Below are positions 1 to 64,000 of a DNA stretch of 64,000 nt, in pieces. Location of the stretch: assembly GCA_965112155.1 (NCBI GenBank), contig OZ218098.1; one strand, given 5' to 3'. The stretch comes from Podarcis liolepis. Lineage: Eukaryota. Position numbers and translations under genes: made by a program. Position 1 is the stretch's first letter. Every line of letters begins with the position of its first letter. Below the pieces are notes generated by a model. That model searched no databases. It was not told the DNA's origin and was given only the letters and a program-made list of their open reading frames with translations.

Positions 1-311
1 ACACATGAGTTATGAAACCCATTAAATGGAAAGCTGAGCAGGCTAACCCAAATTAAGGTTGTGGTCCTACACATATACTTAGTTGTAAGCCCCATTGACT
101 TTAATAGGACTCATTGCTGTAAAAGTATGACCAGGACTGTAGGCAATTCAAGTCTAAGATTTCACGTGCCAGCAAATAAAATGCTCCGGTGTTAATATAT
201 TGTTAGCTGCTATACCAGCATTTTAAAATAACAAGAAGTGCATTGCAAGTTCATAAAAATGGCCTTGTATGTAGATGAGTCTATATGAGTGGGTCTTATG
301 GAGAAACCATG

Positions 312-1138
312 TGTCAGGGGCTTAGGGACAGAGACACAGGGGAGAGAGGAAATGGAGAGCGAAGGGGAAGAATCTGAGGGCAGCGTAGGGGAGTATGACA
401 GTGACCCGAGAGATTCCATGAGCTTCTCCAGCGAATCAGAAGATTCCCAGAAGGAGGCGCCGATGGTCAGGGCAAGGGGGGTCCCAGGGGAGACACACCA
501 GAAACAAGGGGCCAGCGGGGACTCCCAAAGCAGCAGCGGGAGATCAGGACCAGCTTCCCCACCAGAGCGTAGTGGGGGGGAGAGTCCCATGTGTCAGGGC
601 CAGCGTCTCCTCCAGCAGGGGGAGAAGATGAGTCAGGACTGACCACGCCTCTATCGGAGAGCGGGGGAACGGAGGGGAGGTCGGGTCCAGCTAGCCCCCC
701 CCCCGAAGGGGGAAGCAGTGACAGGAGCAGTGTAACGGTCAGGAGGAAGGTTGCCGGCTGGGCGCACGCGCCAAGTTCAAATGTACAGGCGCGCGGGACA
801 GCAGAAAACCCGGATTGGGAACCAGGTCCTAAAGCCCGCCGGAGGCAGGGGGAAGATTCAGGGGACTCAGCGTCAGAAGAGTCTAGGAAGGGCGGGACCC
901 CAGCTGACAGGCGGACCCAGAGGAAGAGAGAGCAAAGGAAGAGGTGGAGCAAGGCTAGAGTCTTAAACTGGTGTCTGGGGGGAGGAGATTCAGACGGAGC
1001 TTCGGCGGTCTAGAGTTTCAGACGTAGAGCTGCGCGCTGCGGCTGTGGAAGTGAAACTGAACTTCAATAAAGACTTTTGTATATAACAACGAACTGGCAT
1101 TGGTCCTTTGTGAGCTGGGACCTCGGGCAGCTCTGACA
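312..1138 (+). mobile_element. Solo LTR, probably Gypsy/Ty3-type, 827 bp
   Basis: Ends TGTCAG...CTGACA. 5-bp TSD CCATG at 307-311 and 1139-1143. AATAAA at 1066-1071. CpG-rich, so probably young. Confidence 0.85.
352..1013 (+). pseudogene. LTR-internal ORF (~220 aa; acidic N-terminus, SGPASPP repeats, basic C-terminus) with a 1-nt frameshift in the G7 run at 574-580
   Basis: ORFs 289..642 and 591..1013 join if one G is added at 574-580. ATG at 352, TAG at 1011-1013. Confidence 0.55.
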
Positions 1139-1879
1139 CCATGTATTATGTGTCTGTTTGGTTTTTGTGTACCATTGTGAGCAGCACTCAAAGCTCTAGC
1201 TTTTTGCAAGCACAGAGAGAACGATCTGTGCCAAGTTTGGTGTGTGACATCTGCATCTGCACAATCAACTCCATGCATGGCAGGGAAGGAAAAGTCAATG
1301 CAACCTGACCAAAAATGCTGCTGCTACGCACCAGAGAGACCCATGAGAATTGGCTCCGAGTTGCAAGACTTTTCGATTCAAGTGTTGTTCGAGGAACTTC
1401 ATGCTGAGCATTCAAAGCATCTTTCAAGGGTAATGAAAAACTAGGTGTGGGTTCAGTCAAGGCTTTGGTTGATTGGCTGTGTGTTTCTCTGTTCTGGCGA
1501 GAGCAGAATAGGAAGCTGGAGTGAGGACTGGCAGGCAGCCAAACCTCGTCTTCAGCAGTGATATAATTACTAATAATGACCTCAAGCCCAGTCAGCTAGT
1601 TAAATGGCTTTTCAGGACAGGCACCAACTTAAAGTCTGGTTTATAGACAGGATAAACTGAATCTTTGGGGTACATGAAAACTGTTGTGCTTAGGTCCTCC
1701 TCAGCTGTGGTCCAGGAGAGATATCAACATTCTCAGGCTACAAGGCCAACTATATATTTAAGATTAAATTTAAATCGTTGCTATTAAAACATTTAATTAG
1801 AAAGCAACTTAAAAATTCTTAAAATGTGCACATATGTATGTCTGTGTCCAAGAGATTTAGAAAATGGGTTTATAACCCT

Positions 1880-2830
1880 CAGAACCTTCCTTGGATTAGA
1901 TCAAAGGTTTACCTTAGCCAAGCATCCTGTTTCCAACAGTGTCCAAACAAAAGTCTATAGAAAACCCATAAGAGTATGCTATAAAGTGCTGGGCTAGGGT
2001 TCAAATCCCCACTCGGCCATGAAGCTCACTAGGTATCTTCGGACCAGTCACTGCCTCTCTGCCTAATGTACCACACAGGGTTGTTGTGGAGATTTAGAGA
2101 GGGGAGAATCATGGATGCCACCTTGAGCTTCTTGGAGGAAAAATTGAATGAATGAATGAATGAATGAGAGGACATGATGACCTAGCACTTTCCTGTTTGT
2201 GTTCCCCAGTGACTGGTATTCAGAGGCAATACAGCCTCTGATCCCAGAGGCAATATGTATAGCCATAACTAGCAGCTTGGTAGCCTGATCTCCAGAAATC
2301 TGTCTAACCTCAGGTTAAAGTTGTTCAGACTGGTGACCATTCACTACATCTTGTGGAAACAAATTCCATAGTTTTAGCTATGTGCTGCATGAAGGACTTC
2401 ATTTTATCTACCCTGAATATTATGCCACTCTCCATCCTTGGATGGTGGTTCTGGCATTCGGAGGGAGGAAGAAAAGCTCTTTCCTCTCCACATTCTCCCC
2501 TCCGCGTATAATTTTATGTGTACCATTCCTCTAATTGAAATGGCTCCAAGCATTGTATGTAACCATTCCTCCTCCTCGGGGAGTTGCTCTTGCTCTCCAA
2601 TTATTTTGGGTGCCCTTTTCTGCTCTGCGCTATCCCCCCCCCCCCCAGTTGTGCTGACCAGGTGTTGTCACAGTATAGATTTATATAAAGGCATGATGAC
2701 AGTGACAGTTTTATTTTCTATCCCTTTCCTAATAATCTCCACTTTTTAAAAAGAGCTGCCACACACTGGGTCAACATTTTAATTGAGCTATCCACGATGA
2801 CCTCAAAATCCCTTTCATTATTAGTTGCCA
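1880..2830 (-). mobile_element. Old CR1-like LINE 3' fragment with a SINE inserted at ~1990-2165
   Basis: Degenerate reverse-complement CR1 3' motifs. The insert has a GGTTCAAATCCC B-box and a (TGAA)n tail. Confidence 0.5.
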
Positions 2831-4107
2831 CCAGCTCAGTGCAAATGTGAACTTTATTTTCCCACAGTGTACATGACACCACATCAATGGACCACCACAT
2901 CAGCAAGGCCCGGGGGACAGGGGTTGTTGTCTGGGCAACCCAGACCTTCCATACACACTGCCCAGGCTTGTGCCCTGGTGAGGTCACTTTGGTGCTTCAC
3001 CCCTGGAAGCACACTCCATTGTCTCTCCAGACAAATGGATGCCAACAGCAGGGCTTATTTGAACGGAATCATGACTGCGTTAGGCTTCATTGGCAATATA
3101 TATGATAACACTTAAGTCATCACAGTTCTCATGCTTCAACAACACTTACATGAAGTGATGGGCATCACTTAGAGTTAAGTTCAGAGTTGACTCCCTTCTG
3201 CTTCCATGGCTGATCTAAAGCATAATGGTTTAGGACATCTAGAATTTTTACCTGTGTCGTGACCAGAACATGCATTTACTCAACCTGCCACTTCAGATGT
3301 CTCCCTGATTTCATTTTCCATCTGAAGATCATCACCCTGAGCATTTTGGTCAAGAGGGTGATAATGTGTCTTCAGTTCTAAATTTAGAGGGCCAGTATTA
3401 CTTTTACTTACACTTGGAAACAACAGTTGAAAAAGGAGCCATCAAAAACTATAGCGCTCCAAAATGGCACAGCCTATAATATGCATTATGGAATTAAGGA
3501 TGTTGTTCATAGAAACTCCAGCTGAAAATGTTTTTGGTTTGCTTCTGTATGTGAATGTCAAGCCCAACAATTATTTACGTCTTCTTATTACTTTCAACTT
3601 TAAGAATCACATGGTCACCCTCTGGAAAATGGGAGAGGATGTTAAAAAAAAACAAAAAACACCTTCAGTGAATAGGAATTCAAGCTAGCATTCTGAAACT
3701 TCATTCTGGGATGCCGCCTCTACTTTCATTTGGAACGGGGCTCAGCTCAGCTTATGAAAATGCATCTTTTACACTTGGAAACACCAGTGCTTGAATTCCA
3801 GTAGAGAGACAGAGGCTGGGCAGGGCTGTTGCCACTCTGCATCAGGTAATGGCTAGTTTGAAGAGGAGGAACGGGAAAGACAGGCAGTGTAATAGCTGTG
3901 CCAGGAGCCATTCTGCATGCAGACTTCGGCAGCATTGTTTACCCTTTCCAAGGCTAAGCTCCACTGCTATGGGAGCTTGACTGGCTCAAGCTAGCTGGGA
4001 AAGCAAAGCTGTTCAATTCCCTTTTCTGCAGTGACCTTGAGCTACAGAATGGCTGTGCATATGGTGCACAAGCACAGAGCTTGAAACTAATCCAGGAAGG
4101 TAGATAG

Positions 4108-4109
<2 letters not shown>

Positions 4110-4145
<36 letters not shown>
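4110..4145. repeat. (TG)n microsatellite
   Basis: Seen directly. Confidence 0.95.
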
Positions 4146-4146
<1 letters not shown>

Positions 4147-4869
4147 GCCTCTCCGCATCTCCCAGCTGATTCCACAGCTTAGGCCTTAACAGCTGCAGTT
4201 GTCTGACAATTAATTCCTTCCCAGCCTCAGCTTCCCTCCCCCTCACTTCACACAGGCCTTTATATACCCAAGTGTGAAGGTGCCTGGCAACACAATTTCC
4301 TCCATGGATTTGGGCAACTCATGGCAATTTTCTTCAGAGATATCAGCTCCTCCTCCGGGCTCAGGCACAAGTCACACAAGCTTATAGAGCAGCTCTCTTT
4401 CAGAAGATGCTCCGTTCTTGGATTTGTGTTCCTCCACAAGCCTGGCCTTGCATTTCAAATTCATGGGAGTTGAACTGAGCCCCACCCCCCACAACACCAG
4501 CAAGTCACTGAGGTATCCCTCACTGAGTATTCACAGGCTAAACTTTAGGCAATTAGCATGGTTAATGTTCACTGTGTGATAGTACAGCTGTGTGAGTCTC
4601 ATTAAATTGTTCCTTCGGGAGAGCAGTTGCAGGCGGAGACTAAGGGACCAGTTTTGCATCCTGTAGAGGAGACATACCTGTCTGCTGTGATGGGGCCAGT
4701 ACCTGATTAAACACTCGGAATCTCAAGAGCACAGAAAATATTCAGGTTTTTCACCTGGCTGTAAAGTGTCAGTGTGTCACCAGGGAGCGCTTGTGCTACA
4801 AGAGGTGCCTAATGAGTGGGACAAAACTCCTCCTCCTCCTCTTCTTCTTCATTTTATTAAAAGAGTTGG

Positions 4870-5290
4870 AATATATTATTATGATCTTATTATTACCCCA
4901 CCCATCTGACTTGGTTGCCCTGCCACTCTGTGCGGCTTTCAACATAATATACAGAAAGACAACAACAAAACATCACACATTAAAAGTGTGCTGCTATAGG
5001 GCTGCCTTCAGGTGTCTATGGAAGGTTGTATAATTATTTATCCCCTTGACATCTGATGGGAGAGTGTTTCACAGGGTGGGTGCGGCTACCGAGAAGGCCC
5101 TCTGTGCTGAACGCTGGGGGTGGAGACGCTCCTTCAAGTATACTGGGCCGAGGCCGTTTAGGGCTTTAAAGGTCAGGACCAACACTTTGATTGGTGCTCA
5201 GAAACATACTGGGAGCCAATGTAGGTCTTTCAGGTCTAGTGTTAGATGGTCCTGGCAACTGCTCAGTGACCAGTCTAGCTGCTGCTGCAA
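4870..5290 (-). mobile_element. L2-clade LINE 3' fragment
   Basis: Reverse complement of the same family (gggctttaaaggtcaggacc, actgggagccaatg). Confidence 0.75.
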
Positions 5291-6418
5291 TTCCATGGAC
5301 AGAAACCAGCTGGACAAGCAGATGAATCTTATTTCATTACTACCAATGTAATTGTGGCTTTTACTGCACCTGAGGGCATCAGGATAGTTCTGGGTGTGCA
5401 GGACAGGCTGTGCTTACACAGCCAAGGTGCTCACAAGTGGACAGAGTGCAGCTGCTGATCACAGGTTCTGCTTTGGGCTTTCTCACAGGCATCTGCTTGG
5501 CCTCTGTGAGAACAGAATACTGGATGAGATGAGCCACTAGTCTGATCCAACAGGCTCTTTGTTGGATGCTCTTAATACACAGTTGTAAAGCAGGCAGAAT
5601 TTCAACAGGTACAATGTTCCCAATATGGAGATACAGTGGGGGGGGGAGTTGTTGTTATGCAGTTGTTAAAGGCGGTAGATAACTCACAGGAAAAGCTGGC
5701 TGCCTTATCAGAGCAACAGCACCCTTCCTTGCAGATTCTCTGCCTCCCTCCATCCTGGGATCCAAAGAAGGCGACAGGTTGTATAGGAGAAGGGGGAAGA
5801 CATGTCTAACAATTCAGGTCAGTCCTCAGAGAACGTGATGGTGCTTGTGTGCTGCTGGAACCAGACATTTCATTCCTTGTTAAATGCTTTCATTATCTCT
5901 CACCAGTCATGAGTCAGAGGCCACTGTTAAGAAATGAAATCGGTCGCCTCGGCAGACATGGCTAAGCAGTGGCCTTTGGAGTGGGGGAAAAATAAATCTT
6001 CACAAGCATCTAAAATCAGGCATCATTTCAAGAGCGTTTGTTGGGGGTGCAAAATTCACAGCCGAGTTTAAAGATGCAACATTTCCAAAACTCAGCATAT
6101 TTTAAGAGCGAGTGTTGCATTTTCCATTGTGATACCCTCACAAAAATGGGACTTAGATGCTTCCAGGTGATAATCCTGTTTGGGTTTGTTGAAACACAAG
6201 ATTTGCAAGTGTGACCACCCCCTTCTTCCACGACGGCATTTCAGATTTAAACAGTGAGTCCAAGTTCCTGGTAAAGAACAAATCTTTTTCCACATGAAGT
6301 ATGTGTGTGAGAGACAGTTTCATGTCCCATATTGTGGGGTTTTTGTTAGCGCAGCCTCCAAGCAACCCATTGACCACAACACATGCTATCCATGCCAGTG
6401 TCAGGCCCTTTCTAAGGC

Positions 6419-6916
6419 CAGACCCTCCAAGTGTCTCTATTTTCAGGGGACTCCTGGATTTACAGAAGCCTCCCCGGTTTCTGATTTGATCCTGGAATGT
6501 CCAGCTTTTCCTTAGGACGTCCCAGTTTTCTTTGGGGAAATGTTGGAGGGTATGGAGTTATACAACCCCAAGCCAAGGAGATAAGTAACTAGATAACCTT
6601 TAGAAGACATCTGAAGGCATCTTTATTTTTATTTTTTAAAAATATTTTTATATATGGAAGCTGCCCAGAGTGGCTGGGGCAACCCAGTCAGATGGGTGGC
6701 ATATAAATAATAATAGCTAAGCTGGTTAGAACGTGGTGCTGGTAATGCCAAGGTTGCAGGTTTGATCCCCGCATGCAACAGCTGCATAATCCTGAATTGC
6801 AAGGGGGTTGGACTAGATGATCCTCAGGGTCCCTTCTAACTCTATGATGCTTTGATTCTATTATTTTAATGGAACAGTTTGTTCCTATTTTCACTGGAGA
6901 AATGTTGGAGGGTATG
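6419..6916. mobile_element. DNA-transposon MITE with 6-bp TSD, containing a nested L2 tail and a tRNA/CR1-tail SINE
   Basis: TIRs CAGACCCTCCAA / TTGGAGGGTATG. TAAGGC at 6413-18 and 6917-22. Confidence 0.68.
6714..6860 (+). mobile_element. tRNA-derived SINE with CR1-like 3' tail
   Basis: A/B-box-like head (TAGCTAAGCTGG...GGTTTGATCCC) and tail GGTTGGACTAGATGATC...CTCTATGAT. Related copies at ~10495-10610 (+) and ~55025-55145 (-). Confidence 0.72.
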
Positions 6917-7025
6917 TAAGGCCCAGTGTTTAGAATGTCATGACTATGACCTGAGATACTCTGGTTCAACTCCTCACTTATCCATGAAGCTCACTGGGTT
7001 ACTTATTATTTCTCAGCCTAAGTTA

Positions 7026-7285
7026 CCGTATTTTTCGCTCTAAAAGACGCACCAGACCACAAGACGCACCTAGTTTTTGGAGGAGGAAAACAAGAAAAAA
7101 AATATTCTGAATCTCAGAAGCCAGAACAGCAAGAGGGATTGCTGCACAGTGAAAGCAGGAATCCCTCTTACTGTTCTAGCTTCTGGGATAGCTGTGCAGC
7201 CTGCATTCGCCCCATAAGACGCACACAAATTTTCCCCCTTGCTTTTTAGGAGGGAAAAGGCGAGTCTTATAGAGCAAAAATATGG
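7026..7285. mobile_element. Tc1/mariner (Tc2/pogo-like) MITE inserted in an older SINE
   Basis: TIRs CCGTATTTTTCGCTCTAAAAGAC / GTCTTATAGAGCAAAAATATGG, TA TSD. Confidence 0.82.
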
Positions 7286-10017
7286 TAACTCGCAGAATTG
7301 TTGTTGGGGTAAAACGGTTGTGGGGGACACACGTACACGACCTCACAAACCATTTATGGGGAGGGTAATATGAGTGAGTCATTTTTATTCCCCCACCAGC
7401 TGCACAATTGTGTGCACATTTTCATCTGCAGCACCCATGGAAAGCTTGATGGACTCAATCGATCCAACACAGGCCCATGAAAACAACTGGGACTCAAAGG
7501 GATGTGGGGTGGGGGACCTCAAGGCAATGGGGCCGGGCAGGTGGGTTCAATACAAAAGGCAATGCCTATGGGTAAAGCTTTGTAGAGCACAGGTTGCTGT
7601 CAAAGATGCTTTGCCAGAGAGTTTCTACTCACTGAGCGGTTAATTTTTAAATAAGGAAGCCCTTGAAACAGTCCGTGCTGAGATTTATGAATGTTTCATG
7701 TGACTTGTAGCTTTGTTGGTGTAGCTGTTCTTTACCGTGCATCTTTTGTAGACTGTATTGGGAGCCAATTGGGGAACTTTAAGACATGTTCTGCAGTGTC
7801 AAACAAACAAACAAACAAATAAAGGAGAAATCCTGTGTATAATAAGGCTCATACTCCTAATGGGAAACCTTCTCCAATTTCCAGATGTAGGATTTATCAG
7901 TGGCAATGGCAATGGACACAGTCTGTTCCCTAAAGGTGCTCTCTTCTTTTATGATTTCATGCATGTATCCGTTCTATTGAAGGTTCTGAAGGAAGCCCTT
8001 AAGTGCTAAAGCCAGAACAAAACAATATCACTCCTTCAAAGATCTCTGCCATAAAGATGCTGCTCACATCTTTCACTATGATCTGCAATCCTGATGGCAA
8101 TTGCTTTGGAAGCTTGTAACGGAAGGAAGAACACCAGACTGCCATAATGAAACTTGTGTAGGATTTGATTTATTTCCACCCCCCCCCCCCCCAGTAATCT
8201 ATTGCATTTTTGGTACATATATATATTTATACATATATTATTCATTTCCATAAACTGTTGCTATAGATATCCTATGTACATGCAAGTAAGTAACTGTTTC
8301 TATAGAACTGCCTCATCACAAGTTAAACAGCAATACAGGTCTTTGTCTCCAGAAAAAATAAAATAAAGGTACAATTTGCCATGAGTAGATTTAGCACCTC
8401 AAATATTGCCCATAAGTCATAATAACTTCACCCTTTAGGAAGATACACCTGATCATCTTTCATCACCTAGGTTGTGATGTGCCCACATGGGCTGGTTAAG
8501 TGCCAAAAAAAAAATTGGTGCAGAAAAAGAATGATGTGGTGTCCCACCATCGCAATCTGCAACATTTTGGCTGGCGTGCTAATCTGAGGGAGCTCTTTCA
8601 GGCTCGTAGCCAAATTATTTTACTTGTAACCGTTGCTGAAACGGAAAATATGATTTTCGAAAAGGAGCGGGGAACAGAAACGCATTAACAGGGTGAGTAA
8701 ATTCCCATACTGATTCCATACCTGCATTACCAAGGTGTGCAGTGGGCGGCGGCATGGCCTAGTAATCTCCAAATACAAAAAGAGCACCTGCAGGCTCACT
8801 CATGTTCCTTTAAAGGCACCTTCATGTTGGCATGATCATATTGCCAACCACTGCAATGTGAATATGATTTCTCTCAAGCATGTACTGTTTTGCTTCCACT
8901 TGTCTGCAGGTCAGGTTTCCCCCAGTGGTCTAGTTAGGTGGGACGATCAGCGGCAGATCACAGTCTTTGCATGGTGAAAGTTCTGACCTGGTCCCCCTGA
9001 TTAAAAGCATCAGGTAGCAAGTACGGTAATGGACAAGACCTCTGCCTGAAACTCCGGAGAGCAACTACTAGTCAGCGTAGTAGACAATGCAGAAAGGTGG
9101 GCATCTTCCTGTATTGCTTTCAAATGAGCGTGTGAGGGGATCTCAGTAGGTGTAGCTTGTTCTGCAAAGATGAGGAAAGCTGAACCTAAAAACTTCTGCT
9201 TCTTCAAAAGGCACAGGGAACCTGCACCCTCTTTGCATCTTGGCCACCTTCATGGGGTCCAGATCCCGAGAATGCCCTGTATTAGCAAGAGGAACTCAGA
9301 AGCCTATGGGGCTTTCCTCATCATAGCTGAGATGCTGTTATGTTACTCTCCCCCAACATCCTGCAACTTTTGAAGGGAAATGCAACATCTCCAAGCTGCA
9401 ACCTGACAGATGGTGCTAATCTTGGCTGCCGCTTGGACCTGACTTGATCTGACTGTGGATTATCTTTAAATATAGTCTAGGAGCAGAGTGGCCAAGAAAT
9501 ATGAACAAGTGGCTCTTTAGAAAAGGGTGTTAATGAATGGCAAATATTTCTCTAGGGCTGTTGAGAACTAATGATGTAAAAAAAGAGAGAGGAATTAACT
9601 AAAACCAAAAGTGAGAACATTTAATACGCATCCTGCCCTCCTTTACTACTGAATTATGTCGTGTGACCAATTCAAATTATTTGAATGTCACCTTTCCCCC
9701 TGGCCATCTCTCTCCCACCTGTGATCATGGCAAATGTCCATCTGGTCTCAGTCCTGAGACGAGAAAGATTATTACCCTTCATGGCTGACAGCTTCCTATT
9801 TTCTATCACAGACTAGCATGTCTAACCTCCAAATGAGCACCATCTGCATCTCCACCTGAACGTCAGTTTTCCTCGCATGGATTCTCACTTTGCTTGCCAA
9901 CATGTGTTTGCATCCTGGATGGGAGGTGTGAAAGGTGATATGAGCTTGGCACATCTTTCGCATAAGATCCTATTTTTGACTGCTGCTTCTCTTTTTCATC
10001 CTGTACATTTATATGAA

Positions 10018-10370
10018 GGGACGTGGGTGGCGCTGTGGGTTAAACCACAGAGCCTAGGACTTGCCGATCAGAAGGTCAGCGGTTCGAATCCCCGTGATGG
10101 GGTAAGCTCCCGTTGCTCGGTCCCTGCTCCTGACAACCTAGCAGTTGAAAAGCACCTCAAAGTGCAAGTAGATAAATAGGTACTGCTCTGGAGGGAAGGT
10201 AAACAGCGTTTCCGTGCGCTGCTCTGGTTCGCCAGAAGCGGCTTAGTCATGCTGGCCACATGACCCGGAAGCTGTACGCCGGCTCCCTTGGCCAATAAAG
10301 CGAGATGAGCGCTGCAACCCCAGAGTCGATCACGACTGGACCTAATGGTCAGGGGTCCCTTTACCTTTAC
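10018..10370 (+). mobile_element. Sauria SINE, full length
   Basis: tRNA-like head (GGTGGCGCTGTGG...GGTTCGAATCCC), (ACCTTT)n tail, flanking direct repeat ATTTATATGAA. Confidence 0.92.
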
Positions 10371-10713
10371 ATTTATATGAAGGGATTTGTAAACTATATG
10401 ATGCCACTCTGCTTAAGAGTCCTTAAAGACTCCATATCTACACTAGCCTTCCCTAACCTGGTACACTCCAGATGATTTTGACCACAACCTTTAATTTCAG
10501 GATCATGGGTTCAAGCCCCACGTTAGGCAGAAGGATTCCTCCATGGATGGAGGCTGGAGTAGATGACCCTTGTGGTCCCTTTCCAACACTACAATTCTAT
10601 GATTCTATGACTCTTAACTCTGATGAACCCCACCAGCATGGCCAAAGGTCAGAGAGGATGGGAGTTGTAGTCTAAAAGATCTGGAGGGCATGAGGTTGAA
10701 GGTTGATCTAGAT

Positions 10714-11044
10714 CAGGGGTCTGCAACCTTTATGACAAAAAGAGCCACTTGGACCCGTTTCCGAAGAAAAAACAACTGGGAGCCACAAAACCATTGCAAC
10801 ATTTAAAACAAATATATCTCCGGAGCCGCGATCTGACAGCGGGCGGGAAGGTGATGTCGGGACGGTGCGTGACTAACGCACGCACCGCCCCCATGCGACG
10901 TCACAGCCAGTACAGCGCCCGCCACAGTGGGGAGTGTCGGGGCGCACAATGCGCCTCCTCCCCTCGCTAGTATCCGCCCCGGAGCCGTGGCAAAGGTGTA
11001 AAAGAGCCACATGCCGCTCCGGAGCCGCGGGTTGCAGACCCCTG
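10714..11044. mobile_element. hAT (Charlie-like) MITE
   Basis: 15-bp TIR CAGGGGTCTGCAACC. Perfect 8-bp TSD ATCTAGAT at 10706-13 and 11045-52. Confidence 0.92.
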
Positions 11045-14000
11045 ATCTAGATTGACATTTGCCAGGGACTTTTGGAAACAATCCCTAGAGCCAATGGGAG
11101 CTCTGTCACTATCAAGACAATACTTTCTGTAGACTTTTTCCTCCTTTAAACATAAAACAAATTTTGTACGGCACACAACACATTCTGGAACAGAACCTTT
11201 GGGTGTGGACAGGACCATGGCTGTGATAGTAAGCACACTTACTAGGAAACAAGTCCTGTTGAACTCTGTGGGACTAACATCTGATTAAACATACTTAAGA
11301 GAAGGACAGCTCTTACACTGAGATAAATGAAGTACCGGAACAATTTAGCACGTGGCGTGTGGCATCTGTAAGCTGAAGCCTCCAAAATATCCATGGGTCG
11401 CCGAGGTACATTTTACTACGTTACACAAAATATCCAGAAATACAATTGTTTTTGTGATCCTAAAAGTCTCTAGCGAATATCTGGTACTTTGCCACCATGG
11501 TCAGATCCTTTGCTACAATAGCCACTGGCAATTCTGCTAAAGCGCACTGGAGAGTTGCTGCACAATGTTTATTCTGGAAAAGAGATTCTTTGCCTCACTG
11601 CTCTCTGCGTACAATTTCAAGCCCAGCCCAGCATTGCGGTTTGTATCTGCATTAAAATGCAGTGTTAAGCTGTTCCAAGGCACTGTATGGCAGTAAGACA
11701 TGTTCTAGCAATGGTGTGGAGAGCCACTACATCCCACAAGCGAGCGTGGAGAAGAGGCGTTTTTGAAGTAAGGTGGGAGCAGGGTCTCAGAGCAGGCAGC
11801 AGCACAGCAACCTGAAAGTCACCCCCCCTCCATGATTCAGCCAATTAGGCAAGCACAGCCCTACCTGATTGAAGGCTCTTTTGGATGCCAAGCAATAATA
11901 TGTAGTGTAGCTCTTCCTGGGCTGTATCAGATAGGGAAGCCACTTATTTCCACAACCCTCTCCCTGCATATGGAAATTGACATGCCAGGGAAAAAGAGGT
12001 TTAGCCCAGCCTTCTCCTTAAACTGCTTGATTTCCATATAGAAGGAAATTTATATCTGAAGTGTATCATCCAGGAAGGATCAAACTTGTTATCTCTGCAC
12101 ACTTGAATGGGCACCGGCATTTTGCAGCCATTTGTTACTTGGCAGACGCAGCTGATAAGCAGCAGAACAGGGCTAGCTTAGCACCAGCCACCGAATGCAT
12201 CACGGCTGCTCTAACTACTCGTCTATAAATTTGGGGAACTAATGGTATATAAAGTCACTCAAGAACGACCACACAATTTTGATGTCCAGTTAAAACTTTG
12301 CTAGGAAGCAAACTGATTCTGCACTTCCCATGCTATATATCCTTTTGGCCTTCTAAACATTTGGCACATTTTTGGCAGGGTGTTTTTGTGGAAGGGCAGG
12401 CTTCAGCTAACCAGCTGTGCTTCTTGCTGCTGTAGAACAGATTTTTTCCCACATGCATTATGCTCAAGCATTACTAGACTAGTTCCTAAATAAATTTAGG
12501 AACATGCGAATAGCTTGCACAAGGCGGGTAGAGTAGTTAAACCTGACTTAAAACAGGAGGTTCTTTTTAGTAAAGCAAACGCTTGAAAACAAAGGACAGG
12601 GGATTCAAAGAAACGAGGCAAGCCACCACCGTGATTTCAATTGCTTGGAATAAGAGTGCAGCAAAACAAAAGACGCTGGCTATTCTGAGGGTCTGCAAGA
12701 GCAGCGCAGCCAGCCATTGGCCTCATTTATCCTCCAGGATGCCATGGAAGTGATGGGAAAGGGAATTTTTCTAATGCAGCCTTTGCCAGCTCTATTTAAT
12801 ACTCAACTGTCTTCCCGGAAGGGGAAATCGATCATGTCAGAAACCATGCAAAGGGAAAGCTCAAATGTCTTTCTTTATATGGTGCTGCTAGACTCCCCCC
12901 CCCCCCCATTATGTTCTGCTTTCGCCCTGCAGCTTGGCTTGGGATGGCCTAGAAACAAAGGCAGGTGGGGACACCTTAATATAGTAACACAGCTGCATTT
13001 CTGGAAACACTTTCCTTGAGGAGAGGGAGAGGCGGGAGCCTTGTCACATGAGCTGCCTGCAGAGCCACCAGGAGTGCTATTACCCCGCCTCCTTTGACTG
13101 GGAGCCAAAAGGCGTGTATTGACAGAGCTTGCTTGGCTCTTAAGGAAGCGGGGAAGGCTTTCAAAGGTGGCTCCCCAGTTGGAGGCCCCCCGACAATGCA
13201 AAAGTGTGCCCTTGACAATCCTATAGGGGGGGAAACTAGAGTATAGGCAGACTGGAATGCCTTAGCAGTAGAACACCAGAAAAATGAAAGGTGACGGCTC
13301 ACGTAACTGACTTGGCCTCTTTGCATACAAATTTCTATCACCGAAAATATGGGATATCTTGATATTCAGGCCTTCTGAACCTGCAGGGCACACATTCTGC
13401 ACCCCCACTTACCCTTCAATCAAATCAGACCATTGTTCCACCTGGCTCAGTATTGTGTGCACTAACGGACAGCAGCTCTCTGGGATTTCAGAGTTTTCTC
13501 CCAGCCCTACCTGAAGACACCAGGTATTGAACTTTGGGCCTTCTGCACTCAAAGCAGATGTGCTGCCACTGACCTATGCCTCCCCCTGTTTCCCTCCTAC
13601 ACTGGTGGAAAGGAGAGAAGCCCCCAGGTTCAATCCTTGTATCTCCAGGTAGGGCTGGGAACACCCCCTGCCTGAAACTCTTTTTAGATAGCTGCTACTA
13701 GTCAGTGTAGAGGGTGCCGGGGGAGACGGAGCAATGGTCCAATGCAGTATAAGGCAGTTTTCCCTGTTCGTAATACTGTCCGTCTCAAACAGCTTGTCCC
13801 CCAAGTGTAATGGCTATGAGACACTGCATGAAAAAGAAGGGCTGGGTCAATCTATAGACATAAGCCTCAAAAATTGCCAAACAGCAGGTGTCATGCGAAA
13901 ACCCATGGTGTAAATACAACGCTCGCACTGTTTAATTTATCAGAAGCTGCTTAAGGAACTCATAATTCACACTTGCAGGGTTACTTGCTCCCCATAATCA

Positions 14001-15922
14001 ATCAGCTGCCTTATCCCAAGGTTGCAACACGCCTTTTGCAATAGCGGACCAGCTGGTTCGATAGATGTGGCTTCTCAGAGCTCCACCCAGTCCTTTTATG
14101 CCACAGCTAGGCTTGTAATCCTAGAGCTAGGGTTTGCAAGAACAACACAAGCCAGCCTACTGTGATATCAGAGGAAACTGAGCTATGGGCATCAAGGGTG
14201 CTGCAGTAGGAAGAATGATCCATGACTGAAGAGGAAATTTCAAGAGTAACCTCAGCGGGTGAGCAGTGGAATGCAAGAACTATCAAGACATTCATTGTCT
14301 ATCATTAGATATAAAGGAAAAAGTATACAGTACGTTGCAATTTCTTGATTAAGGCAACTCATCTGCACCTCCTAATTTAGCAGCAAATCTTTTGGTCCAA
14401 ATTGGGGGGGGGTGTATGTCTCTGGTTTTGTATAGAACCCTGTTTACCATTTGTGAATCAGTAATAGATAGCCTTTGAGACTGATGATGGGAGAGACAGG
14501 ATGCAGCTGACACCAAGAAGACTCCGTGTCAGAGAAAGGAGTTAAATGCTTAATAGCTAGGTGTAGATTCATCAGGCCCAAAGGAAGGGATCTAGATTGG
14601 CTATCGAGACCTCTGCATGTTATCTTCCTGTCTGGCCACATCAATCATCCTGTTTGACACAGCAAGAGCAAACAAAAGGCCTAGCAATTAGATACTTGGT
14701 GAGTCTGGGGTATGGACTCTAAAGTTAATGCATTCCTCTGTGTTGTCAAATTGAGTCCATCCATTAACTTAATTCCATGTGACTTTGGGTGGTGAGTGGG
14801 CAGTGCAGGATCACCAGGCAAAATGACTGCAACACTGACAAGAACCAGAGATATTTAAGACACGTGCCCAACTTTGCTCTAAGCTTCCCTAAGTCAGCAG
14901 CAGCAAGAGAAGTATTTGTGTATTCACAAGTGCGGCCCAGAACTCACTTGCACGACTCACATGAAAGCAAGCAGAAATGGGGTTGAGAGCTGAGGCTTAA
15001 GGCTGGGGTTGGCATTGTCAACACTGAAGCAGTGGGGAGGTGGGGGCTATGACCAAGCAATTGCATGACCACTTCACTACATGCCTAGATCTAGCCTTCC
15101 CTAGTCATGAAGATTGCTCAGCTGATGGGAGTTCAGCCTTGGAAAACTGTGAAAAAGAAGCTGTGGCCCTCTGTGTCCTCCATGGACATTTTCATCACAG
15201 CAAGTTGAGTAAGGCACACGGGTCTACAGAGGGCAGGGGTAGCTAATGCCGTGCTTTCCAGATGTTGGTGGACTTCAACTTCCATAAGACCCAAGGATTA
15301 TGGGAGTTGGGAGTCCATCAACATCTGGGAGGCACCATGTTGGCTCCCCCCAACGTAGAGTATCTGTTTAACACTGACTGGGAAGTAGTAGGGGAAAGGT
15401 TGCTATTGTTCTCCAATGAAAGAGAGGAACACACAACTGGGCTCGGAGCAGGGAATCATTTAAGTTTCACTCTCCCTTCCACCTAAGTTCTTCTCCGCTC
15501 TCTCAGAGCTGCAGCTAATTAGTTACAGATTCTGACTGTGGAATTTCCTACACAGAAATAAAAACCATGCAATCTGGCCTGATCAATAACAAAGGCAGCT
15601 TTGCATGTTTGGCTTGAGATGTTCCTTCGCTTTCTATGGTGCTTTCCACCATGTAAGATGATGGGAGAAGTGTTTGCCATGGGTTGCCATGGCTATGAAG
15701 GATACTTCCAGCAGCAGAAATGAGTGATGGGGCTGGAAGCATGAGGAGAACCAGACAAGTTACCCTGCTCCATTTCCAAAGCAGAGTGCAAGTTAACTGA
15801 TTCATTAATCAGATGACTTGGTTAAAGAATAAACCACATTGATCCAAATGTGTTGAATCAACTTTAAAAAAATGTCACTAATTGGGCAGTAGATTTACTT
15901 TTAAAAAAAAGATTTTAGTATA

Positions 15923-16184
15923 CAGTGGATGCTTGGGTTGCGAATGTGATCCGTGCGGGAGGCATGTTCACAACCCAGAGCATTCGCAACCCGCAGCACC
16001 GCGTCTGTGCATGCGCGGGTTGCGATTTGGCGCTTCTGCATATGCACAAAGCACAATTTAGTGCTTCTGCGTGTGCACGACCACCGAAACCCGGAAGTAA
16101 CCCGTTCTGGTACTTCCGGGTTTCAGCGTGTCCGTAACCTGAAAAAAACGCAACCTGAAGCGTCTGTAACCCGAGGTATGACTG
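15923..16184. mobile_element. Tc1/mariner (Tigger-like) MITE, related family
   Basis: TA|CAGT...ACTG|TA with imperfect TIRs. CpG-rich interior. Confidence 0.75.
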
Positions 16185-16379
16185 TAGTACTGATTAAAAC
16201 AACAGATGCCATTTCCAAAAAGGCACCCTTCCTGGCCTCAGAAAGAATAGGGAATGCCTCTTCCAAGATTAAAGAGCATCTCTATTCAGAGCAAGGTGTG
16301 TGTTGCGGGGGAGGGGGGAGGCTATTAAAGACACTGCTTGTATTCAGTCCACAGAAAGAGGATCCTAAGAGAGACAGCA

Positions 16380-16560
16380 GGCTCCCTGTTTATAAATGTT
16401 TTAAAGGATGTCAGAAAGCAGAAGGGGAATAATTATTCAGGAGGAACATTGTTTAGGATAGGAGCAGAGAAATGTGAGTTTAAGTTACAGGCCTGCAGAT
16501 TTATGTTCAACATGAGAGGGAAACTGCCAAACCCCGAGAACATTTCACCAACAGAGCAAG
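16380..16560 (+). mobile_element. Old CR1 fragment (similar remnants at ~32060-32350 and ~34215-34570)
   Basis: Degenerate peptides YKCFKGC and KLQACRFMFNMR resemble the CR1 ORF2 C-terminus seen at 35823. Confidence 0.5.
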
Positions 16561-17241
16561 CTGCCCTTTAAGGAAAGGTTAGCGCCAGAATCAGGGTGTC
16601 CTACCTTCCTGCTGGCAATGTAACAGACCCATGGGAGGCCAACACTCTTTTTCCATGGAGGAATGAGGAGAGGAAGATTCTGGAAGCTAAAACATTAGGG
16701 AATAGGATGGTCCCCTTGGGACAAGTGTCATAGGCAATCTTGGATGGCACTGGAAACAAAACTGTCCGCCAAGCCATGCTACTCATTGGCCCTCAGAGCC
16801 AGTGGTCATTTTAGACTCTGGACCAACTGTTCATGTGGAGGGTATTCTATAGATAACATTTCACCCTGCTGTATTTTGGGGACCCTCCTCATTCTGGAGC
16901 TCTGGATTGCTGCCCCAAAGCCCCTGCCCTGGCCAGTTCCATATGCATGCAATAATGGCTGGGCATTATTACAAGGGGACTCCAAGGGCTTTGCCCCAAG
17001 AACCGCAGTGAGTGGAAAGAAACTCACCACAGACACAGTCGTGGCTGAGGCAGTTGTTCGTGGAGCAGTTTTGCAACACAGGAGCTGAAAGTGAAGTGGG
17101 TGAATTACTACTGGGCATGTTCCCATGGACCACATTCCTGCTTAAGCATCGTAGGTAGAGCCAGAGGCACAGAAATGCCCCTGAAAAGCACAAACATCAC
17201 ACATCTCAGGATGCTTCAGTGCCCTAAGTCAGCTATGCATC

Positions 17242-17257
17242 CTCTCTCTCCCTCCCT

Positions 17258-17296
<39 letters not shown>
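17242..17296. repeat. (TCCC)n/(TC)n microsatellite
   Basis: Seen directly. Confidence 0.95.
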
Positions 17297-17300
<4 letters not shown>

Positions 17301-18300
17301 GGTACTGCTGGAGACCACTGCCTCCAGCAGCTCTTTGACTTGGTATACTGAATGGCACATCCTGTTTTCCTCTAAATAAGATCCATGTAGATGTGGCACG
17401 AGTGACACAGCTACATCACAAAAGGTGGAGCTGAGCTACCCAAAGGCTTCACCTCTTTCAGAATACTGGTAGGTGCCACAAGGCAAGGGATGCTTTAAGA
17501 AGGGAGTTGAACAGAGCACGACTGCTGAGCTTGGCTAACTGTGTCTCTGTAAAAGGTGTACGGAAAGCGGACCTTCCCAAATCTTTGACATCTGCAGCAT
17601 CACTGATCCAGATTGCTGGACGTGTTTGGAGTTATCCAAAGGATTTCATGGTTGCACTAACCTGCTACTTTCTGGGCGACTGAAACGGAAAGAGATTAGT
17701 CTTTTTGCTGCCAGCAGAATAACCGGCAGGAGTTCTGAGGGATGTGCTTGGAATCAAAGAGTGAGGCAAGGATAATGATGAGATCCTGCCCAGGATTGCA
17801 AAAGGCCAAAGGGGTAAATTTGAGTATCTACCATTTTAGCTGCTTGAAGAACTACACAATTACATAAAAACCCTTGTATTGAATATTTTATTCCGCCACC
17901 TGCCTTTTGTAATATTATATGCTTTTGTCTAACATCAACAGGATGCCCAAATCATGTTGATAAGAGCTGAATTACCTCCAGAAGGTAGGTGGAGAGCACA
18001 GATGCTCTGCTGTTCAGGATGTGCTATCGCTGCACACATTTGCTCCTCTCTGCAGTCCAAAAGCAGCAGGCACGCCGCCCAGTTGCTTGGGGTGGGAGGC
18101 GCAGCTGTGTTTTGGTGCATTCCAGCTGGCCTGAGGCTCTCCTGCCTGAAGTAGCCAGAGGGTAAATTTTGTCTGCAAATTTCTGTGCCCGACGCTGACA
18201 GCCCCAATTGTTCACTGGCACCATTTTCCTCTGCACTGCTGGACCGGGAGGCTGTCAGCTCCAAGGTCGCTGCTAGGTAGCTCTGGCACTTCCCGCACAA

Positions 18301-18336
18301 CTATGGGGGCAGCGTTTGGAGAAGAGCTAGACAACC
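18301..18336 (-). CDS. Candidate distal alternative RGS6 exon giving C-terminus GCLALLQTLPP-stop
   Basis: Strong acceptor gcttttcttttgtgattttctgcgcAG on the RGS6 strand. Phase-0 reading gives 11 codons then TAG. Linkage to RGS6 is inferred. Confidence 0.3.
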   Translation of the reverse strand, partial: GCLALLQTLPP

Positions 18337-21154
18337 CTGCGCAGAAAATCACAAAAGAAAAGCAAGTGGGGCAAAAAGCCCTTGAGCAACAATGTGAACA
18401 ATAATACTGCCTGTGCTGTAGGGCTGGACCATTTCAGATCACAGGTGGGAGGAGTGCATGGCTGAATGCTCCCCCAAATAGAAAACTAGGATGCCAAGGA
18501 GAGGATTAGGCTAGAATGGTCTCCCTGGTGTATTAGCTTACCACAGGCAGAAATACTTTTGATGCAAGGAAACATTCAAATGTACAATCGACCACCTGCA
18601 GCCTGAATTGGTGCAGTCCTAGAAGTCCTAAATTATTATTATTTTCTTGCTCTGCATCCTTGAAGAAGACTCTCCAAAGGTTCAATTTAAGCATTTTTTT
18701 TTAAATTTTAAGCAATTTAAGGGGGAGGGGGAGGTATTGTTCTGTTGTTGCTTTAATTATGTATATTGTGTTTTTATGCTGTGAACCGTCCCGAGATCTA
18801 CAGATGAAGGGCAGTATACAAATTTAATCAATACATAAATAAATAATGAAAACACAAGGTCTAGTAAGCGATACCATTTTATACTGCCTCTTTCATTCTC
18901 CAATCAACAGGAAAGGCTAGATCAGACCAACAGGTCCATCTAGAGTAGCACTCTCTCATCTGACTATGACCAGGGAGATGCTCAGGGAAAGTCACAGAGG
19001 AGGGCACAAAACCATTATCCATTCCGGCTTGTTAGCCTCCAACATCTTGTGGCGCCAACAAAGCCATGTAGAGATTGATCATTAAAATTCCTTCCTGCTG
19101 AGAAGACAGTAATTAATCAGGGAACAGTGGCTGTATCTTCATTGTGGGGCAAGTGGCCTCTGGTTCAATCAGTTGATTTATATTGCAGTGGATCCCAGGT
19201 GTGATTCTGGTGATGCAGAGGAAGGGGACCTACCTGTGCGCACATAATTTCTCTCCTGAATGAGGGCAGAAATATGGTGCCTGAGCCGAAGAGTTATGAG
19301 GCCTCAGCAGGATGCATTGCAAGAAGCATCCTGCGCCTAACCCCATTTTCTGGCTAGTTTATAAATACCATGATTGGTAACTTACAGCTAATATTAGCAT
19401 TGTTTTTCCCCAGGTTTTGTTTTTTTTGGGGGGGATCTCTCTGGAAAAAACCAAGAGGCCATAGAGCCATAAAAGGATGAGTCTAAGGAAGCTCTACAGC
19501 ACCTTTTGCCAAAATGGTGCCTTCAGAATTTTTTTGGCTACAACTCCCATCAGCCCCAGACACCATAGACATGCTTGTCATGTCTGATTGAAACTGTAGG
19601 CTAAAACCTCTGGAGGGTCCCACGTTGGTGAAAACTGCCCTATAACCCCAATTGTCCACTTCCCTGCACGCCCTAAAGGTACATACTGAAAGAAGCTGCC
19701 CAGCCTTTCAAGAGGAACTGTGAAGTCCCTGGTCAGGTTGTCTACTTTTAAGCAATGACCCGCCTTATTAAAAAGGAAAGTTTTGATATGGAAATGGAAA
19801 CTGACCCATGTTCAACTGAACCTCAAAAACAAAAGGTTTCTTCCTTCAGCCTTGCATGCATGAATTGGTTTAAACTCAATCTGACATAAACTCAGTTGAG
19901 CACCTGCCCTTGCAACATCCCAAATGACAAGATGTCTAATCACAGAAAACAGGAGCATTGTGTGATGCTCAAGGTGATCTCACGGCAAGATGATGAAGCT
20001 TTCAGGGGTGAGCATCACATACAGCTTTCCATAATAGTGGCTTATTCCACGAAAGGCCATGCTGTTGCATAATGGGATGCATTACGCATGGGCACACAAG
20101 GCAACCAGAGCAATCTTGCGAAAGATGAGCCTATAAGCCTCCAACATGGGCAGACATGAAAGGTTCACCTTTTGGCCACTGATATCTATTATTTGATACT
20201 TTGATGAATGGAGTTCTGTCCTTCCTTCTTTAACTGGATGGAAGAAAACCTAGATAAGTGTCTTCGGTTAAGACTCTCAATCAAACGGAGATGAATTACA
20301 CCATCATATAGGGTCCCCTTATGACTTGACACCACTTTACATATCGCAGTATTTCATGATACCTGACAATTAAGGGATATATTGGAAGCTTTTTGTTGTT
20401 CTCTAGTTGAGTAACTTATCGCAATATGATGTAGGACCATCTGCCAATGTGATTTTTGCCATAGCTGGAATTTACAAAATTAATCTTACCAAAGTGCATT
20501 TAGCTTTTGTTGAGTTCCTGCAGATGTTATGCCTTAGCAGAACCCAAATCACCTAATATTTTGTGTGAGGGCACATCTAGTGGCCATTCTCTGCACCTGG
20601 TGTGACATGGAAGCACATTAGTTTCTCCCTCCGCATTCCACAGCCACTGTTTCAGGGGTTGCACAAAGGATATAGAAGCTTTGATAGACAAAATAAGATG
20701 ATAAGGCATGTCTCTGAAAACAGCTTTGCGTAGAGCATGGATGGGAATGTGGGGGCAGGATTTGCAAATTTACTGTGGGAATGGTGAAGTTTCTGGCACT
20801 CACCAGGCACATAAGAGCCCAGCTGTGATATCCAGTGGAATGTTTTGAAATAATAATATAGCATGAATATGCATGAGAAAGAATGGGAAATGGGGAAAGA
20901 TCTAAGCTGAGGAAGGACTTGTGTCTAAATATCACTGTGGTTGAGGAGTGGGGAAGACAGATAAAGAGAGGATGTGGTTCAAAATGAATGGTTCAGATTT
21001 TTCAAATAGCAAATGTATCTCATGCTTTGCCTTTTGCTTTAACAGAAATTTCATTAGAAAACAAACTATTACTAGACATATATCTTTCTACACAGAAGGC
21101 AGTCAGACATTTTGGTCACCAGTGTAGTGAAATCAGGATCAGATCACACTGAAC

Positions 21155-21164
21155 TTTATTTATT
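21155..21164 (-). promoter_or_regulatory. Candidate polyadenylation signal (two overlapping AATAAA)
   Basis: Plus strand reads tttatttatt, ~3.1 kb downstream of the RGS6 stop codon. Confidence 0.45.
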
Positions 21165-21294
21165 GTGCTAGGAATGCTCTCCTACCTTGCGCTGAACCTA
21201 ATATGCAGAATAAGCACATTTAAATGCCTAAACAACAGGTATTGCATAGCATAAGGCTCTCTTGACTGAATGTAGGGGGTGCTGCTCAGGTATG

Positions 21295-21296
<2 letters not shown>

Positions 21297-21365
<69 letters not shown>

Positions 21366-21425
21366 GAATATATGTGTATTCTGTGTTTATGTGTAGCCTG
21401 TGTGTGAGAAAGATACACTTGGTGA

Positions 21426-21488
<63 letters not shown>
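21297..21488. repeat. Compound (TG)n(AG)n and (GAAA)n microsatellites
   Basis: Seen directly at 21297-21360 and 21424-21488. Confidence 0.95.
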
Positions 21489-21489
<1 letters not shown>

Positions 21490-24233
21490 GTGGGGAGTTT
21501 GAATGGTATTGTCTATGAGAAAGGGAGAGAGATGTACTTTGGTAAAGAGAGGAGAAATGGGAGTGTGAAAAAATCAGTATTGTATGAGCTCTACAATCAG
21601 GACCAGCATGAGGTTGACCCGGGGGTGGTGTAGGGACAAGTGGCAGCAAGTGCATTATGCCACTCCCATGGCAGCCATTTTGAGTTATGCCCTGCCCTAA
21701 CAACAGCAGTTTTGTGACTGGCACCCACAACATTCTCTCAGGATTTGAAATGTGTTCCTGGTCCAAAAAGGTTGACTCCTCTTGTTCTAAGTGGTTCTTC
21801 CTTTGTTTCCCCTCAGCTCCATCTTCCTCTCTACCCTTTATTGTCCCACTTGTCGATAAATTTAGATTGTACGCTCCTTGGGGCACTGTTATTTTGCAAT
21901 GTGCTGTGCGCTGGATCAACATACATAATGATAACTTGTCCATCTAAGAACCAGTAGCGCAATGTCTGTCAGAAAATCCCCACATTGCCTTTTTGTACCA
22001 AAAGGTGGACAGGAATGTTTTCCCCACCACACTAAGAATTCATGATTAGAGATATATCCATCTACTGCCAAGAAAAAAGCTTAATGTGCATTTAAAGTGG
22101 AAAGAAGATTTTTATGAATATAGGTATTATGATATATTTTTAACACAAAAATATCATCACTACTTAGACTATCCTTCCTCATCCTTAGGTCCCCAGATGT
22201 TATTGAACCAGATGTCTCAGCATTGGCCATACTGTTTGGGGATGATGGGACTTGGAGTCCAACAACAGACAGAGATCAAGTATTGGAGAAGACTGCCGCA
22301 GATCATCATTATGATGCTAAGTAGGTCCAAATTAGATTGAACTTCTTTTAGTTTACACTTAAAGTAGTACTTTGTCTCCTTTTACTACTTTTTTTTAGCC
22401 AGTTCCCCTGTGCTCCCATTTCTCAGAGCACTGAGAACAATTCTGATAAATCAGCCATATTATTTCCATACCTAGCTGAGTTATCAGTTTCAATCCATCC
22501 TCACTTATTGCCACATTGTGAGAGACGTTCAAATGCCATTACATTGAGCACAAAGCCATTCACCTCCAAGCCAAAGTGTTGTAGGCTGATTTGTCCCTTT
22601 CTCTACAACGGGGACTTATTTGCGACTTAGTTGTCCAGGAATGAACAAATAACCCTAACAGGGTCTTTTTCTTCCTACAAGCGCAGGGAGATGCCTCGAA
22701 TTCTCCCATCAGCTTGGTTTACTCTGTGTGACTAAATCGTGAGAAAGACAAAATGGGGAGAAGTATGCAGAAAGTGCAACCACACAACAAAGACAAGACT
22801 TCTTTCCCAACCCAGCCTCACCTCTTCAAATATGGTGTTTTTACAAAATGTGTGCATAAAGTAGGCCAGCACAACTTGTGATACAACAAACTTGGATGCA
22901 GCCCACTGGCCGTGTGCAACAGATAGTGAGGGGTTCAGAAAACCATCCATGTTTGCTGCCTTCCTGGAACTGCAAAGCAACAACAGACAGACTGCCAAAC
23001 ACTTGGCAGGCCACCCTATAAGCTTGGGCTACACAAGCTGTGCAGGCCTGGCATAACATTTTGATCCTATCGCCCAAGAACCAGGGCCAACATTTTTTAC
23101 TTGTGCAAAATGCAAAGCAACTCTACTGAAATCAAATCCCTCACAGGAAGCTTAGAGTCTGGCTTTATGGACCAAATCCTGAGCTGGCAGTCAGTAGCTT
23201 TGCCCCTTTCTATGCAGCTGAGGACCCTAAAATATATTTTTGGACGGATATTACTGACAGTGAGTGATGAAGCTAAAAAGCACGTTTAAAACCATTATTT
23301 AAAAAGTGGATGATAATATGTCTACTATCTCATCGTGGTAAAACTGAATTCTTCCTCCCATCCTTAGGGAACTTTCAATTATTATTTTACTGGACCCGAA
23401 TGGTTGTATGAAAGGGGACATGTGGCAGGATCAGCGAGAGCTCTTTCTGTGGCTAGGGAGTAAAGGTATTTTGGACCACCCTTACTCTGATTCCCCTTTG
23501 GCTACTTTAATCTGCATTTCCACTCAAGGATGGCAACACCTGTATTGCGTACTATTCTCTCAGGCGGAGAAAAAACCTCTTCGGGTTTCGCAAAGGATTC
23601 CAGATCTGAGAAGTTACTGTCAAGTCAGCAATAGCCGTTATCCATGGCTAGGGAGGATTAACGCCAGGGCTACCAAGATATGCAGAAGATGGATATTTTT
23701 GCCTGTACACATGCAGGAGCAGCAGCAGCAGCAGCAGTAAGAGGAGATATGAGTGTGAGAAAGTGCCTGCATTACGAATACGGATCTCAACCAAATCTTT
23801 ATCAAGATTTCTCTTAGGGCCCCTACATTAAATGACACCCATAGTCAGTCCCCCCAACCATCTCTGCCTAAGTTGGCATCCTGCATACAGCAAGTTGTGC
23901 TCCTCTGAAATCAAACGAGAAACAGAGAATTATCTGGATTGAACTCAGTGCCATTACAAAGCTGTACAAGTAGAAAAGTGTTGATGTAAACTATGAAAAG
24001 AGAAACCTCCGGGTGGGCCAGGCTCTCCCTCGTGGTTTCCTTTGCCTTCCCTGTGCTCCCTTCCGTCTCTTTCTCTTCCCATCTCATTTGCACTCCCAGC
24101 CGTACACACACACACAGACACGCACACACACAGTGACCCATTTGCCCCCAAATGATATTTCCGCCGTGGAGGAGGTTGAGTGAGTGCAGCTGTCCTTCGG
24201 AGATGCCAGCGACCGCTTGCTGAGACGATGCTG

Positions 24234-24284
24234 TCAAGAAGATTGCATCAAGCCTGTGAGGCGCTTGCCTGCCAGCGACTTCCC
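24234..24284 (-). CDS. RGS6: RGS6 terminal coding exon: GKSLAGKRLTGLMQSS-stop
   Basis: Acceptor ttgtttgttcctccAG, TGA at 24236-24234. The peptide is the canonical RGS6 C-terminus and distinguishes it from RGS7. Confidence 0.95.
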   Translation of the reverse strand, partial: GKSLAGKRLTGLMQSS

Positions 24285-25864
24285 CTGGAGGAACAAACAA
24301 AAGGGAGAGGGAGGGAAGAAAGCCAAGGATGTGAATATATCCCAGTTACTTGGGAAAACAGGCCAGATTGCTCTGTGATTGGGAGGTCAGCACAGTGACC
24401 AGACAGGAAAGGAAGGAGAAGGAAAGGCAGTGATAGTTCAGCAGCCTCCTTCATCAACAGAGGGCCCACCAGATGTTTTGAACCACAACTCCCGTCCGCC
24501 CCACCTAGCAAGGCCATGGTGATCTCATGTTTGGGACTACATAGCCCATCGGTTCCAGCCAGAAGTCCATGCTGGCTGAGCCTGATAGAAGCTGTAGATC
24601 AGGATGGCACCAGATGGGCTGTATGGGGGTCGGGAAGACACCTTTCTTATGCTGTGGCTCTTTCAGGTGATTAAAAACCCCAGGTGCCAAACTTGCTAAT
24701 TCAGCACACTTCAAATAGCTGCAAGGACGGCTGGAGAGCTGGTCGCTGAGCACATCCCAGCTGGTAGAGCAGGCTAGGTAAGTATAGTTAATCCCACCAC
24801 ATCTTTTCCCTGCCAAAGGGTCCTACTTGGCTGCAAAATAAGCCTCCTGTTTAATCCTGGCTTTGTTGTACTTGTGCAGCAAAGAGTCCTGCCATACACT
24901 TACAAGTACATTAGAACTGTTCTCAGCTTTGCCCAGATGCTCAGGGCAATCTGGTTGTGCCTGTATGTATGTGTGTTTTTGCATCGTTTGAAATGGCAAG
25001 TGTATAATGTTTCACAAAAAATCCAAGGCTATTTTGCTGAGCAGCGCCATATTGATCTAATTGGTGGCTGCTTAAGCAACAAGCACAAAGATGTTTATAG
25101 TTAACCTTTATTGGCGACCGTTAGTCCTTCCCTTGGTTGAGAAGAGATACTCTTTCCAACCTACTGATGTTGAAATTCCTCTTTTCTCTGAATTCCTTGA
25201 TTCAATAAGCTTATAGTGTGCCCGTGCCCAATTTATATTACATTTGCATCCCAATCCTGCATACATAGATACTGGCCAAGCCCCAACTGGAAGGTAAACT
25301 AAGCACTTTCATACCAATCTTAACAGCAGTTGCAAGTACCTCACGTGTTCAAAATTGATGAACAGTTGACATTTGGAATTACATGATAGATGCAACTTTA
25401 AAGTTGCATGATCGTGTAATTCCACATTGAGTACCTACCTGGGCATCCACATGATAAAATTCCAGAGTTATCTCAAGGCATTCTTCCCAGAGCGACTATT
25501 CTGAGGTTGTAATGCAAATTATGGCGGTTTCTTTAATTTTTTTTAGCTTTGTTTATGCAGCCAGTGGTGCATGCAAAATAACAGAATGTGTGCCAACAGA
25601 ATGCAACAGATTTCTCAGAATACAGTAGGTAATGTTCACCCTGATCAGAAAAATCCATAACATGTTTTATCATTCATTTCTGTACTTTAACTCATAGTCT
25701 TCTTTTCTTCATTTGCTAGCAATCACTAGATCTAGTTGCGAACTGAATGTGGAAGTTCTGCCCGCAGCTATCTGTGTGGATCAACGTACTGTTGTTTGGA
25801 GGGCACACAAAATTTCCCCTCCTCCTGAACTTCTTGCACCCATTTGAAGCCGAGAAAGGCTTTT

Positions 25865-26001
25865 CATGGGCCTAGCCAAGGGAAGGCAGGGAGGGGGGCA
25901 TCTGCCCCTCCCAATCACGTAAATAAATAAAAATAACTGACTAATCACGTCTCAGATAGCTCAGTTCTGCCCCCCCAATATAAATCCTAGCTACTCCCAT
26001 G
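25865..26001. mobile_element. hAT MITE
   Basis: CATGGG...CCCATG ends. TSD AGGCTTTT/TGGCTTTT. Confidence 0.72.
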
Positions 26002-28282
26002 TGGCTTTTGCCTCTCTAACAGAACAATTAGATGTGCGCCGCCTCAGAAATAAATCCCAATGTGTTCAATAGAGTTCACTCACAGGTAAATAGATAGAAG
26101 ATTGCAACTAAAGCTTCTTGGGAACTATCAAAAAGAGGTAGGAGGCATCCATGATTTCAACTCTGCCACTATTTATAAATTTCCTTTATCCAGACACCTC
26201 TGGTTGGTTACCCATCTAAATGAGGAGTAGATTCTGTGATGTCCTCCAGAGGTTGTTGGATTATAACTTCCACCATCCATGGTGCTTTGGTGTTGCAATC
26301 CAACAGCATCTAGAGGGCATTCATTGGCTATTCCTAATCTAAATGAATCTGTCTGGGTTATAACAAACAAACAAACAAACAAACAAACACCTAATCTGTC
26401 TGCATGTAGGAGCACTCTATGGCTGAGGCCTCCCTGATGTTGCCCATGCCCTGTCTGATAAATTTGTCTTTAGACACCTGGAATGGGCATCCTCTCCTGA
26501 CCATGATTCCATTACCATTGTTCTTTTCAGGGTCCTGAAGGAAGCTGAAGGTAGGTCTGCCAGAGCTGACTTTATCCCTAGAGAGTCTCTGGCTCCTGGC
26601 TTTGGATTTCATAAAAGGGCAGCAAATTATAAGCTATTTTATTATTGTTGTGTTTTTGCTCCCAGGGAGAGGCACCTGTATAATTTTCTGCCCCAGGTGT
26701 CAAAATATTTAGGCCTTCAGTACTATCCGCCTTGACTTTTGAGGCAAGTGGATCCAATTGCCACTCTGCCTCTGGTAGGAATATTTTGGGGGCTTTCTCT
26801 GAGGACAAGATGAGCAACCGACTTGCCCGTCCTTCCCAGGAGCTAGATTGCAGGGTTTAAAAAGCACAATTGTGTGGTGCCTCTAATCACAAGGGGAATG
26901 CTATTCCTGAAACCTCCAGATATTCATAGAAATGGGTACTCACAGAAGAGGCAGAAATGAGAAGAGGAACAATCTCATTTACTAGTTAACTTCTCAAACA
27001 CTGAACTGTCTCAACGGTGCTTAGCACAGCATCAAAGTTAAGCTGAAGGTCAAAGGTAGAGCAGAAGTGTCTTCTGTAATACGTAGACTAATTTAGCCCC
27101 TTTTGGAACATTAACTTCAGCATCTTCCTGCTTCCACTCATTTCTAAGCAGCTGCAGCAGCAGGGTGGTAACATTGAGCTCAACTGTGTTGGCAAGATGT
27201 GGGGGATTTGCTTCCCCATATGACTACAGGCCTCAATGCAGGAAGCTTTCAAAGAGTTGTTACATGACTATTGGCAGCCTCAGTCTTTGTGTGTCAGGTA
27301 GGATGCCGGACTTTGAAATCCTGGAATAGGGACTTGACTTTCTGAAAGCGGCTGTGAGCTATGTGCCTCCCTCCTTGCCCCAAGTTTTATTTTATTTGTT
27401 TTTTAAAATTATATCCTGTTTTTTAAAAAAATTATCTAGGTCTCAAAATGGCTCTCAAATATGCACCATATTTAAAAAAACTTAAATTAAAACCCCAGAA
27501 ATTTAAAATGACTGAACAGATTTAATTTCTTGTGATCAGCTGTCTCGTCCACAGTCTCACGCACTGGTAGTGTCTATCCATTGGGTCTTATATTTGGCGA
27601 GGGGAATCAGAGTGTCATCCTATAATACATCAAACTCCAATTGCCAACATGAATTACTCAGCCCTCCGTGGTCCTGCTGAAAGGAAGCATGGTATATCCA
27701 CTAAAAGGAACCAGTGACAGGCCCAAACTCTTTAGAGGACCTAAACTCGTGCACACAGGCACGAGTGGACAGCGTACTACCATGAAGGCAAGCTCCACAT
27801 CCATGAACATCCATAATTTGATAAATGCCTATCATGTCACCATGAGCATGTGTGAAATTAAGATTTCCGCCCCTCTGGCATGCATAGATTTATACTTGTT
27901 TTCACTGAATTGCATTTGCCATTTTACCACCCACTGACTCAGTTTGGAGAGGTCCTTTTGGAGCTCTTCACAATAGATATTAATTAACATGATTCAAGTT
28001 AAATAGCACATGACCAATCCTTGTGGGGGATTCCACTTTCTACATCCCCTGCACTGTCCATTTATTCCTGCTCTCTGCTTCCTGCTACTTAACAAATACT
28101 GATCCACAAGAGGAAGTCTTCCAACACTGCTATTCTTCAATACCCTGGGAAATGGCTGTGAGGGGCATGATGACCCTTAACATCTCCTCAGGCAGGAGGC
28201 CACATAGCCTGATGTCTCCTGTACTTCAACCAGTGCTACAGAGAGCAAAAACTCTTATGCGAATAACTCCCCCTCCCTGATT

Positions 28283-28451
28283 CAGTGGCGTAGCGTGGGG
28301 GGTGCAGGGGGGGCCGGCCGCATCGGGCGCAACATCTGGGGGTTAGGGTTAGGGGGCGCAAATCCACGGGTTAGGGGGCGCAAATCCACGGGTTAGGGGG
28401 CGCAAATTACTTGCCTTGCCCCGGGTGCTGATAGCCCACGCTACGCCACTG
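28283..28451. mobile_element. hAT MITE with internal TTAGGG-containing repeats
   Basis: Perfect 17-bp TIR CAGTGGCGTAGCGTGGG. Perfect 8-bp TSD CCCTGATT. Confidence 0.93.
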
Positions 28452-29689
28452 CCCTGATTGATCAACTCTACTCACACTGAATATTAGATTCCTCACAGAT
28501 ACCCAGAAGGCACCCAGCCTCTTGATAGACTGTAAGCTTTTCCCACAATGACAATACAGGGAAATAAAGAGGCTGTGTTTCTGGGGGCTTATACCTACAA
28601 CTAAAATATTCTTTAATTCAGGCCATGTGCTGCATTGGGCCTCTCAGAATCTGCACTGACAACAAATCCTAAAAAACACAGGGCATGCATAACCATTTCT
28701 TATTGAACCAGGATTTTTCATAGGACACCCCCAAAATCTCCATGTGTTTTCAATGCAAAATTCTTTTAAAGATCTTAAGGACCATATCCTTTTATAAACA
28801 GCCTTTTATTAGCATTTGCTGGGGGAGAAATGATACACACCATAAACATAAGAAGAGTAACATAAATTAGGAAAAGAAACAAAGTTAAATGCTCAAGTAA
28901 GGTTTTTTTTTTTAAAAAAAGCAACAGTAAAGAAAAGTAATGTCAAGAGAACATAAAATCTACACAGATAAATTCACATGAAAAGAGATCAAAAGAAGAA
29001 TCGATTTAGCATGCATATAACAAATAATGGGTAACAACATAAAAATGAAGCCTTATATAGATTCTCTTTCTTAAAAAGTCAAAAGCATATGTCTTGAATA
29101 CTATTTCCAGGGAAATTACACGTTTACCTAGATGAAGAATCACAATCTGGATGTACAAATGTCAACTCACTAAGTACAGGCATGTCACACTTACCCTACT
29201 GGCGCCCGGAGATTGCACAGTAACTATCTGACTGCCTGATCCTTTCATTTCCAGCTGCATCTAACTGCTCTTGCTGTAAGAAGGTAAATTTTCTGATGGT
29301 GCACATGCACAGTCACTATGGCAATGACTTTATGCCAGGAATGGCTAACCTGCGGCCCTCCACATTTTGAATGAAAACTGCCCCCAGCCAGCAAGACCAA
29401 TGGCTGTCACGAGATGATAGGAGCATAACTCCAACATCTGGAGTGCCACAGATTAGCCACCCCTGCTACCTGGAGTGCTGCCTACCAAGCATGCAGACAC
29501 ACCTGTCCCCTCTGCCATTGAAAAACAGCTTCTTTGTGTGTCCTCCCTTAAGGGCAGCTCTTCATATTAGTATTAGAGGTGTACTTGCAGGCGTGATGGA
29601 AAACATCCAACTTACTTGTGCCATGTAAACACTGTTTTGATGCCTCTGCTACAAGAGACTAAAACTGTGCCAGCTTCACGCCTTCTCGT

Positions 29690-30336
29690 TCTACGTGGGG
29701 CTGCCCTTGAGACTGACCCAGAAACTCCAGCGGGTGCAGAATGCTGCAGCGAGACTCCTTACGAGGTCTTCGCTGCGAGATCACATCCACCCGGTGCTAT
29801 ACCAGCTGCACTGGCTCCCGGTGGAGTACAGGATCAGGTTTAAGGTGCTGGTTTTAACCTTTAAAGCCCTATATGGTCTAGGACCCTCGTACCTACGGGA
29901 CCGCCTCTCCTGGTTTGCCCCACAGAGAACCTTACGGTCTTCAAATAAAAACATCTTGAAGGTCCCAGGCCACAGAGAAGTTAGGCTAGCCTCAACTAGA
30001 GCCAGGGCTTTTTCGGCTGTGGCTCCGATCTGGTGGAACACTCTGTCACAAGAGACCAGGGCCCTGCGGGACTTGACATCTTTCCGCAGGGCCTGCAAGA
30101 CAGAGCTGTTCCACCAGGCCTTTGGCCAGGGCACGGCCTGACTCCCTCCCTCAGCAATCTTCGCGGAGCTCTGGCCCAATGGTTGCCAGTGGCTTGAATT
30201 AATTAATTTTATAATGAATGATTTTAGAATGTTGTTTATGCTGTACTTTTGTACTGTTTTATTGTTGTTAGCCGCCCTGAGCCCGGCTTCGGCTGGGGAG
30301 GGCGGGATATAAATAAAATTTATTATTATTATTATT
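29690..30336 (+). mobile_element. L2-clade LINE 3' end (ORF2 C-terminus, 3'UTR, (TTA)n tail)
   Basis: ORF 29695..30141 has the L2-type motifs LQRVQNAAARLL, LHWLPV and FKVLVLTFKAL. Ends in aataaa...(tta)n. Confidence 0.88.
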
Positions 30337-33142
30337 CCCCCCTTTCTTGTAGTGTCCTGATGAAAACCACACATTGTGCTTATCTAGAGGGGTTACGAAG
30401 ATCAGGGCACAGAGAGACACACAGCAGCGCTGTCGCAACATCCAAGTACACCTCAACTCCTAACTTTTGCATGCAAGACCTCAGTGAAACATTAAGTCTG
30501 TTGCAGTAAGGGATGGATGAACCTATCAGTTTGGGTTTTCCCTCAGTTTCTCATTTCCCCAATCTTCAACTCACCACCTTCCTGCATCACTTTGCAAATG
30601 CTTCTGCCATTGTTTTAGTGTGTATTTCTCCTAATATAACAGTTTTGAATGCAGTTTTCCTCCTGAATTGTAGGACTGTGGAGCAGGGGCACTGGCTCCT
30701 AGGGACCGGGCCCTTCTGGCCTCCCCCTATATTTTGGGGAGAGGAGCCAGGGCCCGCCAATCACCAAATGTGGCATGCCTGCAGCAGCCAGCTTCTTCCT
30801 TCTCCTTCTCCTAGTGCAGAGGGGAAGGAGGGTTGAAGCTGCTGATGGTGCCAAGAGGAGTCAGAGGAGGAGCTGCCAGCCATTGAGTCATGTGGCCACT
30901 GCATTTGGCTCCGCCCCTGGCTCCTCCCAAAGTCCTGAAGTCATGCGCATGACATCACATGTGCAATGTCAGCTCTCCCCCATTGCCCTCGCAAGTTTGG
31001 GGATACATTTCCCTGCACCTCCTGCCATGACCTAGAAGGTGGGAAAGCAGAGAAAGACAGAAAAAGGACTGCAGCCTGAGAGCAGCTTTGTGGGGCCTGG
31101 GGAAGCCCCAGTGGGGACTTGGAGACGAATAAGAGTCAGTCTAGTGATTTGGAAACAGGTAGCCCTGGGATTGTTGCTAGGCAAGGTAGTTCTGTGGGAA
31201 AGACCCTGAGAAGAAGGCCAAACACAGTGTTGAAACTGTGCAGGCCTCCTGTTGGCCGGTAAATGTAGAAGCCTGTGCTGTTGTACTTTGGGCCCAGATC
31301 TTTTGTGACACCCCAAGGAAGCTGCAGTTTCCCCAGCTCCCGCTCCACCACCCCAATTAAATGAACTGCTGTGTGTTAACTGCATGTCAGGTGTGATTGC
31401 TCAAACTCACCAGGGTCAGTAAAGAGAATATTAATACTAAAGAGCCTTCAGCACTTTCCTCCAGTCCTGATTATATGCGCCCACTACTGATTTGAAAATC
31501 CATTGCACTGCATATATAAAATAACAGAAAAACTGAAAGACACCATTTAGTACATTCCTTTTTGCATTCGAAGCAATCGAGTGTGCATGAGTCTGTTTCA
31601 TGCCGTTTGAGAAGCTTTCCTAGTGAGCAAACATTCAAAGCCTTTCTTAGGAGCCAGCAATGGTTCTTAAACAAGATAGAGCTATTTAGTTTTAAATGCC
31701 CTTCAGCCATGGTGAGGCGCTGGCAGTGGTTCATTAGAAAAGAAAAGCTAATCCTTGCAAAATGTGTTTTGGCTGTAGGAGGCATTTGTCCCTTCAACAC
31801 GCAGGATCAGAGAGAGAAAGTAAGAAACCTCACATATTCTGTGTAGGAGAGACAAGAGTCTGGGCAGTATCCCAGTCCAGAGTGACTGACATCTGAACTA
31901 AGGACTCGGGCACCATTTCCTGGGGTCCTCAGCACATGGGATGCCGAAACAGCTTCTCAGAGAAGCCTCCAGTGGGATTTCCCCAGTGTAGGATACAGAA
32001 GCATAAAGGTACCCCTTTATGCTTACACTGCCATCACGGGTCAACCAAAGGGCAATTATCAAGGAGGAAAAAGATGGCCTATCTTAGTCTTGGTAAAAAA
32101 AAAAGGTCAGGAGGGGAGATGAGAGTGGTGCAAAAAATTATGCATGGTACAGAGAACATGGCTAGGGAGTCCCCCCGCCCCCGTAATACTATAACATGAG
32201 GTCATCCAATTAACCTGTATGCTAGAAGATTCAGGATAGACAATAGGATAAACTACAAACTTCAAGGGCTTCCTGTAGGCTTTCGTTGGCCACTGTGGGC
32301 AGTGGGATTCTGGACTAGATAGGTCTTTGTTCTGATTTAGCGTCTATGTTTTTGCATAGTCACTATAGTACCAACCGAGCTTAGAAAAAAAATACTCTTT
32401 TCTTCTGTGCGTGCATGAAAAGCAGTTTAGTTTCTCGAACCCATTTCTGAATCTGCTTCTTTGCTGTGGTGGAAATTGAAGATGCATTAAAAGCTAGCTG
32501 AAGAAAGAAAAGGCAAGAATCCAAAAGGTCACCTGCCTGAACCACGGACGTTCCACACTAAAGAACAGTTCAGAGGACTTCTATTAAGAGAAAGACAGCC
32601 AAGCTCAAATCTCATGGAACAGATTCACTGTGGCCATTTCTACTTGTTTCTTTTGCACACTGTTATCCACTGAAGCTGAGATTTGAAGGGGAAGACAGAC
32701 ATATATTTTCTCCGTCAAGCATAGGAACAACTTCAGGGTATGTGTGATTTTTCAGCAGGAAAGCAGAAGTCACATTCTTCCCATACCAACCTTTCCCTTC
32801 AAATGGCAACCTCAGTGGCTGTATGACACAAAAGGGGTTGGGATGTGCGGGAGAGCAACTTTTTTTTTTAAAAGGAACAACATATATCGTGCAGTTCTGT
32901 TCTCAGTAGAAGTACAAAGGGAGGGAATCTAAACAATTAAAGGAGAAGCAAAAGCAAGTAGGGAGCCTTATCCATTATTCTACATCTGGGATGGAAACCT
33001 TGTTAGACAGCCAGCATGGCTGATGGTTAAGGAAGATGTAGACCAGCAACATCTGGGGGGGGGGGCACAGCTTCTTCCTCCCTGATTCACATGGTGGCAT
33101 ATGCAATTAGAAAGCAATGAGGGCTAAGCTGGAACTGCTTGC

Positions 33143-33379
33143 CTTATTCATGCTTCCAAAAGTGTATTGAAAAGTGTTTTCCATATTTGGGTGTGTTCTT
33201 CTCAGGACTATTTCTTCGTTGTCTTCACTGCCGTCAGCTTCATTTGCCCCAAGCTGCCATTTAATCTGATTGGCCTTGGGGACCCCCTTGAGGTTAGCAA
33301 TGATTTTGTGGTGCTGCCTAAGGACATCCTGGGTAGGTGCAAACAAGGCCACATACTGTACATCTCCACAGCCAACAGG
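33143..33379 (-). CDS. RGS6: Candidate RGS6 alternative cassette exon (79 aa, PVGCGDVQYVALFAPTQDVLRQHH...FGSMNK)
   Basis: Acceptor ctctcccttatttgcccacatggctgctcAG. The phase-0 frame is open throughout. Donor AAG|GCAAGC (GC type). 237 nt keeps the frame. Confidence 0.55.
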
Positions 33380-35227
33380 CTGAGCAGCCATGTGGGCAAA
33401 TAAGGGAGAGGATTATGAAGGCAAGTTAGAAGAAGGCAGAAGCCCACTAGGGCACCAAAGAGAACCAAAGGAGTACAAATGTTTTTAGTTATCGTTCAGC
33501 TGCATCATCTTTGCTAATTTCAAGGGAAATCTGGAAATGAAAGAACACAGCTGTAACTGTAATGGCTATCAAATCAGAAAATTATTTCCCCCTATTTAGC
33601 TCACAGCTAAATATTTTTCCTGTATGGAGAGTAATGACTTACAAGATGTTTCTTCAATGGCTTTGGGTGGTTGATTACTAGCAAGGACACACGTCACTTG
33701 CTTGCAAGGGGACTGGGAAGTGAGGCAGCTAGGATGCAGATAGTGGAGATAAAATTCCTCTGAGTATCTCTGCAACTGGCTGGTGGGTTTTCAAGGTCTG
33801 CTATTTGCTTTTGGGAAACGGAAGCTGGTTTAAAGGCTTGCTCTAGCTATCTGGGTGCTTGTCTACTTCCTCCACAGTCAGATGGTGTATTTGTAAATAA
33901 ACACATAGTTCAGAAGTCGACAATCACCTCCAGCATTCTCTCCCTTCTAAAGAATACGATACTACAGCAGCTATCCCTGGAACTTTCTACTGTTTGGGGA
34001 AATGGGAAACAGTATGTGTAGCCTAAATTGAAAACAGATGTGGGGTTGCTGTTAAGTCCTCTGTGATTCATAATGTGGCGAGGACTTCTCCATAGAATAA
34101 TATCCAGGCAGTGAAATTGTGTAACAGCAATAGGAACTTGGCACAGGTTCCCACTTTGCTTCCCCCCCCCCCCATTCATGCATTCATACCTGAGTATGAA
34201 GCCCATGTGGTCAGAAAAGTTAAAAGGAAATTAGTGGTTGCTGGTATGAATGAAAGAAGATTCAGACTTGACCTCAAGATCCACCTCTGCTAGTGTCTTC
34301 CACTTAGGTGACTGGAAAGAGAAGACTTATTAGCCTCTAGCTTAGATGCCTTTGGAAGGGGATTACATGGAGGATAAGTTTGTCGTTGGCTACTAGTCAT
34401 GATGGCTGTATGCTACATCCAGGATCAGAGGCAAGCATGAGTATCTGTTTCTGGGGAATGACAGCAGGAGAAGGCTATCATGCTCAGAAGCTTGTGGTTG
34501 GTCACAGAATGTCGGACAAGGTAGGCCTTTGGTTGGATCCTGCAGGGCTCTTCTTATGGTTCTCATGAATGGTTGAGGAAATGTTATACATTCTATTCTA
34601 CAGCCAGGTTCAAAGAGCAGCTTAAGCTCACACTTTTGCTAGACTGGGTTTATTTTGTCCTCTTCTTTTTCTTTGAATTGCCAACCAATAAAGGCACATC
34701 ACAAATTACTTTTGAAGCTCTCTTCCGTTTCAAAAGCAATTTGCCATGTGCTGCTGCATGAGGAAAAAGCACTTTTTAATGAAATACTATCAGGCTCATG
34801 GAACTAGTCTCACGCATCTTTGCATAGGATAGCTGACATTATTCAATCAAAGCTGACCGTTCCAAGATATTTTAGAGGCCCATGTTAGATCAACAGAACT
34901 GTAATGGATTTTTGGACCTGAGTTCAGAATCTGCATACACTTTTATGAATTAAAATTGTAAGTTGTCCATTATTGGGCAACTGGTTTGAAACAAGTTCAT
35001 TAAACATCTCTTAAACCTATAGCTTCGTGGGGAGCATTCTGCTTATGTTAGACTGGGGTACCTTCACTGGCCGAAATCTGCATGTCACGAAATTCTACCT
35101 TTTTATTGTACAGGAGTAAACTACACAGGAGTTGTTATAAAATTTAATAAAATAATTTCTGAAATAAAAGAAAATGCTGAAGAGAAGGTGGGGAAAAGAA
35201 AGAAAAGCAAAAGCAAAATGAACTTAC

Positions 35228-35281
35228 CACGCTGCGAGTGAACTTTTCTAGAGAAGTTCTACGACCTTGCTCATTCTCGGG
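35228..35281 (-). CDS. RGS6: RGS6 54-nt exon: PENEQGRRTSLEKFTRSV (alternatively spliced in mammals)
   Basis: Long polypyrimidine tract, acceptor ...ttctaaAG, donor GTG|GTAAGT. 18 codons, phase 0/0. Matches mammalian RGS6 PESEQGRRTSLEKFTRSV from memory. Confidence 0.93.
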
Positions 35282-35822
35282 CTTTAGAAGGGGAAAAAAA
35301 AGTTAGGAAGGAAAAACTACTGAAAAAGAAAAGAAAAAAAAAAAAAGAATCCCTTCAGCTTAAATTTTGATCTAAAAACATTAGCAAAAGAAAAGAAGAA
35401 AGATAAAACATCTCAAAACATGGCAGCTACAATTTGCAAGAGCAAAGCAACTAACTTTTGTATTGTAATATTCTGGTAGCTTCTCCCATTGGGAAGTATC
35501 CTGTGCTCTGTGCTTAAAATGCGGATCTAGTCCAAACTTACATAGCTCAAGAGAAAGATACATAATGCTGCACTCTGCACCTGTCTTTTCAATAATTCAA
35601 TCAATCAATCCCTGAGCTTTCCCTTCTGTGGTTCAGGATAGAGCCTAAACTTTCCCAATCAGCATACGGTGGTCTCCTACCATTCAGGATAGGCTAATTG
35701 GTTTTATAAAATGAACCAATATGGTACTAAAAACAATCATTGACCCTACCCAACATGAAGGAGCCACCCATGGAAACACACTTGCTCTCCTCACCCTGCA
35801 TGTTGGATGTCTTTTAATTTGA

Positions 35823-36208
35823 ATGCTAAGGGAGCTGGGCATGTTTAGCCTGGAGAAGAGGAGGTTAAGGGGTGATATGATAGCCATGTTCAAATATATA
35901 AAAGGATGTCACATAGAGGAGGGAGAAAGGTTGTTTTCTGCTGCTCCAGAGAAGTGGACACGGAGCAATGGATCCAAACTACAAGAAAGAAGATTCCACC
36001 TAAACATTAGGAAGAACTTCCTGACAGTAAGAGCTGTTTGACAGTGGAATTTGCTGCCAAGGAGTGTGGTGGAGTCTCCTTCTTTGGAGGTCTTTAAGCA
36101 GAGGCTTGACAACCATATGTCAGGAGTACTCTGATGGTGTTTCCTGCTTGGCAGGGGGTTGGACTCGATGGCCCTTGTGGTCTCTTCCAACTCTATGATT
36201 CTATGATG
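35823..36208 (+). mobile_element. CR1 LINE 3' end
   Basis: Peptide LRELGMFSLEKRRLRGDMIAMFKYIKG and 3' terminus ...CCAACTCTATGATTCTATGAT. Confidence 0.92.
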
Positions 36209-36750
36209 CATTGTCTTACGGAACCATGAACCACTCATGACTGGATCAGGGCCAATATCATTCAAGAATGACCTACTTATAGCTTTATTATGCTGTTGTA
36301 TAGCTCTACACACAGGTGAGACGCAACATATACAATGGCTATAGCACAGTGGTTTTTAGACTGTGCTATGAGGAACCCTAGGGTTCCTTGTAGGTTTATC
36401 AGGAATCTCTTAAGTGAGAAGGACAGTAATGGTAGGCAAGTTTCCATAATAAATAGGACTGTCCACCACTAATTTATTTTATCCTAAAATATGCAGATGT
36501 AAGGGAGCAAGGATGAGACCAGGGCCAACCCTGCCAATAGACAGCAAAAGTGGGGGGTAGCGGATGGAGAGCAGCAGCAAGATGTTGGGAGACAGAGCTG
36601 TCTGTCACTTGGCTTACCCTGCTGCCCTCAGGTGTGTTGGGTTGATGTCATCCCATTGCCAGTGTTTGTAGAAAGTCTCAGCCACCACAATTGGCCAGCT
36701 TCTGTACATGGCTTTGGGGGCAGGGGGAGGCACCAGGATGAGACTATGAT

Positions 36751-36785
36751 GTGGTGGTGGTGGTGGTGGTGGTGGTGGTGGTGGT
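36751..36785. repeat. (GGT)n microsatellite
   Basis: Seen directly. Confidence 0.95.
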
Positions 36786-37285
36786 TGAAAAAACTAATTA
36801 TCTGCTAGAGCATATAAATAATATAATTTCATTATAACAAGAAAGCCGCCAACATTTTGGGTATGTTGCTGTTCTCCAAAGTGACGTGATTCATTTGGCA
36901 TAGGACAAATCCTAGGAACTATGGGAGAAGAGGTAATTTTGCTAGCAAGCCTGCCATTTTGTTGAATAAAGGGATTAAATGGTGAGGGGGGGGGAACCAT
37001 CAGCACATCATGGGGGGTGGGACTACCTTACCTCCAGTTCAGTTGTGGTTGGGAAGTAACAGAGACATGGGATTATGAATGTGTTTGGTGGTTTTATTAA
37101 ATCTGCACTTTCTTTTAAAATGAAGGGTCAAGAAATCAGAGAAAAACAGCAGACCTGCCACCCTTCTAAGCAAAGGAAGAAAGGGAAATCCTTTCTAGCA
37201 AAAGGACACTTTTGCTGAAGGGAGTTAGGAACATTGGGAAGTTACCTAAAGAGCAGGGCTTTGCATAATGGTACTAAACACTCTG

Positions 37286-37653
37286 GGGGACGCGGGTCGC
37301 GCTGTGGGTAAAATCTCAGCGCCTAGGACTTGCCGATCGCATGGTCGGCGGTTCGAATCCCCACGGCGGGGTGAGCTCCCTTCGTTCAGTCCCAGCACCT
37401 GCCCACCTAGCAGTTCGAAAGCACAATTAAGTGCAAGTAGATAAATAGGTACCGCCTTCTAGCGGGAAGGTAAACGGCGTTTCTGTGTGCTGCTCTGGTG
37501 CCGGTTCGCCGGAGCAGCTTCATCACGCTGGCCACGTGACCCAGAAGTGTCTTCGGACAGCGCTGGCTCCCAGCCTCTAGAGTGAGATGAGCGCACAACC
37601 CTAGAGTCTGTCAAGACTGGCCCGTACGGGCAGGGGTACCTTTACCTTTACCT
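37286..37653 (+). mobile_element. Sauria SINE, full length, different subfamily
   Basis: Same head and tail. 14-bp TSD TACTAAACACTCTG at 37272-37285 and 37654-37667. Confidence 0.92.
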
Positions 37654-39082
37654 TACTAAACACTCTGCTTTGCAAGTGAATGTTTCTGTAACTGAAAACT
37701 TCCTGTCAGTTGGTGCTGCATGGGGGTGTGGAAGGGAGAAGAGTGATGGCAAAGGGTCAAGTTCTTTGGAGAACTCTCTTCATTCTTTTAGCACAACCAA
37801 TTCTACTCCTCTGGAATACAAAAGATAAAATCAGCGCTTGTGACTTACAGATCAGATCTACGAGCAGATGGAAGAGAAGTGAAAGCGGGTGATAAAAGAT
37901 CGCTTCAAGAATCTGCCTAGAATAGGGATGAGGAAGCTCTGGCCCTCCAGATGGTGGCTGGGGCTGATGGGTTCAATACTAGTCTGTAGGAGCAGGCAAG
38001 GGAGAATCTGGTGAACCCTTTATGTCAGGGATGGGAAACCTTTGGCCCTCCAGACATTGTTGGACTATAACTCCCAACATCCCTGACCGTTGGCCATACT
38101 GACTGAGGAAGACAGGAGCTGGAATCCAATGACATCTCAAAAGGTCACAGGTTTGCCATGCCTGGAGTGCAGGGATTAATCAGATACTAGGCATTAACAT
38201 GCAGCCAGCCGTACAAACAGGAAGAAACACATCTTTCGGGTCAAAACATATCATAAGAAGCAAGGAGAAAAAATGGGAACCGCTGTCAACACCAGCAAAA
38301 CTTATGAGCACAAGAAAAAATTAAGATGCTTCAGTATAAAGGTTTCTTAGGGTTGTGCTACACAGGAAGCAGCCTGACCATTTAAGTGGAGTGTCATCTG
38401 TATATGCTGGGGGTTGTGTCTGCTGCTATGCAGATGGTCCACCCCTGAACTAAGGCCTTTCCTTCAACTTCTTTTCATCTGGTTCTGGTAGTTTTCCATG
38501 TACATCAAAATAGAATCTTAATGGCAAAATTTATGGCGCTTGAGATTAAATGCTCAATTAAAGAATGCATTGAGATGACCTTTGCATTGGTAGTTTAGCA
38601 CAGCAATTATTAGAAAAGATGTCTGTAAATAAAATATTTTAGGCCTCGATGGTGAGGAATTGAACTCTTAACCTTTTCTGAATGGTCTTCAAATTGCCTT
38701 GCATTCAGCATCAAAGAGTAGAGCAAGACCTTTTTTTAAAAGAAAAGCTTCTTCTTTGCAAGTGGGACCTCTAGGTATCCGTAATTAAGAAAAGCTGAGG
38801 TTTGGGATCAGAGAATCTTAAAATATACAGATTTTCTTCCAAGGCTTTCTGAAGTGTCTTGCTTTGGGAGACTAAAGGCGTTCCATATCCTATTTTAACA
38901 CTTGTTGCAAAACATCGGTTCAGAAAGACCCTGCATCTGAAAGCAGGGTCCTGAAATTGCAGCCCATGGCCTTGTGGATGATGTGCACAGCTCAAGTTGC
39001 GCAATGATGCTTATCTGGGCCCTGATGAACCGAAGGGATGTCTCTTGGCCTTCTTATTTGGGCCAACATAGCACAGTGGAGA

Positions 39083-39255
39083 GGGGCTATCATTCAGTGA
39101 TAGAGCACATGCTTTGAATTAAGAAGGAAACAGGTTCAGTCCTTGGCATCTCCAGGAAGGCCTTGGAAAGACTCCTGCCTGAATCTCTGGAGAACTGCTG
39201 CCCCTCAGTGAGGATAACACTGAGTTGGATGGCCTGACTGCGCATTAGGCAGCTA
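39083..39255 (+). mobile_element. tRNA-derived SINE (Squam3-like)
   Basis: tRNA-like head followed by CCTGCCTGAA...GCTGCC...ACACTGAG. Related copies at ~13410-13580 (-), ~13600-13765 (+), ~45580-45720 (-) and ~61450-61530 (-). Confidence 0.65.
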
Positions 39256-42200
39256 AGTATAGATTTTGGGAAATGAATAGAATTGCATTAAACCACAGCT
39301 GGTTCTAGATCCCTGAATGGGTTGCACCCAATGGTGTTCAATAGGAGATGATGAAACAGGAGATTTCCAAAATAAGGAGGGAGCTTATTTTGGCTAATTC
39401 CCTCTTCTCCCTGCAGCATCTTGTGCCACCTCCCAGGCTTGTTCCAAAGCGTCCCCCAAACAGGGATGTGGGTTTTCTGGGAAAGTTGTCTAGAAAACTT
39501 TCCTATGCAGATTAAGGTAATTTGCATCAGAAAATGTTCATTGGGAAATGTTCAGGTTGCAACAGAATACTATATGATGCCCCAGAGAGCTATTTAATGT
39601 AGTTGGTTTATTTTACAGGTATTTAGTAAACAAAGTTAAAAACCTGCCTAATGTTTATTTGCACTTTGCATTAATCCATTGTTATGAATGAATGTATAAA
39701 ATTGAATTTTTTGCAAAACCAAAAACCCCTCTGCCCCACAACACTGCTCCTAACCATCTGGAGCAGATTTTTTTGGGGGTGGGGGCGTGCACAGTCTGCA
39801 GGGGGAGAGGGAAGTGGTGAAAATTGTTTTCCTTCCTGTTGTGCTGACCGAAGCCTCTGCTGCGTCAAATAACCTCCCATCAGTTCAAGGGGGAACAGCA
39901 ATGAATACAACCTATTATATGCCTTTTCTTGTGCTGAAAGAGATTGAGACCAAATCAGTTCAGAGCTGATGTAATGATGCAGCAAAGGGTGTGTGTTCTG
40001 ACATTTCCAGTTCAAACTGAGACACAGAATTATTAGCTGGCATTAGGCAAACAGTGGGTTTCCTCACCAGTATCTCCTCTTTCCATCTGAAGCATGGGAA
40101 CAATAATTCTGGCCTACCTTGCCGGGTTCTTGTGAGGATGGCTGAAATATTGCACATCAAGCATTCTGAAAATGGACAGGTACTATAGACGTAAGCCTTG
40201 CTTAGGCATTATGCCTGAACAGGAAATGCCAATACAAGTAAGGGGCATTCAGGCAGGGCAATTCCCCAATGTCCTGCCCTACCCCAACCTTCCTAAACTG
40301 AGCAGGAAAGTCTGGAAGGGGTTTCCAGGCATGCTAGACTAAATATGTTTTTAGATGCCTTCCTGCAATCAGGAAGCCCCTCTGCTATCAGAGTGCTTGT
40401 TCATGAGTAGGTCTCCGAGTGCATTGTGGGAAGGTTGTGGGTGGAGTAAGTGGAGCTGATGCATGTGGGGGCCTTAGGGGTGGGGTGAACATGCAAGCTC
40501 CCACACCTCCCTGCTCATGTTGACATTCCCTGCTAAGGCAACACGCCTGAGCGAGGCTATTCTGAGGCCACAATCCTAAACACACTTGCTAGAACATAGG
40601 GGAACGTAAATTCCACGTAAGTGTGCATAGCATCGCACTGCAAGTATGACAAATAGATTGACACAGATCAAAAAAGGAAGTGTGCATTTTGTTATCAACA
40701 GTATTCCTGCCTAACGAAGTATGCTCAGATGATAACTTGTGGGTGACTAGATCTTTGCTGCTTGCTTGAGTCCACTGAAAAGTGAACATCCTGGGGACAG
40801 TTTCATAAACCCTGATGAATTTAATTGGAGCGTTCTGTGTGTCCCTCTCTTAAAGCAGGGCGAATAATTACAAACCTAACCGTTCTGTCTGCGGCAGCAT
40901 GTTAACATTTCCACTCATTAAGTTATGTAAATGCAGAATTCAGCACATACAAATATGCAGGGGCTCGCTTATGCAGTTTTCAAACATGCAAAAACAAAAA
41001 AAAAAGGGTTGTGGGGGGAGGGCAGTTGCCAGAAGAGAACAAATCAACCCATTGTTGTAGCAAAGAGTTGGGCATAGCTATGTAAAGCAAAAATGCTTTG
41101 ATAAGGAAAGCGCTCATTCCAGTTAGCTGCAAGGGGATGAGAAAATGTGGGTCCATAGGTTTACCGTATCTGCATTCTTTCCCCTGGCTTTGCTTTAGCC
41201 ACACGACCTGATTGCTCCTACTCCAAACACCCAAATAGCTAGTTCTTTGAATACAAGACCTAGTGCCAGGATGTGTCATTCCTGCAGGGGATTTCACATC
41301 CAAGTCATTTTGCTGCAGAGCAGCAAATGCCCCTTCCCAGGTTAAGGGGCACAGGACTCCAGAGGCTGGCCAAGTTATTTTGGTGCCTGATGCAGAAAAC
41401 CTCACAACTCCCCTCTCCCACTACCTGGCATTAAAACACAACAATAAAAGCTATTTTATTTATCCGTTTGCTGCCTTTTCAGGACAACCAAATTCAACTG
41501 CTGGAGGCAGCCACCCCATTCAGCTTAATGATAGGCTGCATATGCACCATATATTTGAAGTACATGACTCCCCCCCCCCCCCAGCCGAATCTTGGGAACT
41601 GTAGTTTCTTAGCAGTGCTGATAATTTTGAGACGCCAGGAGTTGAAGACTGGGAAAAACATCACCTAGCAGAAGGAGGAACAGCTGGATACCACCCTGGG
41701 GTAAACATTTTGAATACTTTAAAGAACTCTTGTATGTACAACTGACAGACGGATAGTTGGAAGTCCTTTTTATTTATTTTTCATTTTTCTCTTCTTCCTG
41801 ATCTTCCTTTTTTATTCTTGTATTGCTTTCTCATTCCTGTATTACTTCTATCTTTGTTACTTTTCCTTTTTTGCTTTGCTCTTGCTTCTGTATTGTTTTG
41901 TTCTAGTTGTTGCTGTTGTTATTCTCTGGGCCAATGAGGGGATTTGATGCAGGTGAAGGTGATGGCTGGCTGATGAAGGACCCTGTGTGAGAAGCAGGGA
42001 AGCTCTTCCAGAGTGGAAGGGGAAGAGAAAGGGGAGCTCCCAGGTGAGAAATGGGAGGGCCCACCTCTTTCTTTGTGAGACAAGGGTTAAAGATCTACCC
42101 ATGAGAGAGGACTTTGTATTTTTCTTTTCTTCATCTTCTTTTTGTTTAGATTAGTTTGTTTTTTATTGTAATGTCTTATGAAAACTCTTAGCACAATCTT

Positions 42201-42397
42201 TTTTATATATAAAAAGAACTGTAGTTCTGTGAGAATGAACTACAGTTCCCAGGATTGTTTGGGGAAAGCCATGTGCTTTAAATGTATGGTGTGGATGCAG
42301 CCTTAGACTTAAGTTACAACAGACTTAAGTTACATGCAGCCTTAAACTTAAGTTAAAACCCATCAGAGCAAATTTAGCTGATACTAACAAACATTCA

Positions 42398-42710
42398 CAG
42401 AGCCTAGGGCTTGCCGATCAGAAGGTCAGCAGTTCGGATCCCCGCACCGGGCTGAGCTCCCATTGCTTGGTCCCTGCTCCTGCCAACCTAGCAGTTTGAA
42501 AGCACGTCAAAGTGCAAGTAGATAAATAGGTACCGCTTCAGCAGGAAGGTAAATGTTGTTTCTGTGCACTGCCAGAAGCGGCTTAGTCATGCTGACCACA
42601 TGACCCGGAAGCTGTACGCCGGCTCCCTAGGCCGGTAAAGCGAGATGAGCACGGCAACCCCAGAGTCGGCCACGACTGGACCTAAAGCTCAGGGGTCCTT
42701 TTACCTTTAC
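42398..42710 (+). mobile_element. Sauria SINE, 5'-truncated
   Basis: Highly similar to the copy at 10018. TSD CAAACATTCA at 42388-42397 and 42711-42720. Confidence 0.9.
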
Positions 42711-42895
42711 CAAACATTCAAATTTAGATAGAGGGATGAAAAATGATATGATCAATGGTTGTTATCATGGGACAATGAAATAGTGTTATATTACCATGAA
42801 GTTTGAAATAAGAGGTAATGACTATAGTTCTTTGCCTGCTGATGGATTAAAACAAGAGGTACACTTTACTCTCACTCTTAAAAATATACATTAGT

Positions 42896-43105
42896 CAGTG
42901 GTGTCCAAACATTTTTCAAAGAGGGTCAGATTTGATGAAATGAAGGACCGTGGGGTCCGACCAAAGGGCCAACCAAAAGTTGTTGAGCTTTTTAGGATTG
43001 ATTTTTTTAGGATTGAAGTTTTTGAGCTTTTTTAGAGTTGGAGCTGGAGTTGTTGTTGACCGGTGGGCTGGATTAGGCCCCCGAAATGGACTTTTGACAT
43101 GCCTG
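42896..43105. mobile_element. hAT-like MITE
   Basis: CAGTGGTGTCCAAA / TTTTGACATGCCTG ends, flanked by CATTAG repeats. Confidence 0.6.
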
Positions 43106-45994
43106 CATTAGATGTTTCCCTCATCAACTCTTAGGGAGCAGTAGGCAGGCATTGCCCTAACAGCTGTGAGGTAGCTCAGTTAATGCTGCCTCCCAGTGTC
43201 ACATCCAACCATCTTCCCAGTCAGTCAGGACTCAGAGATGGGGTTGTGCCCCTGGGCCTTTCAGCTGAAGCACACTTTGCATCAACACGTCCTTATAGCT
43301 TTCCTTTGGGATGCTTTGCTTTTCAGAGCTCACTTTGTTTCCAAAGCTGTTTTGGACTCTTGTTTCTTTAAGTGACTAAACACTTTTTGCTGTCCTTCTG
43401 CAGCAGCGAAGCTTATATACCCTTTCTAGTTTTGAAATTGAAACAGAACTCCAGCAAAGCTTACATCCTCCTGAAACAACCTCTTACAATCCCATTAATT
43501 ATTTCATTTTCTTTAAAAAACAAAGCAAGCAAGCAAACCAACCAACCAACCAACCAACCAACCGTACTTCAGTCACTTGATCCCCTGAAAGCACTTGGGT
43601 ACAAAACCCTACATCTGAAAAAAGAAAAAGAAAACCACTACAGGTGATTGATCACCCAGCACCCACAGTTCAGTTATTTAAGAAGGCTACCCCTTCTGGG
43701 ACCAGACTACTAGAGGAATCTGTGGCACCAGTTGAAGATCCAGACTAGGACTACATGTATACCTTAAATAAAATCTGATGCTTTGCACCATCTGACAAGA
43801 TTCCAACAGAAGCAGCAGAACGATGCTCATAGGTAGTCACTTTGCACCCTGAAGCATACACTAAAAGGAAGGTGTACTTTAAAGAAGGCCTCTTGAAACA
43901 GTAACCCATCAAGCCCACAGTCCATCTGTGGCAGCAACCCACCAGTCTGAAGAGAAACAAGAAAACCACACAGAGCAAATAGGACCTTACCACAGTACCT
44001 GCATTTCCCCATTTCGACTTATGCCACTAAAACCTGCCTGAAGTCAATGTCTGGTATAAGAGAACCTCTTATTTGGTCTGTTGCCTCTATACAGCATTCG
44101 CAATGGCAGACAGCACGGAAAATATGGTTCTGGAAAATACCTGGCACACTCTTGGAGCTAAGTGAAGGCTGCTTCAGAGTACAATAGTTTTCGCCCAATT
44201 GTTCCAACACATTCGATCCAATCTAGTTGTCTCCACAGTGCATGAGGGGCCGCCGCCACACTAACAGAAGTGCGAAGGCTTTGCTCAGTAACTCCAGCTG
44301 TGCCTCTGAGCTCCTGAACACAGAAGGGACTGCTGGATTGTGGGAAATCCATTCTAATCATCGAGGGCACATTGGAGCTGCAGTGGAGGCTAACTTTAAT
44401 TTGGCAGCATATGGAAGCCCCAGCAGAATGGAGACAGCAAAGAGCAAAGCAATAGGAAATGGCAGTAAACCCAAGCTGCAGAAGCTGGGAAAACTCTGAA
44501 CAAAGTGTCTTGAAGGTCAAAGGCGAATGAGAGAAGTGGGGAATTCTCTCATATGTCTATCCAACATGGTTCTAGGTGGAGGAGCTTCTGAAAGACGTTT
44601 AAACACAGCCACAAATGGAGATAAAACTACCTCTGTTCCCCACCATTCTTCCTTGCCTGGATAATCAGGTGATTATCAGCGCAACAAGAAACCCTTTATT
44701 ATTTTGACCTGGATGGAAAACATATTGCTGATAATGGGCATGCAGATGCCAAAAAGGCAGAAAGGAATGGAAAGGTGTGTCGCTTTTGAGGAGTTCCCAG
44801 TCTTACTGTAATTAGTTTAAAATTAAATGGAAAAAAGTGGGAGGGGAGAAACCACATACAGGAAAGTGCAGGTAAAACAGGAGGGGCGGGGAGCTGATAA
44901 GAAATCATGACGAAGTCTCCATGCAAGGCATCCCTTACGAGAAGCTACAAGGCTTGACATAATACACTAAATGGAAGAGGGTTTGTGCTACTTTCCCCAG
45001 TCATTAGTTACTGCCATGGTTATGAAAAATAAAGATATTCATAGGTAATGTTACACAAGATCACATATTTGTCCTGAAGGTTGTTTAGAATGGGATTTTA
45101 ATGCCTTATGTTTAGTTTGAGAGATCCTTGTGGAGGAGCTGTAACTCCACAGTGGATCCCATGCTAGGTCCCAGGATCAAGCTCTCACATCTCCAGTTAA
45201 AGGTCCTTAGGGTCAAACTACACATTACACCTTCTCCTTAGCATGCAGCTGTGTCTCCAGGTGTCCTCCCCTTACTTAATTGCAGGTGTGGCCCTCCGCT
45301 GGATTGATATTAGAACTGCAACGGGTGGGGAGGGGAGGCAATGAGAACTTAGTGCCAGTGGGAACTTTTGAACTAATCCCCATAGCTGTGTTTCTCCTAG
45401 GGAGGGATGAGCTGAACAGCAACATCAGGGTCCTCCATGGCTGCAAATAAGAAAAAACAGAGATGTAGCTGCGCATTGTGCATCAAGTGTATTTTGTCAT
45501 TTGACCCTGAGGTAGAAGAGTTGAGAAAGGAGGATCGGGCAGACGGCCAGTGTCCGCCATTGATGTACGAGCCTAGGAAACTGCCTTATACCAAATCTGA
45601 CCATTGGTCCATAGAGCTCAGCATTGTCCACAGAGACTGACAACACACCTCTCTAGGATTTCAGAAAGGGGGTCTTTCCCAGTCCCACCAGGGATTGAAC
45701 CCTGACCCTTTGGCAATCAAGCCATTTGCCCCTTCCCAATGACCAGGCTCAGAACCAGGCAGCTTCTAGTTCACATGATCCTCGCAGAGGATGCTCAGAG
45801 TGGGTCTTCCTCACATTGACTGCTGTTTATAGGGATGCCAAACATGGAGCTTCAAGGAGAAAGGAAGAGAGAAGTGCTTTCAGTCAGCAAGAAGCCCCCC
45901 CAAATAACTTAATTTCCATGTTCACACAGCAGCAAGCAGCAGGCAGGAGTCAAGAAGTGCTCAGAGATGCAAGCATGTCCTTCCCGACAGATAC

Positions 45995-46084
45995 CTTCTT
46001 CTTTGCCAGCAACAAGTCTTGGTAAGCGTTAGAACGGAGGAAACGTGCATAGCTGTCGCTCTTCATCAGCTTGTAAATGTGCTC
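45995..46084 (-). CDS. RGS6: RGS6 coding exon, end of RGS domain: [30 protein letters not shown]
   Basis: Acceptor tcttcccttcccacAG, donor AAG|GTATCT. 90 nt, phase 0/0. Contains the RGS-domain LMxxDSYxRF motif. Confidence 0.96.
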
Positions 46085-46469
46085 CTGTGGGAAGGGAAGA
46101 AACAACGGGCTGAGATTTGTTACCTAGTCAACATTTCCTGGGCACCTAGAAAAGAGAAACACCAAAGAGGCTTCCTGGATACGAAGCAGGCATTTATGAA
46201 TACTATACAATATTTATTATTTGCGCATTTATCTAAAACATTTCCATCTCATCTTTCAGTCAGCAGACCCTCAAAGCATCCTATCAGAAGCCAGATAGAA
46301 CTCATTTCAGGAACAGACTTGATCACCCAAAATATAGATGATTAACACAGCTACTGATACACAGATGTTCTCTACTGGTGAAGATGGGGCCATTGAGAAC
46401 ACTTTGAATCTTCTAGACTTGTATCTGCCATTGGAGCATGTTTACAGTACAAACATTATTGCTGTAGTC

Positions 46470-46592
46470 CAGCCTTCCCCAACCTGATGCCCTCCAAATG
46501 TCATTGGACTCCAAGTCCCACCAGTCCCAACCAGCATGGCAAAAGAGCTGTAGTTCAACAATACCTGGATGGTGCTTGGTTGGGGAAGGCTG
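46470..46592. mobile_element. Palindromic hAT-type MITE of an abundant old family
   Basis: TIR CAGCCTTCCCCAACC / GGTTGGGGAAGGCTG. Degenerate relatives near 10445, 15235, 19500, 22170, 24470, 26240, 29335, 38025 and 60885. Confidence 0.7.
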
Positions 46593-46758
46593 AGGTAGAG
46601 TGAATGATCCTGGTACAGAAGCACCTCTGCACACATATACCTCTGCTTCAAACATATACACAGTTCTCCTTTCCTATTCCATCCACCCCTATTCCATCAA
46701 GCTATTGCACATATTTACAAGTTCCTGTCACCAGTCAATACCACCTGCACTTGATATC

Positions 46759-47539
46759 TGTCACAGAGCGAGCCAGGCAGCAAATCACACAGGTCAAAGT
46801 TGGTGTTCACACTTTATTAGCAAAAATACAATCTTCACTGACTTGGCTGAGTGTCAGGCCTACTGAGCACACCAGCTCCTTCCTTGTAGGTCTTACTCCA
46901 TGAAACCAGTTGCCAAGACTAAAGGTTTCTACCTCCCCAAGCCATCTACTGTATGTCTCCTCCTCTCCAGGGCCTTTCCCAAGCAATCGGATACTACTTC
47001 TGCGTGCAGCCTGCCTTTGCTCCGCACTTTTCATGCCGCTTGTGGTTCTGGGAGTCAGGGAGGGAGGGAGGGAGCTTGTCGCAGCAAGAGAGAGAGATGC
47101 CTGTGACTCTTCACCAGCCTGACTCATCTCTGCCTCTTGCCCTTTCCCACCCCACTTGCTTGCTTCAGCTTCTACCTGATTCTGGAGCACTGGTGGAGGA
47201 AAGGGGGGGCAGGGGGAGCGTACCACCCCCGGCACCATCGGGGAGGGGGGGTACCATCGCGGCCACCCCCCGGACACGTGCCATGCATCCCCCCACCACC
47301 CGGGCAGCACGCCCCTGCAGGTGGCACACCACACCCCCAGGACTCACACCATGCCCCTGGGACGCGCGCCACACCCCTGCAGATGGTGTGCCACACCCCT
47401 GGGACGTGCACCAGCCATGCCCCTGCCTGCTCTCCGCCCCCCGTGTCGGAGCGTGCAGCTTTGCCACTGTTCTGGACTTCTCTCTGCCACAGATTCTCCC
47501 AGTGCCTTAGTTTTCCCAGAGTGCCTCTTTGTTGTCACA
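46759..47539 (-). mobile_element. Degenerate solo LTR-like element interrupted by a hAT MITE
   Basis: Minus strand starts TGTGAC and ends TGACA. AATAAA at 46818-46813, ~55 nt from the end. Purine-rich minus strand. No TSD recognisable. Confidence 0.45.
47188..47469. mobile_element. GC-rich hAT MITE
   Basis: Imperfect TIRs CACTGGTGGAG / CTTTGCCACTG. 8-bp TSD TTCTGGAG/TTCTGGAC. Confidence 0.8.
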
Positions 47540-47734
47540 TAAGTCTTCTACATCCACATTGCACTGCTCAAAAAGCAGCAGCAGCAGCAGCAGCAGAACA
47601 AAACAAACCACAAAACACCAAGCCAACTGATGAACAGTTATTTTTGCAGATAACCAAATATGACTCGTCTCTAAGAGCTGCCTATCTTGGGACTGGTAAA
47701 CCACTGCAACTCTATTATTTTCACTGGCAGGCAG

Positions 47735-47862
47735 CAGGGCTTTTTTTTCCAGCCGGAACTCAGTTCTGGCACCTCTCAGGTGGGCACCACTGCCACTTTA
47801 AGAGAACAAGGGAGGCGTTCACGGCGAGTTCCGGTACCTCTTTTTCTAGAAAAATAGCACCA
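47735..47862. mobile_element. Short hAT MITE
   Basis: CAGGGCTTTTTT...AAAAATAGCAC ends. TSD GCAGGCAG/GCAGGCGG. Confidence 0.7.
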
Positions 47863-50800
47863 GCAGGCGGTAATGGTTTAAAATTATTCCCAAGCTTGGA
47901 ATGTTAAGAAAATGCAGAAGGAATAAATTAGCAAAAGTCTCTTCTCTGACTGCAAAGTTTTGCAAGCTCCCCTTTCCAGATGAAGGGCTGGCCCAAGAAT
48001 GGCAGAACTCATTTTCATCCTTTGTGCAACTTCTGCTGGGGAAGCTGCACTCGCCTTTGCAACCTGCAGAGAGTGCCCTCCAGCTGTCGCTGCTTCAGCG
48101 TCGCTCTCGCTGTCATACCTGAGAGAGCAGCCGTCTGCAAGGGCTCTGGCTTGAATTATAGCTTCAGCAATAGTTAAGCCGTCCTTATGCAGGCAGTGGA
48201 TAGAAAATCTTAGAGCAACAGATTATATTGATTAAAGTCTGCACCCCTATGGAGATGCCAATAATATCTGCTGATGCTACAGGACTGCTAAAATGTGTGC
48301 GCAGCCCATAAAGAAAATATGCAATTAGTTCTTGGCATTGAACAACAGATTGCAAGGGCAGGGGAGTTGGCAAAGTCTTCTCTCCCATTGTCCCCCTGGA
48401 CCTGTCCCAGGGCACCTACTGTTACTCACAGTTAATTACATCATCATTTTGAAAGACCCAAGTAATGACTTGAACCCTAGCACCTGGATAGAGCAGTTTC
48501 CAATAACAGCAGGGGTTTCCAGCATGGTGCCCACGGACACCATAGCACCCATTAAAGATCACAATAAATATCTTCTCAAAAATCTACTGTGCATGAGAGA
48601 CTGTTTGCCCTTCCTGATCAGTTTCCGTCATCAATGAGCTAAACTGCCCCTGAACATGGAGGTTCCATTTAGCTGCCATGGCTTATAGATTTTGATAGAG
48701 CTGTTTTTATAGGAACACCGATGTGTGAATCCACATTACATCAAATGTACGAAGCTAATGTGGATATATAAAAAATGAAAGATTTAGAAAAAGCGGCCCG
48801 AGGGCAGGGGATAAATTCAGAATTCCTATTTTCTAACTTCAGTTTTGATATGTGGATGTCTAGTACACATCCAAACCCCCCAGTCTGAGAGGATTTGAAA
48901 GCACGCAGATGCAATTTCTCCCTGTGTAACTTGTGTTAGATATTTATGATTTTATTTGCCCTGAATACTTGAAGGAAAACTTTTACCCTTTTCAGCCCGT
49001 TGCTTCTGCCTCACACAGCTCTTAGGGTGAATTTGTTCTTTCCCCTGTCTCAGCTCCATGTGCTTTGAACACCAGTCTGGGTGAAACAAAGGAGAATTCT
49101 TTTCCTTCTGCTCCTTCTTTTTGTACAAAATGCATATCTCTGAGTCCTGAAGGGAAGCCAGGAGGCCCCTAACGCTGCAAAGGGGCCTGACCTTCCCAGA
49201 CCTTACTGTAATTCTATCACCATTGAAGGTTACATCTGTTTCTACTGAAAATGTAACTCAGTCCAGCTGGTCTCTCTCCTGTCCCTTATTCTGGCATAGA
49301 GAAGAATGGAATGGGGGAAAACTTCATGTATCAGGCTGTTTAAAGACACCAGAGTAGGCCTAGTAACAAAACCATGACAGCCTGTGCTATCCCATTCATA
49401 TCTTCTGTCAGGCAGACTAATAATAATAATAATAGTTTTATTATTTTATTTGTACTCTGCCCATCTAACTTTGTTGCCCCAGCCACCCTGGGCAGCTTTC
49501 AACAAAATATAAAAACACAGTAAGACAACAAACATAATAAACTTCCCTATACAGGGCTGCCTTCAGATGTCTTCTAGAAGTCGTACTATTCATTTACTCA
49601 CTCATTCATTTAAATATTTCTAATCTGCAACATTTAAAATATATAATAAACTCAATCCATAAATAGCCATAAGATATTATTTGAAACACCAGTAGATATA
49701 TGACTGGTTAAAAAGAGAAATCCATATTGCAAAGGCTTGCCTAAATAGTGCCATTTTCAGAAGGCAGGGATAGCTCCCTGCTGAACCTCCACTGGCAGGG
49801 AGTTCCACAGGGCAGAGACTGCCATGTGAAGGCCCTAGTGAAGGACAGCTGAACCTCAGGGGCACGGGGAACCACCAGAAGTGCCCCACCAGAAGAGCAG
49901 ACTAGACTTTGAAGGCCCATCTTTGAAGAATTAAAGCTTTCGGAAGACCTAGGCACCCGCCTCTGGAGGAGCAAGAAGCAGCAATGGCAGTGGCTTCCAG
50001 TGAGATCTCGTGAGAGCTCCACAAATCTCATGAGATCACACTGGAAGCCATCATTGCGCAATCCCAGCAAGTGAGGCTTTGGCAGGGCGGCAGCACTTTC
50101 CTGTTTCACATCAGCCGGGAAAATGGGATGGGGCTGTTGGTTGGTGTTGCAATATGATTGACTTTGTGAGTATAAAGAGTAAAGAACACGAAGATATAAT
50201 GGTTGATAACCTATGCCCCATCCCCGCCATGCTAATAAATCAGTCAGAAAAGTCTAGGAGGAAATCTCCAAGCACCAAGGCTGACAACTGAGGAGGGAGG
50301 GAAGTAAAACCTTGCTATAAAGATATGGCTCCCGCATTTCCCTCCTGTTACGTACAAGCCATATCTCTGGGAAGAGATGAAGGACATTTTTCTAGAACCA
50401 AATGGAAAGGAACACAAAACCACAGCAACCCTGATCTCCAGATGGGTATGTGGGAGGTGGGATAAGATGGAGGCTGCTTCGATAAGGCACCTGCTTCAAA
50501 TCAATCCACGGCAGGAAGATCTCAAGGCTCCCTCTCCTCCTACACAACCGTTGAACAACAACAACCCTGGCTAGGACACAGGGTGGGCAACCAGCCAGTC
50601 AGGGCCTTGAATGTACTAGACAAACATCCTGGGAACAGCTGAACTGTTTAAAATTGTGTCACTTTTATCTCTGTCTTCTGCGCTGAGTATTCAACAGAGC
50701 TAATCAGAATATAAGAAAGCATCCCTATTTTCCTTTTGTTGTGCAAACCGAAGAACTCCCCCCCCCACTCTTTTTTCATGCGCTTGAAGAAAGAACAAGG

Positions 50801-51834
50801 GGAAAAGAGGTTTCCCTTGCCTTTCATAACATCTCTGGAAAAGCAAGAGACATGGCACTGTCCTGGGACCCCTGACCTGGTTTGCCAATAGGCTTGTGGC
50901 CACTACTGTAATTGCCAAAAAGGCCCCGGGGCAAAACCATGCGATTCTGGTGCATCATGGGCAATTATAATGGCAGCCACTGACACTAATATCACCACCA
51001 CTGGCAGAAGGTCCCATTCACAGGCCCCTCGTTCCTCCTGGAAATAAACAGGAGGACAAAGCATCCTTAACCACTTGGCAACAGTGAGGGGGATGATCCA
51101 CCAGCATGAGAGACATGACAAAGGAAGCCATATTTACAGCACTGTAATCCTGGAGTTGTGCCTGCCCATATTAGGGCTCTGTAGATCTCTTGCTTTTTCT
51201 GCCTGCCCAAGACTGCAAAAATGAGGCTGTCAGAGAGGTTGTCACAATAAATGGTTCATGACTGGTGCTCAATTTGTTGTGTCACAAGTGGCTTGGTCTC
51301 ATGTAAGTACTTCAGGCCAAGCAGGCAGCTGCCTAAATGTACTCTTCTTCTTCTAACTCCACCTGCAGCCGCATTTTTAAACATTCAATGGTAGTAGTTC
51401 TACTATAGGAGTAGCTGGCTTTGCTATTGGATTAAATACATTTGCTGCTTGACTTGTAGCTACATAGTCATAGAAGGAAAAAGTACCACGAGTTCATTTT
51501 CTGTTTCTAGATAGTTTATGAGTGTCAGCACCTAGGCTTGGACAATATTGTCCCTTCAGCGGCAAGGCAGCCTGCGGCTGCAATACAAGATACCAAAGAA
51601 CATAAAATTGGAACTATGTGGCATTTTTTCCTGGGTCAATTTCTGATGCAGCCAAAGTGTGCATCTTTCCAGGTGACACTGAACCTTTCGTCAGACAGAA
51701 GGGAGGGGAAACAGTTTTAAGCTATTGTAAAGAGCAATGCTATTGACAAAACCATTCCTGTAGAGATGCAAAGACCAGAAATGGTCAGAGTCAGTGCCTG
51801 CTTTGAGAGCTGGCTTTATTCTTCCTACTGTATA

Positions 51835-52022
51835 CAGTGGTACCTTGGGTTACATACGCTTCAGGTTACAGACTCTGCTAACCCAGAAATAGTGCTTCAG
51901 GTTAAGAACTTTGCTTCAGGATGAGAACAGAAATTGTGCTCTGGCGGCGCGGCAGCAGCAGCAACAGGAGTTTCAGGTTCGACCTCCAGAACGAATTAAG
52001 TACTTAACCTGAGGTACCACTG
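51835..52022. mobile_element. Tc1/mariner MITE, same family, internally deleted, opposite orientation to the 56783 copy
   Basis: CAGTGGTACCT TIRs, TA TSD, shared internal sequence. Confidence 0.88.
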
Positions 52023-52139
52023 TACACTGAATTCTCATCCAGGTACACACTGAGTGTAAGAACGCAGGATCAAAGTCACAAGTTGTTAACAGGAGATTTA
52101 GTTCAGCAGTTCAGCAGTTATATATTGTGGCATCGTATG

Positions 52140-52476
52140 TATACCAGTATACCTGAAGGAGCGTCTCCACCCCCATCATTCTGCCCGGACGCTGAGGTCC
52201 AGCGCCGAGGGCCTTCTGGCGGTTCCCTCATTGCGAGAAGCAAAGCTACAGGGAACCAGGCAGAGGGCCTTCTAGGTAGTGGCGCCCACCCTGTGGAATG
52301 CCCTTCCAGCAGATGTCAAAGCGATAAACAACTACCTGACATTCAGAAGACATCTTAAGGCAGCCCTGTTCAGGGAAGTTTTTAACGTGTGATATTTTAC
52401 TGTATTTTCGGTTTTTATGGAAGCCGCCCAGAGTGGCTGGGGAGGCCCAGCCAGATGGGCGGGGTATAAATAATAA

Positions 52477-52525
<49 letters not shown>
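52140..52525 (+). mobile_element. L2-clade LINE 3' fragment with long (TTA)n tail
   Basis: Similar to the 3' end of the 29690 element (GCCGCCCAGAGTGGCTGGGG...GATGGGCGGGGTATAAAT followed by (TTA)n). Confidence 0.8.
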
Positions 52526-52526
<1 letters not shown>

Positions 52527-55423
52527 GTACATATCATCAACAGTGTAAGTTATTCAAGTATACCATTCAATCCCCCCCTACATTGAGAAGGAAAATGTGT
52601 AATTGTAAAGTGGGATGGTGAGAGCTGATCAGTCAATGAATCCTTTGTGTCAGTATAGCAGCAACCCCATTTTCCTTGGGAGTAAAAAACAAAGGTTCCA
52701 CAAAGATTCACCTATGAAATGTTGGTGGGAATGAAGCAGGCTAGTTCACACCAGCTTTACCCAATCTGGTCCCCCCCCAATGTTTTGGACTCCCAAATCC
52801 CATCAGCCCCAGCCAGAATAGCCCACAGTCAGGCTCCAAAACGCTTGAAGGGCTCTAGGTTTCAAAATGTTCACCTACACAAAAGCCCAACAGAAGGGTA
52901 CAGATTCTTTGCAGGGTCCCCAGCTGTATAATGTCTGTCCTGTTTCTATTTTAAATTGTGACTCAGTAATCTTATCAGTAGCCAAGAAGCCACAACATCC
53001 TTATCCTCCCCATGTATTCCTCTGTGAAGAACATGTTGCCCACAAGCTGAAATATTTGCAGGGGAAATATGGTGATTTTTCTTGCAGTTTGGGGTTTTTT
53101 TGGCACTCGAGTGGGAGTAGAGGGACAGGATGTGGCTTTATTCAAACAGCCTACAATAGCAAACATTCTACATTACAACAATAACTTGTCAGCACTGTAG
53201 GCCACATTCCAGCAAGTGTCAGCACTATGATATATTTGGTCACGTCTATGGGGAATTAGAAGTGAAAAACATATGCAGAGGAGTATAATGGATACGGGTC
53301 TGTATCCCTTGAAAGGCAGGGCAAAACCACATTGCGGGTATAGGCTTTGGCTGTGGGGTAATTCTCAGAACAGAACTACCATCTGGGCTTGCCGTATGCC
53401 TGTGTTATCAGGGTGGGGGGACTTGTAACGATTGGCAAATGCTGTTTTAAAGCCCACTATGGAGATACATCGTATGCTGCAAAGCCACAGTGCATTGCCT
53501 CTGAAACATGTTGAACGATGCGTTTACCATCATGCGCTTACTCATTTGGGGGAAATCCTTTTTCATTTCCTGTATAGAAAAACAATCTGGGCTGCTATGT
53601 CTTTTTTCCAGGCACCATTGCCTTCTAAAGCAACAGCTCTTCTCTCTTTCCCTTAGATATATGCCTGGCTGCTTCCCACTTCTATGTCTCAGCTGATCCA
53701 GCCACACCAGTTACATTTTGGCATGCTGCTAATCAAATAGGCATTATCTGCATTTATTTATTTTTCAGTGATGGGCATCACCTCTGAAACTCATCCCACT
53801 GGACTTGCTGCCTTCTGCACACGCTTGGCAAAAATGGTAACTCTTTATATGGTAGGTGTGCGTGAATATGAGAAGCAAGATTAACAGCGATCAGAATTTA
53901 GCTCCTATAAATAATCTCCGTAGGACAATATAGTTCAAGTAACTGAGACTTCCTTAAATTCAGCTAAGTACTAAAGCCTAATGTGGATGCATGCAGAGCC
54001 TACCTGCAGTGAAGGAGGGGCGTGGCACTCACTAACCCCATCTCCTTCCAGGGCATACCTCTGAGCCCTGTTCACTCATTTGTGCTCTTCTCCACATGTA
54101 GAATGAATGCACTCATGAGAGGTGGCAGCAGATTCCCACTCCTGCTGCTACATGGGCCCACGCACAAGCATACCCCAAAAGGATTTGGAATTCCTCACTG
54201 CATGGAGCCCTGCCATCACTTCTGTGCAGAATTTGGTGATGGGCTTTTCATGGTGCAAATGGCAGTAGGTAGCACCAGCTGCTGTCTACCACGCACATAT
54301 TTATTCTACGCATGGAGAAGAGCCATAGCAAGCAAATAGGCCCCTTCTCTCCATGTGCTAGACACTCTGCAACAGGGGCCCACTCTGGTAGATCCCAGGA
54401 TGCATAGGCTCTGTCCAGCCACTGATAGCCACCAAATCTGGGGTGCATGGAGCAATTATTGTGCGTTGCCTCCTATGCAAGCATGATGTTCAATGAGCTG
54501 ATATGAAGCAGGCAAGGACCATTTGATCTTCCCTTGGATGCAGATTCTACACATTCTAGGGCTTAAGATAACTTGTTCAATTTACGGGAGGGCTCAGTTT
54601 AAAAAGATAAGTACTGCATAGCGAAACCTTTTCCTCCCCCAGCCAACCCAAGGATGTTCCCATTGTTTGTTCTCTTTCCCATCTTGCACAGTTTTTTAAT
54701 AGAATACCCTCACATCCTCCCTACCACATCACTGTTTTCTTTTACCTAATTATGCCTGGCTTATTGCACAGGAATGCGATGTCTGTGAACTCCTGTGGGA
54801 ACTCGCTGCTTAATTTGAGCCAGGGTGTGCCAGGTCTCACCCCTGAAATTTGTTTTCAGTGCCAAGGCTCAGCCCCCAGAAAACGTGATATGTCATTATA
54901 ATGTGTTTGCACTGGTTATCTCATGCTAAAGGAGAACTATCTCTCAGTTCCTGCTTCAAACCCTTTCAAGCACTAATGAGACATAGAGAAGTGTGGTGCC
55001 AGGTTTGTGTGTGTGTGGGGGGGTGTATCATAGAATCCCAGAGCTGGAAAGGGACCCTGAGAATCATCTAGACCAACCCCCTATGCCGCTGTCCCACATA
55101 GGGATTAAATCTGCAACCTTGGTATTATCAGCAACACACTCTAACCTTCTGGTAGAAGGAGAAAATTCAACAAAAGTCCCATGGATTTTGTGAATGAGCT
55201 AGGTTTGGGAGCATATCCAATTAGTTCCTTTTTGAGAATACATTTCTAGTGTGAATTGGCTTATCCAGCTCTTGTATTTTTGCCCGTAGTCCTCATTGTA
55301 TATATTAACTGGCTAAACACAAGTACATTTTACTGACACAATTCTTGCCCAACCTGAAATTAAAAAGTTACATCCCCCTCCTCTGTTCTAGTGCACTATT
55401 AGGAATGACACCCAAGTCCGAAC

Positions 55424-55610
55424 CTGTGCATCTTCATATGTGTACCTCCCTGGGTCTTTGACATTTTGGCTTGTTATCTCATAGCTGTGAGAGTCCAGGT
55501 TGATGGCACTCTGGGCCCCAGGAGCGAGGAACTCTTGCCAGATATCTTCCACTCTGGTAGCTACATCTTGCAATGGTTGTTTTTTCAGGTCTTGGACAGC
55601 CAACCAAAAC
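55424..55610 (-). CDS. RGS6: RGS6 coding exon, RGS domain: (R)[62 protein letters not shown]
   Basis: Overlaps ORF 55388..55603. Acceptor ...gatacAG, donor CAG|GTTCGG. 187 nt, phase 2/0, in frame with both flanking exons. Confidence 0.96.
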
Positions 55611-56064
55611 CTGTATCAAGGGAAAAGACAGGGGAAATTCGTTTCAGAGATGTGCTTCAACCTGAGCTACCATGGCACTGGCTAATCCCAGTCCTAGCTC
55701 CACTGAATTTTACATTAAAGAAAATTCATTTATAGAACAGAAGCTGACATGTTATGCAGCGAATATTCAAATTATGTTAAACACAACTCAGTTACACTAA
55801 TCCAGTGGCTCGTAAAACAAACTTTGCAAGAACCAAAATGTGATAGGTCTAACCACTAGGAAAGTGGTCGCAGTTGTGGTGCATTTGAGTCTATTGTGGT
55901 TTGAGTCAATATGGAAATGCTGTTAAGGTAGGTGATAAATTGAGATGGAATGTGCATGAAATCCAATGTGGAGTTCATGTAAAGAACTGATAGAAAACAC
56001 AGTGGATTTCTTTTATAAAAATCTTCATCTGTGAAATTGCCCTTATTCAAGATAGATTCTGCAA

Positions 56065-57230
56065 TGTGCTCTATGAGGGGCTTTCCTTGTGCTTCATCCA
56101 GAGGCTGCAGTTAGTGCAGAATGCTGCAGCATGGTTGCAAGGTTGCCAGCATATAACACCCGTGCTCAGAGATCTGCACTGCTTGCCAATCTGAGACTGG
56201 CCCAAGTTCAAGGTGTTACTATTGATATGTAAAGCCCTTAACAACTTGGGACCAGTTTACCTATAAGATGGCCTTACGCAATAGGTGTCCTGTCAACCAC
56301 TTTGATCGGCAGAATTGGCACTACTACAGGTGCCACCTAATACCCATTCTGCATTTAATAATAATAACAACAATAATTTTATCATTTATACCCTGCCGAT
56401 CTGGCTGCGTGTCCCCAGCCACTCTGGGCAGCTTACAGCACATATAAAAACATAGTAAAATGCCAAACATTAAAAACTTCCTGATACAGGTCTGCCTTCA
56501 GATGTCTTCTAAAAATTATCCTTGACATCTGCAGAGAGGGTGTTCCACAGGGAGAGCACCACTGCTGAGAAGGCCCTCTGCCTGGTTCCCTGTAACTTCG
56601 CTTCTCACAGTGAGGGAACTGCCAGAAGGCCCTTGGAGGAGGACCTCAGTGTCCAGGCTGAACAATGGGGGCGGAGACGCTCCTTCCATTATACTGAACG
56701 GAGAACTTGATCATTTAGTGTGGCAGTACCTCAGACTTTGGAACTCCCTGCCTATTGAGATCAAGCAGGCGCCTTCACTGTACAGTGGTACCTCAGGTTA
56801 AGTACTTAATTCGTTCCGGAGGTCCGTACTTAACCTGAAACTGTTCTTAACCTGAAGCACCACTTTAGCTAATGGGGCCTCCTGCTGCTGCCGCGCCGCC
56901 GGAGCCTGAATTCTGTTCTCATCCTGAAGCAAAGTTCTTAACCTGAAGCACTATTTCTGGGTTAGCGGAGTCTGTAACCTGAAGCGTATGTAACCTGAGG
57001 TACCACTGTACTCTTTTCGGCACTTGCTAAAAACATGCTTGTTTAGAAAAGTCTACACAGATGCCTAGAATGCCAAAGTAATTTTAATCTGTTTTAGTAT
57101 TTTATCTTTTGTATGTTTTAAAGTAGGGTTATGATTTTTTTCTTGATTTTACTGTTTTATCTTTTGTAAACCGCCTTTTTTTTTACAATCAAGCAGGGTA
57201 TAAAATCTAAGAAACAAACAAACAAATAAT
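56065..57230. mobile_element. Nested cluster: old L2 (+) interrupted by an L2 3' fragment (-, ~56360-56695) and a Tc1/mariner MITE
   Basis: L2 ORF2 remnants (gtgcagaatgctgcagc, ttcaaggtgttact) resume after each insert. Confidence 0.7.
56783..57008. mobile_element. Tc1/mariner (Tigger-like) MITE
   Basis: TIRs CAGTGGTACCTCAGGTTA / TAACCTGAGGTACCACTG, TA TSD. Confidence 0.9.
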
Positions 57231-60200
57231 TTGTACATGTACATCTGCCATACACAATTTTCTGTTTTACACTGCGTGCCCGAGTTGCTTACTGCTTATA
57301 ATGTGCTCATATGCTTGTCCAGCAGGATCAATTTTAATCACCTGGAGCTGATAACACACCAGAGGAAACTCAAATGAGGCATTTACATTTTATCAATGCT
57401 TAACATGACATATCGATGCAACTGGATGTGTTCACACTGGTGTGGGGTGGATGTTGCCTACACATACGTAACAAAAATACCCCCCCTAGGTGCCCCTTAA
57501 AAGTAACTGTAGAAATAAACCTCTTTTTCCTACTGCCAAGAAAGTGCTTTGTCAGGAATCTGCACAAAGTGATAATGACACCCAGTGGGCATTCACAATA
57601 ACTGCAACTTCCATCCAATTGGGGCAACCCTAGACAAGAGCTGTCAGGGCAAGAAATTGTATAAGGAGCAACTCTTCAGGGTTTCAAAGGGCAATCCCAG
57701 AACCTGCTACCTGATCTTTCTAACTGAGGAAGCCCATGACTGGAGCTGGGAGCCTCTGCATGCAAATCACATGCTCTGTTACCATTTTGCTTTTTTTCTT
57801 GTAAGTGGTACAAGAGGGGCTGGCTCGGTTGTCTACTGTGGTTTCTCACCACTGGCAGCTGAAACTGCACCATGCAGAAACATTATGTGTCAGCTGATAC
57901 GGAAATGCAATCTGCGGTACTCGGTCTGTGACAGCTCATTCAATGTGCAAGTCGCCAAATGATGATTAAATATGTGTGACCCCCCCAACCAAATCTCGAA
58001 AGGTGTCTATGCTGCATGTACTCTGGAGGTAAACCCTTTATGAGCAGCTTGAGAAATGCATGGTGTTAAAAGGTCACGAGGCCATTGCTTTGCTGAAGCT
58101 CAGGTGTGTGCCTTGCTCTCTGCTGGATGGGTGAACACCAGGGAACTACATATATTTTCTGTGATGGAAGGAAAGTGGGATATAAATGCAAACAAGCACA
58201 TCCATTGTGCCTCTCTCCTTCTCCACCACTTAAGAGAGTAAAGATTGCCCTCTTCTCTTTAATCACAAACCTCAGCCATGTTGCTAACGCTGGAAAAAAG
58301 ACATTTTCCATTCATTTGGCTTGAGCTTTGTGAAGTTTTCTCTTTTCGTACCTCCCCCTGCCCCCCAAAAGGCAGCTGTATTCTGCCATTTCCTGTTCTT
58401 AACAATCTCTCCACCCTGCAAGAAGTATTAAAGCCATCTGTGTGACAGGATCTGGTGGGCTGTTCCACAGTTGCCTTTCAAAACCGCCTGCAGTTTGATT
58501 GACCGTCCATTCCGGTCCTCCTCCCCCATAGCCATGGCAACCAAAGAGAAAGAGGAAGGAGGATAAGCCATTTGAGATATGGAACACTTTAATGATCAGC
58601 TGTGGTGCAGCCCGTCCTTGGGAGCCACAGTTTACACAGACCCATTTTGAGCGCTTGTAATCCTGAAAGAAAACACCTAACCCAGCCTAAATTACTACAT
58701 GATCTCCTCTGGATACTGAAATGCGGGACTAGTATGCAATGCAATCAGCAAACCTGCGTAAGAAAGGAGGCTTCTAAAATGGACCTCCATTTTATGGGAT
58801 AAGGAGCGGACATGGTGATGGTCCAAGGCAATGTCAGGCATGGAAAGCCCCCCAGCAAATAGGACAAAGCTATTCTGCTGCTACAATGGCTGCCCCCACA
58901 CTTTAAAGACAGCCTGAGGAGAAAGGTTTCTGCCTAGCCAGAGGAAAGGGATTCCTCGCTACATTCTCTTTACAGACAGCACACCGTTGTGGCAGTGGGC
59001 AGGCAGAATAGAACGTAAACTGACGACAACAGACAAAGAGGACGCAGACCTGGAATAAACAGCCATAAGAAAGAAACACATTTAGAAATGACAAATGCCA
59101 CTGTGAGTATTTGGAAAAAAAGAAGGAAAGGTGGGTTTTGAGTTTTAATATTAACCACAACCACAAATTAAGTTACTGCTAGTCAAATTCCATACTGGCT
59201 GTTACCAGCAAGGATCTGCACAGAAGAAATCGAGGATGTGCTTTGCCTTTTGCCTCTTAGGAAGAATCTACCCACCCAGGGTATATTTACTGTTTATTTT
59301 AATGTACATCCAATGAGGGACTGCATTTCGGTAGATTGCACCCTTTCTAGCCAAAGAGTCTAATTCTGTAGTCTTCACAAAGGCATTCAAATCATGGGAA
59401 GTCAGAGGAGCTACTTGTGAGAATAGTATTCAAAACCCACCAGGATGTGGCAGAAATATGTTCCACATAATGTCCCCTTCTTATATACCGTAATCACTGT
59501 CTAGTGTCTGCTAAAGATAACCATGTAATGCAATTTATACCATCCGGAAGGGAGAATATTCTCCATTTCTTCATTGTAAGGTAATAGTTGTTCTTGAAAG
59601 CATGCTCATCAAAAGAAACATTTATATATACCAAATCCAAAGGGCAATCCAAAAGCTGTCTTTTTCCAGTGAAGTGATAGCTGTCATTAGTGATTCCCAC
59701 ATATATATGCTCATGTTTTGAGCCACCTTGAGCATGGGTTGAACCATGGAAAGGCAGCATACAAATAAAATGTATGTATTAAGTGGGGCTTAATTCTGAG
59801 AAGATATGCCAAGGATTCTGCTCTTTGCGTTCGTTGCCCTTCTCAGATCTCGTTTAAGCTACCAGGCACCCAAATTACTATGTTTATAAGGCTCATATTA
59901 ATTGAGCCTTATAAAAAATCAAAGCCACAGCCTTGCAAAAGAACTCATTTCCCCCGCCCAAATACTGGGAAATATAAATGAATCATACTTGCTCTGATCA
60001 GGACCTGCTGTGTGTTAAAGGATACTGGTGTGAAAAGTATTTATTTGTGACACCTGTTCTTCAATTCTCTGAGCTCAGTGCAGCTTGGATTTGCTTCTCA
60101 GATGGGCTTACAGTGCCAAAGCTTCAGCCACTTGCAGGCGTCATGAAAGCATGTATGATTCATCCAGAATAGATTGTCCAGCTCCTGAGACTAGGAGCAT

Positions 60201-61082
60201 TTTCTTATGTTGGGTGTAGAAAACAAAAACATTGAGATCTCAAGGTATTAGGTGGGCTATAATTGGGTTGTTATTGGGACCCTGTTCACATAGTGTGGCT
60301 CAGGACACTGCATCTATGATATCCCCTAAAAGAGGAAAATAGAACATGCTTCACATTTACATCTCGATTCTGAGGTGAGTGGCAAGCTTTCCATGTATAA
60401 TTTTCAGTTCTACAGGATTTCCAGTATAACTTGTGAACACTGGTGAGTAGCAACAGTTCTACAATCAGTCAGGCTTCGGGTTCTTCTCTAGGCCTATGAA
60501 ATATAGTGCTCCTTTTCGTATCCACACGATGTCAGAGATCTTCCACCTGAATTTAGCAGAAACTAGTACCTGTAGAGCATCTGCACCCTCTAGTGGCTAA
60601 GAGACTACAGACGCTGATGTCAACAAACAGCAAAGTTATTTCAGCTCCTTGGAATTTCTGCCTCATGTTCTTTGTACTACAGTTTAAAAGGTCACACAGA
60701 GACAGTAATCATTACCTTTTGTACCATCTCTTAGGACAAGATGCCTTAGGAGTCTGATTAGTACCCGTCTTTCACTGTCAAGAAAATGTGTTTTGTTGCT
60801 GTTGTTCACTTCTTTATAGACACATATATGCTTGCAGTAGTGTCTTTTCCTGTTATCATGTTGGAAGTAATTTCATATAAGGTCACCAACCTGGTACCTT
60901 CCAGATTTGGTACCTCCCACTTGCTAGGGCTGATGGGAGTTGTAGTTCAAAACATCTAGAGGACACCAGGTGGGTAAAGGCATACTTTTAAGCATATACA
61001 TAGTGTATATTGTTTAATCACTTTTGCTGATTTCTTGTCTTGGCAACTGGATCTTTTCCAGTTTTGTGCTGAACCTTCACGT

Positions 61083-63355
61083 TAAGCAAATGAATGACTG
61101 ACGGATTGACACTGAGCTGTCACTGCAGCTTGTGTTGGTTAGCTTTTGCCTTGCCTCACAACTAACCATTTCTACTCCCAGCTGAGGTGTCTATGCACAT
61201 GGCGGCAGCTGACAGGCATTTTAGTCCAAGGCTGTCAAAGGCAGTAGGTACAGAGACAATGAGTCGAGGTCAAACACTGGCTACAGCTGAGGGTTAGTGA
61301 GGCGAGAGCAGAACTAGGAGCCCCAGGCTGGACTGCACACCAAGCCAAACCTTGTCTTAGTGTAGCACAGCTGCAAAAAGGGGCAAAGCGGCTGGGAGCT
61401 CCTCTCTGGGAACCTGGTCTCAGTAGGCCTGTGTGTCCTGTGCTTTTCTTATCCCTACCTGGAGATGCCAGGAATTGAACCAGAGACCTTCTGCAAGCAA
61501 GGCAGGTGCTCCATCACTGAGCTTTGGTCCTTCCTCCTTGCCCTAAGCACACTGAGAGGAGGGAGAGGAAGGTGCAGCTAAATCTGCATCCTGTGTATCA
61601 GGTAAGGATAATATTGATGTGTTCACAGGAGTGGCATTTGTTGTTTTCACAACACTGTGCTGTTCTGAGGAAATGGCTACCCACTGGAATAAACAAGGAA
61701 ATAGAAAAGTATCTGAAATTAAGGGAATTTAGTAAACCTAACAAAGCCCCCCCCCCCCGCCCAATTGCTTGTCTTCCATTATATTTGTGTTTGTGAATCC
61801 TGTTTTTTTAATAACTGCCCTTAAGGTCTTTAGGTACTTCACAAATGTCCCTTTTCTCAGCATTCATACATGTTTGCTTTCAAGGTTCAGGAATTACCTT
61901 ACTCTTAGGTTAATATAAAGAGAGAAAGAGAGTTCTAATTGTGACGTTGGAGATTTCTCCAGCTGGTTCGAATACACAAACATCTCTGACAGGAAAAATC
62001 TGGAGACAGCTGGTGAAACTCCCCCTCAGGGCTGGCTTTAGGCATTTTGTCGCCACAGGCAAAATACTGAAATAGCTTCTCCCTCCCACAGGATCCTGGA
62101 ACTCCCAGAACTAGCAGCCTCTCCTTCCGCAGCCCATCTGGTCCTAGGGGCTGTTGCACTTTGATGAGGTCTTCCTTTATCAGCCACAACTGCACTCCAC
62201 AATTGCCCCCTCCCCTGTGATTGGACTATCCCTTCACTATTCCGGTATCACCACCACCAGCTGCATTTATATTCTGCAATTTCCTCTAAGGAGCTCACAT
62301 CAGCACACCTCTTCCCCATCTCTCCGCACAACAACTCTGTGAGGTAGGTTAGGCTAAGTGATAGTGACTGAATGGTCCAAATGTGCCATAGGCAAGTGGG
62401 GGTTGAACTTGTGTTTCCCTGGTCCTAGTACAGTGGTACCTTCAGGTTACAGACTCCGCTAACCCAGAAATAGTGCTTCAGGTTAAGAACTTTGTTTCAG
62501 GATGAGAACAGAAATCATGTTCCGGTGGCGTGGTGGCAGTGGGAGGCTCCATTAGCTAAAGTGGTGCTTCAGGTTAAGAACAATTTCAGGTTAAGAATGG
62601 ACCTCTGGAACGAATTAAGTACTTAACCCAAGGTACCACTGTAGTTCAAGACTCTAACCAGTACACAACATGCTGTGTCTCATCCATCTATACTGAACAT
62701 TCAGTTGTAGGCTCAGTGAAATAAGTACTGCATTCTTCAAGCGTCACAGAGATCCTTTGGCTATTAACTAGCCCATCCCTATATCAGTTATTCCTTTCTT
62801 CTTCCTGCCCTGGATATATGTGTGGGCATTCGCCAAGATATCTGTTGCAGAACTATGAGCATCTAATGTAGCAGTTCTGAAACTAGTCTTTAGCTGTAGC
62901 TGCAGGAGCGGTCACAGAACAGTGTTCTCAAGGTGCTGCCACATCCTTTATCAATAAATAAAGCAAAGCTATACTTCAGTGGCCTTATGTGACGTCCCAG
63001 AAAACATTGCGTAGTTATAAGGCCTGTTCTGTTCTCTTTGTGAATTAGCTCACTCAGTAACACTGATTCAAAATCTGACCCCGTTTGACACAAGCATATA
63101 AATGTATTATCGGAATCTACTAACAAAGCTGTCTGTTAAACACTAGATGGGGTCTCAGATCTCTGTCCAGAGATTGTTCCTGCCCCTTTTGAAAACGATG
63201 AGGCATGTGAGTTTGCATGTAATGCTAAGCAAATGAATGACTGACAGACTGACACTGAGCTGTCACTGCAGCTTGTGTTTGTTATGATGATAACAGGGTG
63301 ACAGGGATCGCTCACGTTTAGCTTTTGCCTTGCATCATAACTAATTTTAGTCCAA
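61083..63355 (+). repeat. Pair of direct repeats (61083-61229 and 63226-63355) in an RGS6 intron
   Basis: Shared blocks TAAGCAAATGAATGACTGAC..GACACTGAGCTGTCACTGCAGCTTGTGTT, TTAGCTTTTGCCTTGC..AACTAA and TTTTAGTCCAA. Confidence 0.85.
62431..62641. mobile_element. Tc1/mariner MITE, same family
   Basis: CAGTGGTACCT...AGGTACCACTG, TA TSD. Confidence 0.88.
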
Positions 63356-63632
63356 CATATATGGAAAATTAACCTTCTTCTAGAGGGAATTGTAGATTTC
63401 TATCAAAATCCAACCAGCATGCCTTTTAACAAAGATTTTGGCAAATTCCTTAGTGGTACCTTAAGGGTACCTTTTAGATACAGACTAGCACTGCTGTCAT
63501 GCTAATTTATAGCATTCCATACAGGAGTCCAATTCCCACATTCCTTGCTCTTGACATCAGTGAACTTTTCTGCAGAGCAAGTACTGCAACCTTTGGAGCA
63601 CTAAATCTTTAGAGTATCTGAAGGGTCTTTAC

Positions 63633-63758
63633 CTGAGGTTTTCAGAACTGAATTCCGATTCCAGAAACCGAAGAAACTGGTCACGCCCAACGGGATCTTT
63701 CAACACCTCATCTATAGAGAAGCCCCATCTTTTGACCCGGTGCTGAGAAGGCTCCTTG
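63633..63758 (-). CDS. RGS6: RGS6 internal coding exon, start of RGS domain: (S)[41 protein letters not shown](R)
   Basis: Translated by hand on the minus strand. Acceptor ...ttgaatAG (plus CT at 63759-60), donor AG|GTAAAG (plus AC at 63631-32). 126 nt, phase 2/2. The peptide matches the R7-family RGS domain start as I recall it for RGS6. Confidence 0.95.
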
Positions 63759-64000
63759 CTATTCAAAGGATACAAAGATAAGGATCAGCCAGGGTTTTTT
63801 CCCCGGATCTCCCAACGTATATTTCTCTGTGACAGCTTAATTCAAAATGCTCATTAGTGAGCCTGTAGTGATAATTTAAATTAAAGGGGGACACACACAC
63901 ATCCTTTTGACTTCAAAGAGTAGAGAAATCTGTATGTATGAAAACAGATGATTTGTTACCTTGTCAAAATGTCAGAAAAAGATAAGCTAGGTAGTTCTCT

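Follow-up and report, generated by a model that had tools for sequence, protein, structure and literature searches.

The DNA stretch analyzed here (the window) comprises 64,000 nucleotides of Podarcis liolepis and contains, close to its start, a solo LTR. Re-reading of the letters bore out an 827 bp TGTC...GACA element at 312–1138 with a 5 bp target-site duplication (TSD) on both sides, the parts of which are collected in Table 1. The empty site was seen in a public DNA run, with a joint from 305 to 1138 at which 832 bases are skipped, corresponding to the LTR plus one TSD, and the insertion is therefore recent or polymorphic among these lizards. The LTR family is large; an own-genome search gave 2037 candidates at first look, of which 40 were scored and 30 fetched, with 96–97% identity to the window LTR and, in nearly all of the 30, a TSD of their own. 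All counts given below rest on single natural copies, without a family-level consensus sequence.

A preliminary description, made from the letters of the window, had proposed that this LTR carries an accessory gene read from ATG 352 to the TAG at 1011–1013, provided that a single G is added to a G7 run at 574–580, and followed by AATAAA at 1066. Each of these landmarks is present in the sequence, and the peptide is of low complexity with a basic end, as described. There is indeed one break in the frame of the window copy, and it lies in that purine run, between repeats 1 and 2; however, the repair to G8 is not supported, since none of 22 unbroken copies has G8 and 21 of the 22 have G7 like the window. 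These 22, out of the 30 fetched LTRs of the window's own subfamily, hold an unbroken frame of at least 216 aa from the same ATG. Nor does the frame start at ATG 352, being open already at the second base of the LTR, with VRGLGTETQGREE upstream of the Met; in 3' LTRs it is open from far upstream, and in sister subfamilies this ATG is replaced.

The three codings of the SGPASPP repeat, at 544, 594 and 681, read codon for codon as first written, and in the window all differences between them are synonymous. The argument for coding drawn from this is partly circular because the repeats were picked by identical translation, and the third repeat reads SGPASPP in only 13 of the 30 own-subfamily copies (SGPASLP in 16), while sister subfamilies hold one SGPASPP repeat only. 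Stop-free plus-strand runs of at least 146 codons, the length of the window's longer piece, arose in 750 of 3000 dinucleotide shuffles of 312–1010, and runs of at least 232 codons in 28 of 3000. As the shuffles reach 146 codons in 25% of cases, the window by itself is weak evidence of coding; it is the comparison between subfamilies that establishes, at the level of sequence, the coding status of the LTR.

Table 1. Features of the solo LTR and its borders (positions in the window)
Feature	Position	Strand	Basis or remark
Left target-site duplication CCATG	307..311		Sequence; empty site in a public DNA run
Solo LTR, Ty3/Gypsy retrotransposon with chromodomain-bearing pol	312..1138	+	Own-genome copies and full-length elements
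LTR-coded end of the pol frame, ~232 codons + TAG	313..1013	+	Joins integrase–chromodomain in 3' LTRs; one break in the window copy
ATG of the preliminary description, an internal Met of the tail	352..354	+	Present in the window's subfamily, absent from sister subfamilies
Antisense stop-free frame, 180 codons	467..1009	-	Third codon positions common with the sense frame; read as its shadow
SGPASPP repeat 1	544..564	+	Common to sister subfamilies
Purine run holding the frame break of the window copy	574..583	+	G7 in the window copy, as in 21 of 22 unbroken copies
SGPASPP repeat 2	594..614	+	Specific to the window's subfamily
Repeat 3	681..701	+	Inside a 63-nt in-frame gap of sister LTRs
Basic stretch RRTQRKREQRKRW	909..947	+	Lies where the tail is most conserved (block dN/dS 0.14)
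TATA-like TCTTAAA	961..967	+	~30 nt upstream of the predicted start; within codons V-L-N
11-mer AGACGGAGCTT	992..1002	+	Exact complement of the PBS in full-length copies; predicted to act as self-primer and to mark the transcription start (U3/R border)
pol stop codon TAG	1011..1013	+	Ends 21 nt after the first base of the self-primer
Poly(A) signal AATAAA	1066..1071	+	Sequence
Right target-site duplication CCATG	1139..1143		Sequence

The full-length element and the end of its pol frame

One LTR match was the 5' LTR of a 6.7 kb element. Classification through full-length elements, as the preliminary description had advised, places the family in Ty3/Gypsy: gag and then PR–RT–RNase H–integrase lie between two TG...CA LTRs, with a PPT, 5 bp TSDs and no env, for which there is no room because pol runs into the 3' LTR. 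The best PDB match to the element was Ty3 Gag-Pol (E 1.5e-137), and the named relatives are Podarcis proteins, in agreement with the lizard origin that had been suggested. Domains recognized by Pfam were Retrotrans_gag, zf-CCHC, PR, RT, RNase H, integrase, SH3_Tf2-1 and a weak Chromo; the Chromo match (E 0.05) is below the cut-off, and the region aligns with relatives carrying PF00385, with the cage aromatics replaced. The tail after the chromodomain is ~360 aa long, of which 210–232 aa are LTR-coded. Neither the LTR peptide nor the antisense frame has a Pfam match, and an ESM Atlas search gave no usable match. AlphaFold models of chromodomain plus tail (10 sequences) had a mean pLDDT of 39 with even the chromodomain unfolded, and hence carry no structural information.

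The sequences of full-length copies indicate that the LTR frame is, in all likelihood, the last ~230 codons of pol, past integrase and chromodomain, and not a separate gene. Eighteen of 150 matches to the LTR peptide of a sister subfamily lie in a 1557-aa open frame, one insertion being repeated on several contigs among these matches. In nine of 21 stretches examined, which were chosen partly for long frames, a single open frame covers RT, integrase and chromodomain and ends at a stop within the 3' LTR (position 631 of ~756; in the window's subfamily, 670 of 795); four were out of phase at the junction and the remainder were broken elsewhere or unusable. In an unbiased set of 30 young sister-subfamily copies, picked by internal DNA only and including two pairs with a common flank, the PPT was crossed in frame in all 30 and the frame from the chromodomain to the LTR stop was unbroken in 25. 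Furthermore, a UniRef protein of Podarcis muralis (A0A670KNJ5; 1498 aa, RT to integrase) ends in the LTR peptide with 56% identity. No Met inside the LTR part is common to the families, and four of 12 elements have none. Thus, neither a frame split from pol nor a conserved start of its own was found, as would mark a stand-alone LTR gene, and the proposed accessory gene is not supported: in full-length copies the frame runs on from pol, P. muralis Pol proteins end in the LTR peptide and there is no shared Met.

The counter-evidence comes from the window's own, older subfamily. Only one of 30 3' junctions there was unbroken from the chromodomain to the LTR stop, and four of 30 were seen to cross the PPT in frame; the 30 junctions represent 24 independent insertions after merging of shared flanks. 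This set is older than the young sister set (mean identity 93.9% versus 99.8%), and the G runs before the PPT show 12 length patterns versus one. Assembly error is disfavoured because the G runs are invariant in the young set, and the loss of junctions fits decay after insertion, judging from the sequences. Four independent insertions (L080, L081, L086 and the L082 group) form one clade in which the PPT junction is out of phase; its members may have multiplied with no fused tail, or with help in trans. Within this clade (L080, L081, L086, L082–L084 and L088–L090; contig C20), six loci represent one duplicated insertion, five with the middle of the LTR deleted.

Selection on the LTR-coded tail

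In eight pairs formed from five elements of four subfamilies, the dN/dS of the LTR part was 0.20–0.30 over 200–210 codons (Nei–Gojobori); the pairs share elements and are not independent, and the bootstrap upper bounds were 0.28–0.62. The same pairs gave 0.00–0.11 in RNase H, the integrase core and the chromodomain, and the portion of the tail before the LTR gave 0.20–0.71. The dS of the LTR part was close to that of the pol core. The chromodomain of this family is without the aromatic residues seen in relatives, yet it is conserved like the integrase core (0.05–0.11). DNA-guided alignments contained 74–87 third-position versus 29–50 first- or second-position differences. Gaps inside the frame were of 3, 3, 30 and 63 nt, and gaps of 1–2 nt fell at or after the stop; one gap of 1 nt inside the frame occurred, in the 5' LTR of one element (L167). 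The values of dN/dS, the third-position excess and the in-frame gaps together uphold the earlier view that the LTR is protein-coding under amino-acid constraint.

Each 40-column block of the tail had a dN/dS of 0.14–0.36. The last 32 codons, which coincide in part with the TATA-like box and the primer, were the most conserved (0.14); conservation of the L-x-W-C end, which overlaps the TATA-like box, may be partly at the DNA level. The other frames of the LTR gave 0.57–2.33 with stops, except for the antisense frame, which had 0–1 stops and values of 0.26–0.48, above the sense value in all eight pairs.

Relatives, signals and chromosomal location

Other families of the same genome have RTs that are 63–72% identical and LTRs of 410–483 nt, and one, at 57%, has a 623-nt LTR. 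An LTR pair was present in 11 of 13 stretches of these distant families, and all 11 have their pol stop well inside the 3' LTR. The dN/dS of the LTR part was 0.17–0.45 (seven pairs), the tails end basic (...RRR-x-x-VK-x-LLCW) and GTG stands in place of the in-frame ATG codon of the PPT. Across families, the LTR-coded extent is 110–232 codons and the U3 length ranges from ~300 to 680 nt. In an RT tree built without named references for Tf1 or sushi-ichi, the window's family and these distant families grouped with Anolis and Gekko proteins in a squamate clade of 22 rows (100/99), which fell among fungal-type chromodomain elements, apart from the plant rows. The Anolis proteins extend ~95–135 aa past a G-D-S-V-M motif that resembles the PPT–LTR junction and, read from the proteins alone, may correspond to it. 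Two Anolis proteins (P0113 and P0115) are relatives without a chromodomain in which a long acidic tail is kept after the junction-like motif. Of the chromodomain-bearing relatives, 46 of 77 end less than 45 aa after the chromodomain, and fungal-type relatives end within 25 aa of it.

In full-length copies, the PBS (GTAAGCTCCGTCT) includes an 11-mer exactly complementary to window positions 992–1002, and the two pair in a predicted fold. A PBS complementary to an LTR 11-mer is linked to self-priming in Tf1, Tj1 and the Tf1/sushi group (PMC4600332, PMC6317226). Because such a complement is a sign of self-priming, the transcription start is predicted at ~992, ~30 nt after TCTTAAA, and U3 is predicted to span 312–991; TCTTAAA would then be used both as promoter and as codons. 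In 12 of 14 elements, the distance from the start of the PBS complement to the end of the stop codon is 21 or 24 nt. One element scored as a miss among the 14 (L246) has a 9-nt complement located 24 nt before the stop, and in the 623-nt-LTR family the stop lies 43 nt before the primer start. Since the predicted start is downstream of nearly the whole frame, the promoter of a solo LTR would not transcribe it. At the gag end, seven of eight elements have a stem-loop and a GGGAAAC in the −1 register, a putative −1 frameshift site by analogy with sushi/PEG10.

Copies of the family crowd the ends of chromosome-size contigs. Within 1 Mb of the ends lay 14 of 29 young internal matches, 38 of 98 sister LTR matches and 32 of 130 own-subfamily matches, both ends being alike, against an expectation of 2.6%; the Copia control had four of 66 there and the distant Gypsy families six of 45. 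These counts are of best-scoring matches, not of all copies, with C20 and small contigs excluded. The enrichment was 10–19 times for the window's family, and a young Copia family was not clearly enriched. Subtelomeric duplication is an unlikely source, judging from 28 sister flanks, among which only two pairs were shared, both on the excluded C20; among the matches to the sister LTR peptide, one insertion does recur on several contigs. The chromodomain, the tail or retention could each explain the end bias. Internal sequences of Gypsy and Copia elements are in large excess on contig C20 (40 Mb), which also carries duplicated insertions and by analogy might be a W chromosome. A cluster of family copies is located at C8:89978750-89986031, where tandem elements apparently share an LTR, and near one contig end four LTRs of three subfamilies lie within 10 kb.

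In four RNA runs, the element was thinly covered in both directions and the LTR ~5–10 times deeper, with reads mapping to many copies. None of ~4000 RNA reads of these runs, which were of low depth, mapped to multiple copies and possibly came from a relative, joined the internal region to the LTR, and a sequencing-run search for the element listed no RNA run as containing it. Because the reads are on both strands, are multi-copy and share a species label only, these runs show neither tail expression nor a start site. At the window LTR, two runs (X23 and X24) gave reads of high depth mostly in one direction and with one dominant unique flank, probably a host transcript through a single solo LTR and likely antisense to it.

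Interpretation and comparison with known systems

The explanation favoured here, and held as a whole with considerable confidence, is that the solo LTR is a remnant of a lizard Ty3/Gypsy element whose pol frame crosses the PPT and the LTR to 1011–1013, the tail likely being a disordered end of integrase with import or tethering signals. Transcription would start from ~992 in a self-priming element as in Tf1, and protein code would then span the whole of U3 (312–991), the TATA-like box with it. Only the 3' LTR copy, read on full-length RNA, would yield the tail, and ribosomes would first have to shift by −1 at G GGA AAC, where gag ends; a solo LTR such as that of the window would yield none. 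The acidic Ser/Pro-rich part is a putative phosphorylatable linker. The basic C-terminal block, in which 909–947 is a putative NLS or chromatin contact, may serve in the import or tethering of the integration complex and might thereby favour insertion at chromosome ends. As the tail has no Pfam match, its job is read from composition and analogy, and whether it stays on integrase and acts in nuclear import or tethering would seem evenly balanced. The more far-reaching proposal, in which the whole U3 would code for an integrase tail directing insertion towards chromosome ends, as a vertebrate counterpart of the LTR-coded, centromere-targeting CR motif of plants, and would have replaced the cage-less chromodomain in that role, is tentative and unlikely.

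A separate accessory protein, made from ATG 352 or from the in-frame ATG within the PPT on a spliced or subgenomic RNA, would agree with the 22 of 30 own-subfamily LTRs that keep a 216–220-aa ATG frame despite pol junctions that are, for the most part, out of phase. However, young copies have no stop between pol and the LTR frame, no Met of the LTR part is common to the families or even present in four of 12 elements, the PPT codon is GTG in distant families, and the predicted start lies at 992, with no internal-to-LTR joint among the ~4000 reads, albeit at low depth and possibly from a relative; such a protein is highly improbable. A short 3' UTR can avoid nonsense-mediated decay, and the frame may instead have been kept open mainly for the RNA, with ~55 nt of 3' UTR to the poly(A) signal allowing escape from decay and the peptide hardly mattering. 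The stop is tied to the U3/R border (+21 or +24) despite a U3 of ~300 to 680 nt, as this explanation would have it, whereas stop avoidance alone would leave dN/dS near 1 and not at the 0.14–0.36 per block and 0.17–0.45 in distant families that were observed. An RNA role of this kind is improbable as the main cause, and avoidance of decay may act in addition to selection on the peptide.

The near absence of stops from the antisense frame and its dN/dS of 0.26–0.48, the 146-codon runs in a quarter of the shuffles and the mostly one-direction, likely antisense RNA reads of two runs might point to 467–1009 as the selected product, or to an open frame that is a by-product of G/A-rich composition. 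An antisense gene was rejected, since its third positions are shared with the sense frame and its dN/dS is the higher in all eight pairs; in addition, only the sense frame joins pol, runs of 232 codons arose in 28 of 3000 shuffles and the reads, with one dominant flank, are those of a host transcript, so that either version is scarcely credible. The tail could also be made with Pol and then cut off by the element protease as a small protein, for example an anti-silencing factor or a particle component. Its ~360 aa after the chromodomain, against less than 45 aa in 46 of 77 chromodomain-bearing relatives, and the different constraint on the pre-LTR part (0.20–0.71) and the LTR part (0.20–0.30) speak for release, but no cleavage site is known and plant CRM tails are described as part of integrase (PMC3059260); a cleaved tail is considered unlikely.

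The favoured layout, in which pol ends in the 3' LTR, has a precedent in plant CRM elements, which extend pol into the 3' LTR (PMC3059260, PMC3605345). CRM group A (CR motif/CHDCR) shares with the lizard element this extension and a non-random chromosomal location. The lizard element differs in its vertebrate host, in a PBS of the self-priming type and not tRNA-Met, and in a conventional chromodomain-like region kept upstream of the PPT where CRM has the CR motif instead; moreover, its frame fills all of the predicted U3 (110–232 codons) and ends just inside R, its copies crowd both chromosome ends and its tail has no Pfam match. The literature found, which excluded Repbase and subscription journals, described the layout for plants only and not for vertebrates, and an earlier vertebrate description is possible. 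The layout itself is known from plants, and the lizard LTR is a case that differs in detail, not a new gene.

With the Tf1/sushi group (Tf1, Tj1, sushi-ichi, V-clade), the lizard element shares the PR–RT–RH–IN order followed by a probable chromodomain, SH3_Tf2-1 and an LTR-complementary PBS, as well as the TGT...ACA LTR ends given as a group feature (PMC3601003). GGGAAAC is a frameshift site in sushi/PEG10 and is present in the lizard element too. It differs in the long tail after the chromodomain, most of it LTR-coded, and in replacement of the cage aromatics of relatives (Y..., W-x-G-Y). Ser-Pro low-complexity C-termini for import or chromatin-factor binding are found in the Ty5 integrase targeting domain and the C-terminal NLS region of Ty1 integrase, and Ty5 inserts in telomeric silent chromatin. 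These are Ty1/Copia elements with tails that are not LTR-coded, and they are likened to the lizard tail by composition and role, not by sequence. MMTV sag and HIV nef likewise have protein-coding sequence within U3; each of these is a gene in its own right, with a start codon and spliced RNAs of its own, whereas the lizard frame is the end of pol.

On this evidence, a vertebrate retrotransposon lineage would have a promoter region that is protein code at the same time. Each solo LTR, with thousands of candidate matches, would be a copy of an integrase tail, and LTR evolution would be tied to protein constraint. The annotation split between 'LTR' and 'internal' sequence loses 110–230 Pol residues, and LTR ORFs get called orphan genes, such as Podarcis 'hypothetical proteins'. 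If the tail sets the chromosome-end bias, it would be a natural targeting module in a vertebrate, testable as an isolated peptide. In another Gypsy family of this genome (L256, 7032–7362), with LTRs that are 99.8% alike, a single gag-pol frame of 1558 aa ends in an LTR-coded RRSAR[LI] motif. Anolis proteins also end in RRSAR[LI], which resembles the nucleosome-binding core of HMGN proteins.
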